A stretch of 64,000 nucleotides of DNA, from positions 163,432,001 to 163,496,000 of the forward strand of contig NC_086102.1 in NCBI RefSeq assembly GCF_963921235.1, read 5' to 3'. This document shows positions 1-64,000 of this stretch, in pieces. The stretch comes from Mobula hypostoma (lineage: Eukaryota). The position numbers were made by a program, and so were the translations under genes. The notes below the pieces were generated by a model that saw nothing but the letters and a program-made list of their open reading frames with translations, was not told where the DNA came from and made no database searches. The number at the start of each line of letters is the position of its first letter. Position 1 is the stretch's first letter.

Positions 1-320
1 TCTTTCCATTTCTGATCCCTCTATGAGGATTGGTACGTGTTCCTTCATCTTACCCTTCCAGAAGTCCACAATCAACTCTTACGTCTTACTGCCATCGAGT
101 ACTACGTTGTTGCTGCAACACCACTCCACTAGCTGGCATATCTCACTCCTGTACGCGCTCTCGTCACCACCTGAGATTCTACCAACAATGGCTGTATCAT
201 CAGCAAATTTATAGATGATATTTGAGCTATGCCTAGCAACACAGTCATGGGTATATAGAGATTAGAGCAGTGGGCTAAGCACACATCCCTGAGGTGCACC
301 AGTGCTGATCGTCAGCGAGG
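1..320 (-). mobile_element. Rex1/Babar-type LINE RT fragment
   Basis: Minus strand reads LTISTGAPQGCVLSPLL..LYTHDCVA...KFADDTAIVG. Confidence 0.8.
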
Positions 321-527
321 ATCAAAGGACCAAATAGCTTAGAAATACTCCCATTTTCAATAAAACACAGACAACTTGTCTTGATGTGATCAGTTACATT
401 TTACACAAGGTCTTTGAGTTTGGATAAATGATACTACTTGACAACCAGAAATTTGTTGACAATTTGTGGCATTTTTTTTATTAGATGTTAGTATATTTAC
501 CAAACAGTATAATTTTTATCCACAAGT

Positions 528-780
528 TCAATTTCCACCATGGCAACTATGAATTTTGAATTCAGCTAATAATTTGGATGAAAAACATTAATGTTGGCAA
601 TGGCAATTATGAAAAGCTAACAGACTACTGTAAAATATTATTTGGTAATATCCTACATCATGCATTTCCTAAATCCGCCATCCCTACTCCATCTGGCCCA
701 AATGCAATTCCAGATTAACCCCATGTGATTGACTCTTAAATGCCATCTAAAGTGGCTTAGCAAATCAACTAGTTGAACCA
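528..780 (+). mobile_element. Old SINE-like interspersed repeat
   Basis: Degenerate resemblance to a common shark/ray repeat (gttcaatttccaccatggc...gattgactcttaaatgcc); recognised from memory only. Confidence 0.35.
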
Positions 781-1419
781 ATACTTTTACACAGAGAAGA
801 AATATAATGGGACATTGCCCTAGTCACTGAGCTTGAACAAGGCAAAGTTGCTGGCAGCCTAATCATCTTTGCAAACATGTAAGAGAGCCAAATTAGGACA
901 GCTGTTCCACAGACAAGTCAAACAATAACCACACGTAGTCATGCACATAAAATGATGACTTAGAATAACAATATTGCAAATTCTTCCATCACAATTTCTT
1001 TTAAACCGACAGTACAGCCACAGCAGAAGTGATAAGATATTGGGAGAAAATGGCCATTGCAGTCCCTTGGAGTAACAGAAGCAAGACCTGGCCAAGAGCA
1101 GGAATCATTATAAAGAGCAAGTCTTGTTGTGTGAGAGTTTAAATTGGTCCAAAAAATTTAAGAAGAGCAGCCATTACAGGAGTGGCCTTTTCTGGAGAGG
1201 GCAAAGTTAGAGTGTCCACCTAAGGTTCTGGAGCGAAAAGGCGGAGGCCAAAGTCCCAGAGGACATTTTGGATGAGCCAGTGTGTGAGTAGGCCGATAGA
1301 GGAGACCACGATTTGAATCTTTAGCTTGAGAGGCTTTGGCAATGTGGCACAGGTGAGCAGCAGGTAAGGATTTCTTTTCTATCACACAGATAACTGAAAA
1401 AGATACGAAATTACAACAA

Positions 1420-1638
1420 ATTAAATAAGGATGCAGGATCAGGTAATGTAGCTACATGATGTTGTCACGTACCCCATGACGGGGATAAAGAACCAGCAGA
1501 GATGGAAAACACTTTGGAGTCTCGTATTGCTATAAACTAATAATATTTATTAGTAACTACACAACACAGTAATATAAATGTAGATAAATCAAACAGGTTA
1601 GCAATGATTATATATAAAAGTAAGTGTGGAATATATAA

Positions 1639-1677
<39 letters not shown>

Positions 1678-3330
1678 TATATGAAAACCAAGCTTCTTTA
1701 AGTCTAGGGGTAAAAAGATACAGTCTTACGATGTTGAGTAAAGTTCAGTTCAGTTCGTGGTATTTAGTTGAGTAGAGAGAGAGAGAGAGAGTGAGTGAGT
1801 TGAGTCTTCAGCTGAGCTGATGCCGTCGGGACCGGTCTTCTGTGGTGGAGCTATCACCCCGGCAAGGGTGGACACATAGACAACTCCCCACCAGTCAACC
1901 CCTTCTTTACGCTGGAATAGCAATTTGGATCAATCCGCCTGATCGATCCTCCAAAACCAACTCTTCCTGCGGGCACAACAATGCTCATTCAGTGTCCAGA
2001 TCATGTGCCCTGAGGTCTGTATCATCTGACCTCCCATTTATTTCACCAGGCTGAGCATCACCTGTCATTCAAAGAGTCCCTCCCTCCTTTGTCTGTAAAG
2101 GAGTGCACAAGCAGGCAACAAGTCCTTGGAAGTAACATCAACAACCAGCTGAAAATCATAACATCGAGTGTCCATTAAATAACACTGCCTTCGGTCACCA
2201 TAGCAGCTTTCGAGCTGCTCGGTGCTGTCTCCAACTTCAAACTCAGTAGAAATCCAAAGTTACTTCCAATGCCTTAAAGTGACAGTCCAACCATTAATCT
2301 TCATCTCTCGCTCTCTTTTCTAAAAGCAACATATCGGTGATAAATAACTCTGTCTCTCTCTCCTTTCCAAACAAACCATCAATGATAAATGTCTCTCCCT
2401 GTCTCTCTTCAAACAGTTAAAAGGGGCACTCCTGGATCCCCTCACAATGTGGGAGTTGATGGACCCCATTGTGATTCCTGGTGACCACATCTATAGCAAA
2501 TGCTGATTGCTCAAGGAAATCAGGCTCAAAATTGATTACCTAGAATCTGAGCCTCAATGGAAAGGGAGGGATAGCTGGACACTATGTTTTAAGAGGCAGT
2601 CACACTCATAAGATAAACTACTTCAAAATCAGTTTGTCGCCAGGGACAAGAGGATGTGATTGCAAGTGAGTCATGAAGGGGGATCCAAGAGTTTGCCTAA
2701 CAGATCTGAGATTGCTGCTCCCTGAAAGGAAGAGAGTGGGAGGTCTGTAGGAAGGATGAGCAACCAAACTATGACACCATAGCTCAGGGAACCATTCAAG
2801 AGGGGGAGAAAAGAGAAACGCAGTTGTAATTGGGAACAGTATAGTCAGAGGAATAGACACAATTCTTTGTCACACGGATCAATAGTCCAGAAGGCTGTGT
2901 TGTCTGCCTGATGCCAGAGCTCAGGATATCTCATCTATCCTACAGAGAAATTTGGAGTGAAGGGGAAAGATTACAGTGGTTGTGGTCCATATGGGTACCA
3001 ATGACATAGGAAAAACAAGGGAATAGACTCTGCTGGTTCAGATCATATTTTGCTGATGGAATTTAAGCAAGTTGGAACTAAACTAAAAGAGATCCAAAAA
3101 AAGTAATAACCTCTAGATTGTTACCAGAGTGAAGTGCAAATTTGCAAAGGGTTTATAAGAACAAATAGCTAAATGTACGGCTCAAAGATTGGTATGGGAG
3201 TAGGTTTGAATTGTGCAACATGGGCACCAGGATCGGAGGAGGAAGCTGTTTTGAGAGGAAGGGCTCTACCTGAACCAAACTGGGACCAGGGACCAGGAAC
3301 CAGGCAAATCACACGGCTACGACTTTAAAC
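1420..3330 (+). mobile_element. Decayed CR1 LINE ORF1 region (zinc finger + SGNH esterase), split by a solo LTR
   Basis: MWE...GDHI.SKC motif spans the LTR; esterase motifs VVIGNSIVRGID..LCCLP.AR and VVVHMGTNDIG at about 2820-3010. Confidence 0.7.
1463..2446 (-). mobile_element. Solo LTR (Gypsy-like), 984 bp
   Basis: TGT...ACA termini, 4-bp TSD ATGT (1459-1462, 2447-2450); host CR1 rejoins across it. Contains (TA)n and (GA)n tracts. Strand inferred from AATAAA position. Confidence 0.75.
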
Positions 3331-3831
3331 TCAATAGTAGGGGTGTGGGTTCACCATGTGAACTGTGAATATAGCAAGGTAAATATGGGCTGGAGAAAGA
3401 AGCAAATGTATGGTAGGTGAAGTACAATATGGAGATTTTGTAGAAAGAATGAGAGGTCATAAAAAAATAAAAAGTAAAGGAAATTGATTTTAAAGGGACA
3501 CAGAACCAGAATGACAGTAGTTCATCGATGTACAAACTCTTGAGCGTGGCAAGATAGTTTGCTAAAGAGGTTATTACATAGTTTTGAGCTTATCAACAGA
3601 GGCATTGAATACAAGGTATATTATGCTGTACCTTTCTAAAATATAAGTACAGCTTCTACCAGAGGTATTATGTTCAATTCTGGCTGTCACCTTGTAGAAC
3701 AGATGTGAAGACATTACATTGAGTCCAGGAAAGATTCAGAACAATAGTTCCTGGGATAAGGAACAACAGTTACAGATAGACTGGAAAAGCTGATATTGCT
3801 TCTTTGGAGAAGAGAAAGCAAAGGGGAGATG

Positions 3832-4984
3832 TAAACATGAGAAAGTCTGCAGATGCTGGAAATCCAAAGCAACACACACAAAATGCTGGAGGAACTCAGC
3901 AGGTCAGGCAATATCAATGGAAATTAACAGTTGGCTGATGTTTCAGGCTGAGGCCCTTCTTCGGGACTGAGAGGGAAGGGGGAAGAGACCAGAATACAAA
4001 GGTAGGGGGAGAGGGGAAACAGATTACCCGGACGGAATACAAGGTGTTGCTCCTCCACTCCGAGGGTGGCCTCGTCTTGGCACAAAGTAAAATCCTTGGT
4101 CATCAGGGAGTCCCATGTGGCAGATGGTGTGCAGGTGCTCAGCGAAGCAGACCCCAATTTACGACAGGTCTCCCCAATGTAAAGGAGGCCGTATTGGGAA
4201 CACCAGACACAACAGACAACCCAAGCAGATTTGCAGGTGAAGTGTTGCCTCATCTGGAAGGACAGTTTGGGGCCCAGAAAGGAAGTGAGGGAGGAAGTTT
4301 ATAGGCAGGTGTAGTACTTAGGCTGCTTGCAGGGGTAAGTGCCTGGAGGGAGATTAGTCGGGAGGACAAATGGATAAAGGAATCACGGAGGGAGTGATTA
4401 CTGTGGAAAGCGGGGTTGGGGAGGAGCGAAATAAAGATATGTTTAGTGGTGGGATATCTTTGGAGATGGCAGAAGTTGCAGAAGCTGATGGGGTAGTAGG
4501 TTAGGACAAGAGGGACTCTATCACTACTGTGGCGGCAGGAAGATGGGGTGAGCATGGATATATGGGAAATAGAGGAGATGTGGGTGAGGGCAACATTTAT
4601 TAGAGGGCAGGAAACCCCATTTTTTAAAGGAGGACATCGCTGATGTCCTGGAACGGAAAGTCGCATCCTGGGAACAGCTGTGGTGGAGGCAAAGTAAGTA
4701 AAGGGAATAGCATTTTTACGGGAAATAGGGTGGGAAGAGGTATAGTCAAGATAACCGTGGGAATCAGTACGTTTATACAAGATGTCGGTTGACAGTTTGG
4801 ATACAGAGAGATCGAGAAAGGAGAGGGAGGTGTCAGAGATGGACCAAGTGAATTTAAGGGCAGGGCAGACGTCAGAGCTAAAGATGATAAAACTGATGAG
4901 CTCAGCATGGTGGTATGAAGCAGTGCCAATGCAGTTGTCAATGTAGCAAAGGAAGAGTCGGGGAGTATAATTGAGGAAGGCTTC
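3832..4984 (-). mobile_element. 5'-truncated Penelope-like element (RT C-terminus + GIY-YIG endonuclease + terminal repeat)
   Basis: RT motifs YIDNCIG..LKFTWSISDTSLSFLDL..YKRTDSHGYLDYTSSHP; GIY-YIG-type FTC.S..VV...CS..GLLYIGET.RKL. Near-perfect TSD CAAGGGG(G)AGATG inside an older CR1 3' fragment (about 3560-3831 and 4985-5380). Confidence 0.85.
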
Positions 4985-5904
4985 CAAGGGGAGATGATAG
5001 TGTGCAAAACAATGAGAGGTCTGGACAGGGTGGATTGCAAGAGGCTGGTGAAAGATCAAAATACAGGCGAAGACAATTAGGAGTGACACAAGGAATGAAC
5101 TTATATACACCATGTGGTTGGAGTTTGCCTGCTGATGTGGAAGCAAGTTCAACTATGGTTTTCAAGATGATATTGGATAAACATATGGTAGGATAAAAGT
5201 GCAGAACTAGAGAAAGAGCCAGTGAATGAAATTAGAGAGTTATGCCAGAACAGAGGTCCATAACTTTATTATGCCATGGACCAATACCATTAAGTAAGGG
5301 TTTTGGGAACCCCTGCCCTAGAGAAAGCCAATGCAGATATGATGGGCCAAATAGCCTCCTCCTTTATAACCTTTTTATGATTCCATGATGAAATATAACA
5401 ATGTTAATAACTCTCTGCAGTCCACATGACATGCTGAGCATTTCCACTACAGTACGTAGTTCAGATTTTCAGCAATCCCAGTACATTGTTTTTGTTCAAT
5501 AATTCTACATCTTCAGTTTAATCCAAAGGAACAGCAAGCAATGTCTGCCGTGTAAACATCCTCCACATAAAGAAAGCCGTAGTCAAAAGTGCTATCAACT
5601 ACACAGAGCAAAAAAAAATGAATATGGAATAGCAATTGCAGATACTGATTATTTACATGGTTTGCACAAAGAAAACATATAATTGATATAAACAAAACAA
5701 TCTTGGGAAGGAAACTTGTGAATTTAGTGATTAATATCTGAATTAACAATGCATAACTGATCTGTAGGATAGATATATGTGCATCACATGTTGGTGGAAA
5801 ATAATCTTTATTTTTAAATACTAAAATCATAAACTACAACATGACAAGGCTCATTTCCATTAATTTGTTGAGTTCTGACTAAAACCAGAACATATGCCAT
5901 TCTC

Positions 5905-8225
5905 ATAGTAGAGTCAGTGGTGGAAAGGGCAAGGTGCTTCAAGCACCTGGGCATTAACATCACAGAGGATTTATCCTGTGCCCTGCACAGACTTTATAAA
6001 AACAGTTGGAGACAAGCATGTTCCCACTAAGTAATTCAGAGTCTTCCACAGCCAGATGAAACACGAGACCCACAATCTGCTGAGAGCCAGATCAGAGGTA
6101 TTTAAGTCTGGTGACCAAGGAAGTTACAAGAGGTCCATGTATGATCTCCAGAAAGCCATCTCATGGGGGAAGAACCAATTCCAGACTAAACTTGAATCAA
6201 TGAAGGATGCTCAAACGTTGTGGCAGAGCTTGAATACTATCACCTCTTATAGAGTAAAATCAATCGACATAGGTGACAACAGGGTCTCACTTCCAGACGA
6301 CTTCAATGCCCTCAGTCAATGCTCACTTTGACAGTCAGCATATGGAAGAACCATCACAAACTCCCACAGCCCCCAAAGATCCTGCGATATCAGTCTGAGG
6401 CCAACATGCATGCCGCCTTCAGGAGGGCGAACCCATGAAAGCATCTGGCCCAAACGGGGTACCTGGCCGAGTACTAAAGACCTGTGCTAATCAACTAGCT
6501 GGGGTGTTCACTTAGATCTTTAACCTCTCACTTCAGCTGTCTGAGGTAAGCACCTGCATTAAGCAGCTTCACTTATACCGGTGCCTAAGAAGAACATGGT
6601 AATCTGCCCTATGACCGTAGTCCAATACCACTGACATCCACAACAATGAAGTGTTTTCAGAGGTTGGTGATGAAACATATCAACGCCGCCTGAGAAGCGA
6701 CTTGGATCAGCTCCAATTCGCCTGTCGGTGCAACAGCTCCTCAGCAGAAGAAAATCATGTTATCTCTTCATTCAACCCTGGGAATATCTGGACAGCAAAG
6801 ATGTGCAAATCTAGATGCTCTTTATTGACTACAGCTCAGCATTTAATACTATCATCCCCTCAAAACTAATCAATAAGTTTCAAGACCTTGGCCTCAATAC
6901 CTCCTTGTGCAATTGGATCCTTGATTTCCTCATTTGAGGACCCCAGTCAGTTTGGATTGGCAACAACATCTCCTCCACAATCTCCATCAGCACAGGTGCA
7001 CCACAACGCTGTGTGCTTAGCCTCCTGCTCCACTCACTTTACACATGGCTAAGTGCAGGTCCAATGCCATTTTCAAACTTGCTGTCATTGCTGGCCATAT
7101 CAAATGAAGTGACGAATCAGCATATAGGAGGGAGATGGACAATCTGGCTGAGTGGTGCCACAACAATAACCTCTTTCAATGTCAGCAAGACCAAGGAGAT
7201 GTTTTTTTTCCAAGAGGTGAAAACCGGAGGTTCTCGAGCCAGTCCTCGTCAGGGGAAACAGAGGTAGAGAGGGTCGACATGTTTAAAGTCCTCGGTGTCA
7301 TCATTTCAGAGGACCTGTCCGGGGCCCAGCACGAGTGCAATGATGAAGATAGCATGGCAGTGCCTCTACTCCTTTAAGAGTTTGTAAAGATTTGGCATGA
7401 CATCTAAAACTTTGACAAATTTCTATCGATGTGTGGTGTAGTGTATACTGACCCTCTACAACACATCCTGGTATGGAAACACCAATGCCCTGGAATGGAA
7501 AATCCTACAAAAAGTAGAGGATGAGGTCAATCACAGGTAAAGCCCTCTTCGCCACTAAGCACATCTGCATAGAGCATTGTCACAGGAAGCAGCATCCATC
7601 AGCAGGGACGTCTACCAACAGCTTTGTTCTCGCTGTTGCCATCAGGAAGATGATACAGGAACAAAAGGGGATAACTACATTCGTTTAAGGACTCTCATCT
7701 TGCTATTTCAAGCTTGTTATTTATTGCTATTTATTTTTTATCTGCATTTGCACCATTTGTTTACAGTTTACAGATCCTGTTTATAGTTACTGTCCTATAG
7801 ACTGTTAAGTATGCCTGCAGAAAAAGAATCTCAGGGTTGTATCTGGTGACATGTAAGTACTCTGTTAATAAGTTTTCCTTTGTACTTTGAGCCTTAGGAC
7901 TCATCGTACCAGGTTCAGAAACAGTTATTATCCCTCAACCATCAGTCTCTTGAACCAAAGGGGGTAACTATATTTGTCCATCACTGAACTGTTCCCACAA
8001 CCAATGGACTCACTTTCAAGGACTCTTCATCTCATGTTCGTGATAATTATTGCTTATTTATCTATTTCTTTTTGTATTTCCAGTTTGTTATCTTTTGCCC
8101 AAGGTGCAGTATTTTCTGTATTCTATTATGATACTTATTTAATTATGGATTTATTGAGTGTGCCCACAAGAAAATGAATCTCAGGTGACACATGTGTACT
8201 TTGATAACAAATTTTCTTTGAACTT
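5905..8225 (+). mobile_element. Decayed Rex1/Babar LINE with extra 3' tail fragments
   Basis: [17 protein letters not shown] and ISTGAPQ.CVLS motifs; typical tails gaatctcagg...tttgaactttg. Confidence 0.8.
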
Positions 8226-9124
8226 TGTACTTTGATGCAATTGTAAAGAAGGCACACCAGTGGCTCCGCTACATTACAGTCAGAGTATTACACACAGAAG
8301 TAGGCTTTTCAGCCCATCAAGTCTGTGCCAGCCTTGTTTTCTGCCAAGTCCCATCTATCTGCACCCGGAACATAGCCCCTCATCACCACCACTGCTCATT
8401 CATGTTCCTACCTGACTTCTCTTACATGTTGCAATTGAAACCACATCTACAACTTCCACTGGCAGCTCATTCCACAATCCCTCGGATCCCCTTAAATATT
8501 TCCTCTTTCACCCTAAACCTTTGGCCACTGTTTCTGGTTTCACTTAACCAGAGGGGCAAAAGCATGCATACATTCACCCTATCTATACCCTCATAATTTA
8601 GTACAATATACAAGATCTTCCATCATTTTCCTGTAACCGATTCAACTTATCCCTTAACTCAGGTCTTCAAACTCATATACAACTGTATAAATGTTCTCTA
8701 TACTCTTTGAAGGTTACTGATACCTCTCCTGGAGGTAGATGATCAGAGTGCACACCATACTTAAAATTTGGCCGCATCACCATCGTATATAATCTCAACG
8801 TAACAACCCAACACCCTGATTTATGAAAGCCAATAGTCGAAAACTGTTGTTTTGACCCTATTTCGGAGTTTGCAGAGATTTGGAATGTCACCAAGGACCC
8901 TTGCAAACACTTACAGATGTGCAGTGAAGATCATTCTGACTGGTTGCATCCAGCCTGGTATGGAGCCTCCAATGTACGGGACTGCAAGAGGGTGCAGGGG
9001 CAGAACCCTCCACACAACAGAGGATTTCAATAAGGTGACATCATCCATAAAGACCCTTCTCCATTTGGATCAGGTCTTCTTCATGTTACTACCATGACCC
9101 TGAAGACCCACACTCGCCATTTCC

Positions 9125-10160
9125 ATAAGACATAGGAGCAGAATTAGGCCACTCAGCCCAATGAGATTTCCCCTCATCCTTTTAAACCAGGAAATGCAGG
9201 CTCACAGCCATCAAACCCTCCTCATACATTAACCCTTTCATCTTTCCTTAGATAAGGGGCCCAAGGCTGCTCACAACACTCCAGGCGCAGAATGACCAAT
9301 GCTTTGTAAAGCCTCAGCATCACATCCTTTCTCTGTAATCTAGTCCTCTTGAAATGAATGCTGGCATTGCATTTTCCTTCCTCACCAGCAACTCAGCCTG
9401 TGTTAACCTTCCGGGAATCCTGCACCAGGAGTCCTGAGTCTCCTTGCACCTCTGATTTTTGAATTTTCTTCTCAGTTAGAAAACAGTCCATGCCATTATT
9501 CCTTCTACCAAAGTGCATGACCATACACTTCCATACACTGTATTCCATCTGCCACTTCCTTGCCCATTTTTCCAATCTGTCCAAGTCCTTCTACAGACAC
9601 CCTACTTCCAACACTACCTGCCCCTCCACCTATCTTTGTATCATCCACAAAACTATCAACTCCTTCATCCAAATCACTGACATATAACATGAAAAGCAGT
9701 CCTAACACCGACCCCTGCAGCGCATTACTAGTCACCGAGAGCCAACCAAAAAAGGCACGTTTTATTTACTCTTTGCCTCTTGAATTAATCTTCTATCCAT
9801 GCTAGCATCTGTCCCATACCATGGGCTCTTATCTTGTTAAACAGTTTCATGTGTGGCACCTTGCTAATGGCCTTCTGAAAATCCAAATAAACATCCACTG
9901 ACTCACCTTTGTCTATTCTGTCTATTTCCTCAGAGAATTCCAATAGATTTGTCAGATCAATTCTCCCTCAAGGAAACCATGCTGACTTTGGCCTATTTTG
10001 TCATCCGTCTCCAAGTACCCCAAAAACTCATCCCTTTAATAATGGACCCCAACATCTTTCCAACCACTGAAGTCAGACCTACAATTTCCTATCTTCTGCC
10101 TCCCTCCCTTCTTAAAGACTGGAGTAACATTTGCAATTTTCCAATCATCCGGAACCATTC
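9125..10160 (-). mobile_element. CR1 LINE RT fragment
   Basis: QGSVLGLLF..DDTKIGG..DRLEKWARKWQMEY..KCMVMHFG in minus-strand ORFs. Confidence 0.8.
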
Positions 10161-10334
10161 CAGAACAGCTTCTTCCCTTCCACTATCAGATTTACGAATG
10201 GTCCATGAACTCTACCACAACACTCAACTTTTGCTGTATTTATTTTTGTAACGTAATAAATTTTGCCTCACACTGTAGTGCTATCACAAAACTAATTTCA
10301 CAACATATATCAGTAATAACAAACCAGATGTGTT

Positions 10335-10640
10335 GGTGCATGGCCAAGTGGTTAAGGCATCGGTCTAGGGATCTGAAGGTCGCTAGTTCGAGCCTCAGCT
10401 GAGGCAGCGTGTTGTGTCCTTGAGCAAAGCACTTAGCCACACATTGCTCTGCGATGACACCGGTGCCAAGCTGTATCGGCCCTAGTGCCCTTCCCTTGGA
10501 CAACATTGGTAGTGTGGAGAGGGGAGACTTGCAGCACGGGCAACTGCCAGCCTTCCATACAACTTTGCCCAGGCCTGCGCCCTGGAGACCTTCCAAGGCA
10601 CAAATCCATGGTCTCACAAGACTAACAGATGCCTACTATT
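10335..10640 (+). mobile_element. tRNA-derived SINE with CORE-like domain (copy 1)
   Basis: A box TGGCCAAGTGG, B box GTTCGAGCC, gtgtccttgagcaaagcactta. AAACCAGAT repeated on both flanks. Close paralogue at 21404-21712. Confidence 0.8.
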
Positions 10641-11549
10641 GAAATATTAATAAACCAGATTCTGATTCAATGTTGGTTAACTAGCAATATTGTAAAGAAA
10701 CAAAGTGGCTTCCTGTACCTCTTATAAAAGTTATGCAATAAAGCTACCTAATCCATCTTTAAACAATATTCCTTTGAATGGACATTGATGACAAAGCACT
10801 GGACACTCAATAACAGAAAAGTAAAACGTTCTACTGACCCAGTAACTTCAACATCCAATCCTCACAGCCTCATCCAATCAGAGGTATTGCCTTTTCTTTA
10901 TCTATCCCTTCACCTTCTCTGTAACACAAAACTAACTTGTTTCCTCTCACATAATACAAACTGAAAATGACAAAAGCACTCAGCAGGTCTGTGAAAAAAG
11001 TGGTATAACTATTCATGTCCAAGGCAATTTCCCTCTGCTCTGATAACAGATCTCTGACCTGAAACGATAGCTATTTCCCCTTCCTTAAATACTGTCTGAC
11101 CTGTTATTCACAACATTTTCGGTTTTTATTTCAGATCTTTGAATTCCACATAAAACTGAGTTCAAAACAGAAATTTTCAACATATCTCAGCTGCTTTGAA
11201 ATGGCATTTTGACCAAAACAAACACTACATAATAAGCGTGTCTAAGAAGTAACTTTGCAAAGTCTTTTCATTCTCATATTCACATACAAGGCATTAAGTA
11301 GCGCTCAATGACAGTTCTTAAAACCTCCCAGTCCCTGTTCAGCAGCTGAAGAACCCGAAACTGTGGTCCTTCCGCGCCGAACCCTTGCGATGGCTGCTCC
11401 AAGCTCAAATGTCATTGACCTGGAATCAATTTCTCCTCTGCTGTTGTCTGGACTGTTAGGTATTTCAAACATTTACTGCTACTGCTATTATCACGTTTCG
11501 AGTATAGCACACAGATAAATGTCTTTTCAACAAAACACGAGCAAGCAAT

Positions 11550-12120
11550 TTCTCTTGCCCTAAAGGCGGCAAAATGCGATAAGTTGCACAATTTAAGACC
11601 CTGATAACCTGACACGCAATCATACGGGACAATAAAAAAATTGCAATCTTATTCGGAAATTAAAGGCAGTGCACGGCACCTCCCACCAGTTCTCGCGAGA
11701 GAAAGAAGCGCAGAGGTAGCGCTCTGCGTCCACCTGTTGCACCCCCCTGATATGGGCCCAAACTACCCCTCTGTCCTCCGACTCTCCCGGATTCATGTTC
11801 TGTAACAATCCGAACAGGCTTTGAAATCATTACCTGCCATCTGGCAAGCGAACGCATCTCCTGCTAGTGACATGGTGCAACGCCGTTCAGTCCAACTTTC
11901 CGCCAATAAAAGCTGCGGCTGCCCTCACACACAATGTCAACTTCGCAGCGCGAGCCACTTCCGGCAAGCCTGAAGACACTTCCTATCGCGAGGAGTGCGC
12001 ATGAGCACTGCGCCCGCCCGGTGGGAGGCTGGGGTTGGGGAAAGCTGACCTTCGCGGTTAGCGAGCGGTTGTCGGTGATTCTAAAGGAAGGTGTTTCATC
12101 AGGTCGAGAGGACGTTGTAT
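11550..12120 (-). promoter_or_regulatory. Mtx2 CpG-island housekeeping promoter
   Basis: Local CpG-rich stretch with ETS/GABP-like CACTTCCGG (~11957), NRF1-like TGCGCATGAGCA (~11996) and palindrome TCTCGCGAGA (11691-11700). Confidence 0.75.
11834..11873 (-). CDS. mtx2: Metaxin-2 first coding exon (rest of gene beyond window start)
   Basis: gcaccATG TCA CTA GCA GGA GAT GCG TTC GCT TGC CAG ATG GCA G|gtaatg gives MSLAGDAFACQMA, similar to the human MTX2 start MSLVAEAFVSQIA (from memory). 40-nt phase-1 exon, good Kozak context, CpG-rich promoter, expected synteny 3' of HoxD1. Too short for the ORF track. Confidence 0.88.
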
Positions 12121-13029
12121 TTATACAATGCCTTAGTCAGGAGGAAAAGTTCACAACTCATTCTCTGGGCTAAGAACGTTTGACTAAAAACCTGGCCAAT
12201 GTGACTGGTACACAGGAGGAGGCTGAGGGAAGCGCAGCGTTTAGGCTGAAAGGACTGGAGTGATGAAGCAAAGGAAGGAGGAGGGGCTGAGGACTTAGCT
12301 GAAAGAGAAACGTTGCTGGATTTGCGATGCAAATAACATTAAGCTAGGTCACGGAAGGACTTCGAAACAAAAATGACAATTTTAAAATGCAGTGGATGAG
12401 ACTTAATGTGGTTTGGGACACAGGTGGTAGGGATTCAGAGTGCCATAAGTTCATTAGAGTGTTTCAGGCTGACAATAAATGTTGTACATAAGAGGTTCCA
12501 CAGCAGATGGGCAGTAGCAGGTGCTGACCTGGGCAGAGATGGAAGAATGCAGTTTTTGAACAGATCTTAAGTGCTACAGTTTTAAATGAATGCCTCAAAG
12601 CATAGATCCCTTGACAATGCGCCAAACTACGAAATCAAAAGCATAGCATTTCAAAAATACAGGCGTAACTGACACTTGCTCCAATGAAGGCTTTGTGCCA
12701 AATCCACTGCATGTCAAATCTAACTGCATTTGATTTCAGAATTTTGATGGTTGTTTGTTTACTTTCATACAATATTGTTGTTTCTGTTGATATATGTTTT
12801 TTCTTCGCCAAATTATGAAGAATATTTAGAATGGGAGCACAGAATCTTAAGCAGTGAGTCCAATTTGAATAAAAAGTCCACATGTGCATTTTCAGAGGAA
12901 ATCGTTCACATATTAAAGACACAATTATTGAAATTTGGATATCAATTCCTACTATATACTTTTGAAACAGAAATATGGCAGAAACAACTGTGCAACCAAT
13001 TATAATCTTTCTGCTAAATATTTTAAGTT

Positions 13030-15180
13030 TACACAAGTTCAAGTTTATTGTCATCTGACTGTGTGTGTATGTGTGTGTATACAGTATATATGCAACCAAA
13101 CAACATTCCTCCAGACCACGGTGCAATGTATCACACACAGCACATAAACCAAAATATTCTACTACACAAAAATAAACAGAATGTAATTTAAATGCATGTA
13201 CTAAAGTGCAGCAGAGGTAAACAGTAAACAACTCGCTGTCCTAGTGACAAGACCTTGGTGGCAGCAGGATAATTCAATAGTCTCACAATCTGAGGGAAGA
13301 AGCTGTTACCCACTCCAGCAGTCCTAATCCTGATGCTTCTGTACCTCCTTCCTGATGGTAGTGGGTCAAAGAGATTGTGCGATGGCTGGTAAGGATCCTC
13401 AACAATGCTTTGGGCCCTTCATCTGCAACACTCCTGGTAAATCTCACAAACAGGGGGAAGGGAGTCCCCTGTGATCCTCTTGGTGTTTTTTTTCCTATCC
13501 TGTACAGGGTCTTGTGGTCTGATGCCCTTCAGCTTCTATACCACTCAATGACATTCTTGATGGTGCTCCTGTAGAACGTTGTTAGAATGAGGGTGAGGAG
13601 CCTTGCATGCCTCAATCTCTTTAGAAAGTGTAGACATGCTGTGCCTTCTTGACGAGTGAGGACGGGTACAGGTTAGATCATTCATTATCTGCATACCAAG
13701 GAACTTTGTGCTCTTTACTCTCTCCACAGCAGAGCCATTGACATGCAATAGAGAGCGGTTGACCTGTGTCTTCATGAAGTCCATAATCACCTCTTTTATC
13801 TTGTCCATGTTGAGACTCAGGTTGTTGTTTTCACACTATTTGAAAAGCCTCTCTACCAGTGCTCAGCATGATGGAGCTTGAGATGTTGCTGCTAGCTAGG
13901 ACTGACTAAGGCCTTTTCATCAAGAAGTCCAAGATCCAGTTAAAGAGAGGGGCATTGAGTCCCAACAAAGACAGTTTACCCAACAGCCTCTGAGGAATGA
14001 TCGTGTTAAATGCTGAGCTGAAGTCGATGAACAACATCCTGGCGTACAAGGCATAGTTTCCTAGATGGAACAGGACAAATGGTAGCCGAGGCTATGGCGT
14101 CATCCATGGACTGGTTTGAGTGGTAGGTGGAAGGTGAGATTTTATATAATCCATTACCAGCTGTTCTTAGCACTTCATGATTGTTAAAAGTCAATGCCAC
14201 TGGGCAATAATCATTTAGGCCCGTTACTACTGCTATCTTGGGCACGAAATGATTAGGGCTGTCTTGTAGCCTCAGGGACAGTGGACTGTTTCATTGATTC
14301 TATTATGGTTATTGGATTTATTGAGTATGTCTGCAAGAAAATTAATCTCCGGGTTGTATACGATGATATATGTGTACTTAGATAATAAATTTCCTTTGAA
14401 CTTTAAACTTTGAGATCGACATTAAGACTTCTGTTAGCTGGGTTGCACACTCCCTCGGCACCTGACCAATTATGTTGTCCAGCCCTGCAGCTTTGCATGG
14501 GTTTACCCTGGCTAGAGTCCTCCTCATCTCGGCTGTGCCAATTCCTCAGGCAGAGAAGGGGCTTTCCTCAATGTCACATCATTCAATTGGTGAAGTCATG
14601 CATAGAAAGCATTCAGCCCATCAGGAAGGTTGGCGCTGCTGCTGTTGACGTGCAGGGTGGACTCGTAATCAGTTATGGTTTGTGTACCTTGCCATGTGTG
14701 CCATGTGTCCCTGGTATCACAAAGGTGTCTCTGGATTTTCTGTGCATTCTCACACGTCGCCTTCCTGATGGCATGGGAGATTATGGCTCTTGCTGACCTC
14801 AGAGTCGTCCTGTCCCTCGATCTGAAGGCAGAGTCCCATTCCCTAAGCAGTGCAGGAGCCTCTGCAGTCAGACATGGTTTCTGGTTTCATAGTCCTTGGT
14901 AGTGTAGTGTTTAATCACGGCAACATCCTCATTGCACTGAGATTCCACGTATTTGTCAATGTTGACTTGATGATTGTAGGTAGCTACCTCTCTGAATACA
15001 CTCCAGTCTGCGCTTTAAAAGCAGTCATGCAGTGCTGAGGTGGCAACTTCTAGCCAGGTCCTGATCTCCCTGTGAACTGGCTTGAATCTTTTAACCAGTG
15101 GTCTGTTTGCAGAGATTAGAAAAACAGATAAGTGGTCTGAGTATCCGAGGTGAGGGTGGGGGATATCCTTGGGATAAACC
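13030..15180 (-). mobile_element. Decayed Rex1/Babar LINE
   Basis: PK...TGLNDYCPVALT and VERVKSTKFLG motifs; 3' tail near 13030; oppositely oriented tail fragment inserted at about 14290-14410. Confidence 0.75.
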
Positions 15181-15669
15181 TACAGTCCGAGAGAAAACCT
15201 AAAAAAACATTTCAGGTGGTAGGTACAAAGAGTGCAGGGGATCTAACAATTCACTGATAAGCAAGGCTTTGCATGGATTGTCCGTGTCTATTGATGGTCC
15301 AAGTATTTTGTTGGGAACTCACAGGAGTTAATCTCCACATATTGACCGGGGAGGGGGTTGGGTGTGAGGACAGGGATGCACATGAATTCCATTGACTTTA
15401 AAAGACAATGCATTTGACTTTTCAGTTTAACATACAAAATCTGTGTAATAAAATTTGGAGGTCTGTCTGTCATTTTCAATTTTCTTAACTGATAGAACTC
15501 CATCCTGGCATTTAATATCTTCTGTCTTTCTATCCACTGCCAAGCAATAGATTATCACAAGAGACAGCAGATACTGGAATCTGGAGCAGGAAGGAGTCTG
15601 CTAGAGGAATGCAGTGGGTCAAGCAGCATCTATGAGGGGTGGGGGGGAGTTTTTTTCAGATATAAGAGC

Positions 15670-16240
15670 AAAATCTTTTTACATAAGTTGTGACATTGGA
15701 CAATACATTCAATCATGTTGACACTTTTTTTCGAACCATAGCACCATTATCACTCTTGTTACTCCCTCGGATGAATTGCCCTTTCAATGTCTGAGGGGCT
15801 TCCCCTCCTTCCATGTCCATAGCAGAAGGACCCGAGACTGTAGTCTTTCCCTACAGATCCTTTCAGTGGCTGCAACAAGCTTCAGTACATCCTTCACACA
15901 TGGTCCTCAGCCTGGAATGTGCCAGTAAGCAGTATTCCCTCACAGACAATACGCTATGCTGGAAGAACAACAATTTGTGGGCAGATGAAAGAGTCCCTTT
16001 CACTGAGTTGATGATCTACAAGTGGCACTTGGTGACTGTCTCATTGTGTCTCCCTGGGAACAGCACATCGATCAAAGAGTCCTCTGTTACACCAGCTGCT
16101 TTGGTTGAACTGAGACAAGGACCCTTGCGTCCTTCTCCACATCCTCTTAGCAAATCCACAGTCTGTGATGCTTTCGATCAAATCCCTGCATCAGGGCTGG
16201 GTGCAGAGAGGACAGGTGGCCAGTGTGAAAAGGAGAGGGG
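15670..16240 (-). mobile_element. Tx1/L1-clade LINE 3' end
   Basis: Minus strand TEDSLIDVLFPGRH.ET....*IINSVKGTL.SAHKLLFFQH..LSVREYC.LAHSRL resembles the Tx1 ORF2 C-terminus (from memory). Confidence 0.6.
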
Positions 16241-16249
16241 GGAGGGGTG

Positions 16250-17963
16250 CAGAGGAAAATTACACTCAGATTGACAGAGAGGCCTTGAGTCCGGTTTGGG
16301 GTGTAAAACGTATCAACTGGTACCTGTATGGGAGAGATTTTACCCTCATAACCGATAATTAACCACAGTGTCCATTTTCAATCCACAGGAGGGTGTTCCA
16401 CTAACAGCAGCACATTGGGCACTGTTCCTTAAAGGATGCAGGTACAAGATCATATTCGAGAGGACAATAATCATGGAAATGCTAATGGATTGTCCCGTTT
16501 AACTTGGAAAAGTAAATACCCAAAAAAGTTACAAAGCATGACATTCCTCTTGACATATTCTCCCCAATGCAAATTGAAAATCTCCCCATTACGGCAGAGC
16601 TGATTCAAAGGGAATTCAGAAAAGACCCCACACTGACTGAGGTCTACTTGGCGACAAGAAATGTCTGGAATGTGCAATAGAAATTCCAGTTTCACCATTT
16701 TTACTAGCAATAGGATGAAATTGACCTTGATGGGGATTGCCTTATGTGGGAATTGAGAGATGATTCATCCAAACAGAGAGCTAAAGTGTTGGAGGTGCTA
16801 CATGCTGGTCATCTACGCCTTGTCAAAATGAAAGGTTTGGCTTGAAACTCAGTCGGGTGGCCTGGGATGGTTCAGCAGATTGAGCAGCTCACCATGCACT
16901 GTGTGGGATGCCAACACATCCAGAAGATGCCAAGAGCAGCGCCTCTCCATCCCTGGGAATGACCTGCATTACCCTGGCAGAGGATTCATTTGGATCTTAC
17001 CAGACAATTCATGGGCACAAATTTCTGGGTAGCAGTGGATCAGCTGCAAAGTGGCTAGAAGTGTTCTGATGGCCTTCACAACAGCATCGCACAATGTAGA
17101 CATATTGAGAAGCCTCTTCTCAAGGACTGGTGTCAGTGACAATGGATCTGAATTTGCAGAAAGTTTTATCAAGATCCTAAGGAATGCACTGTGAGCAGTG
17201 TCAGCAGAACCCACAGTACTGAATTAGATGCTCACCAATATCCTCCTTGCATATCGCAGTGCAGCACACTCCACAACCAACAACTCACCAGCCGTGCTGA
17301 TCTTGGGTTGTCCCTTGCACTCATACTTGGATCTCCTCAAACCCCATCTCAGAAGGTGCTTACAGGACAAAGAGCTAAGAGAAATGGAGGGCTCCTCAAA
17401 CATGGGGGTTCGGTGTTCCACTGCTGGACAAGCAGTCCTAGTGAGGGGCTACAGAGGTGATCGGAAGTAAGTCCTTGGAAAAATTAAGGACGGAACTACA
17501 CACTGGACCACTCTCCTACACACCAGAGATTGTCTTTGATATCATCTGAAGACGACACATCATCAGTTGAGAGCAGAGTCAATTGTTTGAGAAGAAAGGT
17601 TTCCAGAGCTGTCAGAAACACTTCCTGCAGTTCCAGAGTCAACTCCTACGATCATCACGGAGGAGACCCCAGAACCAGAGATTGTTTCACAGCCACAAGG
17701 TTCGCCTGCCAAGCAGTGATCCCAACCCCATCTCCACTTGACAGACGTTATCCCGCCAGAGTAAGAAAGCCTCCACAGCAATAAAATCTTTAGGCCTGGC
17801 TGGGACAATTTAAAATTTACTATGCTGTGGATGTCTATATAGTAGTTGTATTATATAGTATACTGTGTACATGTATGTATGTGTGTATATTTATAATAAG
17901 TATAAATATCCTGGCTCCTGTGATTTTTCTTTTGATTAGTTTCTGGAGTTACAAAACATAACA
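16250..17963 (+). mobile_element. Gypsy LTR retrotransposon remnant (RNase H, integrase, part of 3' LTR)
   Basis: AEENYTQIDREAL..VWGVK..YLYGRDFTLITD, HGNANGLSRL, LHAGHL..VKMKGLA...WPG, PWQRIHLD, LLAYRSAAHSTT; ends ...taACA. Confidence 0.85.
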
Positions 17964-18189
17964 AAGGTCTTCTGGATTGTTTTCAATGAGGTATTTGAGC
18001 TCCTTGGAACTGCAGGTGTGTAGTTTTATTCACTACCCCTACTAGAGAGCTAACTGAAATTTCCTACAGTACTTCTAAACCTAAAATAGGTTCACTAGCA
18101 GCAGTTGAAAAAGCACACCAGTTAATACACTCTATGAAATTAACTGTAGCCCCTTAATCATTTATTCCTTATTTTAATTTTCACCATCT

Positions 18190-19470
18190 GGATAATACCA
18201 GAAAAGCCAGCATTGCTCATCTCCAATGAGAAAATGTGATGAACCATCTTCTTATCACTGCAGTCCTTTTTGTGAGGTGCCATTAAGTGCGCAGTTGTAA
18301 GATTTGGATCTGGCCATGAAGATGCAGGGACAGAAACATATTTCCAAGTTGTGATGGAGTTCAACATGAACAGGTGGTTGCACTTCCATGCTTTTGTTGC
18401 CCTTGTCGTCCTTAGAGGAAGAGCATGGCTTCAAGAGGTGCAGTTATAGTAGTCCAGACAAGTAGTAACTACAGTTCACTTTGTAGATGGTACACGTTGC
18501 AGCTACTGTGCAGCAGTGATGGACAGAATGAGTGTTTAGGGTAGTGGATAAGGGACTGATCAAACAGGTTGCTGATTCTAAAAAGCTTGGAGCTCCTGGA
18601 TAACGCCAGGTGCTTTAGAGCTGCTGCACTCTTCCAGGGCTATGATGGGTTTCCATCTTGATCTTAACTTGTGCCTTTGTGCAAGTTTTGGCTGTCAGTA
18701 GTGTCAATCACTGCAGGATATCCAACCACTCACTTTGTGTTGTAACCAAAATAGTTATGTGCTCATACAACTAAGATTCTAATCATTAGCAGCCGCAAGA
18801 ACGTTCTTGGTTGGGAACTTCACACAGGCAATACTATTGAATGTCAGGGATAAGTGATTAGAAATTTATCTTGATAAAATGGTCAATGGCTATCAAGTGT
18901 GTGTGATAAATGATTCTTGCTGCTTATCAGCTAGTACCTAAATGTTGCCTAGATTTTCTGAATGTAGGCATGGCTGCTTCATTTGCAAGTAAAGGGCTTG
19001 CAAATGAAATTGAGAGCTGCAAAATCATCCACATATCTGACCTTGTGTTGGAAGGAAAGTAATTGATAAAGCAGCTGAATATGACTAGGCCAAAGACAGT
19101 GCCCTGAGGAGTTCCTGCAGTGATGTTCAGAGAACGATTGATCTCCAGTAAGTGCAGCTATTTCTGATTCTGACAATTAGAATGTTGTTCTATTGAAACC
19201 CATTAACTATGGTTTTGCAAATGCTTCTTGATACCACACTTCATCAAATGCTATCCTAATATCAAGGGCAGTTACTCTCACCTGAAATCTGAAATTTAAC
19301 TCTTTAATCCATGTTCAGTTAAAGAGTGTGATAATGTCTACAATTAAGGGGTCCTTTGAGATACAGTAAGCATTGGTAAGCTGTTTTGTGAGGGTTGCCA
19401 TCTACAGTACTGTTTTGTGAAACCTCCTTTAACTTTGCTGACAGTGGACTGATAGAGCAGCAATCATCCA
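18190..19470 (-). mobile_element. Old CR1/L2-group LINE RT remnant
   Basis: ALDIR.AFDEVWY and GTPQGTVFGL motifs on the minus strand. Confidence 0.55.
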
Positions 19471-21403
19471 GATTGAATTAGCTCTACTTTTTTTCTTTTT
19501 TCGTACCTTTTTTCTTAAATATGCATTTTATTTCTGAAGCTTAATAGTAAAGAATTAGGGAAGCACACCTGAAGAGTGTCACCAGTCTGCCTGAGGAGGC
19601 AGATATTGTAATTGTAGTGGAACAGCTAAACAAAGACTTTTCAAGTTCTGGAGTGCAAAAAAATATTGTAAACACAAGAGATTCTGTCGATGCTGAAAAG
19701 CCAGTCCTGATTAAAGATCTTGGTCCAGAACAATGACTGTTTATTAATTTCAATAGATGTTGCCTAACCTGTTGTCCTGCTCCACCATTTTTAGTATGTT
19801 GCTCTGGAATTTCTCACTTCAGTGCCAATGCTGTCTGGTTCCATTATTACTCCTGTACCTTCCATTCTCAATCAATTCTAGATGTCATTTCTTTGCAGGC
19901 CAATTTGGTTGATACTTAAAATCTCACAAAAAGCAGAGGTGAATTGTCTACTCAGTACTTCTGATGGATTCTTCAGCTGTGCCTTGGAGGATTGAGGATC
20001 TTCCTGCAGACAGTTCATGATCATTCGTAATTAGCTATGGTAGGGCTGTTGAGGATTGATCTGATTATTTAATTGTGAGGTGGCTTTGCATGTTGTTTTT
20101 GTTGTTTGGTACACACCACCTTGTGTTGTGGTTTCAGTAGGTTGACACCTCAGTAGATATGCTTTTGCTGCTGCCAGCATGCCCTTCTGCACTTGTCTTT
20201 GAATTAGAATTGATCCCTTGGCTTGATTGTAATGGTAGTGTGAGGGATATGCTCGGACACACATAAATATGTTTTCAAAACCGCAATGGATTTTACTATT
20301 TCTAACTTTACTGTGTGCATAAATTTGAATTTTCTAATATTGATTTCTGAAGTTGTTTTAACTGTGAACTAAGTCACCAGAGAGGCACTGAAGCTAGTGA
20401 ATGTAGAAGCCATTATTCTAGCAAAATGAGTATACAGGCGTCATATTTGAGACACTGTTGGAAGAAGAGGCCTGCTAGACCCAATATTACATGACATTTT
20501 TAAACAGCAGGATCATTCTATAGTTACAATGTATCTACAATGCTTCCTTTGAATTACATATAGTCTTCAAACACCTCCTTCTTCACACCCACACTCCAGA
20601 CACCCAAAATGAATATTAATCCCCACCGACTTTAGGCCACATCCATGCATATGCAGGCATCTGAAGTCAAAGTGGAGTGTTTCTTTGTTTGCGATTGACC
20701 CCAACCTTCAGCTCCAGGAAGCTCATTGATCTGAGCTGCATTTTAAATTCAATCTGCAATTCACATTCAAATCTGAAGATTGTTTGCTGCTGAAATTAAT
20801 ATTTGCCATATACACTAACTCCAGAATATGCCCTAAAAAAGTAAAGGAGAAATACACAGTTGAATTCAATAGAATTACTGCGAAAAATACTAGCACACCT
20901 TTCTTTCATCGAACATAGAACAACACTACACAGACACAGGACCACCAGCCCATGATGTCTGAACCAATCATAATGTTGCTTTAAACTAATCACATCTGTT
21001 TGCACATAACCTTTGTCCCTTCATCTGCTGTCTGTTCATGTGCCAACCTAAATGCCTCTTAAAGTTTGTTGTGATATCTGCTTCCACAGCTTCACCTGAG
21101 AAGCACCAACCACCTCCACTGTGCAAAACAACTTGCCTCAAAAATCTCCTTTACACTTTTCCCCTCTCACCTTAATTCTATGCGCACTAGTATTTGGCAT
21201 TTCCACCTTGGAGAAAAGGACTCTGATGATTGAGACTTTGATTCTGACTCAACTTGAGAGGTTTAAAGCTGGGTTCTGCAAGTCCACAAAGTGAATTGCA
21301 TTCATATGAGTGAGCAGTTAATGTGGCCGACGAGTTAATCATTGCAGATATAGTTGGCAAATGCAAGGGATATTGCAAAAATAATAGCAATAATAGCACG
21401 TGT

Positions 21404-21712
21404 GGGCACGTGGCCAAGTGGTTAAGGTATTCGACTAGCGACCTGAAGGTCCTAAGTTCAAGCCCCAGCTGAGGCAGCGTGTTGTGTCGTTGAGCAAGGC
21501 ACTTAACCACACAGTGCTCTGCGACGACACTGGTGCCAAGCTGTACGGGTCCTAATGCCCTTCCCTTGGACAACATTGGTGTCGTGGAGAGGGGAGACTT
21601 GCAGCATGGGCAACTGCTGGTCTTCCATGCAACCTTGCCCAGGCCTGCGCGCTGGAGAGTGAAGACTTTCCAGTGCAGATCCATGATCTTGCAAGACTAA
21701 CGGATGCCTTAA
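21404..21712 (+). mobile_element. tRNA-derived SINE with CORE-like domain (copy 2)
   Basis: Aligns end to end with 10335-10640; TAATAGCA on both flanks. Confidence 0.8.
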
Positions 21713-21726
21713 TTAATAGCAAGAAC

Positions 21727-22146
21727 AAGCACAAGAGACCCTGCAAATGCTGGAAATCCAGAGCAACACACAGAAGATGATGGAGGGGCTCGGCAGGTCA
21801 GGCAGCATCTATGAAAATGAATAAACAGCTGACATTTCAGGTTGAGAGCCTTGGTCAGGACCGGAAAGAAAGGTGGAGGATGCCCAAATAAGAAGGTGAG
21901 AGAGGGAAAGGAGCTCAAAGATGACAAAATGAGAAATGGTAACAAAGTACGAAGCTGAGAGATGATAAGTGGAAAAGATAAAGGAGAAGAAGAAATCAGA
22001 TAAGAGAGGAGAGTGGATGGTGATAGGCAGGTGAGGAGAAGAGGAAAGAGGATAGAATAGGAAATTGAAGAAGAGGAAAGAGGTAGGGGAAAATTACCAG
22101 AAGCTAGATACAGTAATCGATGTTCATGCCATCAGGTTGGAGGGTA
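21727..22146 (-). mobile_element. Penelope-like element 3' end
   Basis: Same terminal repeat as 3832-3970, a purine-rich tract and the ORF C-terminus LQPDGMNID. Confidence 0.7.
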
Positions 22147-25100
22147 ATAGAAAGAAAGTGGTTTTTTGTTTCAGAGGGGAAAAATCCAATTAGCAAACTT
22201 CATTTCTGCATACTCTGCAATTCACGGAAAGGGAGCAAATGAATGGTAAAATGTTTAGGGATTAGTTTTCATCTCATATAAATGCAAAAGATTGTAGTCC
22301 ATCAAAACCTACTCTATTCAGGATGAACGACACGAAAATGTTCTAGAAAAGAATTTTTACACAATAAATCGCCAATTTGAATTAATCATTGCAAATTAAG
22401 GTACCATATTTACATATGAAAAAGAGCTGTTCATGTGCATTTTACGCAATGTTTTTAATGGCGCTTCTACAACCTAATGATGTATAGTTGTAAAGTGAGG
22501 AACATCAATAACGAATATAGTCATTGTTAGGTTCCATAAACAACAGCCAACTTTATTTTGTGCTTTGCTCTGAAATATATGAGTTAATTCCAATGCTTGA
22601 CTGTTGATAATCAGGAGAATGCGCCTACGTTGTGTCAAAAGTTATTTCAAGTGAGCCCGGGAAGACGGGGATATTTTTGAATTGAACTTGCTGTGTGCAC
22701 TGTACATTGTTAACTGGTGAATCCAAACGAATGCATGGTGGATAATCCTTCGTTCCCTCCGTACTGCAACTTGCTAATGCTGCAGTGAGACATGAACCCT
22801 CACCCTACTATCTCGGGGGGGGGGGAGGAGGAGGGGGGAGCGGCTTCCAGTGGCTTATTTTTTTCATTTTGGTAAGGTGTCACAATAAGAGATGTTGAAA
22901 CTCATACAAAACTGGAAAATTGACAGCATGAGTACAAAGTTAGCAAGTGGTTGACGACAGCGAGGCACGATGTTTCACGGACTCGGGGAGGAAGAACAGC
23001 GGCAATGCACAGAGATCAGTGATAAAGCCACTGGAAGTACAAACCATAATTTCCAGGACGCCTGGCAAATGAGGTGACGAAGCATGATGAGAAACTATAT
23101 AGAATGATAGGCATTGTTCTAAAGAGGATGCGAATCGAAGAATCCGGAATTATGAAAGCTCAAATGATTGAAAATGACAGAGCAGTTTGAGAAAGTGGTT
23201 AATAAGATATACACAATTCAGTGTTTTACCAAAAAAAAAATAGAATACAAAACGTACGAAAGTTCTGCTGATGTATTTAAACACTTGGACCGGTCTCAAC
23301 TTTGTGTCCAACCTGGTCACTTCGTTATTGCAGACATAAGAGTCTTAAGAGCCCTGAAAAGGTTTAAGAATGGTTGTTAGAATGAAAGAGTACAGATACC
23401 AAGACAGTTTGGAGAAGTTGGGTTGTATTTCCTTCAAAGAAGAAGTCTGTGGAGAGATATGAAAGAAGTTCAAAGTTCAATATCAATTTATTATCGAAGT
23501 ACATACACGTCACCACATACAACCACAAGATTCGTTTTCTTGCGGGCATTCTCAGTAAATCTAATAAATATAATAGAATCAATGAAAGACCGCACCCAAC
23601 AGAGCGGACAGACAAGCAGTGTGCAAAAGTCAACAAACTGCAAATACAAAAGAGAAAAAAGGAAATAACAATAATGATTATAACAAAACAAAACGAAATA
23701 AATAATTATAAATACGTAGGTTAGTAATAAATATCGATAACGTGAGATGAAGTATCCTTGAAAGTGAATCCGTAGGTTGTGGGAACAGTTCAGAGATGGG
23801 GCGAGTGCAGCTGAAGGAAATTGTCCCTACTGATTCAAGAGCCTCATGGTTGAGTGGTAATAATTGTTTCCGTACCTGGTCGTGCGGGTCCTAAGGCTCC
23901 CGTACCATCTTCCTGATGGCAGCAGCGAGAAGAGCAGGGCCTGGGTGGTGGGGGATCTGGATGGATGCTGCTTTCCTGGGACACCGCTCTGTCTAGACGT
24001 GCTCGGGTGGTAGGGAGGGCTCAGATGGTGATGGACTGGGCCCTATCCGCTATTTTTTGTAGGTTTTTCTGTTCAGGGGCATTGGTGTTTTCATACCAGG
24101 CCGTGATGCAACTTGTCAATATACTCTCCATCACACATCCACAGGAGTTTGTCTAAGTTTTGGATGTCATGCCGAGTCCCTAGCAAACTTCTGAGGAAGC
24201 AGAGGCGCTGTCGTGCTTTCTTCGCAATTACACTTACACATTCAGCCCAGGAGAGATGCGCTGACATGATAACAACGAGGAATTTCAAGATGCTGACCTG
24301 CTCCTCCTCTGATTTCCCCGATGACGACTTGTTCTTGGACCTCCTCCTTGGTCTTGGTGACATTAAGTGAAAGGTTGTTGTTGTGACCCACTCAAACCGA
24401 TTTTCAATCCCCCTCCTTTAAGCTGAAACCTCTGTTGCAGCCTACGATAGCAGTGTCATCAGCAACCCTAAATTGCGACACTGGAGCTACATTTAGCGTC
24501 ACGGGCAGGGGTATAGAGCGAGCAGAGCAGGGGGGCTAACACAGATGTCGTTGAACGGCTTGTGGTCGGCAAGTGACGAAATCGAGGAACCGATTGCACC
24601 AGGAGGTATTGAGTCAAGGTCTTGAGGCATATTGATTAGTTTGAGGGGATGATAGTATTGAATGCCGAGCATCGAAATGCCGATACAGTATCGATATTGA
24701 ATGCCAGGCCATCAAGTCAATAAAGATCATCCTGATTAATGCATTTTTGCTGCCCAGATGTCCCTGGCTTGAGTGAACAGCCAATGAAGTGGTATCTTCT
24801 GTGGACCTGTTGTACCGATAGGCAAATTGGAGTGGATCCAATTCCCTTCTCAGGCAGGAGTTGCTATGTTTTCTTTGCCAACCTCTCAAAACACGACCAT
24901 GGCGGCTGTCAGTGTTGGTAGACGATCACCGTTGAGGCAAGCTATAACTTTCTTAAGTACCGAAATAATCGAAGCCTGCTTGAAGCCGAATGGTACCTCA
25001 GACTGCCGAAGCGAGAGGTTAAAGGTATCGGTGAACACTCCAGCCAGTTGGTTAGCGTTGGTCGTTAGTACTCGGCCAGCTACCCCTTCTGGGCCGGATG

Positions 25101-26111
25101 CTTTCCGGGGTTCATCCTCCTGAATTATCCTCTCACGGCGGCCTCGGAGGCTAAAATCATAGGGTCATCGGGGGCAAGGGAGGTCTTGAAGATTCCTTTT
25201 TGTTTTGACGGTTAACTCGAGTTTAGAAGGCATGGAGCTAATCTGGAAGTGAAGCCCAGTTGTCGCCTATGCCATTTGGTTGCACTTTGTAAGAGGTAGT
25301 AGCATTCGAGTCTCTGCCACAGCTGTTGAGCCCTTCAATGAATCAAGCTTAGACTAGAACTGCCACTTCACCCGTGAGATAGCCTTCCGGAGGTCGTACC
25401 TCTTATAACTTCATTGGTCACCAAATTTGAATGCCTCCGATCTGGCCCTCAGCATATTGCAGATCTCATGGTTCATCCGCGGCACTAGTTGGCGAACACT
25501 CTGAATGATTTTGTGGGGACACACTCGTTTACGACTGATTTTATAAAGTTGTGACAACTGTGGTGTATTCATTCAGATCCTTTGATGAGCCTTGAACACG
25601 TCGCAGTCCACCGACTCGATGCAATCCCGTAACCGCTCCTCTGCCTTCCGAGAACACTTCCTTGTTGTTCCTACCTTATCTCTAGAACCTTGCTCTTTAG
25701 CCTCTACCTATATGCAAGTAGGAGAATGTCTTTCTCTAGCAATGTCTTGCCTGTCTGCCAAGTGATCAGATTTCCCGAAATGCGGTCCGCGCACGGAACA
25801 GCAAACATTCCTTATCGTACTATAGCAGTGGTTTAGTGTGTTGGGACTATGATGATGGTACTTGGGTAGAGATTCCTTCAAATAAGCCTGACTGAAGCCC
25901 CCTACTACGATATGAAATGCATCGGGCTGGACTGTTTCTTGTTTGGATATGGAGGCATTGAATATCTCGAATCCTGATTACCGTCGGCTTTTGGTATTAT
26001 GTAAACTTCGGTCAAGATCACTGTGGGGGGGGGGGGGCTCTCTTAAATTGAATGGTCGGCAATTAAGCGTTAGGTATGCCAGATCAGGGGAACACGACTA
26101 CGACAAAACCG

Positions 26112-26350
26112 CAAACACGAGGAAATCTGCAGATGCTGGAATTTTTAGCAACACAGATAAAAATTGCTGGTGAACGCAGCAGGCCAGACAGCATCTATAA
26201 GAAGAGGTACAGTCGACGTTTCGGGCCGAGACCCTTCGTCAGGACTAACTGAAAGAAGAAATAGTAAGAGATTTGAAAGTGGGAGGGGGAGGGGAAAATC
26301 CGATAGATGCTGCCTGGCCTGCTGCGTTCACCAGCAATTTTTATGTGTAT
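26112..26350. mobile_element. Penelope-derived mini-element with inverted repeats
   Basis: 13-bp TSD TACGACAAAACCG (26099-26111, 26351-26363); about 47-bp inverted repeat (about 26151-26198 vs 26303-26348); contains the hammerhead motif. Confidence 0.8.
26211..26246 (-). ncRNA. Minimal type I hammerhead ribozyme motif (Penelope-associated)
   Basis: Minus strand agtc-CTGACGA-a-gggtctcggccc-GAAA-CG-TC-gact: helix I AGTC/GACT, core CUGANGA, helix II GGGU/GCCC, GAAA, palindromic ACGU helix III, GUC cleavage triplet. Confidence 0.7.
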
Positions 26351-26638
26351 TACGACAAAACCGTCTCACAGAAAGTTTATCAAGGCAAACACACATTCCC
26401 CTTTTGCTTCTTCCGAATCAGCAGTTCGGTCCATCCTGTTTATCGAGAAGCCTTCGGGTCTTACCGATGCATCCGGAATGTCCGGAGTGAGCCATGTCTC
26501 CGTGAAACACAGAATACAGCAATTCCTCATTTCTTTCCGATATAGCAATCTTGCCCTTAGGTCCTCAATGTTGTTCTCCAGCGACTGTACATTTGCAAAC
26601 AAGATGCTGCATAGAACGGGTCTCGTTCCTCTGCGTTT

Positions 26639-28029
26639 TTGTTCAAAAAAGGTAGTAGGGATAGTCCCGGTAATTATAGACCAGTGAGCCTTACGTCTGT
26701 GGTGGGAAAGCTTCTTAGAGATAGGATCTATGGGCATTTAGAGAACCATGGTCTGATCAAAGACAGTCAGCATGGCTTTGTGAAGGGCAGATTGTGTCTA
26801 ACAAGCCTGATAGAGTTCTTTGAGGAGGCGACCAGGCATATAGAAGAGGGTAGTGCAGTGGATGTGATCTATATGGATTTTATTAAGGCATTTGACAAGG
26901 TTCCACATGGTAGACTTCTTCAGAAAGTCAGAAGGCATAGGATCCAGGGAAGTTTGGCCAGGTGGATTCAGAATTGGCTTGCCTGCAGAAGGCAGAGGGT
27001 CATGGTGGAGAGAGTACATTCAGACTGGAGGATTGTGACTAGTGGTGTCCCCTAAGGATCTGTTCTGGGACCTCTACTTTTCGTGATTTTTATTAACGAC
27101 CTGGATGTGGTGTTAGAAGGGTGGGTTGGCAAGTTTGCAGACGACACAAAGGTTGGTGGTGTTGTAGATAGTGCAGAGGATTGTCAAAGATTGCAGAGAG
27201 ACATTGATAAGATGCAGAAGTGGGCTGAGAAGTGGCAGATGGAGTTCAACCCGGAGAAGTGTGAGGTGGTACACTTTGGAAGGACAAACTCCAAGGCAGA
27301 GTACAAAGTAAATGGCAGGATACTTGGTAGTGTGGAGGAGCAGATGGATCTGGGGGTATATGTCCACAGATCCCTAAAAGTTGCCTCACAGGTAGATAGT
27401 GTAGTTAAGAAAGCTTATGGGGTGTTAGCTTTCATAAGTCGAGGGATAGAGTTTAAGAGTCGCGATGTAATGATGCAGCTCTATAAAACTCTGGTTAGGC
27501 CACACTTGGAGTACTGTGGCCAGTTCTGGTCACCTCACTATAGGAAGGATGTGGAAGCATTGGAAAGGGTACAGAGGAGATTTACCAGAATGCTGGCTGG
27601 TTTAGAGAGTATGGATTATGATCAGAGATTAAGGGAGCTAGAGCTTTACTCTTTGGAGAGAAGGAGGATGAGAGGAGACATGATAGAGGTGTACAAGATA
27701 ATAAGAGGTATAGATAGAGTGGATAGCCAGCACCTCTTCCCCAGGGCACCACTGCTCAATAAAAGAGGACATGGCTTTAAGGTAAGGGGTGGGAAGTTCA
27801 AGGGGGATATTAGAGGAAGGTTTTTTACTCAGAGAGTGGTTGGTGTGTGGAATGCACTGCCTGAGTCAGTGGTGGAGGCAGGTACACTAGTGAAGTTTAA
27901 GAGACTACTAGACAGGTATATGGAGGAATTTAAGGTGGGGGGGTTATATGGGAGGCAGGGTTTGAGGGTCGGCACAACATTGTGGGCCGAAGGGCCTGTA
28001 CTGTACTGTACTATTCTATGTTCTATGTT
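26639..28029 (+). mobile_element. Young 5'-truncated CR1 LINE (RT domain)
   Basis: FKKGSRDSPGNYRPVSLTS..QHGF..YMDFIKAFDKVPH..GVP*GSVLGP..KFADDTK. The two ORFs share a frame and are broken by one TAA (27053-27055). Tail (TTCTATG)n. Confidence 0.95.
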
Positions 28030-31000
28030 TCAGCCTGGCTTGGAGTCCACCCAGAAGCACATAGAAAGATGAAGGGTCTGCACAGTGAATAGAGGGAGGC
28101 TTTCCCCGTTGGTAGAGGGATACAGATCTAGTGACAATACATATGAACTAAAGGGGAAGAGAACTGATATGAGAAAATACACAGCGTAGGGTTGAAATCA
28201 GGAATCCACTACCTAAAAGTCTGGCGTGTTTACATTTTGGCCTCCAAGAGGTAATAAGGTGGAGGAGAATTTGCAAGTCTTTGGGGAATGGGCGTGGGTG
28301 GAGGTGGGGAGGGGGCTCGATAATTGTTCTCTTAGAGACGGCGCCGAGTGGCCTTGTGTCATACTAATTTCATGACGAGTAAATAATGATTAGTTATAAT
28401 TTGTTAAAGCTATTATCATTTCGAAACTCCAAGTATTTAAACTCAACGCATTAAATAGTATTAAACAGAACCAGTCAGAATTGTGGCGATCCACCCATGA
28501 CTACACGTTCCGGGTGTCGGTGGGGGGGGGGGTAAAGGATATATTTTAAGATTAGGCCATATAAACCAAAAATAATTACATTTCAGAGGTGACAGTAACC
28601 AGCATATTTTATATGTAATTCTATGATTTACACGAACTGCTTTATATTTCGTGTATTTGGAAATTACTTTCATTAAACTTTTGGTTCGTTGAGAAAATAA
28701 CGTGTAAATGTAGTTAGGAATGTAAATCTTCAATCTATTAGAAGCTGGAACTACTGAAACATTCGAAAAGACGCTAATACCTGTAATGGTAAAATGCGTT
28801 TAATGCACAGTTTAGAACTGGAATATTTTTGTATGATGGACAATGTATTAAAGTGCGCATTTGAAGCAATAGGCGAAATGTAAACTGGGGAAAATTACAT
28901 TTCTTACTGCTATTAAGAATTGCGGATATAAATCGGATCTTTCAGATGAGGTACTAAATTGATTCCACTTCTGGCGTCCGGCGTCATCATCGAGCACTTC
29001 CAGGTCGTGTACAAAGCTCGGATCTATTTGGCCCGAACAACATGCGGCGTTGTAGTGACGTGATTTGTTTACAAATGTACCGCACCAGCTATGTGGTTTC
29101 TCTGAGAGAAGCTGTCAATTAGTACCGAACTGGAGAGTTTGGTGCCGCAGGCCCACGTTAGCTAGTTACTAGATTGAGGCTGCCCAATCTCACTTAGGGC
29201 ACTGACACTGACAAATTCATTTCTTCTGTCAGCACTGAATTTCAACCAGTGTTAGCGGCGGTAAGTCATACCCTATCCAAGTACGCCAAGCAGTCCTTTT
29301 TCACCCAAAGTGTTGTGTCTCATTGAATAGACTATAACTGAAATATGAATCGGCAGTTAATGCATTCAATCTATTTAACTTTTAAATATTAACCGTGCCT
29401 TAGAAACGAAAACTCGACGGCATTCTCACCAAATGTAGGCTATTCCGGCATTGTTTGATCTTGTTTAATATAACAACTCTTTAATGACAGACTATATAAT
29501 TCAAGATAATTTATGGGCCAATTTTTAAAGGTGTCTAGTTATATAAGAATATATTCTGATGTACCGTTTATTTGTAGATTGGCGCGCTATTCTAGGGAAA
29601 TGTCGTTATTCAACTATCAAGCCATCTTCCCCCAAAAGGGAAAGGAAGATGGGTAATTTAAGCCCTACTATCAAGTGGCAAATACAATAGGTCTGGTTGA
29701 CTTTCCTGTTTTCTCCGAATAATGGCGCTGTTTTCGATTCCCCAAAGAGACAATTTGCTCAAGAAAATATGAAACTTATTGAAGGCAGAATTTTATTAAT
29801 AGTGCTCTAGGATTCACGATTAGACGAGCCGCCATTTCTGCGGCATTTCCATTGTACTGTACTATTTTTCTGCGGCTTTCTTCGGTACCTGATGTACATA
29901 CCTACACGCGCCGGGAGCACAAAAAAAGTTGATTGGTGCACAAGAGGTCTTCTAATATTCTGCAGTGTGCAGAAAACATGCAGTGATTCCCCCCCCCCCA
30001 TTCATTGTCTATTTCAAGCTTGATTTTTCAATTTTCGATCCAATCTAGTGATTTATACTAATGAATTTCTGAGATGTAAGTTTCTGATGGAACATTTGGA
30101 ATAGAAAGAACGGGCGTTTGCAAGCATATTGAACACAGTTACATGGAATGTAACAGTTCCACCCGTTTAAGTTTCAATCATCTTCCAACATTTTTAGGAT
30201 ACTAAAATTATTTTAAAGTATCAGCGTTATATTGCTTATCATTTGAAATATGTTATTTAATCTGCAATTAATACTTTTCTAATCAAGTCAAATATAAGCG
30301 GGAGAAATGGGGGCATAAGCGGGAGCATTCGTTAGGTCAGCCTTCCAGGAATCTAAACAAAATTGCGACTCAAAGACAGAAATATTCATTGTTACTTTAT
30401 CTGATTCTCCTCTTAAATTTAGCTAAATCTTAAAAGCAAATCTTCTTTTTGATTTATTATAACGTGACCAAAACAACTGAAGCTTGAAGACTTCCTCACT
30501 GATTTCCATAATCGGCCCCAATTATTGGCCGTGTTTTTTTAAAATTAGAAAGCATCTTAGAGAAGGAAAATAATGCGTTCTTCGCTTAGTAATGTGGCTT
30601 AAACCTCAGTACGATCGATGTTTTCTTTACGACCGTTAAGTGTCATCAGATTTCTTAACGGTGGATTTCTTAACCCAGGAACACTACCTTACAGTGTTGC
30701 CCTCTCTTTGCACTATTTTTCATATATTTGTATTGTAACTTATAGTAAATGTTATGTATTGCAAGATACTGCTACCGCAAAACAACAACTTTCGTGATAT
30801 GTTATTCATAATAAACCTGATTCAGATTCCTATACCTGAGCACATAACTAAAGGATGAACGGGTCACATTCAACAAAATACGCACACTTCGCCTCTGTAA
30901 ATCCTCGTCGTGCTAAAGGGAATGGCCATTCTTAACTCACTTTTCCAAAGCTATGATCTCCTTGCCTATACATTTTGTAATGGTTTATATTTGGTTAAAA

Positions 31001-31419
31001 TTCGCATAATTCTAATTCATACATGTTATCTAGTATCCAAGCATTGCATGAAGTTTTACATCCTCAAAATATTTAAAATGTAAGATGACGACGAGCAAAA
31101 ATAATGTAATAACTGTCAAAACATTGAATTTCCTGCAGTCTCTGTACGTATTATGTGAAATAAATCATAAAGGAAAACAATGAGGTAAATTGTATTGAAG
31201 GACTGCCCAAAAAAGTATTATATTCCAATGAACATCAATACAAGCGAGCGCTGAGCGTTATTGGCCAGCAGTTGTCACGCGGATAATTTATATGTTAAAA
31301 CACTATGCACCCAATGAGGACCTTCTGCTGCTCGTTCCCGGGCGAAGTTGATATCAAATACTCACAAGCCAATGGTTTCATTCTGAGAAACACACTGACG
31401 TGTTCATAAAAGTAAAACA

Positions 31420-32200
31420 AAAATGCCACAAATGCTCAGCGGTCAGTCAGTATCTTGGAAGGAGAAGTACACCTATTTTTCTAGGTTTATGTTTTTTCAT
31501 CAGAACTGGGAAATATCAGAACTGTAACGGCTTGTAAACAAGTGCAGATGCAAAGAGAGGCAACATTGAAAAAATGAAGGAAGATATGGGTCCAAGGCAG
31601 AATACCTTAAAATAAAAAAGGAACGAGCCAGTGTGAAAGAATAAAAGAAACAAATGATGATTATGAAGTAGAATTATTACTAATCTTTGTTAAGTAGAGA
31701 ACAATTGGACAGGATTCACGGGAAATTGTTAAATTCAGTGGACAGTCCATAAGTGCCTAAGTGAAAGGTGTAGTGTATTCTCCAATATATTTTGTTTCGG
31801 ATGAAGCATTCCAGCATGAATAGACTGGCCTTGTTTCACATAGAACTTAGGGAGCTGAGGGGAAAATAACCGCGTTATACCAAATTACGAGGGTAGATAA
31901 GGAGGAGCCTTTTCCCCTTACCCTTAAAACCAGAGGATTTAATGTCAGGGCAGGAGATTGAAATGGAACTGCATGAAAATTCTCTTTCACTCCGCAAGCA
32001 TTAAAATCTAAAGCAGACCGTCAGGAGGGCGAGCCTGCGGGGAAAAGGGTGGGGGAGCTATTCGGAACAGAGAGTCTCTCAATATTTAAGGAGTATTTCG
32101 ACAAGCGCTTGAGCTGTCATAGCATAGAAGGCAAAGGGTCAATGTGGGAAATCCAATTAGTATGGATGGGTACTTAATGGTCGGCAAGGACGCGAGGGGC
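31420..32200. mobile_element. Old Penelope terminal fragment plus CR1 3' remnant; last clear TE block before the cluster
   Basis: aaatgctcagcggtcagtcagtatct Penelope-type end; CR1-like gagggtagataaggaggagccttttccc...atttaaggagtatttcgacaagcgcttga. Confidence 0.5.
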
Positions 32201-33075
32201 TATGCCAGTCTTTGGCATTTATCCTGAATCTTGCGGGCGCAGTGTTTGCAGTTGACGATATAGAGTTCAGAGTGCTGGCACAGGTACTCTGTAAGGTGTT
32301 TATTCTCCATGATGTAGAAAAGAACATTACACATAAGAGCTGAACTGCACCATTTGGGCCCATCAACCATGTTAAGGGCCACGTGCACAGATCGAATCTG
32401 GAACAAGTAGCGATAAATCTTTGCTCATGTTTGCTCCTTGACAGTTGAGAAGTCAGGATACACGATATCTGATATTCCATCTTAGCAGATGATGCCACAC
32501 AAGGACCCGAATGACCGGAGAATGGGCTGGCGAGATTGCGATGAGAAAGGTTCCCTCGGAAATGCCCAAGGAGGAGGAGGATAAGGAGACGCGTTTGTTA
32601 GTAATCGCCTGCACCCGGTGGCAAAAACGACAAAAGATGGGCCCTTGAATGTGCGGACCATGTTTATATTCGGGCACACTGATTAACTCAGATCAAAACG
32701 GAGAATGACTGCCGTAGACTGAGGCTATCCAATATTTCACTGCGACAAATCTTTCTTTGCCAGAGGGCTCCTTTATTGCATTATTTTTGTTAGCAGTAAA
32801 TTTCGCAGAAACATTGGAATCCCTCCAGCGCTGACTGAAATATGCACTCCATGTGATATTAGTTAATTGTAACAAACTTTAGTATTAAATGATTAACCTT
32901 TCAATATACAGCAATTTAGATAAATATTTTATGATGGACTACAAACCTCAAAATTAATCGAAATTAGCGAACAGCCCATGTGATACGCCCTTCCACCAAC
33001 GCAATGAATTGGCGGCATATTAATTGTGCGTCAGCCCGAAAATAAGGTTAAATATTCATTTATGCAGTGCCACAG

Positions 33076-33088
33076 TGAACTTTGACCC
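33076..33088 (-). promoter_or_regulatory. DR1 nuclear receptor element
   Basis: Minus strand GGGTCA-a-AGTTCA, about 200 bp from the DR5. Confidence 0.55.
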
Positions 33089-33289
33089 ATGAGTCTATTT
33101 AAAGACAAGATGAACGCGTCGCCTTAATTTACTGATTTACCTTAAGCATTAAAAGCAAAAAAAAACCTCATTAAATAAAGATAATCATATGTTTCGTACA
33201 GGTTATTTTTGACTTTAAAAAGACTGAGAAATAGTGATCACAATAGGAAGCCTTGAAGAGTAAAGATCGATCTGGTTAATTTTTTTTCA

Positions 33290-33306
33290 TGAACTTTCAG
33301 TGAACC
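33290..33306 (-). promoter_or_regulatory. DR5 retinoic acid response element 3' of HoxD1
   Basis: Minus strand GGTTCA-ctgaa-AGTTCA; one spacer base differs from the Hoxa1 3' RARE GGTTCAccgaaAGTTCA (from memory). About 3.1 kb downstream of the stop. Confidence 0.8.
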
Positions 33307-34144
33307 TGGTTCTGGGGGTGGGGTCGGTGGGATGCCTGCTATGGTTCACCCTTTCACAACCCCTTTCAGGCAGAGTAAATATTGAATAGTTCTTCCGCTG
33401 TGAGCAGAAGTAAAACGGGATATCAAACAAGTGCAAACGAGTATTGTGGCCCTTTACAATACAGTCACAGTAACGAACAATTTTCGCATTGTGCTAATAA
33501 AATGCCGAGCATCCCCCACGTCTTCAGGAGCTTTGGGGAGTAATCACGACTGGGATCAGAGGTACGATAAGATAAAAGCGAACAATAGGCGCCTAACAGC
33601 AAGGGACAAGACAAAAGACCTGCTAGTTTATAACATGCAATCGCACCAGGATATGCCATCTCCCGAGGCGTAACGGAGCATCACTTACTTATACTCCCCA
33701 AAAGCACCAAATTTTAAAACCACTATCCCGGTCTGTGTGTAACATACGTTTTTCCTAAAAGCAAAATAAATATTAAATGCAATCATCTTTTAGACGAACA
33801 ATTTCCCTGGGCATAGAAAATACAACGACCGTCCCCTACGAGTCATCATCAAAGGAATGTGGATTTCATATCAAAGATTTCCGAGTTGATTCCCAAGGAG
33901 GTCATTGTAAAATTTACGACTTCAGCCAGTCTTTGAAATGCCGCTTCTTGGGGCCTGATGTGTATTATTTCAGTGGAACTGTAATTAACACTGAGTTGGT
34001 AGGACCAAATGGTCGAAACATTTGGATGTAAAATATTGGCATATTGATTGAGTCCTCTTTTGCTGGTTTTATTAGAAACCTGTGTAGTTCTAGAATATGC
34101 AACTTGTTTGAATTACACAGAAACACAGAACAGCAATCAAAACC

Positions 34145-34409
34145 TAACGGAATACTGCGATGTAAGCAATTGATGTTGAAAAATGACCAATTGTCTTCAT
34201 CGTTTAGAAAAAAAGCCCACATGTTTAAATACGCTTTGAAATTGAGTCTAAAGAAAAGATGTTGCACGCATTGTGCATATTGCTAGTAACAGAGTATCGC
34301 GATGTAAGCAATTAGTGTTTAAAATTGACTAATTTTCCTCGTCGTTGCGGGAAAAAAAACACATTTTTAAATACACATTGAAATTGAACCTAAAAAAAGG
34401 ATGTTGGAC
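34145..34409. repeat. Imperfect direct duplication (about 123 bp, period 142)
   Basis: gcgatgtaagcaatt...tttaaatac...ttgaaattga..ctaaa.aaa.gatgttg.ac occurs at 34145-34267 and 34287-34409. Confidence 0.85.
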
Positions 34410-35616
34410 TTATCCAAGGACGTACTGATAATCACAAGCTTAACCTTAAATGATATTGACATGTGTGGATGTGTAAATGCTTTGTCAAGGTTCATATATT
34501 TCAAAAGCACTTCACTGCCGGCGTATGAGGTTGAAAGAAAGGTGTTGTATAAAAACAAGTTCTTTTACTTATCTCAACTTATTTTCCTTTGATGCTCTAG
34601 CTACACGCTCAATTTCAAGTTACGTCAAGCATGTCGATGATCATTGCCCGAAATTATTGTCATCATCTCCATCATCACCTGTACAACCAACCAGTGACGA
34701 TTTAAACGCAGATTCAATTGTCTAATTAAATGGTTGTGCTTTAAATATAGATACAGCTGTATATTAAACATTGATGCAGCATTATCCACAGCAAGCTGCC
34801 AACGTAAGTGGTAATTCAAATACAGCTGTCTGTGAATAATCATGAAATAGATACAATTAAAATTGATAGTGTAATTTTAACAAATTATACAACTGCCTTT
34901 TGATATTCAGCAGCAAAACCGTTCCATTTTATAACACACCTTTTTACAATTGTGAAATGATTTCTTATCGGTCGAAGTAATTTATGTCTCCGCTGCCTTG
35001 TTTTTCTGACGAGTACCAAGGATGAGGAACCTGTCTGTAACTGAGTGATTTCGGCAAGGCCCATTGACCTCACCATCAAAACGTTCAAGCACATGCTACA
35101 AAAATGAACACCTTTTCTTCAATTGCTCAGGAAGTGAAATGAATGTTTCCCTTTTCTAAGTGTATTGATCAATGCAGAGAAATGTGCTGAGCTAAGATGT
35201 TCCATCCAAGTGGGTTCATTATAACTTGTTAATAATGCAAAAGCTTGCTTCTCTTTCCTGCCTTTGGAGAGAAAGCAAGTGTCCTATGTCCTTTAAGTAA
35301 ATATTGCCTAAATAAATATTAAAATATCAATAACAGTGAAAGTTAAAGTAATACCTTGATTTTACTTTATGGAAGCCATCCACACTTCAATTATATGTTG
35401 CAGACTGCAGTCCTCTTTGTTAATTTAGTTGGCAAGGCCTTAAGCTCACTGGAGCTGTACATTGTGTTTCAAATTTGCATTGAACTGCTAAGGAAGATTT
35501 TCTTCCTTGAGTTAAATTTCAAATGTCTTTTCGAATACATTTGGCCTAATTAAGTACTGCAATTGGAGAGAAAAAGAATAAAATAATTGGAACAGTAAGT
35601 AAATAATCTAATATAT

Positions 35617-35622
35617 TTTATT
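35617..35622 (-). terminator. Candidate HoxD1 polyadenylation signal
   Basis: AATAAA on the minus strand about 820 nt after the stop, followed by U-rich sequence. Confidence 0.45.
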
Positions 35623-36439
35623 CCAAATTTGTGTTTACGTTCTCAACCTTGGACATTAGTTGTACAATAACAATACGAAAGCTGACAAATTATTTCCTGA
35701 CACAGATTAAAAATTATAGGCTTTTAAGTCAATTCATATAATAAAGCAAAATACAACGTGATCACATTTTCTTTAACTTACAGTAGTATATAATGGAGGT
35801 AGAGTATCCAAGTATCATATTTACTATTATTAGTAAAAGAACTGTAGATAGGCACAAAGTTACATAGCAGCAACTGCAACCTTTCAACCTGAGGCATAAA
35901 TTGTGCAAATTCCACCAATTGAGGACCTGTGTCAAACATGCTACGGTACATTCTCATTGTCATCACACATAAATCAATAAAAATACCATACATGTAAACA
36001 ATTTACTCCTCACAAAGTAACAATCTCACAAGGCAGTATATAGAGAAATAAACCTGCAACACTGAGGCAGCCTATTCATGGTCAGAGCTTACAACATCTG
36101 ACTGACAGCTTGTGCAAACGTGTTCTGAAGGTTTACCATCACCAGTTGAGTCATGCATGTGGTTTCACGTTTGCTTTTAACTTTGAATGGTACATTTGTG
36201 AATACACATTGCAGGTCAAAGTGAAGATATCGACTAAACTTCATAATACCCAGTTCAATAGCTACGTCATTTAAGTATATCTCAAACCAACATATAAAAA
36301 GGCTTCACTTTCTGGCTATATAATAAACGTGAAAATTATTGTCGTGTTCTAAGTGATTCGAATATATTGTGGCAGGTATTTTTGTGTAAATTATGTGGTT
36401 TGAGAACTGTTCTGATTTTTTTTCTCTCTCCAGAGCAAG

Positions 36440-36804
36440 TTATTTCAATTCAGCAAGTTTCAGAGAATCTGACGTGCCCTTTGTTGGTGACGAGGGGAAC
36501 GGCGAGGTAGAGTCCAATTTCTCAGAAGTTTTTATGAACGGTAAGTCGTCACTGCTGCCTAAACAGGTTAGACTGGCCAGGAGGCCTTCTCTCTCTCTCT
36601 TCTTTTGCTTCATTCTTCTGTTCTGGAACCAAATCTTCACCTGGGTTTCACTGAGTTGTAAGGCGTTAGCTATTTCCACGCGCCTGGTTCGAGTTAAGTA
36701 TTTATTGAAATGAAATTCCTTCTCCAGTTCCGTCAGTTGTTTGGTGGTGAAATTTGTACGAGCTGTGTTTGGAGAGCTGACGACCCCGTACTCGGTTGCT
36801 TTGG
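36440..36804 (-). CDS. hoxd1: HoxD1 coding exon 2 (homeodomain)
   Basis: Acceptor cctttgtag|CC is in phase with exon 1. Homeodomain [59 protein letters not shown]. Joined CDS 948 nt = 315 aa; intron 319 nt. Confidence 0.95.
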
Positions 36805-37123
36805 CTACAAAGGACATACAGTATGGTTATGTATAGCATTTCGTGGAAAGCACAGACAAGTTAGTTAGCAAGTACATTTCAGCATTGGCATTTTCCCCGT
36901 GTAATTTGTATTTAGAACGATTTGGTTCACTTTTCTCATGCTCAGATAAAATTACTGCCAGCGATATGAATATGGAAAGCAAAAAGAATCGACCTCACCC
37001 TTGCTGATTACTGTCTCGTTTTAAGGGTTAACATAATTATTGCTTCGGACATACCTAACAGAAGACACCCGCGCGACCGCAGATCCACAGGCGAAGAGGT
37101 CACCCACAGGGCTTTACACTGAC

Positions 37124-37706
37124 CTGTTTTGGGGGGATTTCTCTTCACTTTCATCCATTCGAAGGTATTTGCAGTGAGGATCTTTTCCATTGTGGGAGAC
37201 TCTGGACTCTGGTAGATGCTCTGAGAAGGGGATAGACTCTGATATTGCCCGGAGTAAAAGTTTGCGAACTCATTGCCATAGCTTTGGTATTGCTCCTGCT
37301 CCCGCTCCTGCTCACCAAAGACACTGTACTCGTGCTGGCGCGTACTGATCGGATAAGATGTGCCTCCCGAGTAAACAGAGGTGGTGTATGGGATAAGTCC
37401 CCCAGTGTCATCCAGCTGCTGGTTAGCAGCATAAGCAAAGTCGCAGCCGTGATGACTCGGAGGTAAGAGGTTAATGTCTGCAGTTGGAGAGGAGTTGCAG
37501 GAAAGTTCGAAGCTACCCGGTACGGCCTGATGAAGGTGATTAAGGTGATGACGGCTGGGAGATGGATCACCTTCCGGTCCAAGTGCTATGTACCGACCTT
37601 CTCCGGTGCACTGCTTCAACGAGACAGAAGGAGAATTACTGCGACAGAACTTTGGAGAAAACGTCAGAATATCTGCACTGGGAATATATTCTAAATAAGA
37701 GTTCAT
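37124..37706 (-). CDS. hoxd1: HoxD1 coding exon 1
   Basis: ORF starts MNSYLEYI and ends with the PG1 hexapeptide region NTFEWMKVKRNPPKT. Donor ACAG|GTCAGT at 37124/37123; 583 nt, phase 1. D-cluster identity from Mtx2 linkage and homeodomain residues. Confidence 0.95.
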
Positions 37707-37829
37707 TCTTCCAATGCTGGGCTAGAGGAGAATGGAATGTTGGGCGCTACTGTCTATCCCCGATCACCATGGCAGATCCTTGACTTTGCAAAGCAGAGGA
37801 AGTAAATATTCCTAATATTGAGCAGGGAA

Positions 37830-37853
37830 GTCACGTGATCGTAGTCCACCAAT
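37830..37853 (-). promoter_or_regulatory. HoxD1 proximal promoter (E-box + CCAAT box)
   Basis: GTCACGTGAT at 37830-37839 and CCAAT at 37849-37853, 125-150 bp upstream of the ATG, at the edge of a CpG-rich region. Confidence 0.65.
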
Positions 37854-39688
37854 CAACGCAAGCGCAAGCGGAGCTATTCCATGGCGGTCGGAGGTCGTCG
37901 CTTATTATCGAAAGGAGTGGACTCCTCATTCCACTCATCTTCTATGAGGATCACATCATGAAGACGGCACGCAGGGACGTCCGCCGGCCAAGTCCATGCG
38001 GCGGTCGGTTCTCCGAAAGCCCTTTGAGAGGTAGGACCTTGTTGTTACCCGGGGTCGCTTGTGCCGTGCAGAGTAATGAGAGTGTGGTGGTGGCGCGTAC
38101 TCCGTCTGTGTCAGCCAGCGGTACACTCCTGGCAGAGTCACGAAATGAGTTACTATAGTTACATTGCAAACAAATCAGCAATGACAGAATCTGCCTCAAG
38201 GCCGTTTAAGTAGCTTCAGGAATACAGGCAGGGTTTCGTTCTCCAACTCGGTGTGCAGTCTACAGCTCATCTCAAGGAAATGCTATTTTTATTATAATTT
38301 AGAGCCTACTGTCTGGTAGGTACCATTTCTTCACAGCATTGCCTAGGCAACGTCATAGTCAGCTCTGTTGAGATTATTTAAAAGACCGTATTGTTTAAAA
38401 TAAACTATCAAATTACATTTGATAATCCCGCGAATCGCGAATTTCCTAATATTAACATTGGGGCCTGCTCTACATTATTTAAACAATAAAATAAACGTAT
38501 AAAGTAACTTGGTCAGCGGTATAACAGAATAGAGCAGTCCTTGCCTTTACAATCGGAAATGTGTCAATCATTATTAATGTCATTAGGTTGTATGGAAAGT
38601 GCAGTAAATCCATTAATTAAAGTATAATTATGTAAAATAAGTACTGAAATAGAAGTCAGAACGTTCCTTTGCTGTCGCAGGTTTGTGTATTTGACTGACC
38701 AGATCTAGCAGTAACTATTCCTGAGTTCTTCTACCACCCTGCTATATATAAGGTATGAGGCATGCCGTAAGAAATATAATTTAAGCATATCATTTCATTT
38801 ACGATGAAAAGATATTAAACTAAAAAAAAACCTAACTATAATGGAGTGATTAAATTTGTTAGGTGAAATCGATGCTGCAAATTAATGTTTTAATTAAATT
38901 AATAATTAATATTTTAATTCAAATTAATATTTCAATTCGCCCTGCCCTGGCGTATTTCCGTGGTAGGAGCTGAGTGGACGCTGTTCGCCTGTCAAAACAT
39001 CCTCTAGCAAGGCGTGTACAGAGCAGATAGCATCGCCAGCGGCAGTATGCATTATAAAATCATTTAACTACCTTGTTGACACTTTCTTTAGCCAGTTTAG
39101 CACAGAACTACAGCCATTTGAAGCAAATTTCTTCAATAGTATAAAAAAGCTGTACGTATATGACCAGTGTGAGGTATGATGAATTTAAAATCAATGTCCA
39201 CGGCATCGTATGTCTGCTTATCTCTATATTTGTGTTTTTATGTCTGTCCATCCGCCCAATCCTCAAGTGAATTCTAATGCTTCTCTCTTATTTTTTAAAG
39301 TCGACAACTTGAGCTTTTCCACCCTTTTATTTTGTATTCGTGTCTTACGCGATGGGATCTTGATGAAGGCTTATGTTGCTATTCTGCGGTTTGAGTAAAA
39401 GGCTCGGCGTGGAAAAGCTCTTACCGTCCATGTTGTGGCCAGATTAAAAAAAACTGTTATGCATAATTCAGAAGGAAGTGAGTTTGAGGTCTTTGAAAGC
39501 ATACAGTTACCACGGGATTTGCAAATGACTAAATTCCTGCATACACAATTCAGCAAATGCGCATTCCCATTCACTTCACATTTGTCTGCTAATATACCTC
39601 TGCTGTTTTTTTTTGTGTGAAGGATATACACAGCGTTCGAAACTACTTTTTTTTAAAAAAAAAGAAAAATATAACAACATACTAAAGA

Positions 39689-39782
39689 TTTGCATTTATA
39701 CAGCGCCTTTCACGTCCCATTCAGCAGGTCCCAAGTCGCCAAAGAAAATACTCTTCAAGCATGATCATAGTTAAAATATAGT
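39689..39782 (-). mobile_element. Ancient DeuSINE/L2-type 3' tail remnant
   Basis: ttgcatttatacagcgcctttcac...gtcccaa resembles the reverse complement of the AmnSINE1/SacSINE1-type tail tgaaaggcgctatataaatgcaa (from memory). Confidence 0.45.
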
Positions 39783-42700
39783 AATTAAATTAACATGCTG
39801 TTTCTTATTTTAATGACACATTAAAAAGCACAATATCAATTTTGTTGTTTCTCAGATTGGCTGCAAACACAATCATTTCCATATATTTAGATTGTTCTTT
39901 CAATTGCGATTGTGGACATTTCCTGAGCCATGGTGAAGAATAGGAATCCACAGCAAATGCCTGTTCACTTATGCTAGTATCAGTGTCATAGCACGCGTCT
40001 GCCTGTATGTTTAACATTCAAAGATACATCCACTGTTACTTTGAAGCAGTTAATGTAGCATTGAAAGTGATACATTTCCCAGTCATTTACTTTACCGATG
40101 ACAATTATATTTTATTAAGTGTGCGCCCAAATACGAAAAGTAAGCTCCGATTTCCAAAAATTCTTTGAAAATGTATGTGTTCCATATCCAAATAATATTG
40201 GAAGTTTTGTGACGTTGCTTTCTTTGGACCACTGCGCGCAAGTCTGCATAACAGTTTTGATTGATTATTCGAACAAGCAGTCAGCCCCATGAATATTTGT
40301 TTAATTTAAAGGCAATTCCATTATTTTATCATGAATGGGCCGTAATAGCCCCCACGTACTTGGTTACTTCTACAAACTGGGAACTTTTGTTTGAAAACCT
40401 GTCAACCTCCTTCTAGAATCTCTCTCGCTAGTAGTTGCAATAAATCTGAAAGCAAATCATTTTTTGGGGGCAGTATTAGGTGAAAGTGACTGGAGATGGT
40501 ATTGAGTGACAAATCAGAAGCTGAGTGCACGCTTATTTCATTACAGATTATGTTCACACTAATATATTGTGTTGGACGAATCCCAACTCAAAGTGTTTAT
40601 GTGGATTTAAAGCAAGGCGCCCTTTTTCGTATTCACGGCACTTAAGCATATTGATTCACTCGATGCTAGACAGCTTAGCTGCTGACGCAGAGGATGTGGC
40701 TTTTCAATACTTGGCCAACAATTTGGAGATAAAAGTTCTCCAAGTACGCATTACTCATTTGGTTAGGGGCATGTATGACAAAATAACTATGTCAGCATTT
40801 TTTCCCACGCTTTCCAATAAAAACATGAAAGTGTATGAGGTTAGCTTCCATCTTAACGCTGTAACCATATGGGGCGGAGATAAGATGGGGGTGGGCATGC
40901 GATGTAGTGGGGGGGTGGAGTTGGTACGCAAGCGACCGACATCTGGAGCTGAAAGGGTAATTTAAAAAAAATAAGCGTTTGGATCGCGGTTGCTTCGCGT
41001 TCTTCAGTTTGTCAGGAAACTCAACATTGTCCGTGAAATAGTTTTGCTCTTATTTTTGTGCCGTTTGAAGCTGGCTGTCCTGTCCTAAGTCGGGTTCTTC
41101 ATTGAACACCAAAAATAAAACTCTTTCTCTTTCAGTCACTGTACTACTTCGACAGAAATAGCAATTATATTAGTTTCTCATTAACTGTATTATGAATCGA
41201 CAAGGGGAAACGGAAGGTTGTAAATAAAGTATAGTATGTTTTATACTTTAGGGATTCCTTGAACCCAGAAGTAATAGTGCTACTTTTTAAAAGGTTAATG
41301 CAAATGACCCAATACCACAAAAGCAGTCATACATGAAAATAATTTAAGCACACATAGCTTTCGCATCCATGCCAGAATTTTTGATGTCCTTGAAACGTTT
41401 TACCCTCTTTAACGAGCAGTAACGAGGGATCCAGATTTGTCGAAGGCTGGCCGTACAGAAGGTTTCGTCTGTGGTGTGATTAGACTGCTGTGTTATTCGT
41501 TTTCGCATTTGTCCGCTTTGGCAGCGGTTGCTGGAGGGATCCCAGCTGGCCTTGGCTTGCTTTAAAGTAGGAGGAACTGCTGTCGAGGGAAAAGTGCAGA
41601 TTTCATGATTGATGAACTCTTAACAATGCCCCACTGACAGCCATGCATCCAGAGTTAGCTGCAAGTCTTTCAGCCCAACTCCTTATTTGCTAATACGTTG
41701 TTTCAAATTCCAAAATTAGCCTTCCTTTTCATTTACAATTGCGCTTTTACAGCCTTCATGTTTGTAAAATAAACGGAAATAGTGGTTGTAAATATACCAG
41801 CCTGTTGTCAATATAAACATGAAATATGACGACCGATTTTGCTGTCACATGACCGTTTGCTCTGAGGTTCCTGGAGAGCTGCTGTTTGTTACCAAGAACA
41901 GTAAACAATGTCATGCCTTTTTGTTCAGAGGGAATTTAATATTTTTTTTGGGGGGGAACATTTATTGTTTGCTACTAACTTAAATAGTAAAACCTTCATA
42001 AATTAGGCCGATCGAAGAGTCACTTTTTACTGTGAACGAGCTGGGCAGATGACCTTAACAATGTGGAACGAAAGCACAGCATTTTGAGTTGGAGAATAAT
42101 TAAGTGAATTTATTGCTAATTTCATCAGCATTTAATGCAGATGGAAACACATTACAGTTAAATGAAAAGTGTTTACCATCTTTGCTATAATCAAAAGTGA
42201 AATTAGAGATTATTTGCAGAGGATTAATAACTCATTCTAATGTATAGTTTCTAACGGTGCCAAATAAGCAAGTAATTAAATTAACGTAGATTTTCGGTTT
42301 TCACATTAATAACAAACTTTTTTTTTAAATCTTTGTTACTATATAGTGACTGTTGATGCTGAAATGTGAAACGATGTACGACCATTCTCCAGCCCTTACA
42401 ACGATAAAAAAGCACGATGCTGCCTTGTGTAACGGAAACAGACCCCTATTTTTGGACTGTCACAGAACAGCGTTTTCTCCGGTAAAATAAGGCATTAAAG
42501 GGTTTTTGAAAAATAAATATTTATTGGCCATTACAAATATCCATTGTGGGCGCTTCAAAGCGCAATACTGGCAGTCAGCATTGGTAACTAACAAAAATGT
42601 CCGTGGGCGTGTTAAGCACTTAAAAGCTGCATGTCTTTTCAAAATACAGTTATTCTTTGTTATGCTGGCCGCATAAGGTAACCGTTTTATAAAGCACGTG

Positions 42701-44084
42701 TTATTTCCATCTTCGAAATAATTGATAAATTTCTGCCTTAGACTGTGAAGCATTTTATTTCTTTTTGCACGAGTTTCAGCCAATGGCATGCTCAGTAAAT
42801 TTCATGAAGTCATAAATTCAATTGATATATGGCTTGGAGACGTGTTTTTCACAATACAAGAATTTTTGGATCAAGGTTTTGGCAATTACTCTACAGGGCC
42901 GATCTTATCAGCGGTTACACGGAAATGTTTTGGATGTAATAATTGGGATTTTACCAAAATATATTTTTCGGTGAATAAGTGCGCAATATTTGGAAATATA
43001 CACAAAACTCGCAACGAGCTAATCCGGCCAAAATTATAGAACATAAAGAAGTGATGGCCAGTTGAAATACAATTTTGCTTTGTTTTCACATTTATTCAGC
43101 GTTGGAGCTTTATTCATGATTTGTTTATATTTCCAAATGCCATACATTTCTTTGGAGGTACCGTACTCGGAGACTGGAAATCCAGTTATTTGTGGAGTCT
43201 TTGTTCTACCATCTCTTTATATATTTGACTATTCAAGTGCTAAATATTGTTCGTCTAACAAAATGGCGCCTTTCCTCGCTTATCATTCACTTGGGATTGC
43301 TAAGAGTTTTCTTTAGGAACAATGCTGTAATAACAGAGTATCTTGACAATTATAAATTGCATCTTACGGATGATCAGGACCTTTACAGCATTTTTTTCGA
43401 CTTTAAACGTCAGAAGAAGCCTTAATTTTTAATTATGAATAGCGATGAACAATGCGGCCAAAAATAAATCAGTCTTATAGTTATTTCTAACACCAGATTT
43501 CTTTAAACAATAACGTTAAAATTAGTAAGTCTGGGGAAAAGAAGATACACAATTTATAATTAATGTTTTCCATCACAACCAGTTATTCTAAGGAATGAAA
43601 TGTCTAACATGAGCAATGAGTTTTGTTTCAGCCAGAATACACATATTATTATTGTTGTTTACTTGTTGTTGATTTTTGAAATATTTCTTATTTTCCAGGA
43701 ATATCGCTGATTTGGATTTTGGACTGACGCAGATCGAGTGATCAGCAGTGTCAGGACAGACATTCAAATACAATCTTTTATTTTTGCTGGCATACTTTTT
43801 ACACAAAGTAATATATAATTTGTTAATTAAGAACATGTAATTCGTTTTGGAAAATCTGCAATATTTGAAATATTTATATTATTCAAAATAAAATATTGAA
43901 AATAGTTTGATTTCTTGTACTTCATTACATTTGTTTTATTTTGAACTCATTTTTTTCATTCATGGCATGTCTGAGCTGAAAGTCCAGTTGATTATGTATT
44001 AAACTAAGGGGCTTGTAATAAATGACACCACATTCCAATTAGTTCGTAGTTATTGGAAACAGCAGCTATTAAAGTATCTCAGCA

Positions 44085-44086
44085 GT

Positions 44087-44125
<39 letters not shown>

Positions 44126-44143
44126 TGTCTGTCTGTCTGTCTG
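44085..44143. repeat. (GT)n(CTGT)n compound microsatellite in HoxD2 3'UTR
   Basis: Seen directly, 25 nt after the stop codon. Confidence 0.95.
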
Positions 44144-44167
44144 CCTGTGCATAATCAGGAATTCGAA

Positions 44168-44913
44168 CTAAAACTGGAGCTGCTGCAAATCAGTGGAACT
44201 AAAACTATCACTTAAAAAGTCAAACACGTTAGAGGGAATAACTAGCGTGTCTTCGTTTTCCAACAAAGACATTTGAGGTAATTCTTCTATAAGATCTAGA
44301 CGGGGTTCGATTGTAATTTTGTCTAAATCCTCCAGAGATGGAATACTGAAACTCTCCGGACTGCTGGGGCTTGTTCCAGTCGAGCAGTTCTTCAACATAG
44401 GTAGCAGGCAGTCTGTTTCATCTGAACTCTGAGGAAAAGTAAGGCTCTGGGCTCCATCAGTGGAGATCAGAGAAGTGCCAACAACACTGAGCAGGTCACT
44501 GCCGATATCACTCAATGCATCTTTATGTGTAAAACCACAAATATCTTGCTTTGAATTGTTTTCACTGTCTATTGAATTCAAAGATTTGTTTACAGGTGTC
44601 TCAAAACTTATCGTGGAAAATCCACTCTGATTAACATTGTTGGCAAAATGGCGCTTTGAATCGCCGTTTTGACTTTGTTTGAATCGAGTTTGTCTCTTGT
44701 GTTTCATGCGTCTGTTCTGAAACCAGACTTTGACTTGCCTTTCTGTTAAATCGAGGAGAGCTGCGATTTCTACCCTCCGTGGTCTACAAAGATATCTGCT
44801 GTAATGAAATTCCTTCTCAAGCTCCAACAGCTGATTGTTAGTGTAAGTGGTTCGTAGCCTCCTGGAGCTGTCAAAAGGACTCCCGTTATCCGGCTCATTA
44901 AGCTCTTCATTTT
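44168..44913 (-). CDS. hoxd2: HoxD2 coding exon 2 (homeodomain)
   Basis: Acceptor ttttctttctttgttacag|AA is in phase. Homeodomain [59 protein letters not shown]; PG2-type C-terminus TDLQQLQF. Joined CDS 1092 nt = 363 aa. Confidence 0.93.
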
Positions 44914-45271
44914 CTGTAACAAAGAAAGAAAAGTTTCGATAAATCATCACAATTTCAACCGAATAATCCAGCAACATAAAATGGCCGTCTCCGTGACATA
45001 GAAGGTTTCCACTTAAATCATGGCCTAGATAAGGCAAGAGAGAGAGGATACTGTTTATCTGCTATATAGTCCAGTAGTCACTCGCTTACAAGCTCAGGAG
45101 AGTTTTATCTTTTGAATATTGTTAGGGGAAGGGATGAGCATCTTCTAGGTATGACACCTTTCAGTCAATTAAACCTCTGTTTCTGCTTCAGAATTGACAA
45201 TTTTTAAAAGAAAACTACGACCTCTGAGTAGCAATCTTTTCAAAAATAAGAGTAAATATTATTGACCCGAC

Positions 45272-45617
45272 CTTCATTGGAAGAACAAGATGAGAATGAT
45301 CCTGGCGCAGGGACTGTTTTTTTCTTGAGGTGTTTCTTTTCTCTCATCCACGGGTATTCCAGAGGTTTGTCCCCTAACGTGTCCCGACCAATGCCTTTTG
45401 AAGTGTGGGTTTTCCCATTTTGGTGTGTGTTACCGGGGTCCAAGCTGCAGAAGCTCTGCTCAAAAGGAGGAGGAATCAGTGTCGAATGTGAAAGCGTCGA
45501 GTTCTTGATTGATGAACTTTGAAATGTCTCGCTTACAGGAGGAAAGGATGTCAGACACTCGGCAAGCGATGGCTCACTATTGATAAAACCAACCTCACGC
45601 TCAAATTCGTTGCTCAT
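45272..45617 (-). CDS. hoxd2: HoxD2 coding exon 1
   Basis: PG2 N-terminus [28 protein letters not shown]...LIPPPFEQ and hexapeptide EYPWMREKK. Donor GAAG|GTCGGG; 346 nt, phase 1. Confidence 0.92.
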
Positions 45618-45778
45618 TTCTGCTCGGGCAGAATCGGTAGAAAATTGCTTATTTGACAATTTCTTTGAAAATGTGTATTTATAAAATGTACTGATTGCAA
45701 ACGCTAAAGGGACCGTGCTATTATTAACTAAGTCTATTGAATACACGGTCACGACGTTGAGATGAGGCTGATTTTATC

Positions 45779-45801
45779 GTCACATGATTGCCTTAACCAA
45801 T
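45779..45801 (-). promoter_or_regulatory. HoxD2 proximal promoter (E-box + CCAAT box)
   Basis: GTCACATGAT at 45779-45788 and CCAAT at 45797-45801; same layout as HoxD1. Confidence 0.6.
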
Positions 45802-48652
45802 GACAAGGGTGGAAAATAAGCCTGGCTTTCTCGGTGATTCTGAAATAAAATATATAAAGGTGTAGGTAACATTTCCTCTGCCTTCTACGGGTCATATTAT
45901 ATAATAGGGTAGAGAAGAAGCGCTTCCATAATGTAGAACCTGTACGGCTACAAAATATTCTTCTCTTGGTGGGTGGCTGGATCATGGAGCAGAAAAGAAC
46001 ACTCGAGTCTAGAGTCCTGCTAACAAATGCATGGAGTGGAGTAATGAACGACAAATCAATTAATCTTCGGCGCTCTGACAAACATCGCAAGACTATTCCT
46101 CATAGAAGAATGAACACAAGCTGTGGTCAAAGCAGTGCGCTGGACAATTGAAGCTGGCAAAGCCAAATAAGGGAATTACTTTCAGGCACATTCTGGATTT
46201 TAGCATGAATATAAACTAGCATGGTAAACATTTCCAACTTTACTTTCTTCTCCCCCCTTTGGGCCATTCGAATTTGTTTTAATTGTGCAATTTATTCGGT
46301 GTCTGTACAGTCTCAACAAGTACGATACAATTCACCCATATGGAGCAGCACGCCCTGTTTACAAATGACTCCTCGTTCATATGTTATTTGTTGCTTTCAT
46401 AAACACCCACAAGCCATTTTTTTAATCTTTGCGAAGTAACATCTCGGGGATTCTATCTGAACACAGCTGTCGCGATTTACGAACTTTCCACATTTTATAA
46501 CAATATTTGTAAATTATTTCCCACTTAAAGCCTTGGGCTGCGTATTCTGTAACACATTATTGGCAAATTAAGAAGCACAATATTTGTTATATTTTCCACT
46601 CACATTCGCAGAACGTTTGGAGCTCAAAAATCGAAGTGCTACATTGTATTCGTGTAATGCCAATGGATTTCGCAGGCTTTCAGAAAGTTGCGGAGTGGGT
46701 GACTTAATTCCTTTCTGCTAGAAAGACAACATTTGATTTTTTTTTTGCCGTGTGGGTGGTATAATAAGAAAACTAGGCTGAAGGAGCCCTTTCCAGCGTT
46801 GGCGTTACAAGACACTAAGGAACTGTTTGTTGTGCATTATAATCTGCACTGCATACATGTCGAGCTCTACCTTGTCAACAGAAGTTATAAATGAAAAAAG
46901 TTAGAGGGGCTTAATTAAATTAAACTAAGAGAAAATTGAAATGATATGCTGCTTTCTGATGTAATGATACCCAACAAAAGGGAGTTAGATTGTTTTCTTC
47001 CCCAAAGCGCCGACGGATTCAAATTCAAATTTGGAAAGTGAACGTTTTATTTGCCACTTAAAGCAGGGACATGCACTTTATTTCGGCTGCATGGGGGATG
47101 TCTTTGTTGCTGAAGGGATATCCACAGCCCTGCTCCGCTTGGCAACAAAATGGCGGTGCGTGGATCGGGGTTGCGGGTGACTGGTGTGGAAGGAGACGAC
47201 AGCCAGTGACCTGGAGCCGTCTCGGCTCCCGCAGGCGCTCACCGCCCTGCGCTACACTGGGCCAATTGACCCGGGCAGCATCGGATGAGGCAGCGAGGCA
47301 CGGCCGTCTCCCTAACACAGTAATATTCTTTACATTAATTACAGCTGGCTTAATTACGGACTATCTTTGAAATGGAACAATATTTACTAAATTCACTCTT
47401 ATGCTTAAAGTTATATCAATGGAAATATTTAATATGGCACGGATACTAGATACTAGATATTGAGGAAAAGTAAAAGGAGGAAGAAGACGGGATTTATTAG
47501 GATAACCAATGCATGATATTATTCCCTACTATAATTATATCATGCCTTTTTGCCTTCTTCCTTGTCTCCATTCTTTCTGCTTCCACCTTATTATTTTGTG
47601 CGCCCGTCTCTTAAAATTTCTTTTGAATGTATCAATATTACATTTCTAAGTGAAACAAAAAGCCACGCTTGTCACTCGTTGGCGCGTTTGAACATGACAG
47701 TATATCACTTTGCAAATACATATTGACACAGAAAGCAGCTCCGCACAAAGAGCTCAGTTCCCGACCAACCGGTGACTGTAGCTAGCTTGTGGTGTATTAA
47801 GGAGAAGCGCGGAGACAAGATGGCGAGGCGTAAAGCTGATGTGGTGCATTCATAAATGAAGGCTACATGTTTGTTCAAAGAACACCGTTTTATTCTAAAT
47901 ATCCGTTGAAATCGTACCAGACAGTTGAAATAAAGTATTCTTATAGAAATGTGTTGTCTATCCTGTAGTGTCACATTTTCTCTGATTTACTACAGTTATA
48001 ACTTACAATTTGCTTTCAGAGATAATACTTACATAATCTACAAACACCAGCCACTGATACAACTGCTCAAAAACTATCCTCTCATCTAGTTTAAACCCAG
48101 GTTTACTAAAGAGGAGAAATATGATTGTAACAGACATGGATTAAACAGGTCAAAGTCAGATTGTATAAGCTCTATAAATTTCACATAAATACATTAAGAC
48201 AAGGATAAATAAGTCATAGAAAAATCTTTTTGATTTTGACTTAAAATAATAAATACATATTAATGTTGTTGAATGCAGTTTGTTCATTGCTGAGTACATA
48301 GCTGGGGTTCTGGGCAGTAAGACCAGTTACAGACAGAATACCACTAGTATAGAACACTAGTCTTTAAAATTCACATTAAGAAGAGTTTGCTGAAGACTGA
48401 CTTTGTATGTCTTACCTTCAAAAGCACCTATTTCAAGCAATTTTCCCTCTATTTGCATTCTGTATTATGATAGGATCTTATTGAAAGGGATGGCTGATGT
48501 GTAGACCCTTAAATAAACACAGAAAAGCAATGTGGTGGGTAGAAAATGAGTGATGGACAAATACTGTGGCAGTCTCATAGCAGGAGAATATCTGATACAA
48601 ATGAGGTAATAAAAAAGCGAAGTAGCATCGCTTGGCAGACCATGCTAGTCCG

Positions 48653-49401
48653 TTACAGATGTGTTAGTTTGGGTGCTTCTTGAATTCTTCCCTGAGCTGT
48701 GTGATGAGTAGTCAGATCTGTATACGTGGGATGGGGATCGCATGGTCCATGATGGTGATTGCCTGGTATTTGTGCAGCACAACTATAGTCCACAGTGGCT
48801 GATGAAGGATGAGGAAGATGACTAAGGTTGAACATAGGACCAGAAGCTGGCATTGAATCAACAAAGTTCCCTCCAACATACACAGGGCTGCCTTGCAAAT
48901 TATGGTTAGCAAAGCCTCCATTGCCTTGCATTGTATGATGCTCATACTCTGTACCAGGATACCTCTTCTGCTGGGGTAGGCAGCTATTAAGAGGTGCCGT
49001 GTAAGCAGCCAAGCCATACATATTCTGCTGAGATTTGGTGAAAGATGTTGGAGAATGAGCTTCGTAATTCAAACTGTTGACAGTGGGGAGCTGGTTTGAG
49101 AATCCAATATTATTTGGAGCATTTAAAAGTGGGCTTCTGTCTGGAGACTGTCCAACTGGAGAGTGCATGATCCCTTTTGCCTTTTGATCTTTTTTGTACT
49201 TCATTCTTCTGTTCTGGAACCAAATCTTTATTTGCCGTTCAGTTAGATTTAATAAGTTTGCCATTTCAACTCGACGAGGACGACACAGATAACGATTAAA
49301 ATGGAACTCCTTTTCCAGTTCAACCAACTGTGCACTGGTATAGGCTGTACGGACTCTCTTAGAGGCTGGGCCAGGTGGGCTTTTATCCTCACAATTGTCT
49401 C
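48653..49401 (-). CDS. hoxd3: HoxD3 coding exon 2 (homeodomain)
   Basis: Acceptor ttcattctgcag|GA. Reads [74 protein letters not shown]; C-terminus HPTYTDL...[10 protein letters not shown]. Joined CDS 1233 nt = 410 aa. Confidence 0.96.
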
Positions 49402-50730
49402 CTGCAGAATGAAAATATGTTAATATTCATACATATATATACAAACACACATGAAGTGTAATTATTCTGATATGGAACTAATACTTTTACTAAAAAAATT
49501 CTTTAACATTTTTCCTCCATACTACCACATATTCCTAGAGCTGTCTATGTAAAAGCTATAATTATATCTCTTAGGCAATAAATACAGTAACATTGCAACA
49601 AAAAAATTACCATGCTACTATATTACTCCACTAGTGTTAACGACTTTGGGATATCTGGGGCCCATAACGGATATTGTACACTGTAAATGCGAAATGCCAA
49701 TGCAGTTTAGGGAACTTCCACTGAAATGCCATTAACATGGCAAAATATGACTTGATTCCAAATTAATTTAAATAAGAATATTGACTTAAGAAATTACTGT
49801 AACTATTGCAATATAAGACTACTTTTTGTTCTTCCCTGCTTTAACTTAATCTGTTTGATGAAGGTAGCTCTCTGAAACTTGGGGTTAATCATGAATCCAA
49901 TCCAAACTAAATATTACATATGAGAAGAAAAGGTCCCTTTTTTTAGATAGTACATAAAGTAAAAATCAGTTTCCATGGAAAATATGGCGCTGTGACCAGA
50001 AGTCTAGATGTGCATATTAGTTTGTTGTAACTATTGAATAATATATGGCTATTGTTATTTAAATCACAGTGATTCCAAATGAGAGTTCCCATGAGAATAT
50101 ATATTTGGATATGAAGTATGTTTTCAAGTCCGCTCATACATTTAAAGTATACTTAGGTCAAGTCCTTTCAAATTTCTGAATTTTCAGGCATTGTAAATCA
50201 GTGAAAGTTTACAATAATAAATTTAAATTAGTTCAAATTAATGGAAATTTAAAAGAGATACAGACAAAATCTTTGCAGTAGTGTATTTTGTTAGGTCTTA
50301 TCCACTTATGGCTAAGTCCACTGATATCAAGTGGAATAATCTGAGCCTTTTCCAAGAATTGCTTAAATTGAGAATACACTGTGCACTGCCCAGCAAACAG
50401 AAAATCACATTTCTAAGCGTTCCTGCCAAAAGTCATTCTCTTGATTAAATATTTCAGAAAATGTTATTTATTAAACTAGATCTATTTTAGTTTGTCCATA
50501 TCTTTACCAAGATCACCAAATGCAAGCCCATTTACAGAATGTTGCCAAAAATCTCTGGATAATTCCTTCACACTTTTCAGCCATTAGCTACAAGAGGAAG
50601 GAAAATACTCTCACCAATGTGTGATATTCTTTGATAATCTGCTCCCTCATGTGACATTCTTTGATAAACTTGTCAATTTTTAAGAAGATTGCTGGAATTT
50701 AAAGTTAAAAATCAATTTACTGTAAGATAC

Positions 50731-51214
50731 CTGCAACTGTGCAGCTGTTTTTCTGCTTGGCATTTTGTCGAGATTCTTTCATCCATGGGAAGATTTGCTT
50801 GGTAAGGGTAGCAGCCGGGCTGCTGGAAGAATTTGGAATGGACTTGGTTCTTTTCTGAGTTGCAGCGTTGTTTCCATTGGGTGAAGGTGGCAAAGGAGGT
50901 GGTTGCTGTGGCTCACTGATGCTTGGATGTTGGGCAGTGCCTTGACTGCCACCTGTTCTCATACAGCTGCCATTTATATCAGTGGGCTTATGGGATTGGG
51001 CTCTGGCACTAGATGTTTGAATTGGGCACGTTGAGTTCTGATAATCATTGTCAACCGATGACGGTGGGTAAGCTTGATGACTTGAGCTGTAGTTATATGT
51101 ATTGGATTTTTGGTAGGAATAACCACTAAATATTCCAGAGTTGTCATAGTAAGTTGCTTTTTGCATCTCGCTATTTCGAAATGACAGGGTCTTGACACCC
51201 TTATCGAATAGCAT
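50731..51214 (-). CDS. hoxd3: HoxD3 coding exon 1
   Basis: MLFDKGVKTLSFRNSE-MQKATYYDNSG...KQIFPWMKESRQN. Donor GCAG|GTATCT; upstream acceptor catccag| at 51267. Second in-frame ATG at 51166. Confidence 0.93.
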
Positions 51215-53637
51215 TGACACCTTTGATCACACAGCACGTTTACAACAATCGCCAGAATGCAGAGCTCCTGGATGTTATAAAACAAAACATAATAGAGTGA
51301 AATGTTCAGAACATAATTGCTTTAGCATACAAACTAAAATAAAACATCCATCCTATGAATGATGTTTCACAATCTTGTCATTAGCAGACTTGATCATTTT
51401 TTTCCTTTACAAGTTTGAGAATTATTCTTTTATGTGACAATAAATAAGTTAGTGAAATATAAAATATATTAGTTGACAAACTCAGAGAGACTATTATAAT
51501 TTTCTAATAAATTTAAGAGTTGGCTCCTTCAGTTGGAAGCAATTAGCTTCAGTTTGTATACTCAGCTCTCTATGATAATTTGAACAAGCTGTATAAAATG
51601 CTCATAGTTCAAGTGATGTATGAACGATTACAATTACATTGCACTTCTTTGGCAATTTATTATTATTATTTGAATCTACACTGCATTATCCACTTACTGA
51701 GATCCACTACAGACAAACTGTCCTTTTAATTCATTTACCAAATCATAATATAAAGGAATGTTAAGAAAAATGATGAGTTGTACCATTTGAAATATATCAC
51801 AAAATTTAGAACCAAAAAAAAACAACTGTGCAGTTTTCCTATTCCATAATCTCAAAGTTAATGGATATTACAGAACGCTAGATATGTCCCTGTCATGCTT
51901 GATCTAAGTGGATTTCGGTGGGACACACAGTGCTATTCCAGTTGACTTCACTGATTGAGGCCATTTTTATAATGGTGAGAAACAAAAAGGCCCCTCTTAA
52001 AAAGAGTGAAAAAACCACAGTCACAGGCGACTTATTTGCCTGCAGCATTTGCTGTGGGTACAGACTGTTTTATTCTGAGATCTGGACGCTATTACATTCG
52101 ACATGATGGATCGGACCAGTTCCAAAACCTGAAAAACCAGCGAAGTGTACCCTCACCATTGTTGGCTTCCTTTCCTTCAACGTAAGAATGGTTTGTTTTA
52201 AGCTAATGTTTCTTTCTGTTGCTCGTTTTGCTTTATGACAGGGGATAGACATTGTAGTTAAAGTATAACTAGCACCTATTCAAACTCTTTGTTCCAATCA
52301 AAAACAGAGAAATGACCAAGTCAGCATTTCACCATTTGCTCTGCGCTACTTAATGCATCATTGCATTGTCCACAAAATAACATTATTAAATAAATTCATG
52401 TTAACATATTTATGTTAAAATAACACAAAGCCCAGCTAAACTATCACATAAAGTAACGAATAGATGTACTTCTTAGCGTTAACTGACCATCAAACTTTTC
52501 AGTCAAGAGACGTTTTATTGGAACTGAATTCAGACGAAAAATTATATATATGCACTTTATGTACCCTAGTTCCAATCAAACAAACGTCCTTTAGTTACTT
52601 ACAGCGCCATTAGTAAGATAATTACATCTAATTTCTTACAAACTCTTGGCAGTAGCCTTTTTTTAACAGAATTAACCTGACGTAGTCAGGAAACCTCCCA
52701 AATGGCCGATGTCTGCGTGAACTGGGCGGCGGGGGGCGTGGGGGGCGTGGGGGGAGGTGGTGGTAGAGAGTTGGGGGTTGGTTGTTGTGGTCAGCAACAA
52801 AATCGGGCCTTTTTGATTGAATCAAGTGCCTTGTTCTCGTTTAGATCGCCCTAAGTTATGTAGTAAACTAGTAGGTTACTGTTGTGATTAGAATTAAATG
52901 GTTACTATGAAACAAATCGTTGTAAAACACATAAACTTGAAACATAACACTAATATGATTGACCTGGATTTAAGCTTCAAATATAATACTTAGTCTACAA
53001 AACCATTTAAATAAAACATCCTTGTATAAACTGGCTCAAGAATTGGACGTATGACTTATCTGGCTACTATATCACGTCACAAATAGATTTTCTATTCATT
53101 TGGAAAAAAAGCCTTCAGCCATACAAGACCTGACATTAAAATGAAATATGAGGTTTATGATCTGTGGCCTCCAAAGTTGCAGCTCGGCACACGTGCACAT
53201 CTCTGCTGTTCCCTTCAAAGAAGTAATTCAATGTTTTGTTTAGCCTTCCGTTACTTGTTTCTAGGCATTTTCGTTATATTTTATTATATTTTGTTACCCA
53301 GCTTTCCCGTCATGACCATTTCGCCATTTTAGCTTAATAAAATTGGCATTAGATTTCTGCTCTTTGCTTGACTTTTTTAAAATCTGAAATCTAATTACAT
53401 TTCTATTTGCCCCACCCCGTCTCCCCATCTAATCAGTATTTTATGTGAGAGATAAGAAAGTGACCCAGTATTATCTACTGCTGCGGGCTCTGAAACTTGG
53501 TCATCACAACCAGCTTTCTCGTTTGCAGTGCATTTGGAACTGTTATCTTCGGAGAATCAAAACTAACATTAATATTAAGGTAACGTGAATAGACTGTAGT
53601 GTAGCTGAAAATCTGGCCCAGAAACTCCAACTGCTTG

Positions 53638-53681
53638 TGAACTCTGCTTGAACCTAAATCGCAGCCATGGGCCATAAATCA
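53638..53681 (-). promoter_or_regulatory. DR5 RARE plus Pbx-Hox site upstream of HoxD3
   Basis: Minus strand GGTTCA-agcag-AGTTCA (53654-53638) and TGATTTATGG (53681-53672). Matches the conserved Hox3-associated DR5 class. Confidence 0.82.
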
Positions 53682-55997
53682 TTTGGACAATGGTCAACTG
53701 TTTCTGCGTTCATCTTTCAGATCTTTCTTACCTTACATGTTTTCTAAATGCAAGGGTGCATCACCTAATACAGGGGTTTGATAAGTAACACCTTGATATG
53801 GACCATCACTTTTTTTTCGGTGTGTTCCCAGATATATGATCTACGATCGTGGAACGCGTGGCCGAAAAACAAAGCAGCAAATTATTCGATATTCTTTGTT
53901 AACATGAGTGCAAAATGTTAGTTCAACAATGACGAAAGCTAGAAGGCCGAATTGGTGAGGTTGGGGGGGGGCGGGGGTGGGCTGTTTCATGAAAGGATGG
54001 AGGGCAATGAGCTAAATTTCCATTTCCCATTGTCGAAAATTTCAACTCTCACCGTGGAGAAGGTCTGGCACAAATTAAACTTCTGTGATAACGCAAGGAC
54101 ACATCAATAGTCCACCATTTGCTATATTTACCCTGTCTATATTCCCTGTGTTCTGTCCAACTATTTAATGTTCTTGTACCGTTTTATTTGTATAAGGCTG
54201 AGCGTCTGAATTGCAGTTTTTCAGCCAAACACTAGGCCAATAATTACTTCCGATTTATTTTAACTTTCACTCATGTATTAATAGAGTAGCCGGTAGCCTA
54301 AAATTTAAAATTTATCTCCTAGTTAAAGTTATTAAGAAGCCGGAATCCTAGCAGCGCATATCAATGCACCTGTCATTATGTGCTACGCAAAATTTATGGC
54401 TGCGTAGTCGTGAACGCTTCGCTTCAGAATGGGAAAGAAACACTTTCCAAAGAACTGTTATCCTCAGAAGTGTAAAATAGCTCGAGCGGAGGAGGAAAGA
54501 CCTGAAAAAGAATGTCCACACTCCGCAAGTTTTTTTTACCTACGTTTCGCCAGCTCTAGTAGGATTTTATATAAGGCTTTGAAAGTAGTCCAGGAATCTT
54601 AAATGTGTTTTAGCTGGCGAACTTTTCACATGTAGCAGAATCGTATGGCTTAAACTGGAGGATCTGAAAATTATCTTTGATAAATGCAAGTTGGGAGCCA
54701 AATTTGAAATCAAGTATTTGATTTCAGGTATGAAGTCAAAAAAGGGAGACTTGAAAGCTTATGTTTTTATTTTGTTAAACTCACCAACTAGCGGGTGTAT
54801 TCAGTGTAGTGTAATCTGCTTAGTGATTTTAAACGTAAACTACAAATTATTTAATCATGTAATATGTTTTGTTAAAAACGTCCTTACGAAAATATTTATT
54901 GCCCTCAGCTATTGCTGAGGATTATTTTTGGAATTTAACGATATTGATTTTGTTTATACTTTGCGGATCATTTCTGACAAGGAATTCGGCTGCCTAGACA
55001 CATCTGCCCATATTTCAGCTTGGATCACGCAATCCCCTCCAAATCTGCGGCTGGTTCCAGGACGGCAGACGTTTAAAAACTTGGATTTCAAGTGGAATGA
55101 TTTGGCACTCTTTCCACGACTGTGGTGTAGCAACCCAGGCTGCCAGAGAGATTGTATAAAAGAAACTACATCCCGATTCACCTTTCAACTTATTTTCGGG
55201 AAGTTTATTTTATACGACATTGAGTACGTAGGCAAACACATTTAATGTAGACTGCCAAGATTACATGAGTTATACGGCCCTTATATACAAATTACAGGAA
55301 GTGCTGATTTTATGAGTCTGCCGTGTATTTTAATTAACTTATAAACTATGTACTTTAGTACAAAGCAATTGTGTTGATTCTGTTAACTAAGGGCGATGTA
55401 CGATTTAAAAGAAGCAGAGTTGATGGCAACGTATTTAATTTGAATTTAACGAGAGAGATTAAGCAACAATGTAACAAAAGTAAGGTGAGGGAGATAATGT
55501 TACTGTTCGAACGAACCACTTTCCCAAGACTTCATAAATCTTTATGCTGGATAAATACTGCAGATTTAAAGACCAACTATAAACAATTCTCATTCTGTAC
55601 ATTAAGAATGGCAGTAAAGTGGTGAGATTAAACAAATGTTCACTTTATCTTATTTTCAATTCTATATGCTCCAGAGTGGATATATGATCTATATTTTTGA
55701 AGTACTAACAGATGCAACCCAAGCTATTAGAATTACCGATAAGTTTTCAAAAGTTTGCTTCCAGCTCAAAGTAGAACATGACGACATCTCGAGAAGAGCC
55801 ACAAATAAAGAACCCAAGTATCTCGACCCTGTCCGTACAAACAACATGTTTCATTTCTTCTTTGTTTTCTCATGGCCATAACATAAAAGTACGAACTAGT
55901 TCTCCATTGACAAATCTCAATTGCACACAGAATCCGAAGGCGCATGGAATTCAGAGCTGTTAAGCAAAAGGGAACAAAAAAAAATCAAACAACTCAC

Positions 55998-56077
55998 CAG
56001 ACGCAATGTTTTTATCTGATTTTCTGTGGATTGAATTTGTAATTTGTCCGTATTGACCAGGGGCCGCTGGCTTTGTT
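55998..56077 (-). other. Candidate non-coding 5'UTR exon of HoxD3
   Basis: 80-nt segment bounded by acceptor cattttctttcag| and consensus donor CTG|GTGAGT. The HoxD3 coding exon begins with an acceptor, so upstream exons are expected. Confidence 0.6.
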
Positions 56078-58302
56078 CTGAAAGAAAATGTAATTACAGT
56101 TTCTGTTTCAAATGCATTAATAACATTTTTGTATATCACATATATTTCAGGCTGCCTTCCCGGATCCTATCAAAGAAAACAACCAGTAGCAGGCAGCGAA
56201 GATTCGTTTTTAATAAGAATATTTTTATTGTTTACATTAAGAAGTATTTAAAACAATGCTTCGTTGTGGCCTTTAATACAATTACTATTGCATTTGGTTA
56301 TTCTTTAAATGAAAGCAGAAATAAATTAAGCATTATGTCCTTCCCTTCAGAAATTAGAAACAAAGTATTACTGATTGCAATGCTGTGTGATTAATGACTG
56401 GGAGTCACATTGTCAGTGACTTTTTTTAAGTGAAAGAACTGGTTAAATATATACATAGTAATGATAAAGATTAGAATTTGATTTTTGGGGAATTGTTTGA
56501 CAAATAAAGCTTCACAAAAATTTTTATACAATAACCAATCATTTATGTCAAGCGGTTTTCTTAACGCAAGTTGTTATTGCCAAGTGAAAATCTATTAATA
56601 GCATCCAGGATTTTATATCTAAACTCGCAATTAGCGAATCAGCAGTTCGCTTTGAAGGTGGATTTATGCACTTTCCCAGAAAGGTACATCTTAAATGGTC
56701 GTTTAATAGAAGCCGGGCCTAAACAAGGCATTGAATAAAAATCTGGGATTTGTATCGGGTTGCTTTCAGTTTCCCCAAGCCCTAATCTGACCATATCAAT
56801 ATAGCTCCTATATATATTTCTTTTTCTCTTGATGTTTAGATATGTGTATTTAGTGAAAAATTGACGCCGCTGTCGAACATTTTTTACATAAACGCACAAA
56901 ACAATACAAATATGGAGGATTGCAAGAAAGAGCCTGGCGCCATATATAAAACTCATGAATAATGTATTATATTGACAGGCGGTTATGCTTTGTCATTGGG
57001 ATACCAAACATCACGTACGTATTATTTTATATCGATTGGGCATATTCATAACAACAAAAACACTTCGGTTATACAAAAGATCATATAAATGCAATAACAG
57101 AGCTCTCCTGGAGCCTCCAAATAGTCTCCAAATTTCAAATTTCCGTGAAAGAGGGAAATAGAACACGCACCGAACCTGAAGTCGTGCAGAAATTGTACCA
57201 CTGAATATTATACTGAGTTAAATTGCATGCTTTAATTTAGAAATACATTTAAGAAAAATCAGCAACTGTGGCAGATCAAATGCACAAAGAAATCCCAGTC
57301 ATTAGCTGACAAAATGTAAGTCATAAGCCTTTGAAATGACCTTTGGCTTGTACAGCAATAACTCACCACTTAATGAACAACCAACGGAAGCGCCTTCACT
57401 ACCTCACAATACAGCCCATCACACAACTTCACCGTGGTTTTTCTATCCCTCTTTAATCCCACTAAGACGCAGCACCTTACAAACTAGCCTCACCAACTTG
57501 TGCCGATATAATGTGAAGTTAGAAGAGGATCCAAATCACAGTCGCCAAGGCATTAGGTCCTGGATCCAATGCCTCCCACCATAATGTGTGTAATGTATTC
57601 ACGTGGCCATACGTCAATTTATAAGCTTTTATTTCTCTGTAATCACTGGAAAGTAAGTATTTGCAGAGAAAACTCGCTACTTCCCAAGGAAACCACTAAG
57701 ATGGACAAACTTTAAACAGTTGGTTACTTTCAGGTGGTTTTGATAAATGTGCTCAGCCATGGTCTGAACGGTAAGTTTTTAATCATCTTGCTTATTAATT
57801 TCGCAGAAGTGCGAGCGAACTCTAACACTGCGGCCCTAAAACCTTATAAAACAGTCTAGTCATGTAAATAGAGTCAGTAAAAGAAATACATGAAAAAGTT
57901 TTGGAAACTTTCTTTGTCACTTTACTAAATTGCTAAACTAGTTTGGCAGGAGAAAGTCGAGATAGCTATGTATTTATTACGTTTACTGCCCATCAGAACA
58001 TAGGGCAACCGAGTGTACCTCTAAGTCTAAGGCAGTTTCTGTACTGGGACCTGAAAACTTCTGACTTTATTCGGAGATTAAAAGTTTAAAGACAGACTAT
58101 CAGGCAAATGTTGATAGTTACCATGGCGAGAGCTATACAGATATTTATTGAAATTTTAGGTGAAGTTATAAGTGAGTGGCCCCATCGAGCAAAATGAAAT
58201 GCTACTCACAGTAATTGGATTTAGCTGGCTAACATGGCAGACCAGCAGCTTCGAGGCATGCAGCAATGAAAAATGTTCGACTCAAAAAGTTTTTTTTTTA
58301 AC

Positions 58303-58460
58303 NNNNNNNNNNNNNNNNNNNNNNNNNNNNNNNNNNNNNNNNNNNNNNNNNNNNNNNNNNNNNNNNNNNNNNNNNNNNNNNNNNNNNNNNNNNNNNNNNN
58401 NNNNNNNNNNNNNNNNNNNNNNNNNNNNNNNNNNNNNNNNNNNNNNNNNNNNNNNNNNNN
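58303..58460. other. Assembly gap (158 N)
   Basis: Run of N following a poly-T tract. Confidence 1.
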
Positions 58461-61400
58461 GTGGACATTCCGTGAAAATGCCCCTTACACACACAATGAT
58501 TTGGGTAACTTATATGTGCACATTATATGTGTGGACGTCCCTTCATAATTACAACGATTACGACACATAATTAGGTGCACTGTTTTAGTGCAGTTTAATT
58601 TAGAAGCAGCAATTTCAATCACACTTTAGATTCTAGGTTATGCCCGTATCTGAAAAGCATCTAGGGGTAAGGTAATAATATTAAGATACCATATTCAGGC
58701 CTGGAAATTACACGACACTTTGTATTTTAAGATGGAAAGTAATAGAGCTCTATTCTAGACAGTATTTAATAAAAGTAAGTAAATGCGTTTCTGGAACTGG
58801 AAGAGAAAAAGAATTATCTTAACATTTAGCATTTAAATTCTACTAATACTGTTGCCAAATCATTAGCGAATTGAATCAAAACGGGATGATTTAATCTCTT
58901 ATAAAACCTAGTCAAACTTGAAGTGTATAATTACAGAAATGTTGCATTTAAGCAATTGCAGAGATTACCCTCTGACGTGACCGCAGTAAAATAAAATTAT
59001 ACTCGATTTTTTATGCTGAATAATTTTTGAACTACTGTTATACTGAGTTCCTCGAAATTCATAAATTGTTTTCCTTGAACGACAATAACCTTAATTGAGA
59101 AATAATTTATACAGGCTGCTGCAATAACTTCAGCCCGCAATATATTTCTGTAACGCATAAATCACAGAAGACTGCAGCCTGACGATAAGCTAGAGACAAC
59201 AAATTAATGTGATTTACGATCTAAGTTTGCTTGTGACAGTTTGAAAAGTTCCCTGGGTTTCTGTGCCTTTTTATTTCGTTTTCATTTTACATAAAACTGC
59301 AGCATCAGCTGAAATATAGCCACAAGACAAATTTGGGACTGCTCTGGTTTGCCCGATCTAACCTTTCTCAAATGGCGCACTTTCGTGAAACAGCAAAATG
59401 TTCTTTAAAATCGACTTTTCTTTTGCTACAAAATCATTTTTCTTATCTGCTACAGAAATGGAAACAATGCACGTTTGATTCAGAATTTCATACAATTTGG
59501 TGGGAACAATATGCCCTTTCGCTGCAGGGATTATGCAAACTTACTGCTAAAGGTTGCATTTTATCAAACGATTGCTTACCTGTGTGTCAATTTATCATAA
59601 ATCTGTGCTTTCCAAACACAACCTCTTAGCTTGCAGCTGCGAATAATATCCTCTGTCGTTTGTCTGCAGACAATGCTGTCTTAAACCAGATCTTGCGGCT
59701 TTACAGACATTTCGATACGAAAAGCAGACGGTATTCCCGATAGAAATGGCTTCAGTCTCAGGAACAACTACCAATAAAAACGGCGTACAGAGGTGTTTTT
59801 GCTTTAAATCTAAATCGAGATTTTATAATCGAGCAACTAACAAGAAAGTGATATTTATAAACCGGTATGTATTCCTTTAAAATGTTGCCATTTATGAATT
59901 TTATAGTGCAACGGATACCTTTTATAATCAGAAAATATAGGCGCTGCCTTAAAATACAGGCATATTTGTTCACGTGATCTGTGTTACCAGATTGTTCTGA
60001 TTGAGCCAGTAAGTTGAGCCAGCGCTACCTCACTAACAGCTCTTTAATATGGATAGTTTGGAGCTTTGAACTACTTCTTACCTGAACACTAACGGGGAGT
60101 TGAGTAAAAATTTAATATTTTGTGCTGCACGTGTAAAAGGTGGTAAAGTTAGACTTCACTGCATCGTCTTTCTGTGCGGAACCACGTTTACTAGAGCGAA
60201 CAATAGATTTGTATATTATTGTTATTACGCCGTCACTGGGTCAATATGTTGTATATCATTATTCGTCCGAGCGTGTTGAGTTAATTATTGCACCCCTTTA
60301 TTACAGAATAAGATTTTGTAAATCAATGTGAGGGGGCAAAGAATTGGCGTAAATTACTCAATCTAGTTTAAAATACTTTAGCGTTTTTCAAGTATGATGT
60401 ATAAATTGGTCTCAAAACATGGGCATAAAATGACAAATTCAGCAATAAACTTATGTTTGGATAGGCTTTGTGAAGTGTTTACACCTAGGTCCTGCGAATG
60501 AACGGGAATTTCCCATTTACCCGGGTCAGTGTTTGAGCCAGTTAAGTGGAAACTTTGAAATACAAAACTCTGTATAGATAAGATTTCCTTGAAGCTCAAT
60601 CTCACCTACTCTCATTTTTGGCAGGACAAATTAATCATCGTTCTTAACTGTAGAATTATATAGAGAAATTGATGAGGGTAGAACAGGAACTAATGCGGGA
60701 TTTCTCACTTTCTCTTTCAGGCGAGGCATTTAAAATCACAGGAGCCAGTAGCAACTGGGCGCTGGGAAATACTTCATTCTGCTTCTGTTCTTATTTTGTT
60801 TGCTCCCTCCTGAAATTGCTTTGTTGAATTATAATGTTTTTAGTTATGGAAAATTAATTCTCAGTTGCTTTTTATCGAACTGCTTAATATTTCTGTTAAA
60901 TGCTAGTAGAAACTATTTTAACCTCTAAAACATTTGTCTGTAATTTAATAGCAATAAAAAACATTTCTATTGACAGTAATGCATGACCTTATTGCACCTA
61001 GCACAGGCTTAACGCAACATTTATCTAAATTACTTTACCCTCTGTGGCTCTATATGGTCGTTATAGAAATATTGCTTTGCAATTACTGCATTATAAATAA
61101 TTTAAAAGGAAATAAAACGGTTACATCTCACTGTTTAGCTAAAGAATTACTTTTCCACTAAAACTATACAAGCAACTTCAAATCTTTATTTTCTGATGAT
61201 CGTTCATACTGTGGGAATTTGTAAAGATAATAAATATTTTATATGATATATATTTGTGACTTTGAAACAGCCCCTTTTATAATATTGTTCGACCCCACAA
61301 ATATAAATAGACCAATTTATTACCGCAAGTTATGCCTTCGCTGATAATTTTATGAGGAACCGAAGAAAAAAGCAACTAAGTGCTAACGCTTGCCACTGTG

Positions 61401-63779
61401 AGAACTCGGCTCTACGAGGAGTATAATCAAACGGGGATTCGAAGACAACTTCGAACGCAGCATATGCTCGGAGAGCAATAAAACGAAGAGATTTACAATC
61501 TTCGCCTGGCCTCGGCAGCCTCGCGCCCTTTCAGGAATTACTGCTGGTGATTTATAACAGGATTGGAAATTGTTGACCCTCCACACCATAATACTTTATT
61601 TCGATTTAATGAAAAAGTTGTAATTAAACCGTTTTCATTGATTCTTGTCTGCCCGATTCTTTGCTGGATCAGAATTTAAAGGGTAGAGAATGCTGAGTTC
61701 AAGAGAGTTTAAAAAAACAACTTGGCTTCACAGCCGCAACTTTGTCATCAGTAAAACAGCGTTGCATTTGTCATCGGCGAATAACTGAATTAATAGGTTA
61801 TTGTTTTAATGCATAATTTATTTAAAAAGGAAACGAACGTCGACTTTACACACGTGACGACAGCGCAAATTCAATTTCCAGAAGAGCGCTACGACAAAAG
61901 CAACGGAAGCAATAAATGCGAAGGTTCATATTGTAAAATATCTCCAATCAATTTAATAAAATCCTTTCTCAAAGACATCTGTATTTGCCACGGTAATTTA
62001 TATAGTTTAATTACACCTTTAGAGATGGGGGAAGGAACAGAGCTGTCATGGTGTGCTACTAAACCCTGTAGTGTAATTTATTGTTATTGAAGAATATTTA
62101 TTGATGTATATATACGATTACATTCTTTCCTGCTTCAATTATGATGATTTGGATTGTAGAATCCTGTCTCCTTTTTCACAAAAAGATTTTACATTTCTGC
62201 TCAGTATTATAACTGAAAATGTTTACTGACTATATACTTCTAATCTTTACCCTGGTAATAAAACTTTTGTATGTAAAAAACAATAATAAAAAACAGTTCA
62301 TGCTTGTACTTCACAGCATTGTATCATCCACAATATATGTTAGGCATACTTTAATGCAGTTTCTCATACTAATATAGGTACAGAAAATCAGAATTCTGTT
62401 AATTTATTACCTTATAAAATGTGCTCATAATTGTTCTTATTCAGGGAATCAATCACTACCAATTATTCTTAAAATGAGCCTAACGCATACTTAAGGGTTT
62501 GTGAATACTCGTTTTGCCTTCCATTGTACGAAATAAATGCCAATTAACTGTAAAAACAAATTCGTAGGTTCAAAGGAAACAGTTGTTTCATCTTTTATAG
62601 CAACACATCAACTAAAATATAAGGCACGAAATGCCCATGAATATATTTTCTGTTGACGTAAGTACCTGCAATTGTTCTCGCTGAATCTCATTTACAGACT
62701 TTCTATTACGTCTCAAAGAACACAAAATATATGACTCGTGGTATTCAATATAAGCTCAGGCCTCTACTTCGTTGTGTACAAATAGGCAGCAGATGCCATG
62801 ACAGCCGGCATTGTTTGCAATAAAGCACAAGTAAACCGTAAAATCTACGCCATTTCAGGACACAAAACTACGCCTTAATAATAATCCCACCGCAGTCTTA
62901 CTAATGTTTACCTCCCACCTCCAAGATATAGCAGATACAAATTTTTGCAGCTGAAGTTTATCATAGTTGCTCCAAAATGTTAAAGCTAATCCGAATAGAA
63001 GGTCAGTATATCAGCCTACTGCAACTTATGACTGTCGCTTGGTAGCACATAGTAAGAAGCAAAGGGCGCTATTCATCAAATATATATGACAGTTACATTC
63101 ATTTGCTATCTTACCAGAAACAAAACTAAAATTGTTTACCTACCAAGCTTCCATTTTTCAGTTTCTGGCAACGAACTACAACAGCAAAGTCTGATAGCGG
63201 ACCATTTGTATATAATATTCTTGGGATCTGTTCACTTTTCAAGTGTGATAGAGTCCTTTGCTTGGCCGATTAATGACGACGCTGTGTTTCTTTCGGGACG
63301 TACTGCATTAATTATTTAGTAAATCACGTGGCCGAATCAAATATAAAAGGATACATAAAATCTTACCACCTCTCCTGGACATGGTCATAAAATGCAAAAG
63401 TCTTTATCGTTTGGGAAATATCAGGTTGGCAAATATATTTTAAAATTCTAAAGAGAAAGACCAACAAATATGGCTGTTTAGAGGCGATGGGCTGCATCAG
63501 CTTTGTCCCAATTTGAATGACCAGCCTATGGCATGGTCGTATTGACTCTTTGCCTTCCTTTCAGCTGTTTCTTGTTCCAGGCTAGAAACGAAGCAAGCGA
63601 GCGGCAGATTTACAACAATTTGCCTTTGGTTTGTTAAGATTTGTCTAATTAAACTCCATTTTAAGATGTTTTCATATTTGAAGAAATAAACCAATCAAAG
63701 GTGGAAGAGGTTATCCATGCTTTTAGTTCTTTGATACCAACAGATATAAATACAAGTGAATGCATTAAACACAACTACA

Positions 63780-64000
63780 GATTAATACATACCCACGTAT
63801 ATATAGTCTTACATACAAATACACATGTATATTGGAACATATCAATACATATTCACGTGTTCACATATGTGCATGCATAACTGCATACAAAAAATTTCCC
63901 TCCACAGAAATATACATAAATGCATACACACGAGTATATATAAGGTAATATGTAGTTATGGGAACTGTGCTGTGCAGTATTGATATAAATATATTATATG
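63780..64000. repeat. Degenerate (TA/CA)n low-complexity tract
   Basis: Alternating purine-pyrimidine atacatac-type sequence. Confidence 0.7.

What the first reader, a model, noticed from the sequence alone, without database searches (positions are those of the whole stretch)
32990..33400. Hoxa1-type 3' retinoic acid enhancer retained at HoxD1 (DR5 + DR1 module)
Seen: perfect DR5 GGTTCActgaaAGTTCA (33306-33290) in the gene's orientation 3.1 kb past the HoxD1 stop, perfect DR1 GGGTCAaAGTTCA (33088-33076), TGATTTAC (~33134) and Fox-like GTAAATATTGA (~33375). Known: Hoxa1 and Hoxb1 have 3' DR5 RAREs, and the Hoxa1 element is GGTTCAccgaaAGTTCA. I do not recall an equivalent characterised at mammalian Hoxd1. 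Inference: a paralogous enhancer that predates the genome duplications survives on the chondrichthyan D cluster, with the DR1 possibly adding COUP-TF/RXR input.
Basis: partly seen in the sequence, partly recalled or inferred. Interest (0 to 1): 0.8.

Follow-up and report, generated by a model that had tools for sequence, protein, structure and literature searches.

The report
HoxD1 3' retinoic acid enhancer, ancient paralogue
About 3 kb downstream of a ray's HoxD1 gene lies a 1-kb conserved non-coding element with a perfect retinoic-acid-receptor site, and its ordered motif blocks match the known enhancers behind Hoxa1 and Hoxb1, so it is very probably a third surviving copy of a pre-duplication Hox1 retinoic-acid enhancer.

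Summary
The gene is an intact, spliced HoxD1 on the minus strand, and its stop codon lies 3,134 bp upstream of the DR5.

The motifs sit in a roughly 1-kb conserved non-coding element (34038-33012). This element is shared with sawfish, sevengill shark and elephant shark HoxD1. The DR5 lies in the longest invariant run of that alignment.

Four ordered blocks recur with the same spacing behind elephant-shark HoxA1 and, with a longer DR5-to-DR1 gap, behind emu Hoxa1:
- Fox-like TCAATATTTACTCTG
- DR5, 79-90 bp further 3'
- DR1, about 210 bp further 3'
- AT-rich block, 24 bp further 3'

The emu DR5 is exactly GGTTCACCGAAAGTTCA. The Fox-like block and DR5 also lie behind a bird Hoxb1. The paralogous-enhancer reading is therefore supported.

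- The DR1 is ancestral and shared with HoxA1. It is not an addition at D1.
- TGATTTAC is not conserved.
- The element extends about 700 bp further towards the gene.

That extension includes a TCF/LEF-like block also found behind frog and turtle Hoxd1, each followed 320-344 bp later by a DR5. Guinea pig shows nothing within 10 kb.

Function is inferred, not tested. Reviews list no Hoxd1 RARE, but one in-silico survey could not be read.

The parts
37124..37706 (-). HoxD1 exon 1 (start codon to splice donor)
   Evidence: ORF and donor site. The junction 36804|37124 is seen in RNA contigs of the same species. It is 97% identical to Mobula birostris Hox-D1-like.
36440..36804 (-). HoxD1 exon 2 with homeobox; stop codon at 36442-36440
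   Evidence: Homeobox signature. The spliced translation is intact at 315 aa.
33012..34038 (-). Whole conserved non-coding element 3' of HoxD1
   Evidence: 73% identity over 1,053 aligned columns to the Callorhinchus HoxD1 3' flank, flanked by unalignable sequence. 55% of columns are invariant in four chondrichthyans. It is single-copy in the window and every frame is full of stops. There is no Rfam match.
33848..33937 (-). D1-specific 5' block. It carries three TCF/LEF-type cores (TTCAAAG, ATCTTTGATATG, CCTTTGAT) and a nuclear-receptor half-site (ATGACCTCC, 33905-33897).
   Evidence: Conserved in four chondrichthyans. A profile of the element finds it behind Gopherus Hoxd1 (E 1.2e-5). A sub-profile built without the frog finds it behind Xenopus hoxd1 (E 0.0019). 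It is absent from the A1, B1 and guinea-pig loci.
33400..33676 (-). Highly conserved D1-specific core upstream of the Fox-like block
   Evidence: 37-44 of every 50 columns are invariant among four chondrichthyans. Invariant runs reach 19 bp, for example CTGAAGACGTGGGGGATGC and GTTTGCACTTGTTTGATAT. No counterpart was detected in the A1 or B1 loci.
33371..33385 (-). Fox-like block TCAATATTTACTCTG, 79 bp 5' of the DR5
   Evidence: The core CAATATTKACTC occurs once in the window (0.02 expected). It occurs exactly once in each chondrichthyan D1, Callorhinchus A1, emu A1 and Trogon B1 locus, always 79-90 bp 5' of the DR5. It is absent from the three tetrapod D1 loci.
33290..33306 (-). DR5 retinoic acid response element GGTTCActgaaAGTTCA, in the sense orientation of the gene
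   Evidence: It is identical in Pristis, Heptranchias and Callorhinchus HoxD1. It lies inside the longest invariant run of the 1.3-kb alignment, 20 bp at 33307-33288. It differs from the emu Hoxa1 DR5 by one spacer base.
33076..33088 (-). DR1 element GGGTCAaAGTTCA, 219 bp 3' of the DR5
   Evidence: It is conserved in Pristis and Heptranchias, with one mismatch in Callorhinchus D1. It is identical behind Callorhinchus HoxA1, 208 bp after that gene's DR5, and is GGCCAAAGTTCA in emu A1.
33048..33063 (-). AT-rich block ATAAATGAATATTTAA, 24 bp 3' of the DR1
   Evidence: Invariant run ACTGCATAAATGAATATTT in four chondrichthyans. The same block with the same 24-bp offset is found at Callorhinchus A1 and emu A1.
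33133..33140 (+).
   Evidence: In the four-species alignment only the AATCA part is shared. Pristis, Heptranchias and Callorhinchus differ at the other positions.

Best explanation
The interval is the 3' part of a roughly 1-kb cis-regulatory element (window 34038-33012, minus strand) lying 2.4-3.4 kb downstream of HoxD1. It is the D-cluster ohnologue of the Hoxa1 and Hoxb1 3' DR5 RARE enhancers.

Likely mechanism:
- RAR/RXR heterodimers occupy the DR5.
- They hold the locus repressed without ligand and recruit co-activators when retinoic acid is present.
- This gives early, direct retinoic acid activation of HoxD1, and possibly of neighbouring HoxD genes.
- The fixed-distance Fox-like site, and the DR1 with its AT-rich block, are co-factor sites inherited from the pre-duplication Hox1 enhancer. 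The DR1 type of site is bound by RXR, COUP-TF or HNF4.
- The D1-specific 5' block, with TCF/LEF-type cores, may add Wnt input.

Shown here: sequence, position, orientation, deep orthologous conservation, and paralogous conservation of block order and spacing.

Inferred: which proteins bind, retinoic acid dependence, and which gene is the target.
For: - The motifs are present as described.
- The identical DR5 lies 2,994-3,253 bp past the HoxD1 coding end in four chondrichthyans, including a holocephalan.
- It lies in a discrete conserved element, inside the longest invariant run of the alignment.
- Block order is Fox-like block, DR5, DR1, AT block. Offsets are 79-80, 206-219 and 24-25 bp in D1, and 90, 208 and 24 bp in Callorhinchus A1.
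- Emu Hoxa1 has offsets of 82, 532 and 24 bp, and its DR5 is GGTTCACCGAAAGTTCA.
- Trogon Hoxb1 has the Fox-like block and a DR5, 84 bp apart.
- With the DR5 removed, the 130 bp upstream of it still aligns between D1 and A1 or B1 better than 499-500 of 500 shuffles, z 5-14.
- A profile of the D1 element finds emu A1 (2e-8), Callorhinchus A1 (3e-8) and Trogon B1 (4e-4).
- The element is non-coding, not repeated, and matches no Rfam family.
- Both half-sites are those of the emu Hoxa1 DR5.
Against: - There is no binding, accessibility or reporter data for any HoxD1 element.
- Mouse ES-cell data show little RAR occupancy on the HoxD cluster (PMC4510006).
- The guinea-pig Hoxd1 flank has none of the blocks within 10 kb. 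The element is therefore dispensable in at least one lineage.
- The identities of the Fox, TCF/LEF and DR1 binding factors rest on consensus resemblance only.
- The target gene is assumed from proximity.
Confidence: 0.8

Rival explanations
1. The conserved stretch is a transcribed functional RNA: a long HoxD1 3' UTR, an lncRNA exon or an enhancer-associated transcript. On this view conservation reflects the RNA rather than DNA-binding sites.
For: RNA-library contigs of the same species lie on 32028-33120, which includes the DR1 and AT block. One contig from another species covers 33200-33419, which includes the DR5 and Fox-like block. Both are at low depth. A metaxin-type gene model spans the homologous Mobula birostris locus.
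Against: - Contigs are fragmentary and low-depth, and could be intronic RNA or DNA carry-over. The tool itself warns of this.
- No contig covers 33476-34460 in any of the four runs. In the same-species run X19 the gap runs from 33121 to about 34460, so most of the conserved core has no same-species contig.
- There is no Rfam match.
- Conservation between paralogues is confined to short motif-sized blocks at fixed spacing. This is the pattern of transcription-factor sites, not of an RNA.
- The HoxD1 3' UTR conservation block is separate, at 36300-35616.
Confidence: 0.05
2. It is a conserved enhancer descended from the Hox1 retinoic acid enhancer, but at D1 it no longer mediates a retinoic acid response. 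Alternatively, it mainly serves another gene, such as Mtx2 or Hoxd3/d4. Nuclear receptors other than RAR (COUP-TF, HNF4, RXR homodimers) would then use the DR sites.
For: - The DR1 type of site is bound by several receptors. DR1, DR2 and DR5 are stated as RAR/RXR targets in PMC3534614.
- Weak retinoic acid response and weak RAR occupancy of HoxD in mouse ES cells.
- A metaxin gene lies in or next to the locus.
Against: - All 17 bp of the DR5, spacer included, are invariant across four chondrichthyans including a holocephalan. This indicates selection on a complete DR5, not on half-sites.
- The half-sites equal those of the Hoxa1 element.
- Frog hoxd1 is reported as a direct retinoid target and keeps a DR5 at the collinear position.
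Confidence: 0.12
3. The DR5 and DR1 are chance matches in AT-rich intergenic DNA and have no function.
For: A single relaxed DR5 in 64 kb is not rare. 3 of 100 shuffles give two or more.
Against: Identical sequence, position and orientation in four species, and in paralogous loci with the same neighbouring blocks.
Confidence: 0.01

Closest known systems
[quoted passage not shown] 1997, as cited in PMC4510006 and PMC3227721; the name 'RAIDR5' for it is from my memory)
   Same: - It lies about 3 kb 3' of a group-1 Hox gene: 2,915-2,956 bp at A1 against 3,134 bp here.
- The DR5 is in sense orientation with the same half-sites (GGTTCA and AGTTCA). Only one spacer base differs from emu Hoxa1.
- It has the same Fox-like block 82-90 bp upstream.
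- It has the same DR1 and AT-rich block downstream.
   Different: - It stands behind HoxD1, not HoxA1.
- The D1 element has about 700 bp of extra conserved sequence on the 5' side, including a TCF/LEF-like block, with no A1 counterpart.
- No functional data exist for D1.
- I could not read the original papers, so I could not map the published conserved elements CE1-CE3 onto these blocks.
Hoxb1 3' DR5 RARE enhancer (Langston et al. 1997; Thompson, Huang and Gudas 1998, whose title gives the name RAIDR5, seen; Huang et al. 2002)
   Same: Fox-like block TCAATATTTACTCAG, followed 84 bp later by the DR5 GGTTCAcacaaAGTTCA, behind a bird Hoxb1. It is found by the D1 profile at E 4e-4.
   Different: It lies 4.9 kb from the gene. 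No DR1 or AT block was detected.
AmphiHox1 3' DR5 RARE (Manzanares et al. 2000; Wada et al. 2006, as summarised in PMC3227721)
   Same: A DR5-type RARE at the 3' end of the single pre-duplication Hox1 gene. This is the expected ancestor of all vertebrate copies.
   Different: I could not fetch amphioxus sequence. Whether the Fox-like, DR1 or AT blocks exist there is unknown.
RARbeta2 promoter DR5 (betaRARE)
   Same: From my own knowledge, its DR5 has the same sequence as the Hoxa1 DR5. It therefore differs from this one by a single spacer base.
   Different: It is a promoter-proximal element of an unrelated gene, with no shared flanking blocks. This is functional resemblance only.

Membership tests
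Hox group-1 3' DR5 RARE enhancers (Hoxa1/Hoxb1 3' RARE type) | Located a few kb 3' of a paralogue-group-1 Hox gene, at the 3' end of the cluster | tested here: met
   3,134 bp past the HoxD1 stop codon. Hox3, Hox2 and Hox1 lie in order on the minus strand. A metaxin gene is at the Mobula locus.
Hox group-1 3' DR5 RARE enhancers (Hoxa1/Hoxb1 3' RARE type) | Consensus DR5, (A/G)G(G/T)TCA N5 (A/G)G(G/T)TCA, in the sense orientation of the gene | tested here: met
   GGTTCActgaaAGTTCA at 33306-33290, minus strand. It has the same orientation as in the A1 and B1 loci.
Hox group-1 3' DR5 RARE enhancers (Hoxa1/Hoxb1 3' RARE type) | Sequence homology of the flanks, not just the DR5, with the Hoxa1 and Hoxb1 enhancers | tested here: met
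   - The Fox-like block, DR1 and AT block are shared in order and spacing.
- Flank-only alignment has z 5-14, with 0-1 of 500 shuffles reaching the score.
- nhmmer E-values are 2e-8, 3e-8 and 4e-4.
Hox group-1 3' DR5 RARE enhancers (Hoxa1/Hoxb1 3' RARE type) | Conservation among orthologous loci | tested here: met
   The DR5 is identical in a ray, a sawfish, a sevengill shark and a chimaera, and lies in a 1-kb conserved element. Frog and turtle show partial conservation: the TCF-like block plus a DR5. Guinea pig shows none within 10 kb.
Hox group-1 3' DR5 RARE enhancers (Hoxa1/Hoxb1 3' RARE type) | RAR/RXR heterodimer binds the DR5 | not testable with these tools
   Inferred only, from half-sites identical to those of the emu Hoxa1 DR5.
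Hox group-1 3' DR5 RARE enhancers (Hoxa1/Hoxb1 3' RARE type) | Retinoic-acid-dependent enhancer activity that is lost when the DR5 is mutated | not testable with these tools
   No reporter or chromatin data. The only indirect support is that Xenopus hoxd1 is reported as a direct retinoid target (PMC13446568).

The most novel reading that the evidence does not exclude
Cartilaginous-fish HoxD1 preserves the complete grammar of the pre-duplication Hox1 retinoic acid enhancer: a Fox site, DR5, DR1 and AT-rich block at fixed spacing. It also carries a D1-specific TCF/LEF block.

In bony vertebrates this ohnologous enhancer decayed stepwise. Frog and turtle keep only the TCF/LEF block and a rewritten DR5. 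A mammal keeps nothing nearby.

This would give a sequence-level explanation for two things. One is why Hoxd1 remains a direct retinoic acid and Wnt target in Xenopus. The other is why it lost its early retinoic acid and hindbrain role in mammals. It would also show that the DR1 and AT block are an unrecognised ancestral component of the classical Hoxa1 enhancer.
Probability: 0.35. Interest if true: 0.7.

Novelty: new member of a known kind. Interest (0 to 1): 0.55.

Why it matters
- Hox1 3' RAREs are the textbook link between retinoic acid and the start of Hox collinear activation. Reviews list functional RAREs only at Hoxa1, a4, b1, b4, b5 and d4.
- A third, well-preserved paralogue at HoxD1 shows that the whole multi-site enhancer survived the genome duplications on three clusters, not just a DR5.
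- The three-way comparison defines which sites are ancestral: the Fox-like block, DR5, DR1 and AT block.
- It gives a concrete candidate for the direct retinoid, and possibly Wnt, response element of Hoxd1 known from Xenopus.
- It offers a natural series (chimaera, shark, ray, frog, turtle, mammal) for studying how an ohnologous enhancer decays.
- It is an incremental result rather than a conceptual one, because an amphioxus Hox1 3' RARE is already known.

Tried and rejected
- **blastn against tetrapod flanks.** Comparing the ray 3' flank with the frog, turtle and guinea-pig Hoxd1 flanks found nothing at E below 1e-3. A profile search later found the 5' block in turtle and frog.
- **Frog and turtle DR5 flanks.** These do not align with each other or with any other locus. 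Orthology of those DR5s therefore rests only on collinearity with the TCF-like block and on similar distances.
- **A flawed score.** My first flank-only score was inflated because masked N runs matched each other. I discarded it and redid the test.
- **An amniote element.** A conserved element further 3' of turtle and guinea-pig Hoxd1 carries no DR motif and has no similarity to the ray element.
- **Coding exon, repeat or known RNA family.** All rejected.
- **DNA that could not be fetched.** Mobula birostris, Carcharodon and Hemitrygon loci were not retrievable because the files were too large.
- **Literature.** No paper in the library mentions a Hoxd1 RARE. Mainguy et al. 2003, Marletaz et al. 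2006 and Ravi et al. 2009 were asked for and are not held. Langston et al. 1997 and Wada et al. 2006 are subscription-journal papers that I did not try to fetch. My last paper search was badly framed and gave nothing.
- **Earlier scan notes.** None mention a RARE in this genome.
Full report
**1. Observation**

- DR5 GGTTCActgaaAGTTCA, 33306-33290, minus strand.
- DR1 GGGTCAaAGTTCA, 33088-33076, minus strand.
- TGATTTAC, 33133-33140, plus strand.
- GTAAATATTGA, 33375-33385, plus strand.

Under the relaxed half-site consensus RGKTCA, the window holds two DR5s against 0.21 expected, with 3 of 100 shuffles reaching two. It holds two DR1s against 0.16 expected, with 0 of 100. Alone, these counts are only suggestive.

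**2. Gene context**

Three homeoboxes lie on the minus strand, in the order Hox3 (about 49.2 kb), Hox2 (about 44.7 kb) and Hox1 (about 36.6 kb).

The Hox1 gene has exon 1 at 37706-37124 and exon 2 at 36804-36440. The spliced product is intact at 315 aa. RNA contigs from the same species show exactly this junction, skipping 36805-37123.

Exon 1 is 97% identical to Mobula birostris 'Hox-D1-like'. It is 72% identical to horn shark HoxD1, 61% to Callorhinchus Hox-D1 and 30-42% to tetrapod Hox-D1 over near-full-length alignments. Against Callorhinchus Hox-A1 it is only 38% identical, over a part. At the Mobula birostris locus a metaxin-type gene overlaps the region. The gene is therefore HoxD1 of a devil ray. 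An earlier scan note names the lesser devil ray.

The DR5 begins 3,134 bp after the stop codon.

**3. Orthologous conservation**

I fetched HoxD1 with 10-kb flanks from Pristis pectinata (L001), Callorhinchus milii (L002) and Heptranchias perlo (L003).

All three carry the identical 17-bp DR5 in sense orientation, 2,994, 3,059 and 3,253 bp past the coding end. It is the only strict DR5 in each 21-kb locus.

Against the chimaera, similarity in the 3' flank is confined to discrete blocks:
- a probable 3' UTR at 36300-35616;
- a short block at 35259-35102;
- a 1,027-bp element at 34038-33012, 73% identical.

In a four-species alignment, 55% of columns are invariant. The longest invariant run is the 20 bp containing the DR5 (33307-33288).

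The DR1 is conserved in the sawfish and shark and has one mismatch in the chimaera. The Fox-like TCAATATTTAC is conserved, with TATTGAC in the chimaera. TGATTTAC is not conserved.

A 31-mer index search found large parts of the element in runs from at least eight other species labels.

The element is single-copy in the window, has 12-23 stops in every frame in every species, and matches no Rfam family.

**4. Paralogous conservation**

I fetched Callorhinchus HoxA1 (L007), emu Hoxa1 (L008) and Trogon Hoxb1 (L009).

Four blocks recur in the same order: a Fox-like block (TCAATATTTACTCTG), the DR5, the DR1 (GGTCAAAGTTCA) and an AT-rich block (ATAAATGAATATTTAA). In the table, each offset is measured from the start of one block to the start of the next. 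The DR5 distance is measured from the coding end.

| Locus | DR5 | DR5 distance (bp) | Fox→DR5 (bp) | DR5→DR1 (bp) | DR1→AT (bp) |
|---|---|---|---|---|---|
| Four chondrichthyan D1 | GGTTCACTGAAAGTTCA | 2,994-3,253 | 79-80 | 206-219 | 24-25 |
| Callorhinchus A1 | AGTTCATCGAAAGTTCA | 2,915 | 90 | 208 | 24 |
| Emu A1 | GGTTCACCGAAAGTTCA | 2,956 | 82 | 532 | 24 |
| Trogon B1 | GGTTCACACAAAGTTCA | 4,903 | 84 | not detected | not detected |

In emu A1 the 5' half of the DR1 is eroded to GGCCAA.

The 12-mer core CAATATTKACTC occurs once in the window, against 0.02 expected. It occurs exactly once in each of the six A1, B1 and chondrichthyan-D1 loci, and in none of the tetrapod D1 loci. The DR1-to-AT pattern occurs once in each chondrichthyan D1 locus and each A1 locus.

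With the DR5 removed, the 130 bp upstream still aligns between D1 and A1 or B1 with z 5-14, with 0-1 of 500 shuffles reaching the score.

An nhmmer profile of the D1 element finds emu A1 (2e-8), Callorhinchus A1 in one alignment spanning all four blocks (3e-8), and Trogon B1 (4e-4).

This is homology of the enhancer, not convergence on a receptor site. The DR1 is therefore an ancestral component shared with HoxA1. It is not an extra input acquired at D1.

**5. Tetrapod Hoxd1**

I examined Xenopus tropicalis (L004), Gopherus evgoodei (L005) and Cavia porcellus (L006).

None has the Fox-like, DR1 or AT block anywhere in its 21-kb locus.

Frog and turtle each have one strict sense-strand DR5. The frog's is GGGTCAgcttgAGTTCA and the turtle's is GGGTCAgacagAGTTCA. 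They lie 2,114 and 2,162 bp past the coding end. Their immediate flanks do not align with anything.

The D1 profile also finds the turtle at 12906-13048 (E 1.2e-5). That match corresponds to a 5' sub-block of the ray element, window 33937-33848. This sub-block carries:
- three TCF/LEF-type cores (TTCAAAG, the invariant ATCTTTGATATG, and CCTTTGAT);
- a nuclear-receptor half-site (ATGACCTCC).

A sub-profile built without the frog finds the frog block at 13043-13159 (E 0.0019).

In frog and turtle, the DR5 follows the end of this block by 344 and 320 bp. In the ray the gap is about 500 bp. Collinearity and near-equal spacing make it likely, though not proven, that the frog and turtle DR5s are the diverged orthologues.

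The guinea pig has no DR5 within 10 kb 3', even allowing one mismatch, and no TCF-like block.

**6. Mechanism**

Established knowledge:
- DR5 elements with these half-sites bind RAR/RXR.
- They repress without ligand and activate with retinoic acid.
- DR1, DR2 and DR5 are the spacings that RAR/RXR uses (PMC3534614).
- Functional RAREs drive early Hoxa1 and Hoxb1 expression (PMC4510006; PMC6767176).

Inferred for this element:
- It confers direct retinoic acid inducibility on HoxD1.
- The Fox-like site (TATTTAC matches the forkhead core TRTTTAC) and the DR1 with its AT block act as cooperating sites.
- The TCF/LEF cores give Wnt input.

[quoted passage not shown] None of the protein assignments was tested.

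**7. What is known**

Reviews and primary papers in the library list functional RAREs at Hoxa1, Hoxa4, Hoxb1, Hoxb4, Hoxb5 and Hoxd4, and none at Hoxd1. HoxD shows little RAR occupancy in mouse ES cells. No paper that could be searched pairs Hoxd1 with a RARE.

An in-silico survey is cited as finding putative RAREs for all hindbrain Hox genes of human and mouse (Mainguy et al. 2003). I could not read it. It may already list a Hoxd1 element.

The amphioxus Hox1 3' DR5 RARE is known, so a pre-duplication origin of the Hox1 RARE is not new.

What appears new is:
- the D1 copy itself;
- its full four-block paralogy with A1 and B1;
- the D1-specific block shared with frog and turtle.

**8. Verdict**

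The element is a new member of a known kind. Confidence is about 0.9 that it is a homologue of the Hoxa1/Hoxb1 3' RARE enhancers. Confidence is about 0.8 that it works as a retinoic-acid-responsive enhancer of HoxD1. Interest is moderate.

Noticed in passing
window 53638-53654 (minus strand): This is the second strict DR5 in the window, GGTTCAagcagAGTTCA, upstream of the Hox3 gene on the side facing Hox4. About 20 bp before it lies TGATTTATGGCC, which combines Pbx-Hox-like and Cdx-like motifs. It may be the Hox4/Hox3 intergenic RARE known from other clusters. Conservation could not be tested because the fetched loci do not reach it.
   Followed up: partly
window 23467-23479 (plus strand): This is the second strict DR1, AGTTCAaAGTTCA, about 13 kb 3' of HoxD1. 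It lies outside all fetched orthologous flanks, so its conservation is unknown.
   Followed up: no
window 32028-33120 and 33200-33419: Low-depth contigs from RNA-labelled libraries lie on the 3' part of the enhancer. Those from the same species cover the DR1 and AT block. One from another species covers the DR5 and Fox-like block. They could be enhancer RNA, intronic RNA of a metaxin gene model, or DNA carry-over.
   Followed up: partly
window 44725 region (minus strand): A Hox2-type homeobox with unusual residues ([20 protein letters not shown]) lies between Hox3 and HoxD1. A HoxD2 gene is therefore retained here, as an earlier scan note also says. A 363-364-aa homeodomain gene is called at the same relative place in sawfish, sevengill shark and elephant shark.
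   Followed up: partly
L005 16063-17029 and L006 19952-21277: A separate element is conserved between turtle and guinea pig, up to 79.5% identity over 244 bp. It lies 5-10 kb 3' of Hoxd1, carries no DR motif and has no similarity to the ray element. Its function is unknown.
   Followed up: partly
L004 about 13405-13420: Read by eye from the sequence printed, the frog hoxd1 flank has a forkhead-like AAATGTTTATTTCTG roughly 95-100 bp 5' of its DR5 (position approximate). It resembles the Fox-like block in sequence and offset, and could be a diverged remnant. The turtle shows none.
   Followed up: partly
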